A stretch of 64,000 nucleotides of DNA from Candidatus Bathyarchaeota archaeon. GTDB taxonomy: Archaea; Thermoproteota; Bathyarchaeia; 40CM-2-53-6. Position numbers and translations under genes: made by a program. Numbering within the stretch: position 1 is the first letter of the stretch; every line of letters begins with the position of its first letter. The stretch covers positions 736,001 to 800,000 of the forward strand of contig CAVTBR010000001.1 in NCBI GenBank assembly GCA_963733055.1. Direction: 5' to 3'. Under the pieces are notes generated by a model. The model searched no databases. It had not been told where the DNA came from and saw nothing but the letters and a program-made list of their open reading frames with translations. Below are positions 1 to 64,000 of the stretch, piece after piece.

Positions 1-862
1 CTGCCCGCGGTGCCGGTGTGTTTGATTCTCCGGCAACGTAGATCTGGTCCCCCATGGCCCGTTTCACATGCCCGATTCTAACGGCCGTCATGCGTGCCAC
101 TTCTCGGCCGCTGCCCAACCCCACGAAGAAACATGAACGCCTTTGCTCTAACGCGTCCACAAGTGACTTGAAGAAATCTGAGGCGACGATCTGGTCCACC
201 ACGGCCCCTATTTCGGTGAAGATTTGCTTGGATCGCCCTATGACGGTCTCCGCCGAAGCTTCTTCGTTGAGAGCTTCAGCAATTGCCTGAAAGAGCACTC
301 CCGTTCCAAGTATAAACAAGTCTTCGAGTATTCCCGCGGTTCGAAACTCCTTGGACTCGGTGGGCGCTTCATCGGGTTCGCGCCCCTTCAGAACGAGGAC
401 ATTGCCGTACTTGGTCCCAAGCTTACCGATTGGCGAGTCCCGCTCCGAGGTCAACACATCTATCCGAAAGTCTCTCGGGTTGCCATGCTGAGCAATGTAC
501 ATTGCCAATTGTTGAGCATCCAGAAGGGGCATCATGGACTTTCCGCTCCCCGAATTGATCAGCAGGCACACCTCTCCGAATCTCTGTTTCAAGATAGGAG
601 CCGCTTCAATCATCGTTCTGCCCGGAAAACCGATATCTCCTCTATCCAGAACGAGCTTACCGCGACTCATCTTAGCCATTTCACTGCACGCGATACTAAG
701 CGCCCCTTTCGAACGCCCCTCTCCGGACGGCAGAATCACGCCCGCACCCATAATGTCATGATATAGCGCTTCAATTTCGGCGCCGTTGGCTTGTTCAAGG
801 TTTTGGAAGATCCGGTTTACGAAAGTCATACTACTGATTTCTGATGGCAATTGATTGTTCAC
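1..862 (-). CDS. Tandem SIS (sugar isomerase) domain protein, PHI-like; runs off the window start; not in the ORF track
   Basis: Manual translation of the minus strand from GTG at 862 is open to base 1, with SGEGRSKG, INSGSGKS, VGLGSGREV and VAGESNTPAP motifs typical of SIS/6-phospho-3-hexuloisomerase-like folds. Confidence 0.7.
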   Translation of the reverse strand, partial: MNNQLPSEISSMTFVNRIFQNLEQANGAEIEALYHDIMGAGVILPSGEGRSKGALSIACSEMAKMSRGKLVLDRGDIGFPGRTMIEAAPILKQRFGEVCLLINSGSGKSMMPLLDAQQLAMYIAQHGNPRDFRIDVLTSERDSPIGKLGTKYGNVLVLKGREPDEAPTESKEFRTAGILEDLFILGTGVLFQAIAEALNEEASAETVIGRSKQIFTEIGAVVDQIVASDFFKSLVDALEQRRSCFFVGLGSGREVARMTAVRIGHVKRAMGDQIYVAGESNTPAPRA

Positions 863-990
863 GACGCGCCGAGGCGCCCTTCACTCCTCATGTGACTCTC
901 AAATATGTGGTTTCGCATGCGTTATCTGAAGAAACGGATACCCATGTGTTGGGTTTTGGGCAAGAAAATAGGTTCCTAAAACGAATATAA

Positions 991-1005
991 TGTCACTACT
1001 TGACA
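991..1005. promoter_or_regulatory. Inverted repeat TGTCA-N5-TGACA in the divergent SIS/hydrogenase promoter region
   Basis: Perfect 5-bp arms next to an AT-rich TATA-like run (aatataa). Confidence 0.35.
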
Positions 1006-1095
1006 AGAGATATTCTTTCTTTTCCAAGCACGGTAACTACTCTGACCTCTTAAGTACAATCCAATTCAGATTCGCATTTTGAGGTTCGTCTGAAC

Positions 1096-1638
1096 GTGAC
1101 GCAATCGCAAGAGCTTACCAACCAGACGACCTCGACTGTTCATCAATGGCAATCACAACTCAACGAGGTGCTCACTTCGAGCTCACCAGAATCAAAGCTT
1201 GCATTAGTTGGCCTAGGCCACCCCTTGCGCGGCGACGATTATGTCGGCAGCTGCATCATCAAGGGGATCATCAAGACGTGTGGCGGTGTGCGGTCTGGTA
1301 ACGTCTACTTATTTGACGCTGAAGATAACCTAGAACGCGCCATCACTAAACTCTCAAGAATCGGTCCGAAGCAGGTGGTATTCATTGATGCGTGCGAGAT
1401 GGGGGCTAAACCCGGCGAAACGAAATTACTGCCGATTGATGAAACTACCTATCCATTCTTCACGACCCACGGAATCCCCCTCAAAGTCCTAACGGAACGA
1501 CTTCTCATGGGGTGTAAAGTGTGGGTTCTGGCGATTCAGCCAAAGGAAACAGACTTTGGTGACGACCTCTCGCCCGAGCTTTGCGACACGGCGAACTACG
1601 TTTCGAGGTTTATTGGATCAAGGCTAGCGAAGGAGTGA
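1096..1638 (+). CDS. Hydrogenase maturation endopeptidase (HycI/HybD family)
   Basis: GLGHPLRGDD, FIDA and TTHGIPL motifs; first gene of the hydrogenase operon. Confidence 0.9.
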   Translation: MTQSQELTNQTTSTVHQWQSQLNEVLTSSSPESKLALVGLGHPLRGDDYVGSCIIKGIIKTCGGVRSGNVYLFDAEDNLERAITKLSRIGPKQVVFIDACEMGAKPGETKLLPIDETTYPFFTTHGIPLKVLTERLLMGCKVWVLAIQPKETDFGDDLSPELCDTANYVSRFIGSRLAKE

Positions 1639-1645
1639 AGGAAAG

Positions 1646-2068
1646 TTGTTTGAGCGATTAACCAAGTGGGCGAGGACACGTTCCCCATGGGTTTACCACA
1701 TAAACGCCTCCTCATGCAACGGCTGCGACATAGAGCTGGTCGCGAGCCTTACACCTCGTTACGATATTGAAAGATTCGGAGCGATTCTAGCGCCGAGCCC
1801 GCGACACGCCGACGTTCTAATAGTAACAGGAACGGTTAACGCCCAAACAAAGGACCGGCTGAAGCGAGTCTATGATCAGGTGCCAGAACCGAAGCACGTC
1901 ATAGCTCTAGGTGCATGCGCGGTATCGGGCGGCGTGTTCAAGGGATGCTACAACGCCGGACAGGGCATCCAGGATGTCATACCTGTTGACATGTTCATCC
2001 CAGGCTGCCCACCGCGGCCTGAAGCCATCATGTACGGAGTCTTGAAACTGCTGGGGGAAGTAAAATGA
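1646..2068 (+). CDS. Group 4 [NiFe]-hydrogenase small subunit (NuoB/MbhJ-like)
   Basis: SCNGCDIE, SPRHAD, GACA and IPGCPPRP [4Fe-4S] motifs. Confidence 0.95.
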   Translation: MFERLTKWARTRSPWVYHINASSCNGCDIELVASLTPRYDIERFGAILAPSPRHADVLIVTGTVNAQTKDRLKRVYDQVPEPKHVIALGACAVSGGVFKGCYNAGQGIQDVIPVDMFIPGCPPRPEAIMYGVLKLLGEVK

Positions 2069-2547
2069 GCGAAAACTTGCTTGAGCAACTCCAAACCTAC
2101 GCATCTCAATCGAACAGCAAAGTCTCGGTCCCACGGAAAGGCGAAACTTTCATTGAAGTCAATCAAGATCACATTAAGGACTTCATCTCTCACCTGGTCA
2201 ACGACCTCAGAATATTCCACCTCCAAACAATAACAGGCCTAGATCTGGGCGAGAATATAGGAATCATCTATCACTTTTCGCAGGACAAGAACACGATCAA
2301 CGTTAAGAGCACCGTGCCGAAGGCTCAGTCAGCGGCCGCTTCAATCGTTGGCATTATTCCCGGCGCGATTTTGTATGAGATGGAAATTCACGACATGTTT
2401 GGGGTCACATTTACAGGAAACCCTTGGATGAACCAGAAACTCCTTTTACCAGACAACTGGCCCGACGACCTACCTCCTCCTCTTCTGAAAACTACGAAGC
2501 CAGCGGAGATCCGAAAACGATTACACTTGGAAGTCGAACAAAAATGA
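2065..2547 (+). CDS. NuoC/MbhK-like hydrogenase subunit
   Basis: TITGLD and YEMEIHDMFGVTFTGNP motifs; ATGA overlap with neighbours. Confidence 0.9.
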   Translation: MSENLLEQLQTYASQSNSKVSVPRKGETFIEVNQDHIKDFISHLVNDLRIFHLQTITGLDLGENIGIIYHFSQDKNTINVKSTVPKAQSAAASIVGIIPGAILYEMEIHDMFGVTFTGNPWMNQKLLLPDNWPDDLPPPLLKTTKPAEIRKRLHLEVEQK

Positions 2548-3812
2548 GCGATGAATCGAAGCGTAGGGAAGAGTCCGCAGGATTAATGGAGTTTTCAGTC
2601 GAGAACCTCGTTCCCTTCGGACCCATCCACCCAGCGCTGAAGGAACCTGAGTACTTCAAACTCATTCTCGAAGGGGAGAAGATCATCCAGGTCATTCCTA
2701 GAATCGGATACGTACACAGGGGCCTCGAGAAAGCCGCAGAATCACGCCCATGGGTGCAGAACATGTACATGTTCGAACGTACTTGCGGAATCTGCAGCTT
2801 CGTTCACAGCCTCTGCTATGGCCAAGCCGTGGAAGGCCTAACTATCTATGAAGTTCCTAGAAGAGCGAAGTACATTCGCCTCATCATAGCCGAACTGGAG
2901 AGAATTCATAGCCATCTGCTCTGGGTGGGGCTAATGGGGCATTGGGCAGGGTTCGAAACTCTGTTCATGTGGGTTTGGAACGATCGAGAAGTTATACTGG
3001 ACTTAGTAGAAGCCATTTCAGGAAACCGAGTCCACAAATCAATGAACGCGTTCTGCGGCGTAAGGCGTGACATGCCGGAGAACATGGAAGATCGAATCGT
3101 TGAACGTATGAAATTCATTACCGACCGAGCCCACTACTACCGAGAGATTATCGACACCGAAGAGACAATGCTAGCGCGGACTGAAAACGTAGGCAACAAG
3201 ATAAATCAGGAAACAGCTCAGAAACTCTGCGCCGTCGGCCCAATGGCAAGATACGTTGGGCTGCGACAAGACGTTCGACAAAACGACCCTTATGCAGCGT
3301 ACGACGAAGTTCCTTTCGACATCGTAACCCGCACCGAAGGCGACGTCCGTGCACTACTACGCCTCCGCCTAGACGAACTAATCGTTTCAGCGAACATGAT
3401 CAGTTACGCTGTGAAGCACCTTCCCGAGGGGCCGATTAGAGTCAAGATCGCACCCATCATCCCGGCGGGCGAACATTCATCCCACTGCGAAGCACCACGA
3501 GGCGAGATATTCTACTACGTGAAATCAACAGGTGGCCGAACCCCGGACCGTGTCAAGTCAAGACAACCAACCATGGCCAACATTCCAACGGCCCTTGAAC
3601 TCTTGAAGGGTCAGACACTTGCCGACCTGCCAATGGTCTTGACAGCAATCGACCCATGTTTTGGCTGCATGGACCGCATGTCATTCCTCGACACAGAATC
3701 GCACAAGCAGTGGACATGGTCAGGTGAACAACTTCGCCAGTATGGAATCAAACACTACTTCCCAAACCGATTCAACTCTCCAAACCCCTCAAAATTCAAG
3801 GAAGCCCACTAA
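2544..3812 (+). CDS. Group 4 [NiFe]-hydrogenase large subunit
   Basis: Intact Ni-binding motifs ERTCGIC and DPCFGCMDR, GYVHRGLEK, EAPRGE; C-terminal extension; start placed at ATG 2544 overlapping the NuoC-like stop. Confidence 0.95.
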   Translation: MSDESKRREESAGLMEFSVENLVPFGPIHPALKEPEYFKLILEGEKIIQVIPRIGYVHRGLEKAAESRPWVQNMYMFERTCGICSFVHSLCYGQAVEGLTIYEVPRRAKYIRLIIAELERIHSHLLWVGLMGHWAGFETLFMWVWNDREVILDLVEAISGNRVHKSMNAFCGVRRDMPENMEDRIVERMKFITDRAHYYREIIDTEETMLARTENVGNKINQETAQKLCAVGPMARYVGLRQDVRQNDPYAAYDEVPFDIVTRTEGDVRALLRLRLDELIVSANMISYAVKHLPEGPIRVKIAPIIPAGEHSSHCEAPRGEIFYYVKSTGGRTPDRVKSRQPTMANIPTALELLKGQTLADLPMVLTAIDPCFGCMDRMSFLDTESHKQWTWSGEQLRQYGIKHYFPNRFNSPNPSKFKEAH

Positions 3813-4202
3813 TTGCCACGCAGAAGACCTGGCGCAGCCATACCGGAAATGTTCCGGCAGATGCTCGAGAAACCAAGCACCGAAGCCTACCCCTACAAAC
3901 CAATCCAATTACCCGACCGCTTCCGCGGCAAACTCGACGTTGATCCCGAGAGGTGCACGGGCTGCCAGGTGTGTGCGGTCGTCTGCCCAGCGGGGGTCAT
4001 CACAATGATTGACAAGGGCACCAGAAAGGTAGGAGACAGAGAACTACCAGTCAAGCGCCCGCTCTTTGACCTATCAACCTGCATCTTCTGTGGCGAATGC
4101 GTCGACAACTGCGCCTTCAGAGCCTTGGAAATGACGAAACAATTCGAGCTTGCCACGCCAAACAAGGCCGACCTCATCATGAGGAAAGCGGTCGAGAAAT
4201 GA
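3813..4202 (+). CDS. 2x[4Fe-4S] ferredoxin-like subunit (NuoI/MbhN-like)
   Basis: CTGCQVCAVVCP and CIFCGECVDNC. Confidence 0.93.
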   Translation: MPRRRPGAAIPEMFRQMLEKPSTEAYPYKPIQLPDRFRGKLDVDPERCTGCQVCAVVCPAGVITMIDKGTRKVGDRELPVKRPLFDLSTCIFCGECVDNCAFRALEMTKQFELATPNKADLIMRKAVEK

Positions 4203-4546
4203 CCGGCTTCGACATCATGACAGTCGGCGGCCCACTCTTAATCATCGTCGCTGATCTAATCATCTACCTACTTGTTGGAAGACTAGGGAAGAGGTCTTCG
4301 GGGAAGGGAGGCAAATTTCAACCATTCACCGGTGGTGAAGAAGAAATTGCCCCGCGAGGCACGTACAGCTCCGAACTATTCGTTTACGCAACTCTCTTCA
4401 TGATTGCGGAAGCCTTCGCCCTATTACTCGCGGGCTCCTTTGCGGCCGCATCCTACTTCTATCCGTTACTCTTCTTGGCGGGTGGATCCAGCGTAATTCT
4501 TGTCGTAACCTGGTGGCTTATGATCGTCGGAGGCCTGAGGCCCTAA
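4199..4546 (+). CDS. NuoA-like membrane subunit
   Basis: Three hydrophobic segments with a KFQPFTGGEE loop; start at ATG 4199. Confidence 0.75.
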   Translation: MTGFDIMTVGGPLLIIVADLIIYLLVGRLGKRSSGKGGKFQPFTGGEEEIAPRGTYSSELFVYATLFMIAEAFALLLAGSFAAASYFYPLLFLAGGSSVILVVTWWLMIVGGLRP

Positions 4547-5518
4547 ATGATTGCAACCCAACTCTTGGAAATTCTGCTGTTTCCGGGCCTAACATTTTTC
4601 GTTTGGATAGGATTCATCTTCGATTGGCTCGACCGGAAAACACAGGCGCGTATGCAATCGCGGAGAGGTCCTATTCTAGCGGGACCGTTCGGAATTCTAC
4701 AGCCGGTAGCGGACTTCTTCAAGCTTACTTCGAAAGAGGAGATCATTCCGGAGGTCGCTGACAAATTCGTTTTCTTACTCGGCCCGTCACTCTTCTTTTC
4801 CGCACCGGCAATCGGAACCATCTTCATCCCGGTACTAGGATCGCAAGCAATCGTCAGTAACGACTACGACCTTCTCTTCGTTCTCTTCATACTCGGATTT
4901 TCCGCGCTCATGGCCACTATGTTGGGCTACGCGGCAGGGGGAAGGTGGGCCATAATTTCGATCGGACGATTGGTTGTGCAGTACACCGGCTATGAAGTAC
5001 CATTAATCGTCGCCTTAGTAACACCAGCTCTATTGGCCCACAGCCTGTCGATCAGCGGCATTGTTGCTGCGCAACAGAATATTTGGTTCATAGTGCTGGC
5101 GCCCTTGAGTTTCTGTGTCTTCATCGTCGCAGCCTTAGCCGAATTGGAGAAACCTCCGTTCGATATTCCCAGCGCCAAGACCGAGATTGTTGGGGGTTGG
5201 ATGACTGAATTCTCGGGCAGGCCACTCGCTTACATCAAGCTCACAAAAGAGTTAGGTTACGCCTTTCTTTCCGCGCTTGCGGTGAGCCTATTCCTCGGTG
5301 GCCCACTTGGTCCCGTGCTTTTCGCTGACCCGGCTCTTCAGAGTATTCTTTACTTCATCTACTTCATCGTCAAGTTGTTTGCAGTTGGATTTCTAATTTT
5401 CACCATAAAGACGGCTTTAGCCCGAGTCAGGATCGATCAGGCCGCTCGATTGTTTTGGATGGTGATTACGCCATTGAGTCTGATTCAACTCGGGTTAGTC
5501 ATGGTGTTGAGGTGGTAA
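4547..5518 (+). CDS. NuoH/MbhM-like membrane subunit
   Basis: ARMQSRRGP, GILQPVADFFKL, PPFD and EFSG motifs. Confidence 0.93.
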   Translation: MIATQLLEILLFPGLTFFVWIGFIFDWLDRKTQARMQSRRGPILAGPFGILQPVADFFKLTSKEEIIPEVADKFVFLLGPSLFFSAPAIGTIFIPVLGSQAIVSNDYDLLFVLFILGFSALMATMLGYAAGGRWAIISIGRLVVQYTGYEVPLIVALVTPALLAHSLSISGIVAAQQNIWFIVLAPLSFCVFIVAALAELEKPPFDIPSAKTEIVGGWMTEFSGRPLAYIKLTKELGYAFLSALAVSLFLGGPLGPVLFADPALQSILYFIYFIVKLFAVGFLIFTIKTALARVRIDQAARLFWMVITPLSLIQLGLVMVLRW

Positions 5519-5520
5519 GG

Positions 5521-6003
5521 TTGGCGACGGAAGTAGCGTTGCTCCTCTGCGCAGCTCTCCTAGTCGCTATCATTGCCGCCATTTTCTCGAGATCCATCTC
5601 AGTGACAATCATCATGCTGTTTTACGCTAGCCTCATTCTAGGTGTCATCTTCACAATCTACCAAGGGGTTGTGATAGGGGTCTTACACATCACTATGTTT
5701 GCCGGTGCGATGTCGGTAATGTTACTGACCGTTGTATTGATGACGGGAGAATCGAAACTAGACATCGGCAATCGCACGCTCGCTGCACTGCTCGCAGCCA
5801 TTACGTCCCTAATCGTTGCCGCATCATCCTACTCACTCTTCTCCGGCCCATCGTCCTTGCCACAATCAGCACCCCAGTTAACGGAAGGCACTCTGGCTTT
5901 CGTTTGGATGTTCAGGCCGTGGGACTTGCTGATTCTCATCATCATTTTCGCGGCTGCAATGATCGGAGTGGTCAACCTGCTTTCGAAGGAGGAACGCGCT
6001 TGA
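5521..6003 (+). CDS. NuoJ-like membrane subunit
   Basis: Hydrophobic, FAGAMSV motif, lies between the H- and K-like genes; TTG start 5521. Confidence 0.75.
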   Translation: MATEVALLLCAALLVAIIAAIFSRSISVTIIMLFYASLILGVIFTIYQGVVIGVLHITMFAGAMSVMLLTVVLMTGESKLDIGNRTLAALLAAITSLIVAASSYSLFSGPSSLPQSAPQLTEGTLAFVWMFRPWDLLILIIIFAAAMIGVVNLLSKEERA

Positions 6004-6308
6004 TATCTGATCAAACGGTTTTCGCAACCGCGGCCACGGTCATATTCTTCCTAGGGCTCTTCTCAATGTTCTATTCACGGAATCTGTTGAAGACGATTGT
6101 CTCCTTCCAAATCGTCGTATTCGGGGCTAACCTCGCCCTATTCTCATCGGGCCTCGGCCACGTGTCCAATCTGATGGCCAACACGCTCGTTCTCTTTTCC
6201 ATAGTTGTTGGTGCGGGTGTCGAGGCAGTTGGCCTTGCACTCATCGTGCTAGTTCACAGAGCGTATGGAACTTTGGATCCTTGGAAGATTAAGAGGCTTA
6301 GACATTGA
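6000..6308 (+). CDS. NuoK/MnhC-like membrane subunit
   Basis: RNLLKTIVS and EAVGLAL...YGTLD motifs; TTG start 6000. Confidence 0.85.
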   Translation: MISDQTVFATAATVIFFLGLFSMFYSRNLLKTIVSFQIVVFGANLALFSSGLGHVSNLMANTLVLFSIVVGAGVEAVGLALIVLVHRAYGTLDPWKIKRLRH

Positions 6309-9300
6309 TCGATTTCAATCAAATGGCTCTGCTAGGCACAGTGGGGTTGCCATTTTTCGGCGCACTGATAATCGTCGCGTTTAGAAATCATCCAAATGCA
6401 CGGGAATCAATCTCTCTGATCGTCTCGGTAGGGACCTTCCTTTGTGCGGTCTTCAATCTTCCACAGGTCTTCAATGGCCAGACCGTGGCGGTTACTCTAG
6501 CGGTCATGTCGTCTCACCCTGAGTTGCAACTGGTGCTGTGGGCTGATGGGCTTGGACTCATGTTCGCGAGTCTCGCCTCATTCCTTTGGATCATCACGAC
6601 GGTATACTCTACGGGTTACATGCGCGGGTTGAAAGAGCATTCGCAGGGTCGCTACTTCGCGTTCTTCGCGCTCGTGATCGGAGCGACGATGGGTGTCTCC
6701 GTTGCCGCGAATCTCTTAACTTTGTTCATCTTCTACGAAATCCTCACCATCTCAACCTACCCTCTCGTCGTCCACAATCAAACTGAGGAGGCGTTCAAGG
6801 CCGGCCGAAAATACCTCATCTACACCCTCGGCGGAGGAGCCTCTGTCCTCGTCGGAATGCTAGCCCTGCTGGGGGCGGGGGGCGGGTCAGCGATCACGTT
6901 CATGCCTGGAGGAAACCAAACGGTGGGCTCCATCCCCTTGGAATTCGCCAGGGTAGCCTTCGTGTTGCTCTTCGTTGGTTTCGGCGTGAAAGCCGCCCTC
7001 GTTCCGGAACACGGTTGGTTGCCAAGCGCAATGATAGCGCCCACACCGGTAAGCGGACTACTTCACGCGGTTGCGGTTGTGAAGGCAGGAGTATTCGGCC
7101 TTCTGAGAGTGCTGCTGTTTCTATATGGGCCGAACTTGATGCAGTCGCTTGGACTCCAGAACCTGGTCATAGCGGCAGCAGTCATAACCATCCTTGTTGG
7201 ATCCTTATTCGCCCTGACACAAGACAACCTAAAGTTGCGATTAGCATATTCCACCATAAGCCAACTGAGTTACATCATACTCGCAGCCGCAGTTCTCGCT
7301 CCCCTCGGCGTCAGCGTAGACGGTCGCAGTGCAGCCGTCATAGCCGCGGTCTTCCTAATCGCAGCCCATGCGTTCGGGAAACTTACGATGTTCTTCGTTG
7401 CTGGCGCAATCTCCGTGGAGACTGGGAAAACGAAAGTCTCTGAGTTGGATGGGATTGGTAGGAAAATGCCTGCAACGATGTTCGCGTTCTTCCTAGCCAC
7501 ATTGAGTATGGCGGGACTGCCTCCGTTAGCCGGGTTCGTTGGGAAATGGTACCTCTCGGTGGGGGTGTGGAATGGAGGATATTGGTGGATTCTCTTCGTA
7601 CTTGTACTCTCTGGAGTGTTGAACCTCGCCTACTTCATGCCAATCATCTTCCGAGCTTTCCTCGGTCCATTCGACGGAGTTCGGGCTGAAGCTCGCGGTT
7701 TCCTCCTCGGTCCCATCATCGCAACCGCGACAGGGACAGTTGCGCTGGGCATCTGGACGACGATGCCGTACGGCCCGCTGCAGATAGCGGGAAGAATTGC
7801 CGCAGCAGTTACTGGGGCCGGTATTGTCGCCACCGGAAGCTTTGCTGCGGGAGCTACAGTTCCGCCGTTCATTTTCTTCCTAATTGGCGGTCCAATGGTA
7901 GTTTGGCTATTCAGGGGAAGAGTGCGACAGGCACTTCTCATAGCTGTCGCGGCCCTCGCGCTGATCGACACAGTCTCCTTGCCTCATTCAACCGGATGGA
8001 CCTTACCGTTCATGGGCTACCAGCTGGTTCTGATGAAAGTTGACAACCTATCTTACTTGATGGGGGTCATCTTTGCTACAATCACATTCCTGGCGGTACT
8101 CTACGCGGCTGGATTCGCCAAACCTTGGATGCACATCTTTGCGATGCTGTACGCGGGAACATCACTGGGTGTTGTCTTCGCGGGGGACTGGATCACCCTT
8201 CTAATCTTCTGGGAGCTTATGGCGGTAACATCGTTACTACTGATATGGGAAGCGAGGGGTGAGGCTGTTCAGGCTGGGTACCGATACTTACTCTTCCATG
8301 GCTTCGGAGGTGCGATGCTCGCGGCGGGCATCACCCTACTTGTTCTCCAAGGAGCTACCCCCGCCATCGGCCCAATCACTGGGTTCTGGCCTTCACTCTT
8401 CATCCTCATTGGAATTGGCGTCAACGTGTGCATGATCCCCTTACACACGTGGCTTCCCGACACTTACCCGAAGGCGCATATCGCTGCGTCAGTCTTCCTA
8501 AGCGTCTACACGACGAAAGCTGCCGTGTATCTCCTCGCGCGGGCGCAACCCAGCACGGAACTCGTGGCTCTGATGGGGGGTGTCATGGCTGTGTATGGAG
8601 TGAGTTTCGCGGTTCTTCAGACAAACATGAGGAAGCTTCTCTCCTATCACATCGTTTCGCAGGTAGGTTACATGGTTGCTGGTGTTGGGTTGGCAAGTTG
8701 GCCGGGGATATCAACGCAGATAGCCCAACTTGCATTGGACGGAGCAATGGCACACGTATTCAACCATATACTCTACAAGGCGTTGCTCTTCATGACTGTC
8801 GGGGTGGTGATCTGGAAGACCGGTGAGAACACGCTGGACAAGTTGGGTGGACTCATGCGGAAAATGCCCGTCACCGCAATAGCGTTCTGGATCGCCGCGT
8901 TCTCAATTTCCGGAGTGCCTCTCTTTAACGGCTTCATCTCAAAGGGCATGGTTGTAACGGCCGCCCAGCAAAGCAACACGCTGCTCTTCGTACTCCTTGA
9001 GATCGCATCATTTGGCACGTTCCTCTCATTTCTGAAACTCGGATATTTCGCATTCCTCCGCCCTGGAACAGTTGAAGCCAGTGACCCCCCCCTGTTAATG
9101 AAAGCCGGAATGCTTGGCGCCGCTGCGCTTTGCATCGCGATCGGTGTGTATCCGCCGCTCCTCTACGCTATACTACCATTCGGTGGCTCCGGATACCAAC
9201 CTTTCGCACTCAACGAACTACTGCAAACCTCACTTGTCTTAGCCGCGGCAGCCTTGACTTTCTTCGTACTCGGACGAAAGTACCTGGCACCACATGAGAC

Positions 9301-9535
9301 GCGATTGAGAGACTTCGATGTGGCGTATGTTGCGATAGGCCACGGGTTCATCGTCTTCGCGGCGGCTTTGCAGCATGCCTTCGGAATGGTATACTCCGGT
9401 ATAACTGATAGAATTATGCCGCGAGCGGCGAGGGCAGCAGGCGATGTCCAGACGGGTGTGCTTGGCGTAAATGGAATTTTGATGTTAGCCGCGTTGGTAA
9501 TTCTGCTCATACTGGTTGCATTGTGGGGTGTATGA
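6305..9535 (+). CDS. Fusion of two Mrp/NuoL-M-type proton-translocating antiporter subunits
   Basis: Two complete antiporter repeats (FYEIL..HGWLPSAM..LAYSTISQ and FWELM..HTWLPDTY..LLSYHIVSQ) in one 1076-aa ORF. Confidence 0.9.
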   Translation: MIDFNQMALLGTVGLPFFGALIIVAFRNHPNARESISLIVSVGTFLCAVFNLPQVFNGQTVAVTLAVMSSHPELQLVLWADGLGLMFASLASFLWIITTVYSTGYMRGLKEHSQGRYFAFFALVIGATMGVSVAANLLTLFIFYEILTISTYPLVVHNQTEEAFKAGRKYLIYTLGGGASVLVGMLALLGAGGGSAITFMPGGNQTVGSIPLEFARVAFVLLFVGFGVKAALVPEHGWLPSAMIAPTPVSGLLHAVAVVKAGVFGLLRVLLFLYGPNLMQSLGLQNLVIAAAVITILVGSLFALTQDNLKLRLAYSTISQLSYIILAAAVLAPLGVSVDGRSAAVIAAVFLIAAHAFGKLTMFFVAGAISVETGKTKVSELDGIGRKMPATMFAFFLATLSMAGLPPLAGFVGKWYLSVGVWNGGYWWILFVLVLSGVLNLAYFMPIIFRAFLGPFDGVRAEARGFLLGPIIATATGTVALGIWTTMPYGPLQIAGRIAAAVTGAGIVATGSFAAGATVPPFIFFLIGGPMVVWLFRGRVRQALLIAVAALALIDTVSLPHSTGWTLPFMGYQLVLMKVDNLSYLMGVIFATITFLAVLYAAGFAKPWMHIFAMLYAGTSLGVVFAGDWITLLIFWELMAVTSLLLIWEARGEAVQAGYRYLLFHGFGGAMLAAGITLLVLQGATPAIGPITGFWPSLFILIGIGVNVCMIPLHTWLPDTYPKAHIAASVFLSVYTTKAAVYLLARAQPSTELVALMGGVMAVYGVSFAVLQTNMRKLLSYHIVSQVGYMVAGVGLASWPGISTQIAQLALDGAMAHVFNHILYKALLFMTVGVVIWKTGENTLDKLGGLMRKMPVTAIAFWIAAFSISGVPLFNGFISKGMVVTAAQQSNTLLFVLLEIASFGTFLSFLKLGYFAFLRPGTVEASDPPLLMKAGMLGAAALCIAIGVYPPLLYAILPFGGSGYQPFALNELLQTSLVLAAAALTFFVLGRKYLAPHETRLRDFDVAYVAIGHGFIVFAAALQHAFGMVYSGITDRIMPRAARAAGDVQTGVLGVNGILMLAALVILLILVALWGV

Positions 9536-10992
9536 GTTTGTGGTTAACCGACATCATGGAGATCCTCTTCGCCGGCGCCATGACCTGCCTCCTAATCGAC
9601 TTGGCCAAACAATACACCGACAAGTGGAGAGTGTACGCGGGAGGAATCATTTGCACCACAGCCTTAGCCGTTTCTCTCATTGATGTACTTGTCAACTGGT
9701 CCGCGAGCATTGCGGGCGAGATATCCCTGCGCCCAATCGAATCGAACCTAGCAAGCTTGTACATCGTGGATAAGTTTGGAGTCTTCGTAATTTTCACGGT
9801 TCTTGCCATTGGGACAATCGTCTCCTTTTTCTCATGGCGAACTCTGGGCCTCAACGAGAATGTTGGGCCTTTCTTCTCACTGCTCCTGATTCTGTTGCTG
9901 TCGCTCGTTGGAATAATCGCGGCCGGCGATCTTCTGACCCTGTTCCTCTTCTGGGAGGGGATGAGCGTCGCCGCGTATGGCCTAGTGGCTTGGAAGAAGA
10001 AAGTCGCCATCTCACTCGAGGCAGCTTTGAAGTACTTATTCCTCGCAGGCGCTGGGAGTTTAATCGCGCTCTTCGGTATTTCGATAATCTACTCCCTCTC
10101 TGGAAGTATTCAACTCAAGGACCTGCCCATGATGTTTCAGAGCGACCCGAGACTGGCCACATTCGGCTTAGCCATGCTCTTTGCCGGGTTGGGTGTTGAA
10201 GCTGCCATATTTCCGCTACACACGTGGCTGCCTGACGCATATTCTGCGGCTCCAACGGCGGTAAGCGCTACGTTGGCAGGAGTCGTTACGGAGACAGCGG
10301 TCTTCGCACTCATCAAAATCATTAACCCAACATTCATCATACCCCAAGTTCAAATTTCGCCCAACCTGACCGCCGCGTTTCAGCTTGCGCTTGTTCTCAT
10401 CGCGATACTTACGATGTTAATCGGAAATCTGGGTGCGTTGGGACAGAGTAACATTAGGCGCCTATTGTCATACAGCTCCATAGCCCATGTCGGTTACATG
10501 CTAGCTGCACTCGCAACTTTCTCAACTCTCGGAATCGTAGCGATTCTGTTTCACCTCTGGAACCAAGGCCTGGTGAAGTCATCTTTCTTCATGCTGACTG
10601 GTGAGAAGGGTGAGGAGTACGAACAGTCTGAGTTGAGCGGGATAAAGGGGCTCTTCGGCCAAAACAGGCTTCTAGGAAGTATGTTCGCGTTATCCTCACT
10701 CGGTATGATAGGCGTCCCTCCTTTCGGAACTTTCTGGAGCGAACTCCTCATAGTTCAAGCGCTCTTTGCAACCAATCAGCTCACATTCTACGCCCTCGCA
10801 GCAATCGTCGTCCTAAACATCGCACTCTCCGTAGGATACTTCTCCAAGATCATAACCGCAGTCTCCCAACACTCAGAGAATGGCGAGAGGATGAAAACCT
10901 CGTGGCGGCTAACAATCTCACCGTTGCTACTGCTGCTTCTGAGTCTGTTGACGGGGTTTGTTCCATGGTTGTTGTTGGGAAGGATCTCTTGA
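9532..10992 (+). CDS. NuoN/MrpD-type antiporter subunit
   Basis: FWEGMS, EAALKY, HTWLPDAY and LSYSSIAHVGY motifs. Confidence 0.92.
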   Translation: MSLWLTDIMEILFAGAMTCLLIDLAKQYTDKWRVYAGGIICTTALAVSLIDVLVNWSASIAGEISLRPIESNLASLYIVDKFGVFVIFTVLAIGTIVSFFSWRTLGLNENVGPFFSLLLILLLSLVGIIAAGDLLTLFLFWEGMSVAAYGLVAWKKKVAISLEAALKYLFLAGAGSLIALFGISIIYSLSGSIQLKDLPMMFQSDPRLATFGLAMLFAGLGVEAAIFPLHTWLPDAYSAAPTAVSATLAGVVTETAVFALIKIINPTFIIPQVQISPNLTAAFQLALVLIAILTMLIGNLGALGQSNIRRLLSYSSIAHVGYMLAALATFSTLGIVAILFHLWNQGLVKSSFFMLTGEKGEEYEQSELSGIKGLFGQNRLLGSMFALSSLGMIGVPPFGTFWSELLIVQALFATNQLTFYALAAIVVLNIALSVGYFSKIITAVSQHSENGERMKTSWRLTISPLLLLLLSLLTGFVPWLLLGRIS

Positions 10993-11083
10993 GGGAAGGC
11001 ACCATGCCTACGCTGGAATTTGTTCAACACCCTAATCTGAATGTTCGGACGATTTACCGTGACCATGCTATGAGGGATTCCCC

Positions 11084-11422
11084 GTGAGTGAGAAAGGTAG
11101 AGAACGAATAATCAAAGACATAGAAACTTTAGACCAAGCCGTCAAAGCTGAGAAAGACGTTGAGTCAGGCTATCATGGAGTGATCGACGAGAACATCAGT
11201 TACTGGCTTGCGGTGGAGCAAGACATCATAGACAGCTACACAAAACTCGCAAACGAAAGCGAGAACAAGAAGGTTAAGTCAACTCTCACGGGGATTGTTG
11301 AAGATTCAAAGAACCACATACGAATGCTAACATCAATTCGGAAGACCTTCGATAAGATCATGACCGACGAGGAGCGACACGCCAAACTTCTTCAAGAACT
11401 AGCGGACAAGCAAAACAAGTAA
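11084..11422 (+). CDS. Small ferritin/rubrerythrin-like helical protein
   Basis: All-helical, with DSKNH and DEERH metal-type motifs. Confidence 0.6.
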   Translation: MSEKGRERIIKDIETLDQAVKAEKDVESGYHGVIDENISYWLAVEQDIIDSYTKLANESENKKVKSTLTGIVEDSKNHIRMLTSIRKTFDKIMTDEERHAKLLQELADKQNK

Positions 11423-11490
11423 TGGAGAAATTGAACTCGGATTACGTACACATTATTAGCGTCCTCGACCAAGTACGTTGGTGATTCTGC

Positions 11491-11967
11491 TTGGCAGTAG
11501 ATATTCGGATTAAACGTGCTCCTGCGTACAAAGTAGCATCTATGCTCCGAGTCGGATCATATGAGAGCAATATGCTCCGGTCTGAATTCAGCCAACTTGT
11601 AAAGTGGGCGGAGAAGAGAAAGCTCCGAACCGGGAAATGGATGTTGTTTTTCATAGATGAGCCAGGTGGACGTAGGCCGATGAACAAGCTCCGATCCGAA
11701 GCCTGCCTCCAAATCAAGGGAACTGCACAGAGTGAAGGAAAAATTAAAGTCAAGACACTTTCCGCACAAAAGGTTGCTAGTGTCACATTCAACCCTGACA
11801 AGGTCTCACCCCGCCTGGTCTACTCGGGAATCTACGGATGGTTGAGGTATGCAGGGTTCAAAGACTCTGTCCAAGGCCGAGAAATATACAATGGAAACCC
11901 ATGGCGCAACCCTCGCGCTTGGGCCAACGCGGAAGTTCAAGTTCCCGTGAAAAAGAAGAAGACGTAG
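11491..11967 (+). CDS. GyrI-like small-molecule-binding domain protein
   Basis: Pattern VAS..YSGIYGWL..G...REIY...P...AEVQVPV. Confidence 0.75.
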   Translation: MAVDIRIKRAPAYKVASMLRVGSYESNMLRSEFSQLVKWAEKRKLRTGKWMLFFIDEPGGRRPMNKLRSEACLQIKGTAQSEGKIKVKTLSAQKVASVTFNPDKVSPRLVYSGIYGWLRYAGFKDSVQGREIYNGNPWRNPRAWANAEVQVPVKKKKT

Positions 11968-12028
11968 TTAGTCACAAAAGAAGATGCCGTAACAGGCGGC
12001 AGAATTAATGAACTGCGGTGCCGTCGCG

Positions 12029-12196
12029 CTAGTTGCTAGCTATCTGCAATCGGCGTTCTTTCATCTCTACTGATGCAAGTGCATGAGTAACACAATTTAA
12101 TTCGCATGCTTCTGCTTCCTCGAATTCCTTGTAAACAAACCCGCAAAAACCACACTTGAACTGCATGTCCCATGCCCTATGCTGGTCGCCTAACAT
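12029..12196 (-). CDS. 55-aa zinc-finger-like protein, below the ORF-track cutoff
   Basis: MLGDQHRAWDMQFKCGFCGFVYKEFEEAEACELNCVTHALASVEMKERRLQIASN; CxxC...CxxxCxxH. Confidence 0.65.
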   Translation of the reverse strand: MLGDQHRAWDMQFKCGFCGFVYKEFEEAEACELNCVTHALASVEMKERRLQIASN

Positions 12197-12274
12197 TCAC
12201 ACTCGACTCGAAAACGACTTCCGCGCTGAAACGTGTTAAATTTAGGTGGAACTTGTGGAAGGATCCCCAACTAG

Positions 12275-12460
12275 TTCTACTCAGTAGAAAAAGTATAACG
12301 CCCCAGCACCTCGTGTCCGGCTGGCATACTTGACGGTTAGTAGGACCTCACTGGAAGTTCATTACGCTAATACCGGCGGTTTGAATCAAACCTCACTCTA
12401 CCAGGTAGAAATTAGGAACATTATACATTTCTTACTTTTTCTCCAGCCGCTGTTAAATAT
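12275..12460 (+). promoter_or_regulatory. Promoter/operator region of peptide gene copy 1
   Basis: TTCTAC-N3-GTAGAA at 12275, CTCTAC-N3-GTAGAA at 12396, GGTTTGA-A-TCAAACC at 12378 and TATA-like TTAAATA at 12453; 12404-12460 is homologous to 25724-25780. Confidence 0.55.
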
Positions 12461-12508
12461 TGTGACCCAACATAGACGCTTCCAGAAGATTTGTGGAGGT
12501 GTTTGAGG

Positions 12509-12589
12509 TTGGCTAAGAAACGCAAGGTTAAGATGAGTTTAGGTAAGGAGCACGACAAGAACGTTAGACAAGAGGAAATGGTAGCATAA
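12509..12589 (+). CDS. 26-aa peptide MAKKRKVKMSLGKEHDKNVRQEEMVA, copy 1
   Basis: GGAGGTG SD 7 nt before TTG; identical peptide at 25845-25925 with only start-codon and synonymous changes; hairpin and T-rich tract downstream. Confidence 0.75.
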   Translation: MAKKRKVKMSLGKEHDKNVRQEEMVA

Positions 12590-12591
12590 GC
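12524..12591 (+). repeat. 68-nt exact repeat, also at 25860-25927
   Basis: Direct comparison of the two segments. Confidence 0.95.
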
Positions 12592-12691
12592 TGCCACGGG
12601 AGGCGGTTGATTCCGCCCCTGCTCTCGTTTCACTCATTAATTCTTATTTTGTTAGAATCTTTTCGGAGTTTCCAGCGGCGCTAGAGTGGGT

Positions 12692-13585
12692 TTATGGTTT
12701 GTAGTTCTCCAGCCACCACTTAGCGATGTCGATTCTGCGGGCGATCCAAACCTTCGGTTTCGCTTTCACGTATCTGAGGAACCTGTCTACCGCAACGGTC
12801 CTGCCTGGTCTGCCGGAAATTCTAACGTGCAAACCAACGTTCATCATCGTAGGGTTTTCTCTACCCTCATCGTACGTCTGGTCGAAGGAGTCCTTCAGAT
12901 ACTGATAGAACTCCTCGGCGTTGCTGAACCGGTTCGAAAAGTAGTGAAAATCATTCACGTCAGGTGTGTAGGGAATGAGGAGAAAATTCTTGCCGCTGAC
13001 GTTCACATAGTATGGGATGTCGTCGTTGTAGACATCGGAATCGTATAGGAACCCTCCCTCTTCGGCGAGAAGCTCAATGGTGTTTTCGCTGGGCTCTCTG
13101 CAATACCAGCCTACAGGTCTCTGGCCCGTTATCTTCTGAATCGACGCTACAGCATTCCGGATAGCCTCGCGCTCTTCTTCCCTGGACAGGGTGAAGTGTT
13201 CTACCCACCTGTAACCGTGGCTGCAGATCTCATGCCCTTCGCCGACTATCTCTTTCGCCGCCTCCCGGTTCGTTTCCAATGTCTTTGCGGTTGCGAAGAA
13301 CGTAGTCTTTGCATTGTGCTTGGCAAAGGTTCTGAGGATTCGCCATATCGCGACGCGTGTTTCATATTCGAAGATAGATTCAATTGTTAAGTCGCGCTTT
13401 GGCGGCGTCCCATACGACGGAAATTCACCGAAAGTTTCAGGGCCTTGATCTCCAAAACCCAAGGCGCGTTCGCCGCCGGCCTCGTAGTTGATAGCGAACG
13501 TTAGTGCAAGTTTGGCGCCCTTGGGCCAACGCACCTTAGGACGAGATTTCCCATATCCGACGAAGTCACGTGGTATTGGGCTCAT
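12692..13585 (-). CDS. puuE: Polysaccharide deacetylase family, allantoinase PuuE-like
   Basis: PRDFVGYG, INYEAGGE, ESIFEY, HEICSHGYRW and GLHVRISGRPGR motifs. Confidence 0.85.
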   Translation of the reverse strand: MSPIPRDFVGYGKSRPKVRWPKGAKLALTFAINYEAGGERALGFGDQGPETFGEFPSYGTPPKRDLTIESIFEYETRVAIWRILRTFAKHNAKTTFFATAKTLETNREAAKEIVGEGHEICSHGYRWVEHFTLSREEEREAIRNAVASIQKITGQRPVGWYCREPSENTIELLAEEGGFLYDSDVYNDDIPYYVNVSGKNFLLIPYTPDVNDFHYFSNRFSNAEEFYQYLKDSFDQTYDEGRENPTMMNVGLHVRISGRPGRTVAVDRFLRYVKAKPKVWIARRIDIAKWWLENYKP

Positions 13586-13647
13586 AAGTTAGCTCCTAGT
13601 CTGAGTGAGCAGGAAGTTCTTATCAGGCTTTTCAGTTCCGCTTGCTT

Positions 13648-14226
13648 TCACGATTTGCTCTGGGTTTCTCTATGCAGAAGCAGGTTGATTATTCTGAAGG
13701 TTAATCCCCATATCACGTGACCCTGATAGACATACGAGTCAGCTGAAAGAGTACCTTCGTCTGCCTTAACCTCTCGACTCTCCACCTCAAGTCTGCCAAG
13801 ATCACTCAACGGTACCCAGAAGGTTTCAGCGACTTCCTCGCTTACACGAATACTTACGGTTGACTTGAGTTGAAAGACGAAAGGCAACACCCGCATCCGC
13901 CTTGATCTCGTAGTGACGATTGAAAGACTACCAAGTAATTCGTGGCCGCTGAGTTGTAATCCAATCTCCTCCCGTGTCTCTCGGACCGCTGTTTCAACCA
14001 AGCCCTTGTCCGCAGACGATTTGCGTCCACCAGGGAACGCGATCTGCCCCGACCAAGGATCTCCTCTTCGCTCGGTCCTCTTGATGAAAAGTACTGAGCC
14101 GCCACGATCATTTGGATTGATGATTATCGCAACGGCGGCTACAGGAGGCCCTTCCCCTGCCTCAGGAACAGAATTCTGAGGCAATAGCCTGTTCTTGAGA
14201 GATTCTAGGTTGAATTGGCCAGTCAC
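13648..14226 (-). CDS. Nudix hydrolase, CoA pyrophosphatase (NudL/PCD1-like)
   Basis: WSGQIAFPGG, Nudix box AVRETREEIG and IWGLT. Confidence 0.9.
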   Translation of the reverse strand: MTGQFNLESLKNRLLPQNSVPEAGEGPPVAAVAIIINPNDRGGSVLFIKRTERRGDPWSGQIAFPGGRKSSADKGLVETAVRETREEIGLQLSGHELLGSLSIVTTRSRRMRVLPFVFQLKSTVSIRVSEEVAETFWVPLSDLGRLEVESREVKADEGTLSADSYVYQGHVIWGLTFRIINLLLHRETQSKS

Positions 14227-14320
14227 AGTGAAGCACTAGCCTAGTGGCAATGAGAATAATCCTGATGATATTTGAACGATCTTGCTTTCAGTGCCTGGTT
14301 TTCGGGTTTTAAGCTGTACG

Positions 14321-15037
14321 TCACCCGATTTTGATTCCAACGTAGAGTCCTCTTCCGATGAGACCCTTGTCATAGTGGGTTACCTTCAAACCGGCTAGTC
14401 GAAACGCGTTCATGTACTCGGAATGCGTGAAGAGTCCAAACTCCTCACGTTCCCTGAGATATTGCGTGTCCTGTTGCGTCGCTATCAAGTACTGAAAGTC
14501 CAATGTCGAGATGCGGCCTCGAACCATTGATTTGTCAATCCGTGCAATCTTTAGTTTGGGTTCATTCACGAATACAGCGTGTATTTTTCCTCTAATGACA
14601 TTGCGTGGGGTTATCCAGGGCTCAACTATCAAGACACCTCCCGGCTTAAGGTGAAGGCTCATGTTTCTCACCGCTCGCCGGAGTTTCCGAAGCGTCGTCA
14701 TGTAGCCGACCGCACTGAATAGGCAGGTAACAATATCGAACTCTTTACGGAGGGCGAATGTGAGCATGTTGCCTCTATGGAAATGAATTTCCGGATTCCT
14801 TTTCTTGGCTATCGCAAGTAGCCCAGGATCAAGATCTAGGCCCTCGACGGAATAAGATGACTTTAGATATGAAATGTGTCGGCCCGTCCCGCATGCGACA
14901 TCGAGTAGTGCGTTGCCTTGTGATTTTTTGTGTCGTCGAATTAATTTGTTCAGCCGCTTGGATTCTTCTTTGTAATTCTTCCCTGCGGCATCGTAGATGA
15001 TGTCATAGTAGGGTGCTGACCGGTCAAACAAAGTCAA
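14321..15037 (-). CDS. Class I SAM-dependent methyltransferase (TylM1/DesVI-like)
   Basis: LLDVACGTG, VTCLFSAVGY and LKPGGVLIVEPW. Confidence 0.88.
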   Translation of the reverse strand: MTLFDRSAPYYDIIYDAAGKNYKEESKRLNKLIRRHKKSQGNALLDVACGTGRHISYLKSSYSVEGLDLDPGLLAIAKKRNPEIHFHRGNMLTFALRKEFDIVTCLFSAVGYMTTLRKLRRAVRNMSLHLKPGGVLIVEPWITPRNVIRGKIHAVFVNEPKLKIARIDKSMVRGRISTLDFQYLIATQQDTQYLREREEFGLFTHSEYMNAFRLAGLKVTHYDKGLIGRGLYVGIKIG

Positions 15038-15144
15038 ACCTAACCACTCGTGCAGAAGGCTTTGCTAATTGGCAATTGGGTTGCGGTAGTCAAGCTTTAT
15101 CTTTTGGTCGAAGGCCAACCTCAATTCAACTAAGCTGATATCCG

Positions 15145-16365
15145 ATGGCGAACACAGCTGATGCGATGCGTTGGATCGACCAGTCTCATGATGAGCTTAC
15201 GAGATTCATGGTGGACATGCTACAGATCAAGGCCGTAAACCCGGATGGAGGAGGTAAGGGCGAATACGCTCGTGCCCTCTTCGTGAAGAAATGGCTTGAA
15301 GACCTTGGGTTGAAGGTAACAAGGTACGATATTCCCGACAGTCGAGTGCCCGAAGGAGTTCGGGTAAACCTGACGACGACCATCGAAGGTGAAGATAAAG
15401 GGCGGACTCTCTGGTTGGCCGCGCACTTGGACACAGTCCCTGAGGGCTCACGTGAACTCTGGACAACAGACCCCTATGTCCCGGTCGTGAAAGACGGAAA
15501 GATTTTCGGAAGGGGCTCAGAAGACAATGGGCAAGCGGTTGGTTCAACCCTATTCACGTTGAAAGCAATCAAGACGTTAGGGATTAAACCCAAAATGACC
15601 CTCGGCCTTGCTCTTGTATCTGACGAAGAGTCGGGGAGCAAGTACGGGGTGATTCCGCTTCTTGAAAGGGGCGTATTCAAGCCAACCGACATAGCGCTGG
15701 TACCCGACACTGGAAAGCCGGACGGATCAGAGATTGAAATTGCGGAAAAGAGCATTCTATGGCTGAAGATAACGACGACAGGCAAGCAAGTTCATGGGAG
15801 TACGCCTGAAAAAGGATTGAACGCCCGCCGCGTAGCTATGAAGTTCGCCATTCAACTCGACGAGATGCTACATTCTAAGTACTCCGCCAAAGATTCCTTA
15901 TTTGAACCAGAATCATCAACCTTCGAACCCACGAAATGCGATGCGAACGTTGACAACGTAAATACCGTTCCTGGCGTTGACGTTCAATATTTTGACTGTC
16001 GAGTTCTCCCGCTATCCGTTAGTTGACGTTCTCAAAGAGGTTGAATCTGTTCGGATGAAGCTCGAAAAGGAAACCGGAGCTACTATCGAGGTTAACCCCA
16101 TCCAACATGAGCAGAACACGAACCCCACCCCTATGGACAGCCCGATCGTAGTAAGATTGAAGGCTGCGTTGAAACAGCTGCGTGGGCTGGACGCGAAGGC
16201 CATCGGAATCGGTGGTGGGACTGTTGGCTTATACTTTAGACGCAAGGGAATCCAAACTGCTGTCTGGTCGACCCTGGACGATAAGGCCCATCAACCCAAT
16301 GAATACTGCAAAATCGAAAACATGGTCAACGACGGAAAGTGTTCCTTCACGTCGCCACAGCGTAA
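15145..16365 (+). CDS. M20 metallohydrolase (DapE/ArgE family) with two apparent 1-nt frameshifts
   Basis: HLDTVP, GRGSEDNG, SDEE and AHQPNEY motifs; adding one C at ~16008 and one A at ~16336 gives ...CRVLPRYPL... and ...DGKVFLHVATA*. Confidence 0.85.
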
Positions 16366-17228
16366 TACAATACGGTGCGTTTCAGACGAGGCCAGCTCTG
16401 TTCAACTCCACAATTGCGACACCATCCGACCTGCACTCGGTAGCTAGGCTCTGCCGCCGAGCCGTTGGCCCATCAGACTATGTGCTCAGAATACTTCCCA
16501 GAGCTGCTGCGCGTGGCCGACTCTTCTTGGCTTGGTATGGAAACGAACTTGTGGGCATGACGCTCCTCGATAAGTGCCTCGACGGCAGCGGATGGCTAAG
16601 CATGGCACGCACCGACCCGGGTTGGCGCCGGCAAGGAGTAGCCATCTTCCTTCAACGTCGAATTCTCGAGTACGCGAGGGGCGAAGGAATCAACTCATTG
16701 AGACTATGGACGTTGTCTACGAACCAGGCGTCGATAAGGGCTTGCGAAAAAGGGGGTTTCAAGCAGGTCTCCGAAGCTGCTCACATCTCCCGCCGTCTCA
16801 AAATCTCGAAGAATAGGAAAACCAAACCGAATTCCGTGTCTACCGCCCGCTTACGCTCGTTACTGAGCTCGAACTACATCGCCAAGACGAACGGTTACAT
16901 TGCACGTGATTGGTATTTCATGAAAAGCTCGGAAAGACTACTTAGACAATTGGAAAGACGAGGTGAACTTTATGATTCTGAAGACTATGCTTTCCTAGTA
17001 ACGAGGCCAGAAATAAGATTCAAAGAACCTCAAAGTAGTCTAACAATTCTCACTGGCCCTGTGTCAAAGTCGATGGAGAGTGCGCAGGAAATAGCGGCGG
17101 CACTTGGAGCGAAGATTCTAAGTTCCTACATACCGTATGAACCCTACCAATTCTCAGTCGCAAAGAAACAGCATTTCAGAAGGAGCCCGTGGGGCAACCA
17201 TTGTTTAGTGTTCGAGAAGAAAGTATGA
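16182..17228 (+). CDS. GNAT family acetyltransferase; true start probably near 16400
   Basis: RTDPGWRRQGVA and NQASIRACEKGGF motifs. Confidence 0.8.
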   Translation: MGWTRRPSESVVGLLAYTLDARESKLLSGRPWTIRPINPMNTAKSKTWSTTESVPSRRHSVIQYGAFQTRPALFNSTIATPSDLHSVARLCRRAVGPSDYVLRILPRAAARGRLFLAWYGNELVGMTLLDKCLDGSGWLSMARTDPGWRRQGVAIFLQRRILEYARGEGINSLRLWTLSTNQASIRACEKGGFKQVSEAAHISRRLKISKNRKTKPNSVSTARLRSLLSSNYIAKTNGYIARDWYFMKSSERLLRQLERRGELYDSEDYAFLVTRPEIRFKEPQSSLTILTGPVSKSMESAQEIAAALGAKILSSYIPYEPYQFSVAKKQHFRRSPWGNHCLVFEKKV

Positions 17229-17294
17229 GCGCTATTCCAGATGAAACAGAATACCTAGAATTTAAGAACATGACGCGACCGACGTAGGAGCAAG

Positions 17295-17585
17295 GTGCCG
17301 CATGTGATTACAGCATTCGTCATGATGAATGCAGAAAGAGACCGCATCGCCGCGATACCCAATGAGTTACTCACAATCACCTCCGTAACCGAGGTTTACT
17401 CAATCGCTGGCGACTTCGACCTCGTCGCGATAGTCCGCGTGAAAGAAGCTGAAGACCTAGCGGGGGTTGTCACAGAAAGGTTTGCCAAGGTAAAGGGCAT
17501 AACGCGAACGATGACGCTGATCGCATTCAAGTCGTACAGTAACTACGATCTCGAGAATATGTTTCAAATAGGGTTCAAAGGTTAG
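17295..17585 (+). CDS. Lrp/AsnC ligand-binding (RAM) domain protein
   Basis: EVYSIAGDFDLVAIVRV...GITRTMTLIAF. Confidence 0.88.
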   Translation: MPHVITAFVMMNAERDRIAAIPNELLTITSVTEVYSIAGDFDLVAIVRVKEAEDLAGVVTERFAKVKGITRTMTLIAFKSYSNYDLENMFQIGFKG

Positions 17586-18550
17586 CCATACTTCGACAGA
17601 ATCTTGGACAGTAGTTTAAGAGAGATATTTCCCCCACTCACAACCACCACGATCTCAGAACCTGGTCTGAAATCGGTTTTCTGCACGAGAGCGGCGACGG
17701 CCGCTGCTGCCGACGGTTCAATGACCAGATGACACTCTCGCATGACAGTGAAAACGGCTTTTTCGATCTCCTCTTCACGCACCAGAAGAATTTCATCCAC
17801 GTAACGCTTTGCGCATTCGAACGTGAGCACCCCTGGTTCGCGCGTTGCTAAACCATCCGCGATGGAGGTTGTGTCTGTTAGCCGAGTAATCTTCCCGTCC
17901 TTGATTGAACGGTACATCGACGAAGCCTTCTCAGGCTCCACCCCGAAGACCTTCGTTTCCGGCGTCAAGCTCTTCAATGCTGTAGCGATTCCGGAAATGA
18001 GTCCGCCCCCACCAATAGGGACAATAACCGCATTTACGGTCGGCAAGTCCTGATGGATTTCCAGTCCAATGGTTCCCTGTCCCGCAATTATCTCCGGATC
18101 GTCGAAGGGCGGAATAAGAACGCCTCCCGTCCTTTTCTGAATCTCAAATGCCTTCTCGTAGCGCTCATCGTGAAACAGTCCATGCTTGATAACTGTCCCC
18201 CCGTACTCTTCAATCGCCTTTACCTTCTCTTCTACCGCAGTAGTTGGCACCACTATCGTTGCCTTGGTTCCCGTCAATTTTGCGAGATATGAAACTGCAA
18301 GCCCATGATTCCCGGATGAGGCCGCGACGAGCCCTCGTTTCCGTTCCTCTTCGGAAAGTTTCAGGATCTTATTTGCCGCGCCTCGGACTTTGAAGACCCG
18401 TGTTGGTTGATACGACTCGAGTTTCAGGTATACCTTTGCGCCGGTGAGATTGCTAAGACCCGGAGAATGGTACAAAGGGGTCTTGTATGCTACGCCCGCG
18501 ATTCTACGGCTGGCGTCTTTAATCGCGTCTAGATTGACTAAGTCCCTCAT
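17582..18550 (-). CDS. ilvA: PLP-dependent threonine/serine dehydratase
   Basis: FKVRGA, ASSGNHG, IGGGGL and SGGN motifs. Confidence 0.85.
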   Translation of the reverse strand: MRDLVNLDAIKDASRRIAGVAYKTPLYHSPGLSNLTGAKVYLKLESYQPTRVFKVRGAANKILKLSEEERKRGLVAASSGNHGLAVSYLAKLTGTKATIVVPTTAVEEKVKAIEEYGGTVIKHGLFHDERYEKAFEIQKRTGGVLIPPFDDPEIIAGQGTIGLEIHQDLPTVNAVIVPIGGGGLISGIATALKSLTPETKVFGVEPEKASSMYRSIKDGKITRLTDTTSIADGLATREPGVLTFECAKRYVDEILLVREEEIEKAVFTVMRECHLVIEPSAAAAVAALVQKTDFRPGSEIVVVVSGGNISLKLLSKILSKYG

Positions 18551-18602
18551 GAACCCACATTCTCAATTAGATAGCTGAGCATCACACTTACCTCGTCTTC
18601 GG

Positions 18603-18992
18603 TCAAGCGGAGACCTGGCGCGGACCCGAGAGTTTGCCGGAATAGCGTTGCACTTCGGGTTGCATAAGTAAGTACAAGATTATCAAGTCCATGACCAATG
18701 AAACGAACTCGCCCGCACGCGGCCTCACAAACAGTATGAATATGAGAACGGCTATGCCGAGAATCGCGAAGACCATGGAAGATACCCAAGCCCACCTTCT
18801 CTGACTCCACAGTCCATACGCCAAAATGAAGCAGATCATCGTGAAGACTAGTGACCCCAGATCGTTGATGATGCCAAATCTTGGAAATGCCCGCGTCTGT
18901 GGAACGAGTAGCGGTAGAAGCGCAAGTGCACCTAGCAACACGTCTAGGGCCACAAGTAGTTTAACTGTAAACGGACGGACAGACGTTGGCAA
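18603..18992 (-). CDS. Small four-TM membrane protein of unknown function
   Basis: Hydrophobic, with a GLW..RRWAW and YL.QPEV pattern. Confidence 0.7.
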   Translation of the reverse strand: MPTSVRPFTVKLLVALDVLLGALALLPLLVPQTRAFPRFGIINDLGSLVFTMICFILAYGLWSQRRWAWVSSMVFAILGIAVLIFILFVRPRAGEFVSLVMDLIILYLLMQPEVQRYSGKLSGPRQVSA

Positions 18993-19003
18993 TCGCTGTA
19001 GTC

Positions 19004-19138
19004 CTACTTACTTGTGCTCGGGTTTTTCTCAGTCAAACGCTGTCGTATCTTCTCAGCTAAGTTTTTCCGCTCGGTATCATCCCTCGCGGAAATCCATTGC
19101 AGTTTCAAATAGAAAATGTCTTGGTCTTTTGAGGGCAT
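19004..19138 (-). CDS. Possible 44-aa protein MPSKDQDIFYLKLQWISARDDTERKNLAEKIRQRLTEKNPSTSK
   Basis: Fills the gap between co-oriented genes; G-rich run before ATG; upstream aaagttatat TATA-like element. Confidence 0.45.
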   Translation of the reverse strand: MPSKDQDIFYLKLQWISARDDTERKNLAEKIRQRLTEKNPSTSK

Positions 19139-19278
19139 CTTTTTCCCCCGAATTGGATGGTTTGCTTCGACTCCGCAAGAGTCTGGAAATGCGCAATATA
19201 ACTTTAGACTGCAAAACCCGTTTCCTAGCGAAGTACACTCCAGCTAGGATTTTGAGTTTCTGCGTGAGTCGAAAGGGG

Positions 19279-19716
19279 TCAGATGGTTTTGCGCATTGCC
19301 AAAGCCGTGGCACAGCACGCTCCGAACTCTTGCGACTCTTTAACCACCTCATCGATGCTATTTCGGTCCGTTATAGTGAATCCGAGTTTCTCGAAATATT
19401 TGGATGCGTTCTCCGTCAGCAGGTAAACGTCGCGGACTCCATTTTGCCTGGCGTTTGACAGGGCGGCATTGACCAATGCTTTGCCGTATCCCATTCCTCT
19501 AGAGCTCTCGTCAACGGCAACCGAACGAAGTAATGCACACTGGCCGTACAGTTCAACCCCTGCGATTCCGTACCAGACGCCCTTCGCATCTGTTGCGATA
19601 AGAAAGTTCGAGTAGCAACTTTCGACTCCAATCGTTGGTAAACCGTTACCGTTTAGGAAGCTTACAATGTGTTGAAGATCAGTTGCTTCGGCCGCCCTAA
19701 TTTGGAATCCCGGCAA
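19279..19716 (-). CDS. GNAT N-acetyltransferase (ArsN2/ArgA-like)
   Basis: LLRSVAV..RGMGYG, YLLT, YFEKLGF and C-terminal SQEFGACC. Confidence 0.85.
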   Translation of the reverse strand: MPGFQIRAAEATDLQHIVSFLNGNGLPTIGVESCYSNFLIATDAKGVWYGIAGVELYGQCALLRSVAVDESSRGMGYGKALVNAALSNARQNGVRDVYLLTENASKYFEKLGFTITDRNSIDEVVKESQEFGACCATALAMRKTI

Positions 19717-19734
19717 GTCTGTTCCCCGTTCTCT

Positions 19735-20895
19735 TCAGGTAACCGTGATCGAGGTTTCGATGTTCCGCTTTTCTAGTTCGGAAAGCATTCCGTCGGGGGG
19801 AACGCAGGCCTCGGGAGCAAACACCCCTTTCTTTGTTATTGCTCCCGTCATTATCATCTGAGCAACAATAGACGCACCTATACCGGTCAAAAGCGCGGTC
19901 GCATTCTTCACTCCAAATACTGGATCCGGTTTCCCTACAACGTCACAGGTAACAATCCGACTTTTTCCTTCTTTCATGCCCTCAACCATCGTTCTTAGGG
20001 CAACACACCTTTCTGGTTCCTCACTGCTAGAACGCGATTGAAGATAGGCCACGGCGAAGTCGCGAGGTGAAACCTTCGCTCCCTTCACTTCGATGGGAAC
20101 AGGATCGTCTAAACCCGCGTCAATCATGGGCCTAATGGCTTTGAACAGTTTCGGAGACACACCAAGCTTGAAGTCCACATCTGTAACTTGCTTGAAATTC
20201 AGCGGCAGCGTTGCGATTTCGGAATGGATGGAGTAGTGGCAAATGTTCCTACCAACCGGTTCGTTAAACTCCACCACCTCATCTCCAGATAAGGGAGCGA
20301 CCTCCTGAAATTTCGAATCGACGTACATTACCGGCGTCTTAGAATACTCGTCGAATATTGTCGAAACGGCAAACGGAAAGCCCAACCTGTCCCCTACTGA
20401 TCCACCTCGCGCTTCAACCCCTCCAACGCGGATTCTAATCTTCCTAACGCTATCCAATCTCTTTGCGCATAGGGCGACCATTACGTTAGTGATTCCTGGG
20501 CTTTCTCCTCCACCTAGAACGGCGGTGATGCCTGCGTTCTCAGCATTCTGATGTAGCTCCATTTGTTTTCGCGTCATGTGAAAAAGGCCCCCAAGGTCAT
20601 TATAGTGAACCTTTGCCCGAATCGCGGCTTTCATCACGTCGAGATTGTGTTCGTACCACACGGCGTTGATCAAGATCTGGGATTCGCTAAGTTTCTCAGC
20701 CAGTTTGGCTTGATCGGTCGCGTCAACTTTCACCGTTCTAATTTTGTTAGATGCAATAGCGCTCCTGGCATGCTCAGCTCTGGTAATGTCAACATCGCCA
20801 ATGATTACTTCGTCGACTACGCCTGATCTACAGAGGTCGCGGACGGCGACCTCTCCCATTCGTCCTCCCCCAAGTACGAATACGGAATTCGACAT
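19735..20895 (-). CDS. Saccharopine dehydrogenase family oxidoreductase
   Basis: VLGGGRMG, HYNDLGG, GESPGITN, HSE and GVFAPE motifs. Confidence 0.88.
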   Translation of the reverse strand: MSNSVFVLGGGRMGEVAVRDLCRSGVVDEVIIGDVDITRAEHARSAIASNKIRTVKVDATDQAKLAEKLSESQILINAVWYEHNLDVMKAAIRAKVHYNDLGGLFHMTRKQMELHQNAENAGITAVLGGGESPGITNVMVALCAKRLDSVRKIRIRVGGVEARGGSVGDRLGFPFAVSTIFDEYSKTPVMYVDSKFQEVAPLSGDEVVEFNEPVGRNICHYSIHSEIATLPLNFKQVTDVDFKLGVSPKLFKAIRPMIDAGLDDPVPIEVKGAKVSPRDFAVAYLQSRSSSEEPERCVALRTMVEGMKEGKSRIVTCDVVGKPDPVFGVKNATALLTGIGASIVAQMIMTGAITKKGVFAPEACVPPDGMLSELEKRNIETSITVT

Positions 20896-20946
20896 ACGAG
20901 CCGCAGCTCTCCTACGGTTGGATTGGGCGGCGGTGGTTAGGTCAGA

Positions 20947-22605
20947 TCATTCGGGCGGTATCTGTTGAAAGGCTTTCTCGAAAGGTAAGCCTTCACGTTT
21001 TCTGAAGACCTTCGCTACGTAGAACCACGCTAGGCAAATTACGAATAGGGCTATCACTCCCCCTAAGAATGGGAAGTAGAGATTTGCAGCTAAAGTGCCC
21101 GCTCCGAAGTAGAACACATAGTTGTATGAATAGTATCCAATCGTAATGAGTGAGTAAGCTAGAGCGATTATCCCCAGCCAAGAGAGGATCGGGATCTTGG
21201 CGATCTTTTTCTTGATCGGACAGGCTGTGTCGTAAAGTTCCTTACGCGTGTAGGGGAACACTATCGCGGAGATTGAGGCCAATACAAACGTAACGCCCAC
21301 TGCTGCTAGCCCAGCGTATGAGTAGAGTAGAAAAGCGTAGTTTGAAGTTGAGGGCCCTACGACGCCACTCAGGAACGCGAGGAAAACTTCGCCTCCAACA
21401 GCTGCGACTAGGATTGTGTTGGTTGGAGTATGGAATCGTTCGTTAATGTTTGTGAATAGGCTAGGGGCGAGTCGATCGAAGGAGTAGGAAAACACGATTC
21501 TAGACATCAAGAGCATACATTGGGGCGTAACCAGGATAAATCCAGCAATTACTCCAATTCCGATAAACCAGACGAGAAGCGGGTTATTTGCTAGCAACGA
21601 AGCGAAAAGAGTGAGGTTAGGTATGACCGGTAGGGGGTTCGTAACGTACCCGAAAGCGTAGTACCCCGCACCGGTTAGAAATTCTGGCCCCAAATTGTTG
21701 TAGGCTAATCCGAGGACGGCCGCGGTAGTGATGAATATAATTGCGAAACTACCAAACAACGCTGTCTTCGCGCTAGACCTAGCGCTCTTGAGTTCACCAG
21801 CTAAGTAATTTGAAACATATACCCAGAACAGAACAGTGAACCAGAGAGGCACCAAGGTGAAGGTCGACATAATATCCGTTGGAACCGAACCTCCCCAGTA
21901 CGACGTGCCGGTGGCGGTAAAGTTCGCATAGGCACCTTCACTCATTGACACACCTTGTGAAGTAGCGTAGTTGTTGAATACTGTAGCAAAGGAGGTGGGA
22001 TTGGTACTGGCCAATAAGGCAACGATTATCACGATAGCTGCTATCGCTATTATCATGCAGACGTTCTGAATTCGAAAGTATAACTTTGTACTGAACATAA
22101 CGATCAAAGTGAAAATGATGATGGCAACGGTGCCTACCAGGAAGGTGGTCAAAGGTGTGAAGGTTCCCGCGGCATTAGTAGCCCACTGCTGTCCAGTCAA
22201 AGACCCATACACGCTTAGAGTCTGGGCAAGTCCTTGGCTTGAGAAAACGTCCGCTGCATCACCAATCCAGAACCAGAGGAAGAAAGTGTAACCCGCAAAG
22301 TTGGCTGCAAGACCAACTGCCGGGTGGATGATTCGGCTAATGAAAACGTAATCTCCCCCAGATCTAGGCATGCTCACTTGGAAAATGTAATACACGCCGA
22401 GCAATGCGAGGATTCCAGGTGCAGTGAGCACTAGGCTAGCGAGCACATTACCGCCGTAAAGTGGGGCGTATTCCAGCGCGTAGATTATCGACCAAGCTCC
22501 CCCGAAAGAGACTATGTTGAGAAAGAGCATATCCCACGCGGACATGGATCGAACGAGTCCGGTTGCTTCCCTAACAAAAACGGCAGGCTTTGACATCAGA
22601 TTCAC
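20947..22605 (-). CDS. APC family amino acid permease
   Basis: FVREATGLVR, MPRSGGDYVFISR, FDR, C-terminal FQQIPPE; about 12 TM segments. Confidence 0.92.
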   Translation of the reverse strand: MNLMSKPAVFVREATGLVRSMSAWDMLFLNIVSFGGAWSIIYALEYAPLYGGNVLASLVLTAPGILALLGVYYIFQVSMPRSGGDYVFISRIIHPAVGLAANFAGYTFFLWFWIGDAADVFSSQGLAQTLSVYGSLTGQQWATNAAGTFTPLTTFLVGTVAIIIFTLIVMFSTKLYFRIQNVCMIIAIAAIVIIVALLASTNPTSFATVFNNYATSQGVSMSEGAYANFTATGTSYWGGSVPTDIMSTFTLVPLWFTVLFWVYVSNYLAGELKSARSSAKTALFGSFAIIFITTAAVLGLAYNNLGPEFLTGAGYYAFGYVTNPLPVIPNLTLFASLLANNPLLVWFIGIGVIAGFILVTPQCMLLMSRIVFSYSFDRLAPSLFTNINERFHTPTNTILVAAVGGEVFLAFLSGVVGPSTSNYAFLLYSYAGLAAVGVTFVLASISAIVFPYTRKELYDTACPIKKKIAKIPILSWLGIIALAYSLITIGYYSYNYVFYFGAGTLAANLYFPFLGGVIALFVICLAWFYVAKVFRKREGLPFEKAFQQIPPE

Positions 22606-22688
22606 GCTTTTGACGATTGCAAATATCGGTTTTCATTGGTTAAAAGACTTAGCAATGTATATTCCAAAAGTAGAGTGACCGTGTTTGT

Positions 22689-23618
22689 TCAACAGTTGAA
22701 AGTCCTAGTATCTGTCGACGCGATTCCGGCAAGTTTGGACCCGTCGGGGGCCCAGGACACACGGCTGAAGAAGAATTCGTTGCTGCTGTAAAGCGAAGTG
22801 AACCTTTCCCCGTCCCATAAGATGAGTTGACCGTTCCCCGTTCCTACTTGCGTTGTTGCTGTGGCGATGGCTGCGGCCTTACCCTTCGGATCCCATCTTA
22901 CGGCAACCGGGTAGACCCTGCTGTTTTCGAATTTGATGGGTGACAATGTGTTTTCTTGGAATTTCGCGATTAGTCCATTGTGCCAAACGACATCATACCC
23001 AACCACTAAAGCGTAAGCATCATCTGGCTTCGAATCGATACCGATTAGGTCTGAGCGCCCTTCGTTGGCGCCTCTCAGAACGTTTGATTTTGTTTCGTAA
23101 GTGAAGAGGTTGGGGGAAGGGATGAATTCTTCAGCGAAGCAGTTGGAGGCTACGAGTGCTTGATCAGAGGAGTGTCGCCAAGAGATATCACGGAGATTTG
23201 CTCTGCCATTGTCAATCGTTTCTATGTGGTTGTCGTAGTATTTCATTAATGCCCCGTTGTTTCCAGCGATCACTGCTAGATCGCCTTTCGGATTCCAGGC
23301 TACGGTACGAAGATTTTCGTTAGTTAAGGTGCTTAACTTTCTGAAATTTCCATCCTCATCAAGCAGTAGGGCCGTACCCGCATTTCCCACTATCAAGGCT
23401 GAGTCGTTGGTTGGGTTTACTGATATTGCGCGGAGGTTGTGCTTGGTGTTTGGATTGAGTCTGTGTATTTCGCCCTCCCGGATTCTTATGACCTTTCCCC
23501 CGTTGCCTACGAGTAATAAGTCAGGACCGTGTCTGTCCAAAGCCAATGCGCGAAAATTTGTCCGGAATAGCCTTGTCTCTATCCTGTTGCCATCGTAAAG
23601 GACTAAAATTGACGACAA
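22689..23618 (-). CDS. Beta-propeller (WD40/YCF48-like) repeat protein
   Basis: Repeated NLR.[IV].W.P...A[LV]I[VA]GN.G units. Confidence 0.75.
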   Translation of the reverse strand: MSSILVLYDGNRIETRLFRTNFRALALDRHGPDLLLVGNGGKVIRIREGEIHRLNPNTKHNLRAISVNPTNDSALIVGNAGTALLLDEDGNFRKLSTLTNENLRTVAWNPKGDLAVIAGNNGALMKYYDNHIETIDNGRANLRDISWRHSSDQALVASNCFAEEFIPSPNLFTYETKSNVLRGANEGRSDLIGIDSKPDDAYALVVGYDVVWHNGLIAKFQENTLSPIKFENSRVYPVAVRWDPKGKAAAIATATTQVGTGNGQLILWDGERFTSLYSSNEFFFSRVSWAPDGSKLAGIASTDTRTFNC

Positions 23619-23720
23619 TCAGCGAACTTCCTTGATTCTGTCTCGTCCGTGACCCCGTTTATGGTTGACTCAAAAAGTAGATTTGAGTGTTCTATTAACA
23701 TTGGAAACTTCGGGTAGTCG

Positions 23721-24062
23721 TTGATGAGAGACGGTGGAAAGCGGACTTCAAGGGTAGGAGTGTACTCTGAGCGTCCAATCAGAAATGAGAAGGATCTGTT
23801 AGACTTCATCGAAGCCTTAGATGAGGACGAAGGAGTGCGTGCAGACGGGAATCTGGAGAATCATGTAAACGGAGGTTTCGTCTTTGTGGGCATCTTCAGG
23901 GGCAGTTACTGTGTGAATATCTGCGATAAATTGTGGAATCCCAAGTTACGGAAGCATGTTGCTGGAGGAAAGGATGAATGGTATTATTTCGATACCGGGA
24001 AGGAAGCATTTCGCTTCGTCCTCAAGGAAGCGAGGCATCCGCTTCGTGCTTGGCTCTATTAG
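23721..24062 (+). CDS. Hypothetical protein
   Basis: 113-aa ORF filling the intergenic space with protein-like composition. Confidence 0.6.
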   Translation: MMRDGGKRTSRVGVYSERPIRNEKDLLDFIEALDEDEGVRADGNLENHVNGGFVFVGIFRGSYCVNICDKLWNPKLRKHVAGGKDEWYYFDTGKEAFRFVLKEARHPLRAWLY

Positions 24063-24069
24063 GTTGGAT

Positions 24070-25285
24070 CTAGGTGAGTAGGCCAAGCACCCCTGCCAGA
24101 CTTCGAAATGTTTTTTCGAACTCTGTTTTCGTTCCTTGATTGAGAGTCGGACCGACTCTTGCGAGCTCGTCAGCGAATTCTGTTAGGACGTTCAGTGCTC
24201 CGGGTGTATCGAAGTCATTGTTCATATGGCGTGTGAATGCTGACTTGTATCTGACCAGTTTTGCGGGCGGGTTTCTCGCCTTTAGATCCGCGGCGGGTTT
24301 TGCGTCTAAGAATGAGTTGAAATTTTTCAAGAGACGATCGAGCTTACGTTTGGTCTTGATCAATCCGCTGTTTGAAAATACCATAGGTTGCCTGTAATGT
24401 ACCGATTCAAAGTAGAATCTGATTTCCGGTGCGGTGTGATCTCGGAGGGCGTCCCGAATACGGATTACGTTACCCAATGATTTACTCATCTTACGACCCG
24501 CTACGTTCAACAAACCCGTGTGGAGCCAGTAACGCACAAACGGGATCTTCCCGGTCAGGGCTTCTGCCTGCGCGATCTCAGCTTCATGGTGTGGAAAAAT
24601 CAGTTCTGAGGCACCACCATGGATGTCATAGCTATTTCCGAATTGCCCCATCGATACGGCTGTGTCCTCAATGTGCCATCCCGGCCTGCCTCGTCCCCAA
24701 GGCGAATCCCAAGCGAGTCCTTTCTCATACTTTCTCCACAATGAGAAATCCTCGGGCTTTCGCTTCGAAGAACATAGTTCAAGCCTTCGCAAGCCCAGTT
24801 CTTCGTGGGTTAGGCCGGAGAGTTGGCCAAATGTGGGGAACTTGTCGACCTCGAAGTAGACGCCGGTCTCTGTTTCGTATGCTATTCCCCTGTCGATTAG
24901 GCCGGTTACTTGCGCGATCATTTTCGGAATAGCTTCGGAAGCTCTTTCGAACCGATCAACCTGTGTTACTCCAAGAGACTCCATGTCTTCCAAAAATGCG
25001 CGTTCGTATTCTCGGGCGAGGTCGAGAGGGTCTCGTTTTAGCTGCTCGGCTCGTTGAACGACTCGCTCAGCTACATCTGTGATATTCATGAGGTATTGGA
25101 TTCTGTAACCCAAGAACTTCAGGTAACGAGTAATCGTATCAAAGGCAAGATATGTTCTAGCGTGCCCCAAGTGAGGGAAGTCGTACACAGTGGGCCCACA
25201 CACGAACATCTTGACTTGCGCAGTCTGGGGATACGGTGAATAGTTCCTTCCTGCGGGTAAGCGAATTGTAAACTTTGAGTTGCAT
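24070..25285 (-). CDS. cysS: Cysteine--tRNA ligase with an apparent 1-nt frameshift near 25227-25230
   Basis: CGPTVYD, HLGH, WDSPWG.GRPGWHIE and KMSKS; N-terminus MQLKVYNSLTRRKE from ATG 25285 joins after removing one C. Confidence 0.95.
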
Positions 25286-25475
25286 CGTCTGCTCCCATCT
25301 CCAGCATAGGTAGTGCCGTTAATCAGTTCCGTAATCTCCCAGACCGCTGTCTTAGATGCAGTATAAACTTCTCAGCGGCAATACCGTCATGAACAAGCTA
25401 TAGTCGACGCGGTCCTCCTATGTCACCGAAAATGGGCGAATTTACCGGAGAGGCGTGGATTTGGAACGTTTACGG

Positions 25476-25712
25476 CTACGTTGACTGTTTTTTCGCTTTG
25501 CTCTGGACAATGTAGTAGTTTTCGTCCACGTCAATCTCCAAGTCTGGCACGAAGGCTAAGATGAATTCGATTAATTCATCCATGCTTCGCTTGCGTCTCT
25601 CTTTCAACTGGAGAAAACCCTGTAGACTCACAAGCCGCTCGTACATATCGGAGCTGATCTTGATGCTTCTGCTTAACCGCCTCTTCTTGCCGGGTTCAAA
25701 TGTTCTCGACAC
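25476..25712 (-). CDS. Ribbon-helix-helix/CopG-like DNA-binding protein (antitoxin-like); start uncertain
   Basis: RSIKISSDMYERL...SMDELIEFIL pattern; GTG 25712 preferred because TTG 25766 lies within the conserved promoter block. Confidence 0.6.
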   Translation of the reverse strand: MSRTFEPGKKRRLSRSIKISSDMYERLVSLQGFLQLKERRKRSMDELIEFILAFVPDLEIDVDENYYIVQSKAKKQST

Positions 25713-25723
25713 TAAGTATCTCC

Positions 25724-25780
25724 GGTAGAAATGTAGAACATTCGGGCTTTTTACCTTTTTCTCCAAGCCGCGTTATATAC
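25724..25780 (+). promoter_or_regulatory. Promoter block of peptide gene copy 2
   Basis: GGTAGAAAT, GAACATT, CTTTTTCTCCA and TTATATA align without gaps to 12404-12460. Confidence 0.6.
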
Positions 25781-25844
25781 AAGATTCATGCCCGCTCCCA
25801 GTAACCTGGTAATGCAACACCAGAAAACAGGGAGGTGAGTTGAG

Positions 25845-25925
25845 ATGGCGAAGAAACGTAAGGTTAAGATGAGTTTAGGTAAGGAGCACGACAAGAACGT
25901 TAGACAAGAGGAAATGGTAGCATAA
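25845..25925 (+). CDS. 26-aa peptide MAKKRKVKMSLGKEHDKNVRQEEMVA, copy 2
   Basis: GGAGGTG SD at 25831, ATG at 25845; same peptide as 12509-12589. Confidence 0.78.
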   Translation: MAKKRKVKMSLGKEHDKNVRQEEMVA

Positions 25926-25998
25926 GCCCACTAGTTGGGCTCCGTTTCCGGATCAAGCCCCCGTTCTAACTTTTTCTGTCTATCTTTTCGTTTTTTCG
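25926..25998 (+). terminator. Hairpin plus oligo-T tracts after peptide gene copy 2
   Basis: GCCCA-CTAGT-TGGGC stem followed by several T4-T6 runs. Confidence 0.5.
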
Positions 25999-26063
25999 AT
26001 GCGAACTGCTTTTCTTCTGTCGGTTTGAGTACAGATAGAGTCTTAAGCAAACTACCGCATAAA

Positions 26064-26861
26064 ATGGCGAACACGCGTAGTGTTCATCTTATGTTGGAAT
26101 TAATCCCGGGCCATATATCGCAAGCGATACTACTCATTGTCGTGTTGATTGCGATTTACGAAGTATCAAGGGTCGCGTCGAAAAGGAAGCTGAAAACGCG
26201 GGGCATCCCTGGACTGGAGAGGATTGATGAATGGATTAAGGAAGCAGCAAAACTCAAGCGAAGCGTATTCTTCACGCCCGGAACGGGCAGTGTCACCTCA
26301 CCGGACACGCTCGCGGCACTCGCCCTTCTCCAATATGTTGCAAAACACTGTGTTGAACATGACGCCCGGATCTTAGTTGCAAACTCCGATCCCCAAGTGC
26401 AACAGGTTACGGAGGATATCGTGAAAAGTGCATACGCTAAAGCGGGCAGAGAAAAAGAATTCAGCACGGACATGGTGCGGTACGTATCCACTCGGCAGTT
26501 CGCATATGCAGCAGGTGTTATGGGAATTCTACGCCGCGAAAAACCCGCCGTCAACTTTTTCGTTGGCGACTTTCAGGCGGAAGCGTTGCAACTCGCCGAG
26601 ACTGGAAGAAGCGAAGCGCTTTACCAGTTCGGGGGCACAACAAACACCGACCAACTACCATTCTTCATGACAACTTGCGATCAAACCCTAATCGGAGAGG
26701 AGCTATACACAGCACAAGGATACCTTTCCTCGGATCCTGAAGCCGTTTCCCGCCTCGTCGGACCCGACGCAGGAAAGATCCTCGCGATTCTCCTCATTCT
26801 AGCTGGCGCGCTTCTCATAACTTTCGGTAACTCGATCCTGATCGCCTTGATGGAGTTCTGA
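26064..26861 (+). CDS. Uncharacterised membrane protein (resembles DUF6754 family), gene 1 of a four-gene operon
   Basis: N- and C-terminal TM segments around a soluble domain; RGIPGL, QFAYAAGV.G and QLPFF..TCD..LIGEELY motifs; start reset from 25935. Confidence 0.8.
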   Translation: MANTRSVHLMLELIPGHISQAILLIVVLIAIYEVSRVASKRKLKTRGIPGLERIDEWIKEAAKLKRSVFFTPGTGSVTSPDTLAALALLQYVAKHCVEHDARILVANSDPQVQQVTEDIVKSAYAKAGREKEFSTDMVRYVSTRQFAYAAGVMGILRREKPAVNFFVGDFQAEALQLAETGRSEALYQFGGTTNTDQLPFFMTTCDQTLIGEELYTAQGYLSSDPEAVSRLVGPDAGKILAILLILAGALLITFGNSILIALMEF

Positions 26862-26868
26862 GGCACCA

Positions 26869-27561
26869 ATGAGCTCAAGCAAGAAGAAGATGACTCGAGG
26901 AGAATTTGGCCTTCAGCTGATTATCTTCGGCCTGGGCTTCTTCTATGCAATAGTCTACTATGTTGCACTGCCAGGAATAGTCGATTTGCAGGCTGTTTCT
27001 GACCAGTTATTGGCCTACTTGACCGCGATGCTCACGGCCACGTTCGCGATCGGAATCATCAACCTCACTCGCGTCCATGTGAACAACATCAAAAGAAAGC
27101 GGGCGACTTGGAGGTACAGCGTGATTCTCCTCGTATCCCTTTACGCAATGGCGATCTTCAGTATGATCGCCTCACCTTACGCGCTGGACCCACAAGCGGC
27201 TGTAATACCAACAAATGTCATTGCCTTCTCAACCCCCATCTGGGAATTCCTGTACTACAAAATTCTTGTGAACATAAACTCAAGCATCTTTTCTCTTCTC
27301 GCCTTCTTCATCGCTTCAGCAGCTTACCGAGCTTTCAAAGCACGATCCTTAGAGTCGACGATTCTGCTAGCCGCAGGCTTACTAGTCGTGCTGGGACAGG
27401 CGCCAATAGCAGATTTGGCGTGGCCAGGATTCAGCGTGATTCGCGACTGGATATTGGCTTTTCCCAACACGGCGGGGCAAAGAGGCATCCTCATCGGCGC
27501 TGCACTAGGAATTCTTGCGTTCAGTGTTCGCAGACTAATCCGGTACCCTTGGGGAGACTAA
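26869..27561 (+). CDS. Uncharacterised multi-TM protein, operon gene 2
   Basis: FSLLAFFIASAAYRAFKARS and PNTAGQRGILIG; about 6 TM segments. Confidence 0.8.
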   Translation: MSSSKKKMTRGEFGLQLIIFGLGFFYAIVYYVALPGIVDLQAVSDQLLAYLTAMLTATFAIGIINLTRVHVNNIKRKRATWRYSVILLVSLYAMAIFSMIASPYALDPQAAVIPTNVIAFSTPIWEFLYYKILVNINSSIFSLLAFFIASAAYRAFKARSLESTILLAAGLLVVLGQAPIADLAWPGFSVIRDWILAFPNTAGQRGILIGAALGILAFSVRRLIRYPWGD

Positions 27562-27565
27562 CAGG

Positions 27566-28414
27566 ATGGCTGCGACAAGTCTCAGATCGGACCCCAGGCT
27601 AGTGTACCTAATCCTGTTGCTAGTTATCACAGTGCCTATTCTTTCACACGCGGTGATTGCTGTTCCAATCGGCCCAACTACGCGTGCATTGTATGATTTC
27701 ATTCAGAACCTGCCGCCCAACAGCCTTGTAATAGAGAGCTTCGATTACGCTACAAGCGTCGTCCCAGAATTGCACCCCCAAGCCATAGTTGTCACACAAC
27801 ATATCTTCATGAGGCCGCTTAAGGTTCTCTTCGTAGCGCTAGATAATAATGGCCCGACACTGGCTGATGCAGTCCTCGACGCGATCAATAAGGGCAATAA
27901 GAGCTACGGTGTCGACTACGCAAACCTTGGATATATTCCCAACACTGCTACGCTAATCGGCATGCCCTCAAACATAGCTCAATTCCTACCACTTGACACG
28001 CACGGTAACCCTACCGCCAGCCTTCCGATCATCAAAGAATTTCCCGCCGCCAAGGACGCGGCGTTGGTAATCACCTTCGACGATGACAGCAGCGCCCTCT
28101 ATTCCTATCTTCAATATTGGCAAGGGCGTTCCAACATCGCGGTTGCGGTTGGAGCTACGGCCACGATAGCCCCAGGCTTCGAGCCGTTCTACAACTCAGG
28201 CCAGCTTGTGGGCATTCTGATCAGCATACGCGGGGCCGCAGAATATGAGTTGCTACTGAGCCAGCAGTATAATTGCTGTTTGGGGATCAGCGGAGCCTCC
28301 TCCGCTATGGTTGCGCTATCTGCGTCCCATTTGCTGATAGTCGCGATGGTCGTATTCGGCAATGTGGCCTATTTCATTGGCCGGCGAAATTCAACTTCGA
28401 AGAGGGCGAAATGA
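27566..28414 (+). CDS. Uncharacterised membrane-anchored protein, operon gene 3
   Basis: Terminal TM segments with a soluble domain; YGVDYANLGY and SGQLVG....GAAEYE. Confidence 0.8.
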   Translation: MAATSLRSDPRLVYLILLLVITVPILSHAVIAVPIGPTTRALYDFIQNLPPNSLVIESFDYATSVVPELHPQAIVVTQHIFMRPLKVLFVALDNNGPTLADAVLDAINKGNKSYGVDYANLGYIPNTATLIGMPSNIAQFLPLDTHGNPTASLPIIKEFPAAKDAALVITFDDDSSALYSYLQYWQGRSNIAVAVGATATIAPGFEPFYNSGQLVGILISIRGAAEYELLLSQQYNCCLGISGASSAMVALSASHLLIVAMVVFGNVAYFIGRRNSTSKRAK

Positions 28415-28417
28415 GAC

Positions 28418-29194
28418 ATGAATCCAATTGATCTGATTGGAGTTGTGGTTGGTGTATTCATTACCCTGATGGTGCTTAGTTTTCTATACAAGGAAAACCC
28501 ATTCTTCCGCTTAACCGAATACTCCTTTATTGGCCTCGCCGCTGGCTACGCCCTCGCCGCTTCCCTACGCCTTTTCGTAAACCAAGCCCTTAACCCAATT
28601 TTCATAGGTGGCGACCTAACATTCGTAGTACCACTGATCCTAGGCTCGCTGTTCTACGCCCAGTTCACAAAGAAGTACTCGTCCCTGTACAGGCTGCCGT
28701 TGAGTTTAGCGATTGGTTACGGTCTAGGGGTCACTATCTGGAGCATATTTGCAACATTTTTCGTGAAACAGGTGACTGCAACAATAATTCCCCTGTATAC
28801 CGGGAACATTCTCACTACCTTCGACAATGTTGTCTTGGTTGCAGGAACTATACTGACCCTCTCCTACTTCATCCTACTCAGAGAGCAGAAAGGAGTCTGG
28901 GGAGGAGTTACAAAAATTGGCAAATATTTGATACTTGCTACTCTTGGCGCTGTCTTCGGAAGCACGGTCTTAGGACGGATGGCAATAATAATTCAGAGAG
29001 TACAATTCCTTGTTGGCGATGCCGCTTTCCCTTGGCGCGCATTAGGAATGGGAACCGCCACTGAAGGCGCCTATGCTCCGATTGGGGTAGTGGCATTTCT
29101 GGCTATTTTCGGTTACTACATGTACAGGGAGAAAAACAAGAGATCAAGTGCTAGTGCTGAAATTAAGCCGAAGGCATCTAAGGCTCAGACTTAG
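28418..29194 (+). CDS. Uncharacterised multi-TM protein, operon gene 4
   Basis: SFLYKENPFFRLTE, LSYF and GAVFGSTVLGR. Confidence 0.8.
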   Translation: MNPIDLIGVVVGVFITLMVLSFLYKENPFFRLTEYSFIGLAAGYALAASLRLFVNQALNPIFIGGDLTFVVPLILGSLFYAQFTKKYSSLYRLPLSLAIGYGLGVTIWSIFATFFVKQVTATIIPLYTGNILTTFDNVVLVAGTILTLSYFILLREQKGVWGGVTKIGKYLILATLGAVFGSTVLGRMAIIIQRVQFLVGDAAFPWRALGMGTATEGAYAPIGVVAFLAIFGYYMYREKNKRSSASAEIKPKASKAQT

Positions 29195-29456
29195 ACAGTT
29201 CCTCTATTCGGTCGATAATTCTACCTACGTTCTGCTTCTTCATGAAAAGCCCAGTATACTTAGGGCCTTCAAGATCGAAGAGCCATTGCAGGGGACCGAG
29301 GACGACTATTGCCAGCTGCGAAGCAATGAAGGATAGAGGCTTCGTAACCTCAAGGAACATAATTGCGGGTGCTTCAAGCCCCTTACCGACAACGAGCTTA
29401 GCAACGTTGTTGATGAGCTTCTCTTCTTCCTCGTCGGTTAAGTCGAATTCGGACAA
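29178..29456 (-). CDS. Conserved-looking 92-aa hypothetical protein
   Basis: GLEAPAIMFLE..KPLSFIASQ motif. Confidence 0.7.
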   Translation of the reverse strand: MSEFDLTDEEEEKLINNVAKLVVGKGLEAPAIMFLEVTKPLSFIASQLAIVVLGPLQWLFDLEGPKYTGLFMKKQNVGRIIDRIEELSKSEP

Positions 29457-29479
29457 AGCTCGGCAATCATCTTAACCGA

Positions 29480-30277
29480 CTATACTGAACGGAAGACAGT
29501 CTCTTCAGGGTAGACCTCTATGCCCTCAGCCGTAATCCTGTATGGGCACAATCTATCCGTATGTTTGGCGCCGCGCATTTTGCGAACTTCAAGCGCTTTG
29601 ACGTTAGACTCTTCAACTCGGTACATGTGAAGCACGATTACACCCTGCGCAAGAAATGCTTCAGCACCAAAACGCGTCATGTCCTGCCTGTCTTCTGGGT
29701 TCTCGGCCAACATGATTGTAGTGAGGTTCATCTCCGTCAAATCCTTGATGAGTTTCAGCGTCTGCTGCCTAATTTCAAAATCGTCCTTATACTGCAGGGT
29801 GAGGGCCGAAATTGAGTCAATCACGCAGCGCTTTGCATTCACTTTTTGTTTGACTTCTCTGATCGCGGCCACGACGCTATCGATGTTGAATTTGGCGCCT
29901 CCTAGGAAACTTTGGCCGAGAGATGGTGGGACGAACGTGGAGGGTCTTGCCTCACGTTTTATCGGTGAAGCATCGACGAAGGATATCTTCCCGATCTTCT
30001 CCTGCTCATCGAGATTCCAACCGTACCGTTCACTATTCCCGGTGATAGAATATGGTGGCTCGTCGAATGTGACGTACATCCCGCCCTCCCCATATTCGGT
30101 GGCGCCTTTGTACAAGTATTGAACTCCAAATGTAGTCTTTCCCGTACCTGGCCCGCCAAGCAAGAGAAAACTGAAACCTCTAGGCAAGCCGCCTTCGATT
30201 AGTTCATCGAGACCTTTGATCCCGGTCTTGACTCTTTCACTTTCACTCAACGCGAACACTATCCAATATGGAAACAC
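29480..30277 (-). CDS. KaiC/RAD55-like RecA-superfamily ATPase
   Basis: KTGIKGLDELIEGG, Walker A GGPGTGKT, VIDSI and KMRG; start may be TTG ~30250. Confidence 0.92.
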   Translation of the reverse strand: MFPYWIVFALSESERVKTGIKGLDELIEGGLPRGFSFLLLGGPGTGKTTFGVQYLYKGATEYGEGGMYVTFDEPPYSITGNSERYGWNLDEQEKIGKISFVDASPIKREARPSTFVPPSLGQSFLGGAKFNIDSVVAAIREVKQKVNAKRCVIDSISALTLQYKDDFEIRQQTLKLIKDLTEMNLTTIMLAENPEDRQDMTRFGAEAFLAQGVIVLHMYRVEESNVKALEVRKMRGAKHTDRLCPYRITAEGIEVYPEETVFRSV

Positions 30278-30393
30278 AATGGTATCCGTCGTGACCTTCC
30301 ATTTTCAAGTTCGCTAGACTGCCCGCTACCCAATAAAAGATACTATAGGCAGGTTCCACATTATGCCCCATTGCATCCGCAAAGGCCCTGCGC

Positions 30394-31935
30394 ATGGAGC
30401 AAATCCGACGACTAGTTCAGGAACTAGCATTGGCAGGATACCAACTAGACCGATCGGCATACGATTATCTCAAAACCATGGAAGAACCGGAGGCATCAAG
30501 ATTCGCAAAAAACGTCATCCTTTCAATCGGCGACAACACCAACACTTCTCACATATTATCACGACAAGAACTACTCGAGATCTCCACACATCCTCTCTTG
30601 GAGCCCCCGCAGGTCCAAACTTCCGTAGCGCGTACCATCCCGGCGAAGCAAATCTCATCGCGATTAGAAGTTCTCAGAGATCCATCCAAGGAGATCGGCA
30701 CTGGGGGCACCATAGATGACTTTTCTCACTATTTCAGAGATAGATTTCAGAAACTCAACCGGACTTTCCGCGAGCGACCAGACTCAAGAGACGCAACAAG
30801 CTTAGCAGTTGCCCTCGGCCAAGAGCAGAACAAGAAGGTAAAGTTCACCGCGATGGTCATGGAGAAGCGAGAAAGACAGCAAAAACTGTTCTTGCAGCTA
30901 GACGATTTGGAAGATACGGCGACGGTTTTGATTTCGCCGGAGGAAAGAGCAGCATATGAGACAGCCCAAAAGATTCCCCTGGATCAAGTAATATGCGTAG
31001 GCGGGGTCCGGGCGAAGGGAGACCTGTTCGTAGCGAAAGAAATTCTACTCCCTGACATTCCAGATCACAAACCACACTTAGCTGAAGAAGACGTGTGGGC
31101 AATCCTGCTCTCCGACCTTCACGTGGGAAGCAAGAAATTCTTGAGCCGAGAGCTAAGCAGAGTTTTCGACTGGCTAAACCTGAAGATCGGAGACCCGAAC
31201 CAACGGGATATCGCCGAACGGACAAAGTATCTGGTAATCTGCGGCGACATTGTCGACGGCATTGGAATTTATCCGCGGCAGGAACATGAATTGGCAATCG
31301 TTGACCTGTATCAGCAGTACCAGGAGGCGGCCAAATATGTTGGCAGGATACCTGACTATATTGAAACCGTCGTGATTCCTGGGAACCACGACCCCGTCAG
31401 ACAGGCCCTTCCTCAACCGCCCATACCAAGGAATTTTGGGGAACCCCTGTATGAATCACGTGAATTAGTCTCTCTCGGAAACCCAGCCGAGGTTTCCTTT
31501 CACGGCGTCAGGTTCCTTCTACACCACGGCAGAAGCCTAGACGATGTGATCTCAAGTGCTCCAAATGTGGACTTCACTCAACCAGAAAAGGCAATGAGGC
31601 TCCAACTCCAGTGTAGGCATTTAGCGTCAGAGTACGGGAACAGGAGCTCCATTTCTCCTGAGAAGGTTGATCATTTAGTGATTGAGAAAGTTCCGGACGT
31701 TTTCCAATCCGGCCACATACACGTAGTTAGGTACGAGAACTACCGCGGCACTCAGATAATCAACTCTGGAGCTTGGCAAGCACAGACTGACTACCAGAAA
31801 AGAGTCGGCTTGGTTCCAACCCCAGGAATATTGACCGCGTTAAACCTGCACACCATGCAGGTTCGCCTGATAAATTTCATCGAACCCGACTCTAGCATCC
31901 CACAGGGATTGGCCCAACAGATCCCAGCGTACTAA
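30394..31935 (+). CDS. polB: DNA polymerase D small (exonuclease) subunit DP1
   Basis: OB fold plus SDLHVGS, GDIVDG, PGNHD, HGRS and GHIH phosphoesterase motifs. Confidence 0.95.
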   Translation: MEQIRRLVQELALAGYQLDRSAYDYLKTMEEPEASRFAKNVILSIGDNTNTSHILSRQELLEISTHPLLEPPQVQTSVARTIPAKQISSRLEVLRDPSKEIGTGGTIDDFSHYFRDRFQKLNRTFRERPDSRDATSLAVALGQEQNKKVKFTAMVMEKRERQQKLFLQLDDLEDTATVLISPEERAAYETAQKIPLDQVICVGGVRAKGDLFVAKEILLPDIPDHKPHLAEEDVWAILLSDLHVGSKKFLSRELSRVFDWLNLKIGDPNQRDIAERTKYLVICGDIVDGIGIYPRQEHELAIVDLYQQYQEAAKYVGRIPDYIETVVIPGNHDPVRQALPQPPIPRNFGEPLYESRELVSLGNPAEVSFHGVRFLLHHGRSLDDVISSAPNVDFTQPEKAMRLQLQCRHLASEYGNRSSISPEKVDHLVIEKVPDVFQSGHIHVVRYENYRGTQIINSGAWQAQTDYQKRVGLVPTPGILTALNLHTMQVRLINFIEPDSSIPQGLAQQIPAY

Positions 31936-31991
31936 TTTCCTAATTGTACCAACGTGAGCCTGGCGCCGTACTCTGCATGGTCTCGATGTGG

Positions 31992-33025
31992 TCACCATTT
32001 CTCTACGGCTATTTCATCTCCGTTTCTTGAAATGACCACCTCTCGTGAACTGGTCACATAACCGACTCGTTTCGCGGCCGGCAGTATTGCATTGACTCGT
32101 TTCTCCATTTTCCTGGAGCAAACGATTAGGAAGCCTGTTCCCATGTTGAACGTACGGTACATTTCATGATCGGAAACTTTCCCCCGCGCTTGAATCTCCT
32201 GGAAGATCCTTTGGGGTTTCGGGAGGCTGTCCAGGTGAAAACCGACTCTGCCTCTTAACCCGATTCGGTTAAGCTTAGTGTATCCCCCTCCCGTTATGTG
32301 GGCCAAAGCGTGTACTTGCACACGTAATTTGAGGAGTTTCGAAACATGTTTTACGTAGATTCGAGTTGGCGTCAACAATTCTCTCGCTATCTCATTGCTG
32401 GCTCTGTGGGAGAGGAGGAGTTTCCTCGCCAAGGTTACGCCATTACTGTGTATACCGCTACTTCGCAGTCCGAGAACGACGTCCCCTGGTTCGGCTTCCT
32501 CTCCCGTGATAATCCTGTCCTTTCTTACGATGCCGATCACAGTTGCTGATAGGTCGAAGTTACGAACCAGGTCTGGGACGATTGCAGTTTCGCCGGAAAC
32601 AATTGCCACCTCAGCCTCCAATGCCCCCTTTTGCAAGCCCCTCATGATCTCGGAAACGACTTTAGGTCGTGACTTTTCGAGCGCTAGATAATCCACCAAG
32701 GCTAGCGGTTCAGCACCCAGACAGATTATGTCGTTGACGTTCATGGCAACACAGTCGATTCCGATTGTATCGTACTTTCGGCACATTTCGGCTACGAGAG
32801 TTTTCGTTCCGACACCATCGGTATGCATGGCTAGCGCGTAGTCTTCACTTATTTCTATCAAACCAGCGTAATGCTGCCTTATGCCTAGAAACGCGGCCCC
32901 GTTTACTTTCCCTAGTTCGGAACGTTTTTGAAAGAATCCGTTCGATACTTCCGTGAATCTTTGAAACTTCGGTTATGTCAACGCCCGCTTGAGCATAGGT
33001 ATGAACCGACGGTGCACACCCTCAT
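31992..33025 (-). CDS. purM: AIR synthetase; 5' end carries apparent homopolymer frameshifts
   Basis: [26 protein letters not shown] and TFNMG; N-terminal TYAQAGVDI lies in another frame upstream of 32861. Confidence 0.93.
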
Positions 33026-33435
33026 TTGGGGACATCAAGAATTCTCTTAGCCAATCGAGCCGCGTTTTCAGCCCCATCGATCCCAACGGCGCATACAGGG
33101 ACTCCGCGAGGCATTTGAACAATCGAGAGAAGCGAATCCAGGCCCCCCAACGCCTTGTTAATTGGAACTCCTATTACAGGGCGCTGGGTACGCGACGCTA
33201 TGTAGCCGGGTAGGTGCGCGGCGAGACCGGCGATGGCTATGAAGACCTTCGCGTTGCAGGATGCAATGTATGCATCTAACTGCTCATGATTCCTATGGGC
33301 TGATAGCACCTGCGTCTCGTGAGTTACGTTGAGTGAGTCAAGCGTTTGCTCGGCCTGTTTTGCGAACTCCAGATCGCTCTTTGAGCCTACTACGATGGAA
33401 ACTGCGGCATCAACCATTGTTAATCTCTCAATCAC
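33022..33435 (-). CDS. purE: N5-CAIR mutase / AIR carboxylase
   Basis: [18 protein letters not shown] and QMPRGVPV. Confidence 0.95.
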
Positions 33436-34187
33436 ACTGACGATTCGAGGAACTGCAGCCTTCTCGCTTGATCGGCCTCATAATCAACAAAGGCTTTCTG
33501 CCTTTCATTCCACTGAAACTCCCAATCTGCCCCACAATCTATGACAACCTTACCGTTCTTGACCTCTGCCCGTCCGTCTACATGCAGTTGAATCGCTTTT
33601 GAGTAAGTTAGGTGTTCGAGATCCAATACTCGACTCGCCAGGATGCCAACAGTATCTCTTGGCTTAATCGCCAATGCAGCTTGAAGGATTACGGGACCAC
33701 CGTCCACGCTCGCATCAACATAATGGACCGTGCACCCTGATTGTTTCTCGCCAGATTGTAGAACTGCTGCGTGCACGCGCTCCCCAAACATTCCGCGTCC
33801 ACCAAACTTTACCAAATCCAAAGCAGGGTGTATGTTCATTATTGCATCGCTGTATGCCTGCACAATCTTTGGCCCAAGAACCTGCATAAACCCAGCAAGC
33901 ACAATGAGATCGATTTCTCGTTCCTTTAGAAGCTCAATGGTGTTGTCGTCGAAATTGTTTCGCGCTTTCTCCTTTTCATGTTTGTCCGCGAACTTCCTCC
34001 CATACACGCCTTCTACGAAGACGGACGCGATCGAGTTGTCTCGAGCAATTCTAGCCGCGGGAGCGGTCTCATCATTCGTGACGAGCAAACCAATCTCGAC
34101 ATTTTTTAGAATACCGAGCCTGGCATGGTCGAGAATGGCTCGGAAGTTTGAGCCTCGGCCAGAAGCGAATACTGCCATGCTTTTCAT
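33432..34187 (-). CDS. purN: Phosphoribosylglycinamide formyltransferase
   Basis: ASGRGSN, LAGFM, NIHP and GCTVHYV..VDGGP. Confidence 0.95.
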
Positions 34188-35578
34188 GCCATACCCACCG
34201 ATATAGGCGACGTTGTCAACTTTTCGCCAGAGCGAATTGATTTCATGTGCTCAATCCGCTTCCGAATTAGAGATGTGGTCCCTATATCCGCGCGGTGCCT
34301 CAATGGACCCTTAACTTGGGCGGTAGCTTTCTCCGCGATCCTCTCGGCGACGTCTATTGTGTCCGCGATCCCAGTGACTGCGACCGTTCTTGAGGCGGTC
34401 GTCAAAACATTGCCGCCTCTGAGGTTTACGCTCGCGTAGAAATATCCGGCACCCAGTCGCAGCAAGGCTTCCTCGTCAACAAAAATTGGTTGACCGATTC
34501 TCTCGTCATGAGGGTATCCTTTTGGCACGAGGTATTTGCAGACGGATGCCTTGGGTAGGTAAGGGAGGTATTTCGTCTTCAGCGTACCGGCGGCGATTCG
34601 CTCACAGACTTCCAAGAAATCCACTTCCTCCGAGAGCAAGGAGAGCACATTCAATGCTTCAGGGTCGCCAAACCGGCAGTTGAACTCGATAAGCTTCGGG
34701 CTTGGTTTGTCTTCCTCGAAGCCTTTCGCTATCATGAATTGTCCATAGAGAACGCCTTTGTACTCTTCCCCTGTCTCGACTTTCAATGCGTTAACTACAT
34801 CGTTCATTATTCGGGTGCTTATCTCAAGATCTGCCTCGTACATGAATGGAAGCAAGTGGTCCCGGTCACTGTAACTTCCCATGCCACCGGTGTTTGGCCC
34901 AGAATCATTCTCGTAAGCCCGCTTATGGTCTTGAACGAGGGGCATCGCGTAGACGCCTCGGCCGTCAACGAAAGCTTGAAGTGAGTACTCTTCCCCGTCT
35001 AATCTTTCTTCGACCAGTACTTCATTGCCCCCACCAATCTTGGTCCGAAAGACATCTCTGACATAGGCCAATTCAGATTCCTTGGTTGGAAGGTCTACCC
35101 CCGAGAGTTTGACACCCTTACCTCCCGTCAGACCGGTTGGTTTGATTGCGACAGGCCCAGCGTTCTTCAGGAAATCTTCCGCCGAATTGACATCCGTAAA
35201 CACTCGAAAGATTGGATTTCCAGGAATTTGATATTTGTCTAGAAGCTTTCTGCAGAATACCTTGTCTCCCTCCAAAGAGGCTAGTTTTCGAACTGGCCCA
35301 ACGCATCTCACGCCGAGTTCGCTAAGCTTGTCAACTACCGCATTGACAAGTGATGCTTCGGGGCCTACGACCGCTAACTCTACTCGTACAAGTTTCGCGT
35401 AGTTCGCAACGGCGTAAGGATCGGTAATTTCCATCACCGATGCATTCTCAGCCAGTTTCATTATGCCCGGATTCTTGGAACTCATTGCTGCGTAGAGCTT
35501 AACTTGACCCGTCTTGACGAGCGCGCAAGCTAACGCATGCTCCCTAGCACCGGAGCCTACAAGAAGGACCCGTGTCAA
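34184..35578 (-). CDS. purD: Phosphoribosylamine--glycine ligase
   Basis: GSGAREHA, GKGV, QDHKR, GPNTGGMG and EFNCRFGDPE. Confidence 0.96.
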   Translation of the reverse strand: MTRVLLVGSGAREHALACALVKTGQVKLYAAMSSKNPGIMKLAENASVMEITDPYAVANYAKLVRVELAVVGPEASLVNAVVDKLSELGVRCVGPVRKLASLEGDKVFCRKLLDKYQIPGNPIFRVFTDVNSAEDFLKNAGPVAIKPTGLTGGKGVKLSGVDLPTKESELAYVRDVFRTKIGGGNEVLVEERLDGEEYSLQAFVDGRGVYAMPLVQDHKRAYENDSGPNTGGMGSYSDRDHLLPFMYEADLEISTRIMNDVVNALKVETGEEYKGVLYGQFMIAKGFEEDKPSPKLIEFNCRFGDPEALNVLSLLSEEVDFLEVCERIAAGTLKTKYLPYLPKASVCKYLVPKGYPHDERIGQPIFVDEEALLRLGAGYFYASVNLRGGNVLTTASRTVAVTGIADTIDVAERIAEKATAQVKGPLRHRADIGTTSLIRKRIEHMKSIRSGEKLTTSPISVGMA

Positions 35579-35589
35579 TTCACGGCTTC

Positions 35590-37041
35590 CTAATACTTGA
35601 TGTTCTGGTTCTCGGGCTTAGCCCACATCTCATCCGCAATTTTCTGTGCGAGTGGGGTAGGGTACACTCCAGTTAGGCATGCTAAGCACGTCTCTCGCTT
35701 AGGTAGACCGATTGCTTCTAGGAGGCCATCGATGGTCTGGTAGCAGAGCTCGTCGGCCCCCACAGCTCTTCTGATTTGCTCAACGGTTTTTGAAGACGCA
35801 ATGAGTTCCGAGTGAGTAGACATATCGATTCCGTAGAAACAGGCTGATTTCACTGGGGGGCACGTGACCCATACGTCGACGCGGTTTGCTCCGGCTTCTC
35901 TGAGAAGGGTGACAATCTTCTTCATAGTAGTTCCGCGAACAATGCTGTCGTCCACTAACAGCACATTCTTACCCTCGACCACGGCGCGGACGGCGTTTAG
36001 CTTCAGTCGAACTGCGTTATCCCTTCCCTCCTGGTGTGGCATTATGAACGTCCGTCCCACGTACCGATTCTTGATCAGCCCCTCGAAGACTGGTACTCCT
36101 GTCTCTTGTGAGATACCTTCGGCTGCGGGACGGGCTGTATCGGGAACAGGGACAATTACGTCTGCGTGCGTCCTGTATTTGCGTGCTAAATTTCGACCGA
36201 GTTTAACCCTGACCGAGTATACGTCCTTTCCATCAATGATGGAGTCAGGCCGGCTGAAGTACACGTATTCAAACATGCATTTGGCGTGATTGTTTTGTGA
36301 CCTCAGTTGCGTTCGAACCAGTTTCTCATTTTCACGTGCAATGACCATTTCGCCAGGATTCACGTCCCAATACTCGTGTATGCCGTTTATGTCAAGGGCA
36401 ACGCTCTCCGACGCGAACATGAACAAACCATTCTTTTCCCCGAAACAAAGTGGCCGAAAACCGTTGGGGTCTCTAAACGCGACCAGCTCCCCATTCCCCG
36501 TCAAGACGACGACGGAATAGGCACCCTCAAACTTTGCCACGCAATTTCGAACTGCCTTCTCCAGGTCTCCACCATCGGAGAGTTCGTTTGCGAGAGCCTT
36601 GACCATGACCTCAGCGTCGCAAGTGGCAGACAGGAATGTTCCATTTGATCGGAACTCGGTGCAAAGTTGCGGGAAGTTGACTAGGTTGCCGTTGTGGCAC
36701 AGGGCAATGCCTCCTTTCGGACGGTCCGAGAAGTAAGGCTGAGCAAAATCCTCAATCTTCTGCGGATCAGCCAATGTTTCCGCGTTCGCCGGTTGACCAA
36801 CAGTCGAATATCTTACATGTCCTATTCCCAGATTTCCTTTGAGGCCGTCGAATGCGTCGGCGCTATCTATCAGTCCCAGTTGCTTCCGGTGATAGAATCG
36901 AGTCTTATCGAGCGTGTAAATTCCAAAAGCTTCCTGTCCGCGATGCTGCAGTGCAAGGAGTCCAAGCCAAAGGTTACGCGTAACATTTTCTCCGTTGCTA
37001 ACGGCTCCTACAACCCCACAGCTTTCTTTTACTTCTGCCAA
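35590..37041 (-). CDS. purF: Amidophosphoribosyltransferase
   Basis: N-terminal CG, QHRGQE, GHVRYST, HNGN, VDDSIVRGTT and Fe-S cysteines. Confidence 0.96.
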   Translation of the reverse strand: MAEVKESCGVVGAVSNGENVTRNLWLGLLALQHRGQEAFGIYTLDKTRFYHRKQLGLIDSADAFDGLKGNLGIGHVRYSTVGQPANAETLADPQKIEDFAQPYFSDRPKGGIALCHNGNLVNFPQLCTEFRSNGTFLSATCDAEVMVKALANELSDGGDLEKAVRNCVAKFEGAYSVVVLTGNGELVAFRDPNGFRPLCFGEKNGLFMFASESVALDINGIHEYWDVNPGEMVIARENEKLVRTQLRSQNNHAKCMFEYVYFSRPDSIIDGKDVYSVRVKLGRNLARKYRTHADVIVPVPDTARPAAEGISQETGVPVFEGLIKNRYVGRTFIMPHQEGRDNAVRLKLNAVRAVVEGKNVLLVDDSIVRGTTMKKIVTLLREAGANRVDVWVTCPPVKSACFYGIDMSTHSELIASSKTVEQIRRAVGADELCYQTIDGLLEAIGLPKRETCLACLTGVYPTPLAQKIADEMWAKPENQNIKY

Positions 37042-39236
37042 GGCTCCAAGATCTCCTGCAGAGAATTTGAGTACCTAGTTTTCAGCGCATCAACCTGAAA
37101 TTCTAGATTAGTCGACTTGAGATTGATTCTCAGCGAACCGCCTTCCACTGTCCCCACCGCCGCGGCCGGAACTTTCTTGCTTGAAAGCGACTCCAAGACT
37201 TGCTCAGAATTGTTTGAAGTCAGGATGAACCTTGAATTGGATTCGGAGAATAGCAACCCCTCATCACTTAGGCCAAAAACTGCAGGCGCGTTCCCTAGAT
37301 CTAGGGACACGCCCTTGGCACTTTGAATTGCCATTTCTGCTATGCCAATCCCCAATCCTCCCTTCGAGCAGTCATGGCAAGCTGAAACGAGACCTTGTCT
37401 TATACATTCCAAAACCGCTTTCTGCGTCCTGCCTTCAAGTTGAAAATCGAGTGCAGGTGGCACATTTCCCTTGAGCCCACGTGAGTTGTAGTATTCTGAG
37501 CCGCCCAGCTCTTGTTTCGTCTCTCCAATCACGATTATCGTTTCGTGATTGTTCTTGAATCCGGTTCTTGTGACATGTTCAATCCTATCGACCAATCCGA
37601 GCGCTGTTATGACTGGTGAGGAGTTGATTGCCCTCCGGGTTTCTTCGTCCTGGTTGTAGAAACTGACTTTGCCCCCAACGCAAGGTAGGGCTAGAGATCG
37701 GGCAAGGTAGGCTATGCCCTTAACGGCCATCGAAAATGCCCAGAAGATTTCCTCATCGTTCGGATCACCAAACTGGCAATGGTCTAGGAAAGCTATTGGT
37801 TCAGCACCAACAGCAACGATGTTGCGGCAACATTCCGCGAGAACGCTAGCAGCCCCAACGTAGGGGTCTAAGTCGCAGAACCGTGAATTTCCATCCACTT
37901 TGATGGCGGCTAGTTTTCCGTTGGGCAGCTTCAAGACGGCAGCGTCTGCCGTTCCCGGTTTGGCTACGGTTCTGATTCCAACTTCGTGATCGTACTGCTG
38001 GAAAACCCATTCCTTGCTCGCAATGGCTGGAAAAGCTAAGAGATCCCAGAACGCTCTCTCAAGATCCTTAGAGCCTTGAGGTTCTCGTTCCAGCTTTCGC
38101 ACTTGGGGCATTCTGGCCTTTCTGTTAATTGTGGGCGCGTTTGCGAGAAACTTCGTTGGAAGGTTCGCGATCAGTTCTCCGGAGCGGACGATGGCTATGT
38201 TGCCGCCGGTTGTGACTTCGGCAATGCAGGCGCAGGGTACTCCATACTTGCCCATGACTTCGCTAAGGGCTCCCTCCGATCCTTGTTTGGTTACGAGGAG
38301 CATTCGCTCTTGCGATTCTGAGATCATTACCTCCATAGGATCCATATCCAATTCTCTGACGAGTATCTTCTCTAAGTGGACCTCCAACCCCGTCCCACCT
38401 TTGTCGGCTATCTCAGCGAGTCCTGTAGCTAGGCCCCCGCCTCCCAGATCTTTGCACCCTCTGAGAAGTCCCCTACGACTCGCCTCGAGCGTTGCTTCGA
38501 TGATCAGTTTCTTGGTAAATGGGTCCGGGATTTGAACGGCAGACCTTTCCTTTTCCGAATTGATTCCGAGGGTTCTTGACGCAAACGTGGACCCATGGAT
38601 TCCGTCTCGCCCCGTTGAACCACCAACGAGATAGACGCTGTCTCCGGGACGGTTTGCTTTGGCTAGTAGTAGCTCCTCTTTCTTGCCTACGCCGAGACAG
38701 GCAACATCAACGAGGCAGTTACGTTCGAAGCATTCATCGAATTCGAGCTCCCCCGCTACAGTTGGGATGCCTACGCAGTTACCGTAGTCTGCGATACCTC
38801 GAACTACGTTTTTCATAATCCATTTCGAATGTTCACTTCGGATTATGTCACCGAACTTCAAGGCATCAAGGAGAGCAATTGGTGTTGTCCCCATGCAGAG
38901 TATGTCGCGAATGACTCCGCCTATGCCTGTGGCAGCGCCCCCATACGGGTCAACAGCGCTGGGGTGATTGTGACTTTCAATATGCATTGAGAGAACATAG
39001 CCATCCCCAATGTCCACGACGCCTGAGTCGTATCCTGGACCTAACACTACGCGTTGCCCGCTCGTTGGGAGCTGCGAGAGCAGTGGTTTGGATGATTTGT
39101 AGCTGCAGTGCTCACTCCACTCAGCATCAATCATCGCCCACTCAAGCGCATTCGGTTCCCTACCGAGCGTTCTACGCGCGCACACAACCTCATCAGGTGT
39201 GAGTGTATTTTCAACTTCGACTAACACTTGCTCCAC
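37029..39236 (-). CDS. purL: FGAM synthase large subunit
   Basis: WSEHCSYKSS, ESHNHPS, DLGGGG, SESQERM and GGKVSFYN. Confidence 0.96.
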   Translation of the reverse strand: MEQVLVEVENTLTPDEVVCARRTLGREPNALEWAMIDAEWSEHCSYKSSKPLLSQLPTSGQRVVLGPGYDSGVVDIGDGYVLSMHIESHNHPSAVDPYGGAATGIGGVIRDILCMGTTPIALLDALKFGDIIRSEHSKWIMKNVVRGIADYGNCVGIPTVAGELEFDECFERNCLVDVACLGVGKKEELLLAKANRPGDSVYLVGGSTGRDGIHGSTFASRTLGINSEKERSAVQIPDPFTKKLIIEATLEASRRGLLRGCKDLGGGGLATGLAEIADKGGTGLEVHLEKILVRELDMDPMEVMISESQERMLLVTKQGSEGALSEVMGKYGVPCACIAEVTTGGNIAIVRSGELIANLPTKFLANAPTINRKARMPQVRKLEREPQGSKDLERAFWDLLAFPAIASKEWVFQQYDHEVGIRTVAKPGTADAAVLKLPNGKLAAIKVDGNSRFCDLDPYVGAASVLAECCRNIVAVGAEPIAFLDHCQFGDPNDEEIFWAFSMAVKGIAYLARSLALPCVGGKVSFYNQDEETRRAINSSPVITALGLVDRIEHVTRTGFKNNHETIIVIGETKQELGGSEYYNSRGLKGNVPPALDFQLEGRTQKAVLECIRQGLVSACHDCSKGGLGIGIAEMAIQSAKGVSLDLGNAPAVFGLSDEGLLFSESNSRFILTSNNSEQVLESLSSKKVPAAAVGTVEGGSLRINLKSTNLEFQVDALKTRYSNSLQEILEPWQK

Positions 39237-39889
39237 TCCACCATCGATTCGAACACCTTCAACCCATCTGTCCCACCCAACGCTGAGTCACTCGCCCTCT
39301 CGGGGTGGGGCATCATGCCGACAACGTTTCCAACCTCGTTAGAGATGGCAACTATTCCTCGCGCGGTTCCAGTGGGGTTTTCCTCAGCGTAGCTCATTAC
39401 GACCCTACCATCCGCCGTCAAGGTGTCTAGAACTGTATCATCAGCATAGAAGCGCCCTTCATTGTGTGCTATGGGCATGCTGATTCTGGACTCACTTTCG
39501 AACGCGCAACTGAAAGCCGATCGAATGTTCCTCAGTTGTAAGTTCGTCCATTTGCAAACGAATTTCAGTGAAGAATTGCGAAGAAGCACACCTGGAAGGA
39601 GTCCGGCCTCGACAAGAATTTGGAAACCATTACAAATTCCCAGAACAGGTCTCTCATCATGAGCGATCTTTCGTATACCCTCCAGGGCTGAAGAATGCGC
39701 GGCGATCACACCCGCGCGCAGATGATCACCGAAACTAAAGCCGCCAGGGAGAATAACCGCATCATATGACCGACCGTCAAAGTAGTTATGCCAGACAAGC
39801 TCGGTATCAATCCTAAGAGTATCGTTGAGGACGTGGACGGTATCGCGATCACAGTTGCTTCCTGGAAACTGGATGACCGCTACGTGCAA
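39221..39889 (-). CDS. purQ: FGAM synthase glutaminase subunit
   Basis: FPGSNC, PGGFSFGD, GICNGFQ and MPHPER. Confidence 0.96.
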   Translation of the reverse strand: MHVAVIQFPGSNCDRDTVHVLNDTLRIDTELVWHNYFDGRSYDAVILPGGFSFGDHLRAGVIAAHSSALEGIRKIAHDERPVLGICNGFQILVEAGLLPGVLLRNSSLKFVCKWTNLQLRNIRSAFSCAFESESRISMPIAHNEGRFYADDTVLDTLTADGRVVMSYAEENPTGTARGIVAISNEVGNVVGMMPHPERASDSALGGTDGLKVFESMVEWSKC

Positions 39890-39891
39890 GT

Positions 39892-40152
39892 CTACGCACT
39901 AGACCTGACGGTTATTGAGTGTGCGGCGGGATTGTAAAGCCTGAGATCATTGCACATGCGGAGAGCTTCGTCTCTCGCTTCGGCTTCGCTTGATGCTTCG
40001 ATTCTTACGGTCAACAGTTTTCCGGTTCGGACTTCCTTCACGCGTCGGAGACCCTTCTTGTAAATCAGATCCCTGGTTATGGTTTCTCCCTCTGGATCTC
40101 GGGCCTGCGGCTTGTTCGAGATGATTATTTCAACTGAGAAAGTTGGATCCAC
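39892..40152 (-). CDS. purS: FGAM synthase PurS subunit
   Basis: DPEGETI, VRTGK and LYNP; lies between purC and purQ. Confidence 0.9.
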   Translation of the reverse strand: MDPTFSVEIIISNKPQARDPEGETITRDLIYKKGLRRVKEVRTGKLLTVRIEASSEAEARDEALRMCNDLRLYNPAAHSITVRSSA

Positions 40153-40858
40153 TACAAACCCTCCTTAGCGGCTCGGCATAACCGAGTTCGAAAACTTGGG
40201 AGAGGCCCTTTCGAAACCTGTCTTTATCTAGGATTTCCTTTGTTTCCTTGTCCCAGAGCCTCCAAGAGTCTGGGCTTAGTTCATCACCGATCAACAGATT
40301 TCCGTGAGCGTCGCGGCCGAACTCAAGTTTGAAGTCTACAAGAATCGCATTGCGATCGTCGAAGAACTTCTCCAATAAGGCGGCGGCCTTTACCGCGGTC
40401 TGTTTCATTTGTTCTATCTCTTCGTCGTTGGCGAGCTGTAGAAGCATTAGGTGTTGATCAGTGAGCATTGGGTCGTGCAATGAGTCATCTTTCAAGTAGA
40501 ATTCAACGATAGGAAACGGCAGCTTGTCCCCGTTCTTGAAATGCTTCCCTATCCCAATGAAGTGACCCGCGGCACGGATTCTACAGACAACTTCCACAGG
40601 AATCATTTGTAGCTCCGTGACGAGAAGTCTGTTAGAGTCAACCTGTTTGATGAGGTGGTTTGGAATTTCATGCTTGGTGAAAATTTCGTACAGCTTCGCG
40701 GTGATTGCCGCGTTCACTTTGCCTTTGCCTTGCAGAATGTCGTGCTTTTTTCCGTCGCCTGCGGTGATATCGTCCCTGAAGGTGAGAATAACCTGACCCA
40801 GTTCGCCCGATGCGCTAACGGTCTTTGTCTTGCCCGCGGCAAGCTCCATTATTGCCAT
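40130..40858 (-). CDS. purC: SAICAR synthetase
   Basis: GKTK, DDITAGDG, IPVEVV, DFKLEFG, DELSPDSWRLWD and LDKD. Confidence 0.95.
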   Translation of the reverse strand: MAIMELAAGKTKTVSASGELGQVILTFRDDITAGDGKKHDILQGKGKVNAAITAKLYEIFTKHEIPNHLIKQVDSNRLLVTELQMIPVEVVCRIRAAGHFIGIGKHFKNGDKLPFPIVEFYLKDDSLHDPMLTDQHLMLLQLANDEEIEQMKQTAVKAAALLEKFFDDRNAILVDFKLEFGRDAHGNLLIGDELSPDSWRLWDKETKEILDKDRFRKGLSQVFELGYAEPLRRVCSGSNFLS

Positions 40859-40994
40859 GTTTCGTTAATTAAACGGCATCAGTAAAAATGATTCTTGACT
40901 CATTCGTATCAAGGACGACCCGTCTGTTCCGTTAGAACCTTCCAGATGGCCTTCTTGTTGATAGGCTCCTGTCAATAGTCACTTCCGCTCGGAG

Positions 40995-42647
40995 CTAATG
41001 CGTGAAATGCCTGATCCCGGTGAATTGCATAGCCATCTGGAACTCGTTCGCAGCCTCCACAACCTCTTTGTCGCGGATGGAGCCGCCGGGTTGAATGACC
41101 GCGGTAACTCCAACCTTTGCCATCAAATCAATTGAGTCTCTGAAGGGAAGGAATGCGTCCGAGGCCATGACCGTACCTTTAACATTCAATCCCGCCTCTT
41201 CCGCCTTCATTATCGCGAGTTTACACGAGTCAACCCTGCTCATCTGGCCAGCCCCAACCCCGACAAGCTGCTCAACGGACGCTAGCACAATCGCATTAGA
41301 CTTGACGTACCTGACGAGTTTCCACGCAAAACGAAGCGCTTGACTCTCTTCGCTTGTTGGTTCACGACTGGTCACGGTCTTGAGATTGTGTTCTTCGATC
41401 AAGAGCTCGTCACGATCCTGGTACAAGATGCCTCCATGGATTTTCCTCAACGTTTTTTCCGCTCGCGTACGCGCCTTGTCTAGAGCCTGGATATTCGCAA
41501 TGTCTAGGAGACGGCGATTTTTCTTCGCGGAGAGAACTCTCAAGGCTTCAGGATCGAAACCCGGCGCAAGAACCAATTCGACGAACTTATCGCTGAGTAG
41601 AGTCGCGGTTTGAATGTCCACTGGTCGAGTAAATCCGTATACTCCACCAAACGCCGCGACAGGGTCCGTCTCCAGAGCCCGACGACATGACTCAACGAGT
41701 GTTCCTGCTTTTGCGACGCCGCAAGGGTTTGTGTGTTTGATGATTATCGTTGAGACCGAATCATCCAACGCCCCAATCAGGGCGTAGGCGGCGTCGGCGT
41801 CCAGTATGTTCGTGTAACTCAATTCCTTATCGCCTGTCACCATCCTAGCCGCAGCGATGCAATTCAGAGCTTGTGCGTCTCGATAGACTGCGGCCCTTTG
41901 GTGAGGGTTCTCTCCATATCGCAGGTCTTGGATCTTCTCGAAGCCCATCAGCAACTTGGCAGGTCCAGGCCATTCCGGCCGAATACCCTCCTCGGACGCG
42001 ACCCTCTGAAAGAAGGATGAAATGACCATGTCGTAGGCCGACGTGAGTTCGAATGCTTTCAGCATCAGTCCCAGACGTGTTGCTTCGGAGAGAGACCCCT
42101 CATTATCTTGAAGTTCGGAGAGAATCTTCGCGTAGTCCGTTGGATCGGTAACAACGGCCACGCTGTGGTAATTCTTGGCAGCTGCTCGAATCATCGTCGG
42201 CCCGCCTATGTCGAGATTCTCTAAGGCATGGGGAATGTTCGTCGGTTCTGAGGCCGTTGCTTTTTCAAACGGGTACAGGTTGACCACAACCAGGTCTATA
42301 GGCCGGACACCCAATTTCCGGACGGTTTCCCTGTCCTCTTCAATTCCTCTCCTGTAAAGGAGACCTGCATAGATTTTCGGATGGAGACTCTTAACGCGAC
42401 CATCCAGGATTTCCGGGAACCCAGTATATTCAGCCATCTCCTGAACCGAGATTCCATTTTCGGTGAGTAATTTTGCCGTTCCTCCGGTTGATATCAGTTC
42501 AAAGTCCAAGGCTCGAAGTCCTTTCGCGAATTCCAGAATGTTTGTTTTATCGTAGACACTTAGTACGGCGGTCCTAACTTTCGCGGCCATTTCCAATCTC
42601 GACGATGAATTGATTCCTGCGGAACTTAGGTTTTCTTGACGCACCAA
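40995..42647 (-). CDS. purH: Bifunctional AICAR transformylase/IMP cyclohydrolase
   Basis: STGGT, GRVKSLHP, DIGGPTMIRAAAKN, LRYGENPHQ, KHTNPCG and QPGGS. Confidence 0.96.
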   Translation of the reverse strand: MVRQENLSSAGINSSSRLEMAAKVRTAVLSVYDKTNILEFAKGLRALDFELISTGGTAKLLTENGISVQEMAEYTGFPEILDGRVKSLHPKIYAGLLYRRGIEEDRETVRKLGVRPIDLVVVNLYPFEKATASEPTNIPHALENLDIGGPTMIRAAAKNYHSVAVVTDPTDYAKILSELQDNEGSLSEATRLGLMLKAFELTSAYDMVISSFFQRVASEEGIRPEWPGPAKLLMGFEKIQDLRYGENPHQRAAVYRDAQALNCIAAARMVTGDKELSYTNILDADAAYALIGALDDSVSTIIIKHTNPCGVAKAGTLVESCRRALETDPVAAFGGVYGFTRPVDIQTATLLSDKFVELVLAPGFDPEALRVLSAKKNRRLLDIANIQALDKARTRAEKTLRKIHGGILYQDRDELLIEEHNLKTVTSREPTSEESQALRFAWKLVRYVKSNAIVLASVEQLVGVGAGQMSRVDSCKLAIMKAEEAGLNVKGTVMASDAFLPFRDSIDLMAKVGVTAVIQPGGSIRDKEVVEAANEFQMAMQFTGIRHFTH

Positions 42648-42678
42648 ATCTGGCTTTAAGATCGCGGATGCTCAGACG

Positions 42679-43308
42679 TCAAGTCACGTGCAAGAGTGAT
42701 CCTAGGTTCTTGGCAATCAGGCCAGCTACGCGTATGGGTTCTGGTAGGCGAGAGATGAGGGCCGATGATGCGATGACTCTCTTAGCGTATGCTGGTGAAC
42801 TTCCCTTTACTTCGTAGTATAACTTGGGTTCATTCAGAAGTGGTTTGAATGAATACAAGGGGCCAGCGTTCCTCACGATGCGCCACCGTCGCTCCCAATC
42901 ATCGAAATGCCCCCTCAACGCTTTCCGCACGGATACGTTGTTCGGCCTTTCTCCAATGACTGCGATAACGGGTTTACCTGTCCCGTGGGATAATCGATCT
43001 ATGTCGATGAGATTGAAGCCACCGAAGGAAATCCCGCTCAGCATAACAGCATCATACGTCATATTCCTGAGTAAGGCTCTGAGTACAGAATTAGCGTCAG
43101 CTCCATCGACCCCTATTCTGCCAAGGCTGACTCTGGAAATTACGAAGCCATGAAGTAGAACTGCCACTATGACTGCGTATCCGCCGATCCCTATTCTGAG
43201 CGGAAGAGGTCCGTCATCTACCCCTACGATTCTAAAACTACGCTGCCTGATGCTTCTGGAGAGACTTCGGGACGTATCCGAAGAGCCTGCCCGCAATATT
43301 GTCCTCAA
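42679..43308 (-). CDS. DUF99/UPF0215 family protein (EndoV-like fold); start uncertain
   Basis: GVDDG, VDGADA, GISFGGFNLID and PEPIRVA. Confidence 0.85.
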   Translation of the reverse strand: MRTILRAGSSDTSRSLSRSIRQRSFRIVGVDDGPLPLRIGIGGYAVIVAVLLHGFVISRVSLGRIGVDGADANSVLRALLRNMTYDAVMLSGISFGGFNLIDIDRLSHGTGKPVIAVIGERPNNVSVRKALRGHFDDWERRWRIVRNAGPLYSFKPLLNEPKLYYEVKGSSPAYAKRVIASSALISRLPEPIRVAGLIAKNLGSLLHVT

Positions 43309-44467
43309 CGTAAGTATCTGAGATAACTCGAGGAGATACTCCGATTCTTATTTTCTTGGTTCTCCCATACCTTCCGAAACTCACCACTCTAGCGTTCAGT
43401 ATTCCCATGACGTCCAGTTCGTTGATTAGGCCACTGACTCTACGCTGTGTCAATGGCTCCAAATCGCTGACTCCGCATAGCTCGTGGTACACCTCGTATA
43501 CATCGCCGGTTATGGCTCCGCTAGAGAGATGATTGCTCAGCAAGTACGCTCCTACGAGTAGGATTTTGGAGTGAGCAGGAAGCGACTTCAAGACTTCAGA
43601 AACGCGGTCGTGTTCTATCTTCTGTTGCGCTTGGCGTACGTGCTGTTCGATCACTCGCCCGGAATCTTCGCGCTCCGCGAGCTCACCTGCCACACGAAGT
43701 AGGTCGAGGGCCCGCCTCGCATCACCGTGTTCGCCGGCGGCCAGGGCAGCGCAGAGTCTCAGGGCGTTTTCATCGAGGGCGCCTTTAAGGAAAGCCAATC
43801 GCGTCCTGTCGTATAGAATATCAAAGAGCTCATCTGCGAGATAGGGCCGAAAAACTACTTCCTCTTCACTGAGCGAGCTCAGGACGCGTGGATCCAGGAA
43901 TTCCTTGAAATGAAGATCGTTTGAGATTCCTACGAGGCTAATCCAAGAAGAGTTAAGCGTTTCATTGATCCTCGTGAGTTCATACAGCAGTGAATCATCT
44001 GCGTTATGTTTTATCAGAGCATCGATCTCGTCCAGAGTGACGAGTAGGGCTGTCCTGTCGGCGCCTATTCCATTTGAGAATCGATCCAAAAGCTCCCCGA
44101 CGGCAATTCCCGTGAAAGGTACCTCCACTCCAACGCTTCTACAGATCTCCGCCAAGACCCGGTAGTTCGTCCCAGCTAGACGGCAATTGATGTAAGCCAT
44201 CTTTACCGGAGCCCCGATCTCGGCAGCTTTCTTCTGCAGTTTGTCGAGCACAAATTTCGTAACTATGGTCTTGCCCGTGCCTGTTTTCCCGTAAACGAAC
44301 ACATTCGATATCTTCGACTGATGAAGAGCGGGAGCAAGAATCCCTGCCAAGCGCTGAATATGCTCATCTCTGTGCGGTAAGTGAGTTGGCATGTAGTCAT
44401 GCCGTAGAACGTCGCGCTCTGCGAATATTTTGGCAGTTGACAAATATTTGTCGAATAAGGTTTCCAT
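43238..44467 (-). CDS. cdc6: Orc1/Cdc6 replication initiator
   Basis: YGKTGTGKT, LDEID, GDAR.ALDLLR and wHTH ending GRYGRT. Confidence 0.97.
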   Translation of the reverse strand: METLFDKYLSTAKIFAERDVLRHDYMPTHLPHRDEHIQRLAGILAPALHQSKISNVFVYGKTGTGKTIVTKFVLDKLQKKAAEIGAPVKMAYINCRLAGTNYRVLAEICRSVGVEVPFTGIAVGELLDRFSNGIGADRTALLVTLDEIDALIKHNADDSLLYELTRINETLNSSWISLVGISNDLHFKEFLDPRVLSSLSEEEVVFRPYLADELFDILYDRTRLAFLKGALDENALRLCAALAAGEHGDARRALDLLRVAGELAEREDSGRVIEQHVRQAQQKIEHDRVSEVLKSLPAHSKILLVGAYLLSNHLSSGAITGDVYEVYHELCGVSDLEPLTQRRVSGLINELDVMGILNARVVSFGRYGRTKKIRIGVSPRVISDTYVEDNIAGRLFGYVPKSLQKHQAA

Positions 44468-44645
44468 AGCGTCTACAGCTGGTAAGGGAACATGCCTCCA
44501 CCGGTCACACCGGTCTTACATCTTGAAAAGTAGCTAATGGTTGTTGTACAAGAAAATCAACTATCGCCACTGGAATGGGTATGCACAGTTACCACATAAG
44601 ACTCTGAAAAAATGATGTAAACCATGTTGAAAAATGGGTTGTGGA

Positions 44646-44673
44646 CCCCCTCACCCCTCTGGTTCCACTCCAA
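44646..44673 (-). promoter_or_regulatory. ORB element 1
   Basis: Minus strand TTGGAGTGGAACCAGAGGGGTGAGGGGG resembles the ORB consensus TCCAGTGGAAAC..AGGGG. Confidence 0.75.
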
Positions 44674-44841
44674 GTAGTGTGAACTCGGTCGGCTAATTTT
44701 CTTACTGTAAAGAAGAAGTCATTGAGATATTACTTTTTGAAAATAAATGTGATGGCATTTACTAGATTGTAGTTGTTCCTCTAGTTTTCATCGGTTGGCA
44801 AAATTTTGATTTCTTCTACGAGTGTTTGATCAAATGCCTTT

Positions 44842-44867
44842 GTCCAGTCGAAATCAAGGGGTTAGGG
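44842..44867 (+). promoter_or_regulatory. ORB element 2
   Basis: GTCCAGTCGAAATCAAGGGGTTAGGG. Confidence 0.8.
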
Positions 44868-44926
44868 CGGTTGAGGTGGAGCAAGTTCGTTGTAGTTTAC
44901 ATGTTGTCATCTGTGGACAGTTCCAA

Positions 44927-44949
44927 TAACCCCTTCATTTCCACTGCAC
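44927..44949 (-). promoter_or_regulatory. ORB element 3, inverted relative to ORB2
   Basis: Minus strand GTGCAGTGGAAATGAAGGGGTTA. Confidence 0.8.
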
Positions 44950-45037
44950 GGCCTATTTTTCCGGTGAAAGTATATCAGGGGCGTACTCAACAGTGCTAAT
45001 CAACTCATAATCTGTTGACCTGTAGTTTGTGCGTCCC

Positions 45038-45427
45038 ATGAAGAAACGCGTCAAGCTCGAATTCTTCGACCGGTCTGGTGCAAAACACAGTCTAACCATT
45101 GAGGGAGAGTTTACGGTCGAGAAAGTTAATCGATTGTTAGAATACGCGGAAATCGTGGCAGGCCCCAACCAGTCTACTGCTTCTCTTGAGGGGTCGGAGA
45201 GCAAAATGAATCGGTTAACGGATGTAATCAACACGCAGTTAGCTGATCGCAGTTTCGATTCTCGCGAGATCTACCAATCTTACCGCGAAATCTGGGGGGA
45301 AGGCTTCACCCTTGGTGCGGTTTCGACGTATCTATCGCGGCTTGCAGATCGTGGTATGTTGGAGAGGACAGGGTCTGCTGCTCATTGGTTTTATAGACTC
45401 AAAACGTCTCCGACGGTTTCGCCCTGA
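45038..45427 (+). CDS. Origin-adjacent winged-helix protein
   Basis: C-terminal FDSREIY..Y....LGAVSTYLSRLADRGMLER wHTH. Confidence 0.75.
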   Translation: MKKRVKLEFFDRSGAKHSLTIEGEFTVEKVNRLLEYAEIVAGPNQSTASLEGSESKMNRLTDVINTQLADRSFDSREIYQSYREIWGEGFTLGAVSTYLSRLADRGMLERTGSAAHWFYRLKTSPTVSP

Positions 45428-46121
45428 CCGGGTCATTGGAGCTTTCGAATGTTGAGCGTAACGCCTCGTTCAGTTTGTACCTAAACGGAGCATGGTTCGT
45501 TTCACGGTCCACATACCCTTCCAAATACAACTTTTTCATCAGTCTCGATGTGTGTTCTCTGGATTTGTTCAGGCGCTTTCCAATTTCTGGAGCTGCTTTC
45601 GCGCCTTCATCCCTTAGAATTTCCAGCGTGAGACGTTCGGTCGGTGTGAGAGAGGCCAAGAAATCTCCGTCAGAAACCATGGTCGCCAAATTCTCCCGTT
45701 TCGGTAGGGCGTCCGAAGTTGGGCTTTTTTGGTGAATGGAATTGAGTTTGGTTTTTATTTGCTCGAATTCCACGATGAGCTTCTTGTCGCTAGCTAAAAT
45801 CTCCTGCAAATGATTCAACGTCTCCTGATGCGATGCGCGTAGGTTCACTTGTTCTCCTGCTAGAGCGTCGCTACGCTGCGTCGTTGCCTCCATGTCTGAC
45901 CGTAGCTGAATCATCACAGATTCAGAGCGTTGAATGCGTGAAGAAAGAGCGTCCACGATGACGTTGACCAGTGATGCTGATTCGACTAACGCTTGCTTGC
46001 TTTGCTGAAAGGCGCGAATCGTCCTCCTCCCAAAGATGCCCACCAATGCCAGACAGAGCACCGAAATCAGATCGACCGATAACGCAAAGGCATCCATCGT
46101 TACGGGAAAGGAGAGATTCAA
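45399..46121 (-). CDS. Membrane-anchored coiled-coil protein with C-terminal wHTH
   Basis: N-terminal hydrophobic helix, heptad-rich middle, LTPTERLTLEIL..EG....EIG..L.KSREHTSRLMKKLY.EGY. Confidence 0.8.
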   Translation of the reverse strand: MNLSFPVTMDAFALSVDLISVLCLALVGIFGRRTIRAFQQSKQALVESASLVNVIVDALSSRIQRSESVMIQLRSDMEATTQRSDALAGEQVNLRASHQETLNHLQEILASDKKLIVEFEQIKTKLNSIHQKSPTSDALPKRENLATMVSDGDFLASLTPTERLTLEILRDEGAKAAPEIGKRLNKSREHTSRLMKKLYLEGYVDRETNHAPFRYKLNEALRSTFESSNDPVRAKPSETF

Positions 46122-46141
46122 GGATGTTTACCTCTTCCACC

Positions 46142-46351
46142 CTGTGATGTCACAGCCGTTTTATGATGTCACAATGATTTGAACGTGACGATGACGTGAC
46201 ATCCACCCAGCTCACAATGACATCACGCAATCGGCTCATATTATGGCCGTAGCGGGTAGAGTTGCCCTATTTGCTCCGTTTCCTTTTCATCAAAACGGTT
46301 CTTTCTTTGAATAGATTCACAATAGATTCTTAGCATATCACGTGATATCAC
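46142..46351. repeat. Cluster of RTGAYRTCAC palindromic sites
   Basis: CTGTGATGTCACAG 46142, ATGATGTCAC 46163, GTGACATC 46196, ATGACATCAC 46217 and GTGATATCAC 46342. Confidence 0.75.
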
Positions 46352-46359
46352 ACGACTAG

Positions 46360-46857
46360 TCATAGAGTATCTTTGAAGCTTTGACGGTAAGCCAATGCGG
46401 AGATAGTCTCGGAGAGCCTTTGTTTCAAGTCTCGAATAGCATCGGAGTTGCCGGGGGAGGATTGGTTTTCTTGGATGTAGCCTTGAAGTGTGTCCGAGAG
46501 TTCAACGAATGGTTGCAACGCTGAAGTATCGAATAATCCGACGTATCCCAATAGTAGAATCGTGTAAATTGAACGAATAATATTGTTCTGGGCTTGGATT
46601 AGGCTTCGATTGTACGATCCGCGGCTAATCCGCTTCGTGGAGGGCCTGAAAAGGCGTCTGTAACCTTTTCTCATGGTTTTCTCATGGGAAACGGAGTCAG
46701 CGAGTAGTGTTTCCAGTTGAGGCAGGGTTAGATGGCTGCTGCCTAGGAGAAGTTTCGTGACCGGATCGTTTACGGTGTCGTGAATTGAGTTGCGTGCGTC
46801 TGACGTGTCGGGTTGTTCTGCCAAGGAACTCCCGTGTGGATACGGTTTCGTATTCAC
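46360..46857 (-). CDS. Hypothetical protein, possibly HTH/Tfx-like DNA-binding
   Basis: SHLTLPQLETL...ISRGSYNRSL.QA..NI pattern. Confidence 0.65.
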   Translation of the reverse strand: MNTKPYPHGSSLAEQPDTSDARNSIHDTVNDPVTKLLLGSSHLTLPQLETLLADSVSHEKTMRKGYRRLFRPSTKRISRGSYNRSLIQAQNNIIRSIYTILLLGYVGLFDTSALQPFVELSDTLQGYIQENQSSPGNSDAIRDLKQRLSETISALAYRQSFKDTL

Positions 46858-47187
46858 TTAAGTCTTTGAGAATGTTCCCGCAAACGAGATTGGAGTGGTG
46901 ACGAATCCAAGCTTACGCCGAGTTGTGTCGGAGGGTCGCGAGATTGCTCGGTTCGTAGACCCGGAGTAAGACAGTCGAGGGGAACGTTTGACACCCTCGG
47001 CACGTGTTTTCTGAGATCGGATTACGAACCGATTTTCATCATTCGATCCCATAACCCGTCATTGTTCTAATTGTTGCGCGAGGATGGGTCGCGCTTCAAA
47101 GAGGTCAAGTCTAAATTAGTTTTGGCTAGGGTGGAACGTTGAAATAACTCGTGGTAGTCTCTGCCCGTGAATTGGAGAGGAGTCAGG

Positions 47188-47472
47188 TTGGGCAGACGTA
47201 GAAGACGGGTAATCAAAGTTGTGAAAAAGAAATTGCCCTCTGTCTTCACCTGTCCTGTCTGTGGCGAGGAAGCAATACGCGTGAAACTCCCACAGGGAGC
47301 TGGCCCCGCTATCGTGCAATGCGGTTCGTGCGGACTCAAACGAGAATTCGAAGCGACTCCATCAAGCCAAATCGTTGACATATACTGCGTGTTCATGGAC
47401 AGCTTCTACGTCAAAGACAAGGCCCAAGCTCAGCAGCAGACTCAGCAATCGGCTCAATCTGCCCCGGTTTGA
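47188..47472 (+). CDS. elf1: Transcription elongation factor Elf1
   Basis: GRRRRR..KKLPSVFTCPVC...CGSC...VDIY; SD GAGGAG before TTG 47188. Confidence 0.9.
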   Translation: MGRRRRRVIKVVKKKLPSVFTCPVCGEEAIRVKLPQGAGPAIVQCGSCGLKREFEATPSSQIVDIYCVFMDSFYVKDKAQAQQQTQQSAQSAPV

Positions 47473-47542
47473 ACCGAACGGGTACTAGCGTCTCCTAGTC
47501 TTAATGAAGAGGAAGGCCAGTCTGTAGTTTAGGCCTGTACCT

Positions 47543-50500
47543 TTGGACGCAACAGCTCTAAGTCGTCACGACCTATATTTTCAAGGTCTGAAGAATCAGG
47601 TCGACCAGATCTATGATCTGGCTAGACAGGCAAGGGCGAAGGGATTGGATCCATCACGGGATCCAGAGTCTGTGGTCACCCAGGATGTTGCGGAACGAGT
47701 CGAGAAGGCTGTAGGTCCCCCTAATGTAGCTTCAAGAATCCGCGAACTTTCGCTTCTGATGCAACGCGAACTTGTAGCGCTCAAGATAGCAGAAGAGATC
47801 TCGCTTTCAAAGTATGGAGTGGATGGCGAGCGCGCAGCAGAACAGGCGGTTCGAACTGCATCGGCCATTCTAGACGAAGGCGTTACTGCAGCGCCGATTG
47901 AGGGGATCTCAAGCGTCAGGATAAGAACAAATCAGGATGGATCCAAGTATCTGGCTGTTTACTTTGCAGGTCCCATTCGGTCGGCTGGGGGCACCGATAT
48001 GGCATTGATCCTTGTCATAGCTGATTATGTGAGACACCAGCTGGGGTTGGGCCGATACAAAGCTACGGAACTTGAGGCGAAAAGGTTCGTAGAAGAACTG
48101 CGTTTGTATGAGAGAGAGGTGGCCCGATTTCAGTTTAAGGTTTCAGATGAAGAGCTGTTCAACGCGGTCATGCGACTGCCAGTCGAAGTCAACGGGGTTG
48201 AAACGGATCCCGTCGAGGTTTCAGCGTACAGAAACGTTCCACGGGTGGACACGAACCGGGTGAGAGGCGGGGCACTGAGGGTTGTTCACGATGGGCTGAT
48301 TGGTAGAAGCCACAAGGTCCTGAAGATAATCGACAGCTTAGGTATAGAGGGATGGAGTTGGCTGAAGGAAATTAAGCCTCCCGTGGCTGAGGCGGAAGAG
48401 GCGCGTGAGTTCATGTTCATGGAGGATGTTCTGGCGGGACGGCCAATCTTCTCCTTTCCACAGTTCACGGGAGGCTTTAGGCTGAGATATGGAAGAGCGA
48501 GAAATACCGGCTTGGCCGCAATTGGCCTTCATCCGTCTACAATGATTGTTCTAGGCAAGTTCATCGCCGTTGGAACACAGCTCAGGTTAGAGAAGCCTGG
48601 CAAGGCAGGCATCGCGGCGACCGTTGATTCAATCGAACCCCCCATAGTTCGATTGAAGGATGGTTCCGTTGTGAGGCTATCAGACGCAAAGCGAACGGAA
48701 GAGCTCCTCGATTCGGTGGACGAGATTCTGTTCTTAGGGGACATACTGATAGGGTTCGGAGAATTTCTCGAGAACAATCGCCCCCTCCTCCCGTCAGGTT
48801 TTGTTGAGGAGTGGTGGAGTCAGCTAATGGAACTTGAAGCTACGAAGCACTCTGGTATACGCGGGTTCGCGGATCACATAAGTGTTGATGAATCTAGAAT
48901 TCTCGCCTATCTGAATGACTCAAGTGGAGAATATCCTACCGCTGAGGAAGCGATTCGCATCGCAAAACGATCAAACGTCCCTCTACATCCCAAATACACA
49001 TGTTTCTGGGAGAACATCGCCCCACAAGACTTTGACTACTTACGCTCAAAACTAATCGATCGCAACCAAACAACCCTATCCCCTAATCGAATATCGACTA
49101 AGAATGACACAATGACCAAGGCTATACTAGAGAACCTCTGCGTCCCCCACAGGGTTGAGCAAGATCTGCTAATAGTGGAAGAGGATGCGACGGTCTTGCA
49201 CGAATGCCTTGGGTTGGCTTCTCAGGGGGGGGCAGTGGAGGGGAAGGATGTGTTTGAGAAACTCTTTCACGCTTCGGGGATGCGAGTGATGAGAAAGGCG
49301 CCAGTCTATGTTGGCGCGCGAATGGGTCGGCCGGAAAAGGCGGCGAGGCGCGAAATGCGGCCTATGGTTCATTGTTTGTTTCCAATTGGGCTAGCCGGCG
49401 GATCTAGGAGGAATATTGTTGAGACTGTGGCAGAACACACCATAATCTCAGTTGATTTGGCGTACCGAAAATGCCAGAATTGCGGTAACGTCACTCACTT
49501 TGGCAAATGCGAGAAATGTGGCACTGATACAGTTGGCGCGTTTGCCTGCCAAAGGTGCGGTATCGACACCCCCGATAAAGTCTGCCCCTCATGCAAAGGC
49601 AAGGCCGAGGCGTTTACCCGAAGGAATGTACCCATACGTGACTTATTCAATGCGGCGCAAAGAAGACTCTCTCTCACCGTCACCCCCGAGAGCGTAAAAG
49701 GCGTGCGCGGGCTGACCAATCAGACGAAGACGCCGGAGCCTCTTGAGAAAGGACTTCTGAGAGCGAAGTATGACGTGTCCGTCTTCAAAGATGGAACCGT
49801 GCGATTCGATGCGACGAATGCACCGCTTACACACTTCAAACCTGTTGAGATCGGCGTTGGAGTCGACAAACTAATCGGGTTGGGGTACGAAGTCGACGTA
49901 GCGGGCAATCCACTTACATCGAATCAGTGTTGCAGCCTCAGAGTACACGACATCATCGTGCCGGAAACATGTGGAGACTACTTCGTCAGAGTCGCAAAAT
50001 TCATCGATGACCTCCTCCAACGCCTGTACGGCTTGCCACCATTCTACAATGCGAAGAACAAAGAGGACTTAGTTGGTCAATTGGTTATCGGCCTCTCTCC
50101 ACACACCTCAGTGGGTGTCATTGGACGTATTATCGGCTTTACAAAAGCCAGCGTCACCCTAGCACACCCATTCTGGCACGCCGCTAAGCGTAGGGATTGC
50201 GATGGTGACGAGGACTCCGTCAGCCTTGCTTTAGACATCCTTCTGAATTTCTCGAAACTGTTTCTTCCCTCAAGAATTGGGGGAATAATGGATGCCCCAA
50301 TTCTGTTAACGATCGGAATCAAACCACGGGAGGTTGCCCGCCAGGCTTTCAACATCGAATCGGTTAACCGTCTACCCTTACAGTTCTTCGATGCAACGCA
50401 AAAACGCTCTGACCCCAAATCCCAAGCCGCCATCATTGAAACAGTCCAAAACCGGCTTGGTTCGCAGGCAGTGTTGGAGTCCCTAGGTTTCACTCAAAGT

Positions 50501-50956
50501 ACTGATGATGTAGACGCGGGAAACTTGGAGAGCGTTTACAAGAAACTGGGGTCGATGATTGAAAAGGTGGGCCTGCAACTGAAATTGGCCGAGTCGATCA
50601 AAGCAGTGGAAGCAGGAGAGGTCGCGAAGAGAGTGTTATCGACTCATTTCATGCGAGACCTTACTGGAAACCTGAAGGCCTTCGCCGGCCAAAGGTTCCG
50701 GTGCACGAAATGCAATTCGAAATTCCGGCGTCTACCATTGAAAGGAGCTTGTCCAAGATGCGGGGGCAAGCTCTCACTAACCGTTTACAAGGGAGGTGTA
50801 GAAAAATACTTGACCGTAGCCCAGGATTTGGTCAAGCGATACGATTTGGGTCAATACCACGAACAGCGATTGTTACTTCTCCGTGAAGAGATCAACTCCC
50901 TGTTTAACGAACATGAGGAGAAAAAGAAACAGCCTACACTAGCGCAATTCGTTTGA
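47543..50956 (+). CDS. polC: DNA polymerase D large subunit DP2, no intein
   Basis: AGPIRSAGGT, GGFRLRYGR, RMGRPEK, AKRRDCDGDED and zinc fingers. Confidence 0.97.
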   Translation: MDATALSRHDLYFQGLKNQVDQIYDLARQARAKGLDPSRDPESVVTQDVAERVEKAVGPPNVASRIRELSLLMQRELVALKIAEEISLSKYGVDGERAAEQAVRTASAILDEGVTAAPIEGISSVRIRTNQDGSKYLAVYFAGPIRSAGGTDMALILVIADYVRHQLGLGRYKATELEAKRFVEELRLYEREVARFQFKVSDEELFNAVMRLPVEVNGVETDPVEVSAYRNVPRVDTNRVRGGALRVVHDGLIGRSHKVLKIIDSLGIEGWSWLKEIKPPVAEAEEAREFMFMEDVLAGRPIFSFPQFTGGFRLRYGRARNTGLAAIGLHPSTMIVLGKFIAVGTQLRLEKPGKAGIAATVDSIEPPIVRLKDGSVVRLSDAKRTEELLDSVDEILFLGDILIGFGEFLENNRPLLPSGFVEEWWSQLMELEATKHSGIRGFADHISVDESRILAYLNDSSGEYPTAEEAIRIAKRSNVPLHPKYTCFWENIAPQDFDYLRSKLIDRNQTTLSPNRISTKNDTMTKAILENLCVPHRVEQDLLIVEEDATVLHECLGLASQGGAVEGKDVFEKLFHASGMRVMRKAPVYVGARMGRPEKAARREMRPMVHCLFPIGLAGGSRRNIVETVAEHTIISVDLAYRKCQNCGNVTHFGKCEKCGTDTVGAFACQRCGIDTPDKVCPSCKGKAEAFTRRNVPIRDLFNAAQRRLSLTVTPESVKGVRGLTNQTKTPEPLEKGLLRAKYDVSVFKDGTVRFDATNAPLTHFKPVEIGVGVDKLIGLGYEVDVAGNPLTSNQCCSLRVHDIIVPETCGDYFVRVAKFIDDLLQRLYGLPPFYNAKNKEDLVGQLVIGLSPHTSVGVIGRIIGFTKASVTLAHPFWHAAKRRDCDGDEDSVSLALDILLNFSKLFLPSRIGGIMDAPILLTIGIKPREVARQAFNIESVNRLPLQFFDATQKRSDPKSQAAIIETVQNRLGSQAVLESLGFTQSTDDVDAGNLESVYKKLGSMIEKVGLQLKLAESIKAVEAGEVAKRVLSTHFMRDLTGNLKAFAGQRFRCTKCNSKFRRLPLKGACPRCGGKLSLTVYKGGVEKYLTVAQDLVKRYDLGQYHEQRLLLLREEINSLFNEHEEKKKQPTLAQFV

Positions 50957-50965
50957 GATGATAAT

Positions 50966-51241
50966 ATGGCAAAGCGCGGAGCGCTTCATCCCAAAGCCTA
51001 CCTTACCTCGAAACGTAACGTCAAGGCAGGATTAGTCGCACGAACTCGGATCCTCATAGTTCTTGAGAAAGACCGAAGGAGTGCACCACAGATAGCAAAA
51101 GAGGCCGGGCTTTCTTACGCATGCGTAACTTATCACCTCAAAGCACTTAGAAAGGACCGTTTGGTGGACCGACTGAGCAAGGCGAAACCTTTCGCATGGG
51201 GGCTAACCCCATTTGGGCAACAGAAACTGCCCTCTCAATAG
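50966..51241 (+). CDS. Small winged-helix DNA-binding protein
   Basis: RTRIL..L....SA..IA....LSY..V.YHL..L. Confidence 0.8.
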   Translation: MAKRGALHPKAYLTSKRNVKAGLVARTRILIVLEKDRRSAPQIAKEAGLSYACVTYHLKALRKDRLVDRLSKAKPFAWGLTPFGQQKLPSQ

Positions 51242-51340
51242 CCAACAACAGTCGCTAATAGGGCATTGTTCACAAGCATGCTAATTACCGGCCACTCACA
51301 TAGATTCCATACCAATACTTACGATCCCTCGGGAATCACG

Positions 51341-52106
51341 ATGCAAACAGAAGTGCGGTATACGCAACAACCCGAACTCCGAGACGCCGTAATGGTATGC
51401 GGCCTTCCAGGCATCGGCTCAGTTGCATGGTTAGCGGTCAACCATCTCCAGAAAGAGCTGAAAGCTCAACTGTTCGCGGAGGTCTACTCTCCGATGTTTT
51501 CCCCCAAAGTTTGGTTAAGTGAGGATGGAGTGGTTGACATGATGAAGGGCGAATTCCACTACTGGAAGAACAAGGATGGAGGATCAGATCTTCTTCTCTT
51601 CACAGCTAACGAGCAGCCCTATTCACCAGAAGGGCAATACGAACTCGCGGAGGTTGTCTTAGACTTAGCCGCGAAGTTCGCTACGAAAAAAGTGATCACG
51701 ATGGGTGGAATGGCTACGGACAGGTTTGCAGAGGAACCGAAGGTATACGCCGGTGCAACAGATGTCGAATCGGTGAAGGAGCTTGAATCCCTGGGCGCAG
51801 TGAAACTAGCCGGAGGCGCGATAACGGGAACCAACGGCCTCATATTCGGGCTCGCCAAACCAAAGAAAATACCGGCCATCTGCCTCCTAGCCGAAACCCC
51901 AGGCTACTTATCCTTAGATGCTAACGCAGCAAAAGCGGCTTTGCAGCTTGCGTCTAGAATGTTGAACATCTCGATAGATCTAACAGCGCTTGAGAAACAG
52001 GCCAAAGAGAAACGCGGAGGTTGTGCAAAAGGCCAAGGATCTCTCACATTCCTTTCCCCGCGAAGGCCGTAAGGGCGGCGAAAGGGAGCTGCCTTATGTC
52101 AGCTAG
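51341..52106 (+). CDS. PAC2 family proteasome assembly chaperone with an apparent 1-nt frameshift at ~52010
   Basis: GLPGIGSV, QP.SPEGQY, GG.ITG.NGL and CLLAETPGY; removing one A gives a C-terminus ...ERELPYVS*. Confidence 0.88.
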
Positions 52107-52125
52107 GAGATTCTAGGTCAAGAAA

Positions 52126-52287
52126 ATGAAAGTCATGTGCAACGAGTGTGGGAAGGTATCTGACCTCATGGCCTCAACGTCCTTGGCGATTGGTGAAGAG
52201 GGGCAAATGAGCACGTATCATTTCTGCTCTGAGGAGCATATGGCTGAGTTTGCGCGTAGGAAAGGAATCGCACTTGACAAGCATTAA
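52126..52287 (+). CDS. 53-aa TRASH/YHS-like metal-binding protein, below the ORF-track cutoff
   Basis: MKVMCNECGK...TYHFCSEEH. Confidence 0.7.
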   Translation: MKVMCNECGKVSDLMASTSLAIGEEGQMSTYHFCSEEHMAEFARRKGIALDKH

Positions 52288-52324
52288 CTCCCAGCCACGG
52301 CGATAGCTATCTAACACAGGAAGG

Positions 52325-52630
52325 TTGATCACAATGTCTGCCGCCGAAGAACTTCGATCAGCCTCCGCAACGTTCTCGGCATTAGGAAATGGTGTCAGGC
52401 TCCGCATTCTGCTGATGCTCATGGACAGCAAGAAACCGCTACACATTACTGCAGTAGCCAGTAACTTGAAAATGGATTACGGAGGAGTGTACAGACACGT
52501 CGAAATACTCAGAAGGGCAGGCCTCCTTCAAGTTTACGAGGTCGGCAGATCCAGAGTTCTCTCTCCCCTAAACATTGAGCAAGTACGCGACTTCATAACA
52601 AAAGCTAAAGAGTTCAACAAACGCAGATAA
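52325..52630 (+). CDS. ArsR/SmtB family transcriptional regulator
   Basis: FSALGN.VRLRIL..L and V.RHVEIL..AGL. Confidence 0.88.
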   Translation: MITMSAAEELRSASATFSALGNGVRLRILLMLMDSKKPLHITAVASNLKMDYGGVYRHVEILRRAGLLQVYEVGRSRVLSPLNIEQVRDFITKAKEFNKRR

Positions 52631-52732
52631 CAGCTTAGCTAACTCAACATAATAATATGTTCATTTCGTGAGATTGTCATAAAATAACAGTTAAGTAGTT
52701 GTGACTTTCTGTGCGCAGCGTTGGTGGTTTGA

Positions 52733-53422
52733 ATGGCGGAGAGTTTGTTTGCGAGGCGAAGCGTGAGTTTAACGGGGGCAGCAGTGATGGGTGCGCTCGC
52801 GGCTCTGATTACCGTCATACTCCCGGCTCGGATTCAACCGTCATTTCCAATATTGCCATTTCTAAGATTTGATCCGGCCGAGTTGTTCTCTGTCTTAGCC
52901 TTCCTTATCTTTGGCCCGATTCCCGCACTTGTAACTGCTACTGTTCATTGGATATTTCTCACGGCCACCGGAACTGATACTCCATTAGGTCCTGCGGTGA
53001 AGTTCGCTTCGGTGCTTTCGACGCTCCTCGGTTTGTGGTTAGGAAGCATAATGTACCGACGGCTAGCTGTGAACTATAATCGCATATCTTTCGCTCTTGG
53101 GACGATGCTTGCGTTTGCAATCATGGCTCGAGTCTTGATCCTTCTGGTAATCAACTACTTCGTTTTCACGTATGTCGGTCCAGTGATTTTTGGGATTGAC
53201 TATCTCGGTTTTAGTCAACAAACGCTCCAGGGCACGCTACACATGCAATTCGCAGGGCCATGGCAGGTTCTTACGACTATGTTGTTCTTTACGAGCGTCT
53301 TCAATGCTCTGCACGCAGTCTTCTCGGTGGCGGTGCCCTATGCAGTTTTCACGTCGCTTTACTCTAAGGTTCCCCAAATCGCTTCAGGTCATCCTTGGAT
53401 AAGCAGGTTTAGCAAGGCTTAG
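52733..53422 (+). CDS. ECF transporter substrate-binding (S) component
   Basis: FPILPFLRFDPAE...FGP motif; about 6 TM segments. Confidence 0.78.
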   Translation: MAESLFARRSVSLTGAAVMGALAALITVILPARIQPSFPILPFLRFDPAELFSVLAFLIFGPIPALVTATVHWIFLTATGTDTPLGPAVKFASVLSTLLGLWLGSIMYRRLAVNYNRISFALGTMLAFAIMARVLILLVINYFVFTYVGPVIFGIDYLGFSQQTLQGTLHMQFAGPWQVLTTMLFFTSVFNALHAVFSVAVPYAVFTSLYSKVPQIASGHPWISRFSKA

Positions 53423-53431
53423 CTGTCCCGA

Positions 53432-54370
53432 TTGGTTCGGCCATTGATCGTCGCATTAGCCGGAGGAGTTGGAGCTGCGAGATTTCTTGAAGGACTTATT
53501 CGAGTCGTGCCACAAAGACGTACCACAATAATCGGGAATGTTGGAGACGACATAGAATTCTACGGCCTTCATGTATCCCCTGACTTGGACATTGTCAGTT
53601 ACACTCTCGCCGGTTTGGTCGATCCAGTAAGAGGGTGGGGAATCAAAGGAGACACCTTCCACTGCCAAAAGCTGCTCCAAAGGTACGGTTACAAACCTTG
53701 GTTCAATATCGGTGATCGCGATCTGGCAACTCATCTCTACCGAACTGAACAAATGCGTAGAGGTAGAGAGCTGTCGGCCGTTACGGCGAGTATAGTTTCG
53801 CGTTTGGGGCTTGATGTGACTCTTCTTCCTTCAACTGACGATTTGCTTCAGACCTATGTTTCATCGGGCGGGAGTCGCATGCACTTTCAAGAATACATGG
53901 TCAGACTACAGACGAGGCCTAAGGTTAGGAGTGTTCTCTTCAAGGGTTCCGAGTCCGCTAGGCCTGGGCCCCATGTCATTCAGTCGATAAGTGAGGCAAG
54001 TGGGATCATAATTTGTCCGAGCAACCCTATCGTGAGCATAGGAGCCATTTTGGCCGTAAAGGGTATCCGCGCAGCACTTAGAAAGACAAAGGCGTCAATC
54101 GTAGGCGTCAGTCCAATTGTGGGCGGTAAGACTGTAAAAGGCCCGGCTGACAAATTGATGAAATCCTCGGGTATAGAGGCAAGCGCGTTCGGCGTGGCAA
54201 GTTGGTATAAGGACTTCTTAGATGTGTTAATCATTGACAAGGTTGACGCGCAGCTTGCGCCGGAAATAAGATCTCTCGGCATCAAACCGATCGTGGCTCA
54301 GACTCTCATGAAAACCATGGCAGACAAGGTTCACCTAGCACGGAAAGCGATAAGTGAATTCAGGCGTTGA
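53432..54370 (+). CDS. cofD: 2-phospho-L-lactate transferase (F420 biosynthesis)
   Basis: LAGGVGAARF, SPDLD, GDRD.ATH, HFQEY, PSNP.VSI and KGPADK. Confidence 0.95.
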   Translation: MVRPLIVALAGGVGAARFLEGLIRVVPQRRTTIIGNVGDDIEFYGLHVSPDLDIVSYTLAGLVDPVRGWGIKGDTFHCQKLLQRYGYKPWFNIGDRDLATHLYRTEQMRRGRELSAVTASIVSRLGLDVTLLPSTDDLLQTYVSSGGSRMHFQEYMVRLQTRPKVRSVLFKGSESARPGPHVIQSISEASGIIICPSNPIVSIGAILAVKGIRAALRKTKASIVGVSPIVGGKTVKGPADKLMKSSGIEASAFGVASWYKDFLDVLIIDKVDAQLAPEIRSLGIKPIVAQTLMKTMADKVHLARKAISEFRR

Positions 54371-55035
54371 GAAACTATCGGGAAGGACTTGTCGAAGTCC
54401 ATGCGATCGTTCCCGTGAAGACGCTGACGCTGGCAAAGACTAGGTTAGCGCCTGTACTGGACCCTACGGAAAGGGCCCGATTTTCGGTTGCAATGTTGGT
54501 AGATGTTCTCGAAGCCTTGAGAAAAGTCAAGAAGCTTCATAGCGTAACTGTCGTTAGCGCCGATCGTTCTGTTAGGAAAATCGCATGGTTGCATGGTGCC
54601 ACGTTGCTGTGGGAGGGCAAGAGTCGTGGTTTGAATACGGCAGTTCGACTGGCTATTCGAGATTCGAAATTCAAAGGCGCATCAGCGGCACTGATAATGC
54701 CTGCCGACATTCCGTTAGTCACATCCCGTGAAATCCTCAACTTTCTCGACCATGCCGCAGGTTACGCCGTGGCGCTTAACCCTTCGAAGGATGGGACCGG
54801 GACAAATGCTCTACTAATGCATCCGCCCGGAATAATTCGGCCGGTCTTCGGAAGAAACAGTTTTCAGAAGCACTTGGCTCTCGCGAATCGGCAAGGTCTC
54901 CCGCGCCGAGTAATAAGGGCGGGAGGTATCAGCTTTGATATCGACGAACCGAAAGACCTGAAACGGCTCATGAACCAGCGCGTGCGTAACGAGACTGGTC
55001 GTTTTCTAAGTGAGATGAGTCACCGATCTCAATAG
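54367..55035 (+). CDS. cofC: 2-phospho-L-lactate guanylyltransferase
   Basis: VPVK...AKTRL, GLN.AV, ADIP, GTNAL and DIDEP.DL. Confidence 0.93.
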   Translation: MRNYREGLVEVHAIVPVKTLTLAKTRLAPVLDPTERARFSVAMLVDVLEALRKVKKLHSVTVVSADRSVRKIAWLHGATLLWEGKSRGLNTAVRLAIRDSKFKGASAALIMPADIPLVTSREILNFLDHAAGYAVALNPSKDGTGTNALLMHPPGIIRPVFGRNSFQKHLALANRQGLPRRVIRAGGISFDIDEPKDLKRLMNQRVRNETGRFLSEMSHRSQ

Positions 55036-55095
55036 TTGGTAGAAAGGCAGATAGCACCACCATACAAAGCCTAATCGCATCGCGGTGAGGCATGG

Positions 55096-55989
55096 TTGAT
55101 CGAAATAACCTTCGGCTTCTTGGTACTCTGCTTCTTGGCCGCGGTGTTTGCGGGTTTCTTTGGGGGCCTTTTCGGGATCGGGGGCGGAGCCATCATCGTT
55201 CCATTTCTAACTGTGTACATGGGTGTGCCGATTCATCAAGCCATAGCGATAAGCCTCGTTGCAGTAATCGCGACCTCGAATGCCGGCGGGTCGTCATATC
55301 TGGAACAGAAGATCACGAACATCAAGCTCGCTATGTATCTGGAGGTCGCCACTACCATTGGGGCTCTAGTAGGTAGCGTTATCGCGTTGCTTCTTCAGAG
55401 CTGGATACTCTTTGCGATCTTCGGCATATTGTTGTGCTACGTAGCAATCTCTAACTTCAAGTCAAGAACACTGGAAGAGAGTAGGATTGCTAAGAATTCA
55501 TTTGCCAGCGTGAAACAGGATCGCATATCGAAATACCTCGGCCTCGCAGGCACCTATTATGACGCTTCACAGAAGAAGCGTGTAGACTACCAAGTCAATG
55601 GCTCCGCAGTTGGAGCTGCAGTCTCAAGCTTCGCCGGAGTCACAGCAGGGCTCCTCGGTGTCGGCGGTGGAATCATCAAAGTGGCAGCGATGAATCTCCT
55701 CATGAATGTGCCGTTGAAAGCCTCGGTTGCAACAAGCAAATTCATGATAGGCGTAACAGCCGCCGTCGGCGCGTTGATCTTCTTTGTTACAGGATTAGTG
55801 AACGTGTACGTCCTCGCACCTGTAGCGCTGGGAATCACGCTAGGCGCCACGTTTGGCACTTCGATTATGAACAGGATTCGTAGCTACGCTCTCAAGGTCG
55901 CGTTCGCCGTCTTAGTTACATACCTGGCGTACACCATGTTCGCGCAGGCACTCGCATCATTTGGAATCATCGTGCCGATGTTAGGGTGA
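55096..55989 (+). CDS. TauE/SafE family (sulfite exporter-like) membrane protein
   Basis: Two G.GGG repeats and ATSKFMIGVTA. Confidence 0.9.
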   Translation: MIEITFGFLVLCFLAAVFAGFFGGLFGIGGGAIIVPFLTVYMGVPIHQAIAISLVAVIATSNAGGSSYLEQKITNIKLAMYLEVATTIGALVGSVIALLLQSWILFAIFGILLCYVAISNFKSRTLEESRIAKNSFASVKQDRISKYLGLAGTYYDASQKKRVDYQVNGSAVGAAVSSFAGVTAGLLGVGGGIIKVAAMNLLMNVPLKASVATSKFMIGVTAAVGALIFFVTGLVNVYVLAPVALGITLGATFGTSIMNRIRSYALKVAFAVLVTYLAYTMFAQALASFGIIVPMLG

Positions 55990-55995
55990 GCCGTC

Positions 55996-56358
55996 GTGGC
56001 GGATTTGAATAAGGCAATGTATACTGTCCTTGTTGTAGGAATGATTTCAAGTACAGCAATTTACATACTCGGGTTAATCCTGTTCATCTTACAGAACCCT
56101 AACCCGATGCAGGCGACGTTGGTAACATACGGTAGCGTGAACGATTTTCTTCAGCAAATAATCGCCTTGCGTGCTTCAGCAATTCTAATGGTTGGGACAA
56201 TCGTGTTGATCGCGACTCCCATTACGCGAGTTTTCCTGTCGGTCCTGGTCTTCGCCGCGAATCGTGATCGGAAGTTCGTTCTCGTTACGGGTTCCGTGAT
56301 GCTGATTATGATTGTCAGCCTCATTTTGGGTTACTTCTGGCACCTAAGTATAGGTTAA
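55996..56358 (+). CDS. DUF1634-like membrane protein
   Basis: G..VLIATP.TRV...D..F pattern; typical partner of TauE. Confidence 0.8.
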   Translation: MADLNKAMYTVLVVGMISSTAIYILGLILFILQNPNPMQATLVTYGSVNDFLQQIIALRASAILMVGTIVLIATPITRVFLSVLVFAANRDRKFVLVTGSVMLIMIVSLILGYFWHLSIG

Positions 56359-56437
56359 TGAAATCAAGAAACCAGAGAGACTTCGGCGTAACAGTGAGGT
56401 ATTCAGGGCAAAGGAATTTAGAGGTCTATGGGTCCCG

Positions 56438-57805
56438 TTGAATGGGGTGTTTGATTTACAGAAACCAAAGGAGTCCCACGACAAGGTGCTGGAACTGCTA
56501 GAGCAGCACCATAAGTGGTTCTCCGAGTCGATACCATTGATCGCATCTGAGAACGTTCCCAGCCCGGCGGTGCGCGAAGCAATCGTTTCAGACTTCGCTA
56601 ATCGTTACGCGGAATAGACCTGGACATCTGTCAGATCTACGCAGGGATGGGTCGGGGAACGAGTATACGCCGGATGCGTATACATAGATCAAGTTGAACG
56701 AATCTGCATTGACCTAGCCAAAGATTTGTTCAAAGCGGAATTCGTCGATGTGAGGCCTGTCTCCGGAGTTTGTGCAAACCTAGTCGTGTACACTACTTTC
56801 ACGAATCCAGGTGATCGCATGTTGGCGATGGCCATACCCAACGGCGGACACATTTCCACTGGGAGAAAGGAGTTTAACGGAACCGCGGGCTCCGTTCATG
56901 GCCTTGACGTGGAGTATTTCGCGTTCGACAAGGAGGAGATGAATATTGACATTGACAAGACGAAGGAGAAGATACGGAAAATGGCTGAGGAGGAGCATAA
57001 GCCCCCGAAACTTGCGATGTTTGGTTGCAGCCTCTTCCTTTTCCCGCAACCCATTCGCGAACTCGCTGATACGTTGCATTCGGTTGGGGCAAAAATAGCG
57101 TACGATGCTGCACACGTTGCAGGCCTCATTGCGGGAGGACGTTTTCAGGATCCGCTGAGGGAAGGAGTCGACGCCGTATGCTTGAGTACCCACAAAACCC
57201 TCTTCGGACCTCAAGGTGGCGCCGTACTGTCGTTCGACAAATACGGAGATCAGATAAAGAAAGCGACATTTCCATCGAACACGAGTAACCACCACCTCCA
57301 TAATTTGGCCGGCAAGGCTGTCGCTTTTGCGGAGATGCTGGAATTCGGGAAGCAATACGTTGGACAGGTTATCGACAACGCGAAAGCTCTAGGCCAGGCA
57401 TTACATGAGGCGGGGTTCACTCTGCTGGGGGAGAGTAAGGGATTCACGGAATCGCACCAAATCGCAGTTGATGTAACGAAATTTACACTCGGAGGCGACG
57501 CCGAGAGGGCACTCGAAGCTGCTAACATCATCGTGAACCGTCAGCTACTCCCCGGCGACATCAAGGCCGGAAGGCACTATCAGAATCCGGGCGGCATACG
57601 CATCGGAACCTCGGAAATAACTCGGACAGGGATGGGGAAGAACGACATGAGTGAGGTCGCAAGCCTCATCAAAAGGGTAGTAATCAACAAGGAAGACCCA
57701 AAGAAGGTCAAACAGGACGTTGCTGAATTGCGTAAGAACTTCCAGGACGTCCACTACTGCTTCGAAAGCGCGAAGAATGCATACGAATACATCAAAATCC
57801 GATAA
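56438..57805 (+). CDS. glyA: Serine hydroxymethyltransferase, split by a 30-nt insert (exons 56438-56614 and 56645-57805); start codon uncertain
   Basis: Exon 1 LIASEN..S.AV....SDFANRYAE; exon 2 GWVGERVYAGC..., DAAH, STHKT and GIRIGT, all in the same frame. Confidence 0.93.
56615..56644 (+). other. Putative bulge-helix-bulge intron in glyA mRNA
   Basis: TAGACCTGGACATCTGTCAGATCTACGCAG starts with an in-frame stop and forms a hairpin; BHB-geometry cuts restore YAEGW. Confidence 0.75.
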
Positions 57806-57884
57806 CCATCCGGTTCCTGATCCGATGAGAATGAAAGTTTAATTGGGCGTCGTCCAAAACCAGCAAGCAGGTATCTAGCAAGCA

Positions 57885-58064
57885 ATGTCAACCGCACGAG
57901 AGAAAAGGCGCAAACGAGAATCGCCAATGCCCGCCGCCAGCGCAGGCTTACTTCGGTTCTTCGAAGAGGAAACCCCGGGAGTAAAGGTAAGGCCCGAGGT
58001 CGTAGTCATGGGGTCAATCGGCCTTGTCGCCGTGAGCCTCTTCATGTATCTGACTTTCAAGTAG
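57885..58064 (+). CDS. secG: Preprotein translocase subunit Sec61beta; not in the ORF track
   Basis: MSTAREKRRK...SAGLLRFFEEE..GVKVRPEVVV followed by one TM segment. Confidence 0.9.
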   Translation: MSTAREKRRKRESPMPAASAGLLRFFEEETPGVKVRPEVVVMGSIGLVAVSLFMYLTFK

Positions 58065-59082
58065 CCCTTCGCGCGAAGTCGGCTAACTTCGTCTGCGCGA
58101 GTACAGGTAGCGGCCCAGCCTTAATGCCTAGCTTCCTTTCTATCTGGGCTGACAGCAGATCTATGTATCCTGTGAAGATGAACACTGCTTTCGGGTTGAC
58201 GGCCGCGATAAATTGCATGAGCTGATTATAGTCCGCGTGACTACTCAGAGGGAATGCAGTGAAACTGCGAAAAGCTTCGCGTAGGGCCCAACCGGTCGCA
58301 ACTGCTCTTGAGGCATTGTGCGGCACTTGGTTTCGTCGAGTGGTCGTGACGTAGACACATCCTCTCGATTTCAACGCGTGCTTTCCCTCATCGGTCGAAG
58401 AATCTAGATAGTCAAGTTGAACGCCGTTTTCATTGTGAACAAGGTTTGCTGCCGCTATCCCAGGCGCGCATACGACTGGGATTTTGGTGTAGATGTTGAA
58501 GAGGCGGACGATGTCTTGTGGTTTGCCGGATGAGTAGACTTGGAAAGTCGGTAACTTGCCGTCATTAATCTCCGTCATCGTCCATCGTATGATGTCCGCG
58601 TATATGGTGTCTCTTTTGGGGAAGACGTATGACGGATGCCCATAGGTCGCTTCTATAATCAGAAAATCGCAACGTTCAGCTTTGGCTGCTTTGGTAGTCA
58701 GTGTATCCACACAATTGATGTCGCCCGTATAGAGTGCTGTAAATTCGGGGGTGATCAATTGGAACTGACATGAACCAAGCATGTGACCGGCATCGAGGAC
58801 CCTGATTTCGGTGTCATCAAATTGCATTTTCTCACCGATCCGTATGGTCTGATCATTCTTGACCGTGCGTTTTGAAAGTGATTCGTAGATACGAAGGGTC
58901 TCGGGTGTGGAGTGTTTTTTCGCGGAAGTTCCAAAGCCATAGGTATGGTCTGAATGAGCGTGAGTGATGAAGACGTTCCAATCCTCGCCCAACCGCCTGC
59001 CTAGAGTCGGATCGAAAAGGAGGCGGGACGAGCCCGTAGTCATTATTATCCCATTGCTCCACCCGATCGGCTGTTCCTGCAA
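58057..59082 (-). CDS. MBL-fold/beta-CASP nuclease
   Basis: THAHSDH, AGHMLGS, YTGD, EATYG and LSSHAD. Confidence 0.9.
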   Translation of the reverse strand: MQEQPIGWSNGIIMTTGSSRLLFDPTLGRRLGEDWNVFITHAHSDHTYGFGTSAKKHSTPETLRIYESLSKRTVKNDQTIRIGEKMQFDDTEIRVLDAGHMLGSCQFQLITPEFTALYTGDINCVDTLTTKAAKAERCDFLIIEATYGHPSYVFPKRDTIYADIIRWTMTEINDGKLPTFQVYSSGKPQDIVRLFNIYTKIPVVCAPGIAAANLVHNENGVQLDYLDSSTDEGKHALKSRGCVYVTTTRRNQVPHNASRAVATGWALREAFRSFTAFPLSSHADYNQLMQFIAAVNPKAVFIFTGYIDLLSAQIERKLGIKAGPLPVLAQTKLADFARRAT

Positions 59083-59114
59083 GTTGATTGCCCCTCAGTT
59101 TTGTATCCAAGTTC

Positions 59115-59762
59115 TCAGTGTTGAGTTACCTCTTGCAACCCCGCATACTGGCCAAACTTAACTGTCCGTAGTTCTCGACTTGTCAACTTGCGCTTTCTAA
59201 CTCTCCGCGGGCTTGGTGACACGATCGCGCTGTTACCGAGGGGATCCTTGATGACAAGTGTGAATCGGGGTTTCGAATCGCGTGCAGTTCGCATTTTCCT
59301 CAGCATTGTCTCCCCCTTTCTCAAGCGTTTACCTTTCGCCGTGCTGAGCATGAATGTTAGGGCGTCTTCTATTTTCGTGAGGAGGCCTTCTACGTTTGAG
59401 ATGTAACCCTCGCTGTATGGTCCTGGCGTAATGGTCGCTCCGAATTCCGGGATGCTGATCGTTGCGGTCCCGGACTTGATTACCCGCATGTTCAGGTCGT
59501 CGAGAGAATTTATCTTCGCAGTCAAAGCTATGGCCTCATGATTAGCGAGCGAGATCACATCTGAGCGTCGATAGCCGCATCTTTGGCATATTGCTACACT
59601 TAGCAACACAGTCCCGAAATGCTCTACCTCATATTCTGTTTGGCTAGTGAGCACAGAGGAATTGTCGCAGCTGGGACATTGCTGCGCGTAGTTCGCATTC
59701 ATTAACGAAGCCAATCGAGGTACATATTCGCTCCATATGAAGCTTGAAGGAAGTTGAATCAT
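59115..59762 (-). CDS. ZPR1 zinc finger protein
   Basis: CPSC...CQRCGYR, EGYISNVEG and DPLGNS. Confidence 0.92.
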   Translation of the reverse strand: MIQLPSSFIWSEYVPRLASLMNANYAQQCPSCDNSSVLTSQTEYEVEHFGTVLLSVAICQRCGYRRSDVISLANHEAIALTAKINSLDDLNMRVIKSGTATISIPEFGATITPGPYSEGYISNVEGLLTKIEDALTFMLSTAKGKRLRKGETMLRKMRTARDSKPRFTLVIKDPLGNSAIVSPSPRRVRKRKLTSRELRTVKFGQYAGLQEVTQH

Positions 59763-59871
59763 GTGAGTAGATTGGAGAAGAACGATTTAGAAGTCAAATG
59801 CCAAATGTTAAAATTAGGTTCTTGGGCTATCTTCCACACGTAACTAGTCGATTTCTCAGTGGGTGAATTGA

Positions 59872-61722
59872 TTGCAAAAGTTGGGCATTGCAAAGTTACA
59901 AGCGGTCGCTATAATTGTGGTCTTGATAGTCGCAGTCGTGGGCGTAGTCTACTACTATTCCGTGATCAACTCGCCGGGTACAACAACCGGTGCGTCAACT
60001 AGTCAACTGCCAACGTCAATGGTAGTCGAGGAGGAGAGCCAGCCCGATTCGATGGACCCCGCGGTTACCTACACCACGCCTGGATGGGAAATCGTTGAAC
60101 AAGTCTATCAAGCGTTGTTAGCGCCGGACGGCACTAGCTACACTACATACATCGGAGTTCTCGCTCAGAATTGGACGGTTTCATCTGACGGAATGACATA
60201 CACATTCCTTCTCAGACCGGGAGTGACCTTTAGCAACGGGGACCCATTCAACGCTTATGTCATGTGGTTCTCGATCTACAGGACTCTCCTCATGAATCAG
60301 GCACCTGCATTCATTCTTGGCCAAAATCTGGGTACGACCAACGGTGCGGGTTTCAACATAACCGACAGCGTGCTCAATTCGATAAATTACACTAACCCTT
60401 CGCCAAAAGACCTTACCTACTTGAGTTATGCTAACCAATCGGTTCAAGCCGTTTCACCCAATCAACTTGTAATACACCTCGGATACGGTTACAATGGTAA
60501 CGTACCGTATTCATCATTTCTCGCCACCCTGATTACACCAATGGCCATGGCTGTCGACCCCAACGTTGTGGAAGCGAATGGGGACGTGGTTGCAGGCCAG
60601 CCGAACAATTACATGGAAACTCACGCCTTAGGAACAAGCTTCTACGAGCTACAATCTTGGGTCCAAGGGCAAAGCGTCACCCTGGTCAAGAATCAGAATT
60701 ATTGGGGAGCGAATGTCCCAGCGTCTGACAGCAACTATGCAACCCAGCCAGCGATACTCAGCACGATCAGTTTCTACTACAAAGCCGCATCCGCAATGAT
60801 TGCGGACTTACAATCTAACACGGCTCAAATGATAATCGCGCCTTCAACCCAATACAATGTTCTGAAGCAGTCCACCGGAATTACCACGACGGTACTGCCC
60901 ACCATTTTCGGCTCGTCCGCAAGCGTCCTCGCCGTTTACATGGACAAGTACGCGTTTCCGCCATTTCAAGACGTGCGAGTTAGAGAAGCAGTTTCCTATG
61001 CGATTGATTACAAATCCATAATCCATTCGGCCTACAATGATTTGGCAACTCAATGGATTGGTCCCGTTCCCCCGGGATTTCCCGAGTACAACCAATCCGT
61101 AGCGGGATTACAACCTTACCAGTACGACCCAATCATGGCAGCGTCGTTGCTAGCGCAAGCCGGTTACAGATCCACCCTCCCCAACGGCACAACTCTCAAC
61201 CCCAGTGGGAAGGCCTTTCCCTCCGTTAACTTCCTATACGACGCCGACAATACGCCTCAAACTCAAACCGCACAAATCATAGCGTCCGAACTGCAGGCAG
61301 TCGGCATCACAGTCAACCTTAGCCCGCTCACATTCAAGCAGTATGCCAACGTAATTTACTCCACCACCGCAAACAGTACCGCCTACCCATTCGGCATAAG
61401 CTACTATAGCGAAGACTACACCGCCGCCATCGACTACGTGACCGACATAACCACATCTGGCCAAGTAGGTTTTTCCGGATTCACCAACGCGACTGTGGCT
61501 GGCTGGACCCTATCTGCAGCAACTGCCCCCGACGAACCGACGATAATTCGAAACTTCCAACAAATAACTCAAGCAATGTATTACGATTACACGGACGTCT
61601 GGTTGTTCGTGCCTTACTTCATTACCGCTAACAGGAGCAACATCGTTGGGATGATTCCGAACCCTGCCGGTTCGGGCATGAGCTACTTCATGTTTTACAA
61701 CGGCATACATTACAGCTCATAG
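59872..61722 (+). CDS. Peptide/nickel ABC transporter substrate-binding protein (family 5)
   Basis: SMDPA, LAQNWTVS.DG..YTF.LR.GV.FSNG and PF....VR.A. Confidence 0.92.
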   Translation: MQKLGIAKLQAVAIIVVLIVAVVGVVYYYSVINSPGTTTGASTSQLPTSMVVEEESQPDSMDPAVTYTTPGWEIVEQVYQALLAPDGTSYTTYIGVLAQNWTVSSDGMTYTFLLRPGVTFSNGDPFNAYVMWFSIYRTLLMNQAPAFILGQNLGTTNGAGFNITDSVLNSINYTNPSPKDLTYLSYANQSVQAVSPNQLVIHLGYGYNGNVPYSSFLATLITPMAMAVDPNVVEANGDVVAGQPNNYMETHALGTSFYELQSWVQGQSVTLVKNQNYWGANVPASDSNYATQPAILSTISFYYKAASAMIADLQSNTAQMIIAPSTQYNVLKQSTGITTTVLPTIFGSSASVLAVYMDKYAFPPFQDVRVREAVSYAIDYKSIIHSAYNDLATQWIGPVPPGFPEYNQSVAGLQPYQYDPIMAASLLAQAGYRSTLPNGTTLNPSGKAFPSVNFLYDADNTPQTQTAQIIASELQAVGITVNLSPLTFKQYANVIYSTTANSTAYPFGISYYSEDYTAAIDYVTDITTSGQVGFSGFTNATVAGWTLSAATAPDEPTIIRNFQQITQAMYYDYTDVWLFVPYFITANRSNIVGMIPNPAGSGMSYFMFYNGIHYSS

Positions 61723-61735
61723 ATGACTGGTTCCG

Positions 61736-62779
61736 GTGTACTTCAAAGATTTTCTTCCTGTTCTTGGAAGAAGAATAGTAGGCTCCATACTCGTCTCCAT
61801 AGGAACAGTAACGATCATTTTCTTCATCTCGCACATACTCAACCCAGACCCAGCACGGCTATGGGCAGGACCGAGGGCCCGTCCGTCCACGATCCTAGCC
61901 GTGACAATGAGATATCACTTGAATGAGCCACTGTATTCGCAGTATTACTACTTCATGAGAGACCTATTTACCGGAAACTTCGGCATCGACCCATTAACGG
62001 GCCAAACGATTCTCTCTGAAATCCGATTCTACCTACCAAACACGCTTGAACTGGTGCTATGCTCGTTCATACTCCTCGTAATAGTTGGGGTAGTCTTAGG
62101 GTACTTCGCGGGAATGCACTTCAGCACTCTCGGGGATTCGGTTGCGAGAGTGATCTACCTAGTGTCTTGGTCGACGCCAATGTACTTGGCTGCCATCGTT
62201 GCCATCCTTATCTTCGCAAACTACATCCCGATATTTCCATCAGGCGGCATGTATTCATTATCCATCACGCCACCTCAACCCGTTACGGGCATATTCCTAA
62301 TCGACGCACTTCTTGGACTTAACATAGCCGCGTTCCTTTCGGGGCTTCAACATTTGATTCTTCCAGCCGCGGCTCTTGCTTTCGTGAATTTTGGTCTAAT
62401 CTCCAGAGCCGTTCGATCCTCCATTCTAAACGTCAGATGGTCAACGCACGTAAAGACTGCGCGAGCAAAAGGGTTGAGTGAAACCGATGTTAGGCGCAAA
62501 CACATCCTACGAAATGCTTTGATCGACGCCACAAGCCTTAGCGCTGTCATTTTCGGTTGGGTCTTAACCAGCACCTTAGTTGTTGAGGAGTTGTTCTCGT
62601 GGCCTGGTTTAGGACAATTCGCTTACCAGGCAATTTTCAGCAGCGATTATCCTGTCCTCATTCCAATCGTTGTAGTATTCACTCTCGGTGTAATTGTGGC
62701 TAACTTCGTCGCGGACGTAGCCTACTCACTTCTGGATCCTAGAATCGGAATCGGTGGTCACAACGGCGCAGTCATTTAA
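61736..62779 (+). CDS. Peptide ABC transporter permease (DppB-like)
   Basis: TARAKGL...HILRNA and FSWPGLG. Confidence 0.93.
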   Translation: MYFKDFLPVLGRRIVGSILVSIGTVTIIFFISHILNPDPARLWAGPRARPSTILAVTMRYHLNEPLYSQYYYFMRDLFTGNFGIDPLTGQTILSEIRFYLPNTLELVLCSFILLVIVGVVLGYFAGMHFSTLGDSVARVIYLVSWSTPMYLAAIVAILIFANYIPIFPSGGMYSLSITPPQPVTGIFLIDALLGLNIAAFLSGLQHLILPAAALAFVNFGLISRAVRSSILNVRWSTHVKTARAKGLSETDVRRKHILRNALIDATSLSAVIFGWVLTSTLVVEELFSWPGLGQFAYQAIFSSDYPVLIPIVVVFTLGVIVANFVADVAYSLLDPRIGIGGHNGAVI

Positions 62780-63710
62780 GTTCAGGCAACTAGTCCTATC
62801 AAACCACCTCTCAACGTTTGGATTAGTTATCGTAATCGTATCTGTGAGCTTGGCTGCGTCTTTCGTGATTTTTGGCGGGCGAATTACTCCTTACAGCCCA
62901 TATGCGTTGAATCTTCAGGAATCTAATTTGCCGCCGAGTTTTGCCCATTTCTTTGGGACAGACTTTCAGGGTAGAGATATCTTCTCCCGAGTCATCGCTG
63001 CCTTGCCCATCGACTTGGGTTTGCCAATCGCCATCGTTCTACTCTCCTCTATACTAGGAATTTTCCTCGGTATGGCCGCGGGCTACCTTGGAGGCGTTGT
63101 GGACGAGGTCATCATGCGCGTAACCGATCTCTTCTTGGCATTTCCGACGATCATAATGGTGTTAGCGGTCGCCGCGACATTAGGAGCGGGCTTAGTTAAC
63201 GCGATGCTGGCGTTCGTGTTCGTTTGGTGGCCACCCTACGTTAGGCTAGTGAGGGGAGGCGTGCTGGAGGTGGTTGCAGAAGATTACATCTCCATCTCGA
63301 AAGCCTTGAACTCATCGTTCGCCCACATCATTCTGAAGGGGATTCTACCAAACATATTGCCTTCCGTCTTAACGTACGCAACCCTCGATATCGGAACTGC
63401 TCTGCTCGAAGTATCCATACTGGGATTCTTGGGAATTGGAATCCCACCAAACACTCCTGAGCTTGGCATAATGGTCGGCTCCATCAGTTACGGTCTTTAC
63501 ACTTATCCGTGGCAGGCCCTTTTCCCAGCTTTCGTGACAATGCTTCTCGTTGTTGGCTTCAGCTTCCTAGGCGAAGGGGCAAGAGAGGCTTCCGACGTGA
63601 AAGTCAGACCCTACATTCTCTTCGAAGGAAGAGTATTCGGAAAAGCGCCCCAAATCCTCAAAGAGGAACTAGCAAAGCAAGGGACACCCCAACAGCATGC
63701 CTCAGGCTGA
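62754..63710 (+). CDS. Peptide ABC transporter permease (DppC-like)
   Basis: FGTDFQGRDIFSR, MRVTDLFLAFP and LGFLGIG. Confidence 0.93.
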   Translation: MVTTAQSFKFRQLVLSNHLSTFGLVIVIVSVSLAASFVIFGGRITPYSPYALNLQESNLPPSFAHFFGTDFQGRDIFSRVIAALPIDLGLPIAIVLLSSILGIFLGMAAGYLGGVVDEVIMRVTDLFLAFPTIIMVLAVAATLGAGLVNAMLAFVFVWWPPYVRLVRGGVLEVVAEDYISISKALNSSFAHIILKGILPNILPSVLTYATLDIGTALLEVSILGFLGIGIPPNTPELGIMVGSISYGLYTYPWQALFPAFVTMLLVVGFSFLGEGAREASDVKVRPYILFEGRVFGKAPQILKEELAKQGTPQQHASG

Positions 63711-63726
63711 TCCCAGCGTCTACGCG

Positions 63727-64000
63727 TTAACTGCTCTTATCGAGAAGGAAGCAAGAGGCCAAGTGTTCTGGACCCGAAGCGAACATCGGTGGAGAATTAC
63801 TGCATCTCTCGAAGACGTGTGGGCAAACCTTGCTGTACACGCATCCAGTCGGCGATGATCCACGCTCTCCCCCATCTTCTATCTGCCGAAGTTCAGCTCG
63901 CCTGACTCCTGGGACGTTCGACATCAGCCTCACCGTGAACGGATGTTTAGGATTGGTTACAACGTCGTAGGTCGGTCCCACTTCGAGGAGCTTCCCATAA
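63727..64000 (-). CDS. C-terminus of an oligopeptide ABC transporter ATP-binding subunit; begins beyond the window
   Basis: GKLLEVGP....NPKHPFT..L....P and GCVYSKVCP...C....P....H..SC Fe-S tail. Confidence 0.85.
   Translation of the reverse strand, partial: YGKLLEVGPTYDVVTNPKHPFTVRLMSNVPGVRRAELRQIEDGGERGSSPTGCVYSKVCPHVFERCSNSPPMFASGPEHLASCFLLDKSS

Follow-up and report, generated by a model that had tools for sequence, protein, structure and literature searches.

Bathyarchaeia are abundant, largely uncultured archaea of sediments and peat. The window, i.e. the whole stretch of 64,000 nucleotides analysed here, contains two loci, designated copy A and copy B, whose translation gives one and the same peptide of 26 residues, MAKKRKVKMSLGKEHDKNVRQEEMVA (features of both loci in Table 1). 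Their coding sequences (CDS) show three differences, namely TTG/ATG at the start codon, GCT/GCG and CGC/CGT. The start of copy B is fixed by an in-frame TGA (25836-25838), located three codons 5' of the ATG. The sequence GGAGGTG occurs ten times in the window, and is followed after 7 nt by the start codon of a 26-codon ORF exclusively at the two peptide genes. The A/B pair is also the longest direct repeat of the window in a repeat search (97 nt, 92%, spacing 13336), and peptide and CDS profiles found no copies in the window besides these two.

As read from its sequence, the peptide is hydrophilic and has no membrane segment. It contains 8 K/R and 4 D/E residues and no hydrophobic stretch, and combines a polybasic, alternating N-terminal segment, AKKRKVKMKL, with an acidic C-terminal half; its net charge is only about +4.

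An initial annotation of this DNA had described the two identical peptides with their coordinates, the GGAGGTG 7 nt upstream and the three CDS differences, all of which proved to be exact. The TATA-like boxes, the hairpins behind the stop codon and the T-rich tracts that it listed are likewise present at both copies. Its statement that the UTRs had otherwise diverged is too simple for the flanks, in which a block of 56 nt located 5' of the TATA box, and including it, is conserved.

Table 1. Features of the two peptide genes, in window coordinates
Feature	Positions	Strand	Remarks
Copy A dyad element CTCTACCAGGTAGA	12396..12409	+	Putative regulator site, 57 nt 5' of TATA box
Copy A conserved 56-nt upstream block	12398..12453	+	Includes CTCC box at 12441-12444
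Copy A TATA box TTAAATA	12453..12459	+	Predicted transcription start near 12483-12484; 5' UTR about 26 nt
Copy A Shine-Dalgarno GGAGGTG	12495..12501	+	7-nt spacer to start codon
Copy A CDS	12509..12589	+	TTG start, 26 codons plus TAA
Copy A 68-nt tract	12524..12591	+	Identical to 25860-25927; putative gene-conversion tract, copy B type
Copy A hairpin 1	12579..12596	+	Codons 24-26 pair with first 3' UTR bases; stop codon in loop
Copy A hairpin 2 (GGGAGGCGG ... CCGCCCC)	12597..12621	+	GC-rich, post-stop (fold)
Copy A T-rich tract	12622..12653	+	Likely termination signal
Copy B conserved upstream block	25718..25773	+	Degenerate dyad at 25718-25729; CTCC box at 25761-25764
Copy B TATA box TTATATA	25773..25779	+	At -72 from start codon
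Copy B 5' UTR hairpin CUGGU/ACCAG	25806..25823	+	Read from sequences; inside 15-nt insertion
Copy B Shine-Dalgarno GGAGGTG	25831..25837	+	7-nt spacer to start codon
Copy B CDS	25845..25925	+	ATG start, 26 codons plus TAA
Copy B 3' stem complex	25910..25949	+	GGAAAUGG (codons 22-25) pairs with CCGUUUCC
Copy B T-rich tract	25964..25997	+	Read from sequence

A multigene family with short-tract gene conversion

A degenerate DNA scan of genome contigs yielded 14 further copies of the gene. The description of the gene as duplicated falls short of this, since seven copies were found in each of two Bathyarchaeia MAGs. The scan pattern fixes G12, E14, D16, K17, N18, [IVM]19, Q21, E22 and E23, and more divergent members are missed by it; one match in Thermoactinomyces (L012), where the rest of the peptide is absent, was dropped as chance. 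All 16 copies have the 26-codon frame and the GGAGGTG sequence, with a spacer of 7-8 nt. Nine copies start with ATG, six with TTG and one with GTG, and the mini-gene unit has a length of about 230-250 nt. Sibling small ORFs, with the basic N-terminus and -VA end retained and a different middle part, are present in L010 and L011.

At the protein level, 1.84 billion protein representatives were searched with the window's natural 32-aa TTG-to-stop ORF as the query, and five of the six matches end in the same peptide, as do all eight matches of a word-indexed protein search. The 13 database proteins containing the ORF are unnamed or called 'hypothetical protein', and carry spurious N-terminal extensions. 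The small proteome of Bathyarchaeia is invisible to gene callers, and this peptide family is public only in the form of such mis-started 'hypothetical' ORFs. An ORF that is seen again at 14 other loci and in 13 database proteins cannot be due to chance. With the strict scan pattern and the protein searches, family members were found in three related genomes and a handful of metagenome contigs.

The neighbours of the loci are unrelated housekeeping genes, none of them conserved across the 16 loci, and no ribosomal-protein or chromatin gene cluster around these loci contains a copy. The downstream neighbour is convergent in 12 of the 16 copies, which implies that the ORF is not a leader peptide; it is co-directional in copy B (WB), L004 and L008, which form one positional orthologue group, and in L007. 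The gene order in this group is CysRS / 96-aa ORF / peptide / DUF6754. Copy A (WA) and L005 are positional orthologues as well (GyrI-like ... polysaccharide deacetylase), and so are L006 and L014 (beta-carbonic anhydrase, GH127-like). Since chromosomal positions are conserved across genomes, the copies are neither mobile nor misassembled. A MITE-like mobile repeat is not indicated either, as three orthologue groups share their sites and the repeat search listed no inverted repeats for the window. Misassembly, which the initial annotation had named as a possible refutation, is ruled out by the unique flanks with positional orthologues in independent MAGs. Copies A and B are shown to be members of a multigene family of self-contained mini-genes that is specific to a Bathyarchaeia lineage and has at least seven copies in a genome.

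Pairwise comparison of copies gives a different picture for coding parts and flanks. The CDS of copy A has three differences to that of copy B and ten to that of its positional orthologue L005, and copy B has six to L004. For the upstream flank the order is reversed, with 90% identity between copy A and L005 versus 82% between copies A and B. Copy A is chimeric, as its 5' end is like that of L005 and its 3' 68 nt are like copy B; its codons at K6, V7, L11, G12, V19 and A26 are of the copy B/L004 type, not the L005 type. Also, the same-genome paralogues L006-L008 show one difference, versus six to their positional orthologues. The chimeric nature of copy A indicates gene conversion. By these comparisons, the coding parts are homogenised from time to time by short-tract gene conversion, in which copy A took over about 61-68 nt of a donor of copy B type. 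Two causes had been suggested initially for the identity of the last 68 nt: gene conversion is upheld by the comparison of copy A with L005, and a constraint at the RNA level is only suggested, by invariant synonymous sites.

The rRNA operons and histone gene arrays are concertedly evolving multigene families. Like these, the peptide genes have near-identical dispersed paralogues, and positional orthologues that differ more; in contrast to them, the unit is a 26-codon gene and the tracts are about 60-70 nt long, ending at the ORF borders. Short-tract gene conversion in an archaeon is cleanly illustrated by this family.

Constraint on the reading frame

Frame +0 alone is open in all 16 copies, and frame-breaking homologues, which had been mentioned as potential counter-evidence, do not occur among them. 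Variable sites are distributed as 10/9/18 over the codon positions (of 25 each, 16 copies), and as 4/4/16 when L009 and L015 are left out. Pooled pN and pS are 0.088 and 0.464, respectively, i.e. a pN/pS ratio of 0.19. The amino-acid changes among the copies are few and conservative, and the middle of the peptide is most conserved in the main family. Invariant residues of the C-terminal half comprise V25 and the polar residues E14, D16, K17, N18, Q21, E22 and E23, the invariance of the latter in 14 loci being partly by construction because the scan pattern fixed them. Judged by its substitution pattern, the ORF is shown to be under purifying selection as a protein. The earlier view of a selected, monocistronic microprotein appears well founded, considering the 16 retained frames, the pN/pS ratio and the 12 convergent downstream neighbours. 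We consider it very likely that the ORF is translated into a cytosolic peptide of 26 residues.

Synonymous sites of K8, D16, K17, N18, Q21 and E23 are identical in all 16 copies, and that of E22 in 15 of them. The codon pairs concerned are used at about 45-60% each in the window, and the genome has no codon bias; the rare codon TTA is retained in 10 of the 16 copies, versus 8% in the window. Invariance of synonymous sites in a genome without codon bias suggests that part of the constraint acts at the nucleotide level, and that the RNA itself could be functional. The conserved core does not appear to be a structured non-coding RNA: the CDS folds no better than its shuffled versions (z = +1.27), and Rfam gave no match, neither at the gathering cut-off nor at E up to 10.

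Promoter block, 5' UTR and 3' ends

Archaeal promoter geometry follows a rule for the distance from TATA box to start. Promoters were assigned by this consensus geometry, so the transcription start is predicted and not mapped. In 13 of the 16 copies the TATA box begins with its first T at -54 to -58 relative to the start codon; the -72 spacing of copy B recurs in its positional orthologue L008 and, as read from the alignment, in L004. The 15-nt insertion in the 5' UTR of copy B is otherwise present only in these two. A partly conserved TTC-TAG is located about 30 nt 3' of the TATA box.

A dyad with consensus TTCYAC-N3-GTRGAA was identified in 14 of the 16 copies, 55-58 nt 5' of the TATA box. 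All four Y/R combinations occur among the copies, so the two halves of the dyad vary independently, as would be expected for a protein site rather than an RNA stem. The CTCC box is invariant or nearly so in the alignment of the copies. An nhmmer profile of the 56-nt block, searched against the window and 15 loci, matches only the 16 peptide genes, with E-values of 7e-8 to 7e-16. An RNA role of this block was considered and set aside: the sole structure that RNAalifold gives is a CUCC:GGAG helix of 5 bp, with 0 compensatory pairs; an anti-SD role is not supported because, by TATA geometry, the block precedes the predicted transcription start. We propose that the shared promoter block probably defines one regulon under a putative dyad-binding factor, and that the many copies and optimal translation signals would serve dosage. 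In that sense the peptide genes make up a candidate regulon whose operator and promoter are well defined.

Oligo-T acts as a terminator in archaea. A GC-rich hairpin behind the stop codon is present in the folds of 14 of the 16 copies, often with a T-rich tract behind it, and the 80-nt 3' region of copy A has a z-score of -4.0, with 0 of 200 shuffles folding equally well. The 3' stem of copy B encloses a GCCCAC/GUGGGC-type hairpin together with the stop codon, and the architecture of L004 is alike (folds). Codons 24-26 pair with copy-specific 3' UTR bases in the folds of 11 of the 16 copies. In several minimum-energy folds the purine-rich stretch ...ACAAGAGGAA... pairs with the U-rich tail.

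What the peptide may do

The peptides have no match in Pfam and NCBIfam at E up to 10, in PADLOC and PHROGs, or in phage and plasmid collections (tblastn at E up to 1), and no usable match in the ESM Atlas. No chain of the PDB, ribosomes included, was matched by sequence or by profile at E up to 10. Literature searches found nothing for the peptide strings, and nothing related on small proteins of Bathyarchaeia. The AlphaFold2 model of the 32-aa ORF (20 aligned sequences) is a single featureless helix with a mean pLDDT of 71.3 and a pTM of 0.25, and is uninformative. The length of the peptide equals one repeat unit of the LRV (leucine-rich variant)/HEAT-like family PF01816 (26-position model), and the word HDKNVRQE has a counterpart in repeats of a single NACHT-LRV protein, P0006, which reached E 6.8e-6. 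An identity as LRV repeat was rejected, as only 8 residues align, hhalign gives a probability of 4.6% and the LRV model of Pfam has no match to the peptides at E up to 10; the P0006 match is treated as chance because it covers 8 residues only and is the best pick of 1.84 billion proteins.

The explanation that we favour combines the multigene family, purifying selection, gene conversion, translation, the regulon and binding of a polyanion, and as a whole its chance is somewhat below even. Each unit consists of a rigidly spaced promoter region (dyad, further conserved bases, CTCC box and a TATA box TTAWATA) and a short 5' UTR, then a perfect 7-nt Shine-Dalgarno sequence 7-8 nt before the 26-codon ORF and, in most units, a hairpin burying the stop codon. 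With dosage as the purpose of the many copies, a large amount of peptide would be made on demand. Since the genome keeps at least seven, probably co-regulated, copies of this 26-residue peptide and actively homogenises them, the peptide is likely to be abundant and of importance to the cell. Binding of this dipolar peptide to an abundant polyanionic target, which would most likely be RNA or the ribosome and otherwise DNA, is a tentative proposal, rather unlikely to be right when taken by itself: the AKKRKVKMKL segment would bind the polyanion, and the invariant, polar C-terminal half would either confer specificity or fold onto the basic segment. The peptide can be synthesised, and is a concrete target in the search for a new factor that associates with the ribosome, RNA or chromatin.

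Several observations speak against this explanation. TTG or GTG starts in seven of the 16 copies argue against maximal expression. The net charge is a modest +4 or so with an acidic C-terminal half, no copy is located in a ribosomal-protein or chromatin cluster and no solved-structure chain is matched. Also, the distribution obtained with the strict scan pattern is narrow for a core component, and part of the constraint is at the nucleotide level.

Alternatively, the peptide may modulate one specific protein or enzyme complex without nucleic-acid binding, its polar residues forming a protein-protein interface, a reading that is unlikely, if not by a wide measure. The mostly polar nature of the invariant positions suggests specific recognition beyond electrostatics, although this invariance is partly imposed by the scan pattern in 14 loci. 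A small protein of Methanosarcina mazei is reported to inhibit ammonium transport (PMC10714827), an example of archaeal small proteins of known role acting on proteins, and zinc-finger micro-proteins of Haloferax volcanii are products of archaeal sORFs (PMC10716476). Such proteins share with our peptide a very short ORF, presumably transcribed independently, that is missed by gene callers. The peptide is unlike them in its unrelated sequence without Cys motifs, its at least seven near-identical copies per genome, its dedicated conserved promoter block and its gene conversion (PMC10714827, PMC10716476). Modulation of a single partner is disfavoured by the lack of any conserved neighbour gene across the 16 loci that would hint at one, and by the presence of at least seven copies under one shared promoter, which is unusual for the regulator of a single enzyme.

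A more far-reaching reading, to which we give a low probability, is that the family encodes a new, stoichiometric and very abundant component of one Bathyarchaeia clade, such as a micro-subunit or a hibernation or accessory factor of the ribosome, or a chromatin peptide. The genes would then be held at seven or more dispersed sites under a private promoter and be homogenised by conversion like histone or rRNA genes, and the buried stop codon, together with base pairing between coding purines and the U-tail, would link translation with the stability of the mRNA. Very small lineage-specific ribosomal proteins include Thx of Thermus, eL41/eS32 and bS22 of mycobacteria, and such proteins are uniformly basic. 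The peptide resembles them in size (about 25-33 residues), basic N-terminal part, strong translation signals and lineage restriction, but differs by its acidic C-terminal half and net charge of about +4, by being multi-copy and by its location outside ribosomal gene clusters.

That the transcript acts primarily, or also, as a regulatory RNA (dual-function sRNA) is slightly less probable again. A nucleotide-level constraint would explain the identical 68 nt, the invariant synonymous sites and the retention of TTA, and the pairing of coding purines with the U-rich tail, and of codons 24-26 with the 3' UTR in 11 of 16 copies, would also fit. On the other hand, the CDS is unstructured by its z-score and has no Rfam match at E up to 10, substitutions are mostly at third positions with few and conservative amino-acid changes, conservation begins at the Shine-Dalgarno sequence and start codon and ends right after the stop codon, and gene conversion alone is able to yield identical tracts.

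The bacterial type I toxins hok/sok, ldr/rdl and ibs/sib occur multi-copy, and a peptide that is induced by stress and arrests growth or acts like a toxin, within a comparable type I toxin-antitoxin-like system, was considered and seems improbable. The likeness lies in a tiny ORF that stands alone and occurs in several chromosomal copies, in the structured mRNA, whose 3' end pairs with the coding region, and in the intergenic location between convergent genes. The peptide is, however, hydrophilic and not a membrane helix, it is archaeal, PADLOC gave no match, and there is no evident antisense RNA gene: alignments revealed no conserved opposite-strand element in the predicted transcript and no conserved reverse-strand ORF, and the upstream block precedes the predicted transcription start.

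A precursor role, with modification or export of the peptide (RiPP or signal) and with a conserved N-terminal leader ahead of a variable core, is very improbable; the possibility is raised by the L010/L011 sibling ORFs with their differing mid-sequence and by radical SAM genes within 3 kb in L011. Fifteen of the 16 loci have no adjoining maturase, protease or transporter gene, the sequence is without Cys, a Ser/Thr-rich core, or signal or double-glycine leader features, and in the main family conservation is highest, not lowest, in the middle of the peptide. Finally, an artefact, i.e. a misassembled duplication or a chance ORF, has a negligible probability, as the flanks of copies A and B differ and are unique, each copy has a positional orthologue in independently assembled MAGs, and the ORF is found again at 14 loci and in 13 database proteins.

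Two peptide genes and their wider family

The two peptide genes in the window, copy A and copy B, both translate to MAKKRKVKMSLGKEHDKNVRQEEMVA, and their coding sequences differ only in the pairs TTG/ATG, GCT/GCG and CGC/CGT. They also form the longest direct repeat that a repeat search found in the window (97 nt, 92%, spacing 13336). The start of copy B is fixed by an in-frame TGA three codons upstream of its ATG. What the initial annotation had described for this pair, namely an identical peptide, three codon differences, a Shine-Dalgarno (SD) sequence at 7 nt and 68 nt of full identity, was borne out on re-reading both loci. Its "duplicate" is replaced by a family, with 14 further loci, seven in each of two Bathyarchaeia MAGs.

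Feature coordinates in the window and at related loci (L-numbers, from the genome scan)
Feature	Position	Strand	Remarks
Copy A SD (GGAGGTG)	12495-12501	+	7-nt spacer to TTG start at 12509
Copy A CDS	12509-12589	+	TTG start; stop ends 12589
Copy B SD (GGAGGTG)	25831-25837	+	7-nt spacer to ATG start at 25845
Copy B CDS	25845-25925	+	ATG start; stop ends 25925
Identical stretch, copies A and B	12524-12591; 25860-25927		68 nt
Invariant or near-invariant third positions	12530-12532, 12554-12562, 12569-12577		codons 8, 16-18, 21-23 of copy A; matching positions in copy B
55-aa ORF	12029-12196	-	CxxC...CxxxC pattern
96-aa ORF	25476-25766	-	counterparts at L004 3148-3438 and L008 2599-2889
DUF6754 gene	25935-26861	+	E 2e-71
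Three ORFs after DUF6754	26869-29194		no Pfam match
PolD subunit	30394-31935	+
Cdc6/Orc1	43238-44467	-
PolD subunit	47543-50956	+
L002 tRNA-Val(TAC)	3249-3336	-
L005 70-aa ORF	3281-3493
L009 tRNA-Arg(CCG)	2720-2797		region L009:1803-3048
L009 phage-integrase-family ORF	1803-2822	-
L010 sibling small ORFs	3237-3561	+	tandem
L011 sibling small ORFs	3231-3608	+	tandem

GTDB species genomes were surveyed in a single DNA scan with a strict, degenerate pattern, which returned 15 loci: seven in each of the two MAGs, and one in Thermoactinomyces that was dropped, the rest of the peptide being absent there. At the protein level, the window's natural 32-aa ORF was searched against 1.84 billion representatives (E up to 0.001). 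Six proteins matched. Five finish with the same 24–26 residues after unrelated N-terminal extensions, artefacts of gene calling, and the other one is a NACHT-LRV repeat protein. A word-indexed search with the 59-aa artefact form gave eight more proteins, none named, and a cluster look-up of the database proteins returned "hypothetical protein" or nameless entries only.

Comparison of the 16 copies (copies A and B and the 14 loci) provides strong evidence that the 26-codon ORF is protein coding. Variable sites at codon positions 1, 2 and 3 number 10, 9 and 18 of 25 each, or 4, 4 and 16 without L009 and L015, the two most divergent copies, and the pooled pN and pS are 0.088 and 0.464 (ratio 0.19). 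The proposed frame is the only one open in all 16 copies, the reverse frames being open in nine at most, and the conserved stretch starts at the SD and start codon and stops two bases past the stop codon. The fold of the coding region itself is no better than that of shuffled sequence (z = +1.27; 183 of 200 shuffles fold at least as well), and Rfam gave no match to the peptide gene even at E up to 10. The ratio and the single open frame thus bear out the selection part of the earlier reading as a translated, selected microprotein.

A further constraint, beyond the protein level, appears to act on the peptide genes. The same codon is found in 16 of 16 copies for K8 (AAG), D16 (GAC), K17 (AAG), N18 (AAC), Q21 (CAA) and E23 (GAA), and in 15 for E22 (GAG); the scan pattern had left these third positions free, and in the window genes, used as codon reference, two-fold codons are used at about 45–60% each. 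Rare codons are kept as well, such as TTA at L11 (10/16; 8% in the window) and GTA at V25 (13/16; 19% in the window), while synonymous sites vary among copies at K4, R5, K6, T13, V19, R20 and A26. Gene conversion, pairing with the 3' tail and an RNA function could each contribute to the invariant sites. GGT is also among the rare codons retained, in a genome with almost no codon bias.

The most divergent copy, L009 (VGLKQKIKMKLGLEHDKNVKQEEQVA, GTG start), lies about 60 nt 3' of a tRNA-Arg(CCG) gene that overlaps a phage-integrase-family ORF, an overlap that might be the edge of an integrated element. L010 and L011 carry tandem sibling small ORFs, divergent from the main peptide gene, which have a basic N-terminus in common, a different middle and in some cases a -VA end. 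One pair, of 32 aa in L010 (MVKKRMGKRRKVKMTLQGGPPQAVPATDELVA) and 22 aa in L011, differs by an in-frame 27-nt indel and three further differences, all synonymous; a second pair has 29 and 20 aa (MAKKRKSKMKLDARW...), and a third sibling 27 aa (RRKRKIKAVRQQDPTPPPGSQPEQVA). One L011 sibling has the same CTCC...TTAAATA promoter half. The sequences of these siblings suggest a wider, diversified superfamily.

Upstream block, translation signals and 3' structures

Alignment of the 16 copies defined the anatomy of the unit. Across the window and the 15 loci, an nhmmer profile of a conserved 56-nt upstream block has hits at each of the 16 peptide genes and nowhere else (E 7e-8 to 7e-16). The 5' end of the block is a dyad, TTCYAC-N3-GTRGAA, more likely a site for a protein than an RNA stem, since all four Y/R combinations are present and the halves thus vary independently. 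The dyad is followed by a second, partly palindromic GG-ATAATTA-CC stretch, an invariant CTCC box and, at the 3' end, a TATA box (TTAWATA), at a distance of 55–58 nt from the dyad in the 14 copies in which the latter was found. Measured from the start codon, the TATA box begins at -54 to -58 in 13 copies, and at -72 in copy B, L008 and (read from the alignment) L004; a 15-nt insertion common to these three could fold into a CUGGU/ACCAG hairpin. Some 30 nt past the first T of the box, a partly conserved TTC|TAG is presumably the transcription start according to archaeal promoter geometry; promoter and start being assigned by this consensus geometry, the 5' UTR should be about 26 nt, or about 42 nt in copy B, L004 and L008.

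The SD sequence GGAGGTG, fully complementary to the 3' end of archaeal 16S rRNA, is invariant in the 16 copies at 7–8 nt from the start codon (nine ATG, six TTG, one GTG). It occurs ten times in the window, with a start codon at 7 nt and a 26-codon ORF at copies A and B only.

Downstream structures were counted in single-sequence minimum-energy folds, which are not a covariation test. In 11 of 16 such folds codons 24–26 (22–25 in copy B and L004) pair with copy-specific 3' UTR bases, so that the stop codon lies in a loop; partner sequences and registers differ from copy to copy. A GC-rich hairpin, often GGCGG-N6-CCGCC, is found at most about 35 nt past the stop in 14 of 16 copies, the folds of L006 and L008 having none, and in most copies a T-rich tract comes next. 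Several folds also pair the U-rich tail with a purine-rich part (...ACAAGAGGAA...) of the ORF.

Chromosomal positions and gene conversion

The window is archaeal chromosome and contains, besides an operon for purine biosynthesis and a complex-I-like/Mrp module, genes for the large and small PolD subunits, Cdc6/Orc1 and CofC/CofD. Neither a tRNA nor, at the gathering score, any Rfam family was found in it. Since the genes for Cdc6/Orc1 and the two PolD subunits are no more than 20 kb apart, a replication origin may be near.

Neighbours of the 16 copies are unrelated housekeeping genes, among which there is no partner gene common to all loci. The downstream gene is convergent in 12 copies, which shows that the ORF is no leader peptide. 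Several positions are shared between genomes: copy B with L004 and L008 (CysRS, 96-aa ORF, peptide, DUF6754), copy A with L005 (GyrI-like ... polysaccharide deacetylase), and L006 with L014 (beta-carbonic anhydrase, GH127-like). The paralogues are therefore older than the species splits, and a mobile element or a misassembly is ruled out as the source of the copies.

Flanks group by position, upstream identity being 90% for copy A and L005, 93% for copy B and L004, and 82% for copies A and B. The coding parts do not: copies A and B differ at 3 sites, copy A and its orthologue L005 at 10, and copy B and L004 at 6, and L006 and L008, from one genome, differ at 1 site and each from its own orthologue at 6. 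Copy A has the TTG-type 5' end of L005 (TTG GCT AAG AAA CGC), and from codon 6 to the stop the ATG-type codons of copy B and L004 (K6 AAG, V7 GTT, L11 TTA, G12 GGT, V19 GTT, A26 GCA); the window-specific S10 and K13 are common to both window copies. This chimeric pattern supports the gene conversion hinted at earlier, and points to a tract of about 61–68 nt from a copy B-type donor to copy A. We consider the peptide family and its evolution to be solid.

The 96-aa ORF, without Pfam or NCBIfam match, is conserved with the same length beside the orthologous copies in L004 and L008; its 5' end overlaps the upstream block of copy B, so that its assigned start is provisional and the two genes may share a divergent promoter. 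The DUF6754 gene lies next downstream of copy B and is co-directional with it, as at L004 and L008. Its longest ORF begins 10 nt past the stop of copy B, and since the T-rich tract is inside that extension, the ATG near 26064 is probably the true start. The 55-aa ORF, on the other strand and upstream of copy A, has a weak, sub-threshold DUF7128 match (E 0.065), and L005 has its 70-aa ORF at the corresponding place. In L002, the tRNA-Val(TAC) gene is convergent, about 200 nt 3' of the peptide copy.

Properties and possible role of the peptide

Database searches with the peptide gave no match among families, structures, defence systems, phages or plasmids, and a literature search did not find its string. 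The identity with LRV repeats, through a shared 8-residue word, was rejected (hhalign probability 4.6%; Pfam LRV model without match). For type I toxins, ribosomal protein families, RiPP precursors, leader peptides, LRV repeats, Rfam RNAs and mobile repeats, the defining features that were tested were not found.

The peptide is hydrophilic. A polybasic N-terminal half, in which hydrophobic residues alternate (KVKMKL), is followed by Gly and by a polar, acidic C-terminal half; E14, D16, K17, N18, Q21, E22, E23 and V25 are invariant, in the 14 loci partly by construction of the strict scan pattern. AlphaFold2 predicts a single helix with moderate confidence, which tells little.

Given seven or more copies, a private promoter block and an optimal SD, the copies would probably be regulated together and serve dosage, supplying the peptide in abundance. 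On the same grounds its target might, tentatively, be an abundant polyanion, either RNA or the ribosome or, failing these, DNA. The main rival, action on a specific protein partner, we regard as rather unlikely. Several features speak against a core role in the ribosome or in chromatin: the C-terminus is acidic, 7 of 16 copies start with a codon other than ATG, no copy lies in a ribosomal gene cluster, and the distribution detected in one strict genome scan is narrow. The family is of the same kind as the archaeal sORF-encoded small proteins, but differs from those described in the available excerpts of that literature in its seven or more dispersed copies, its predicted dedicated and rigidly spaced promoter module, the predicted 3' fold burying the stop codon, and its evolution in concert.
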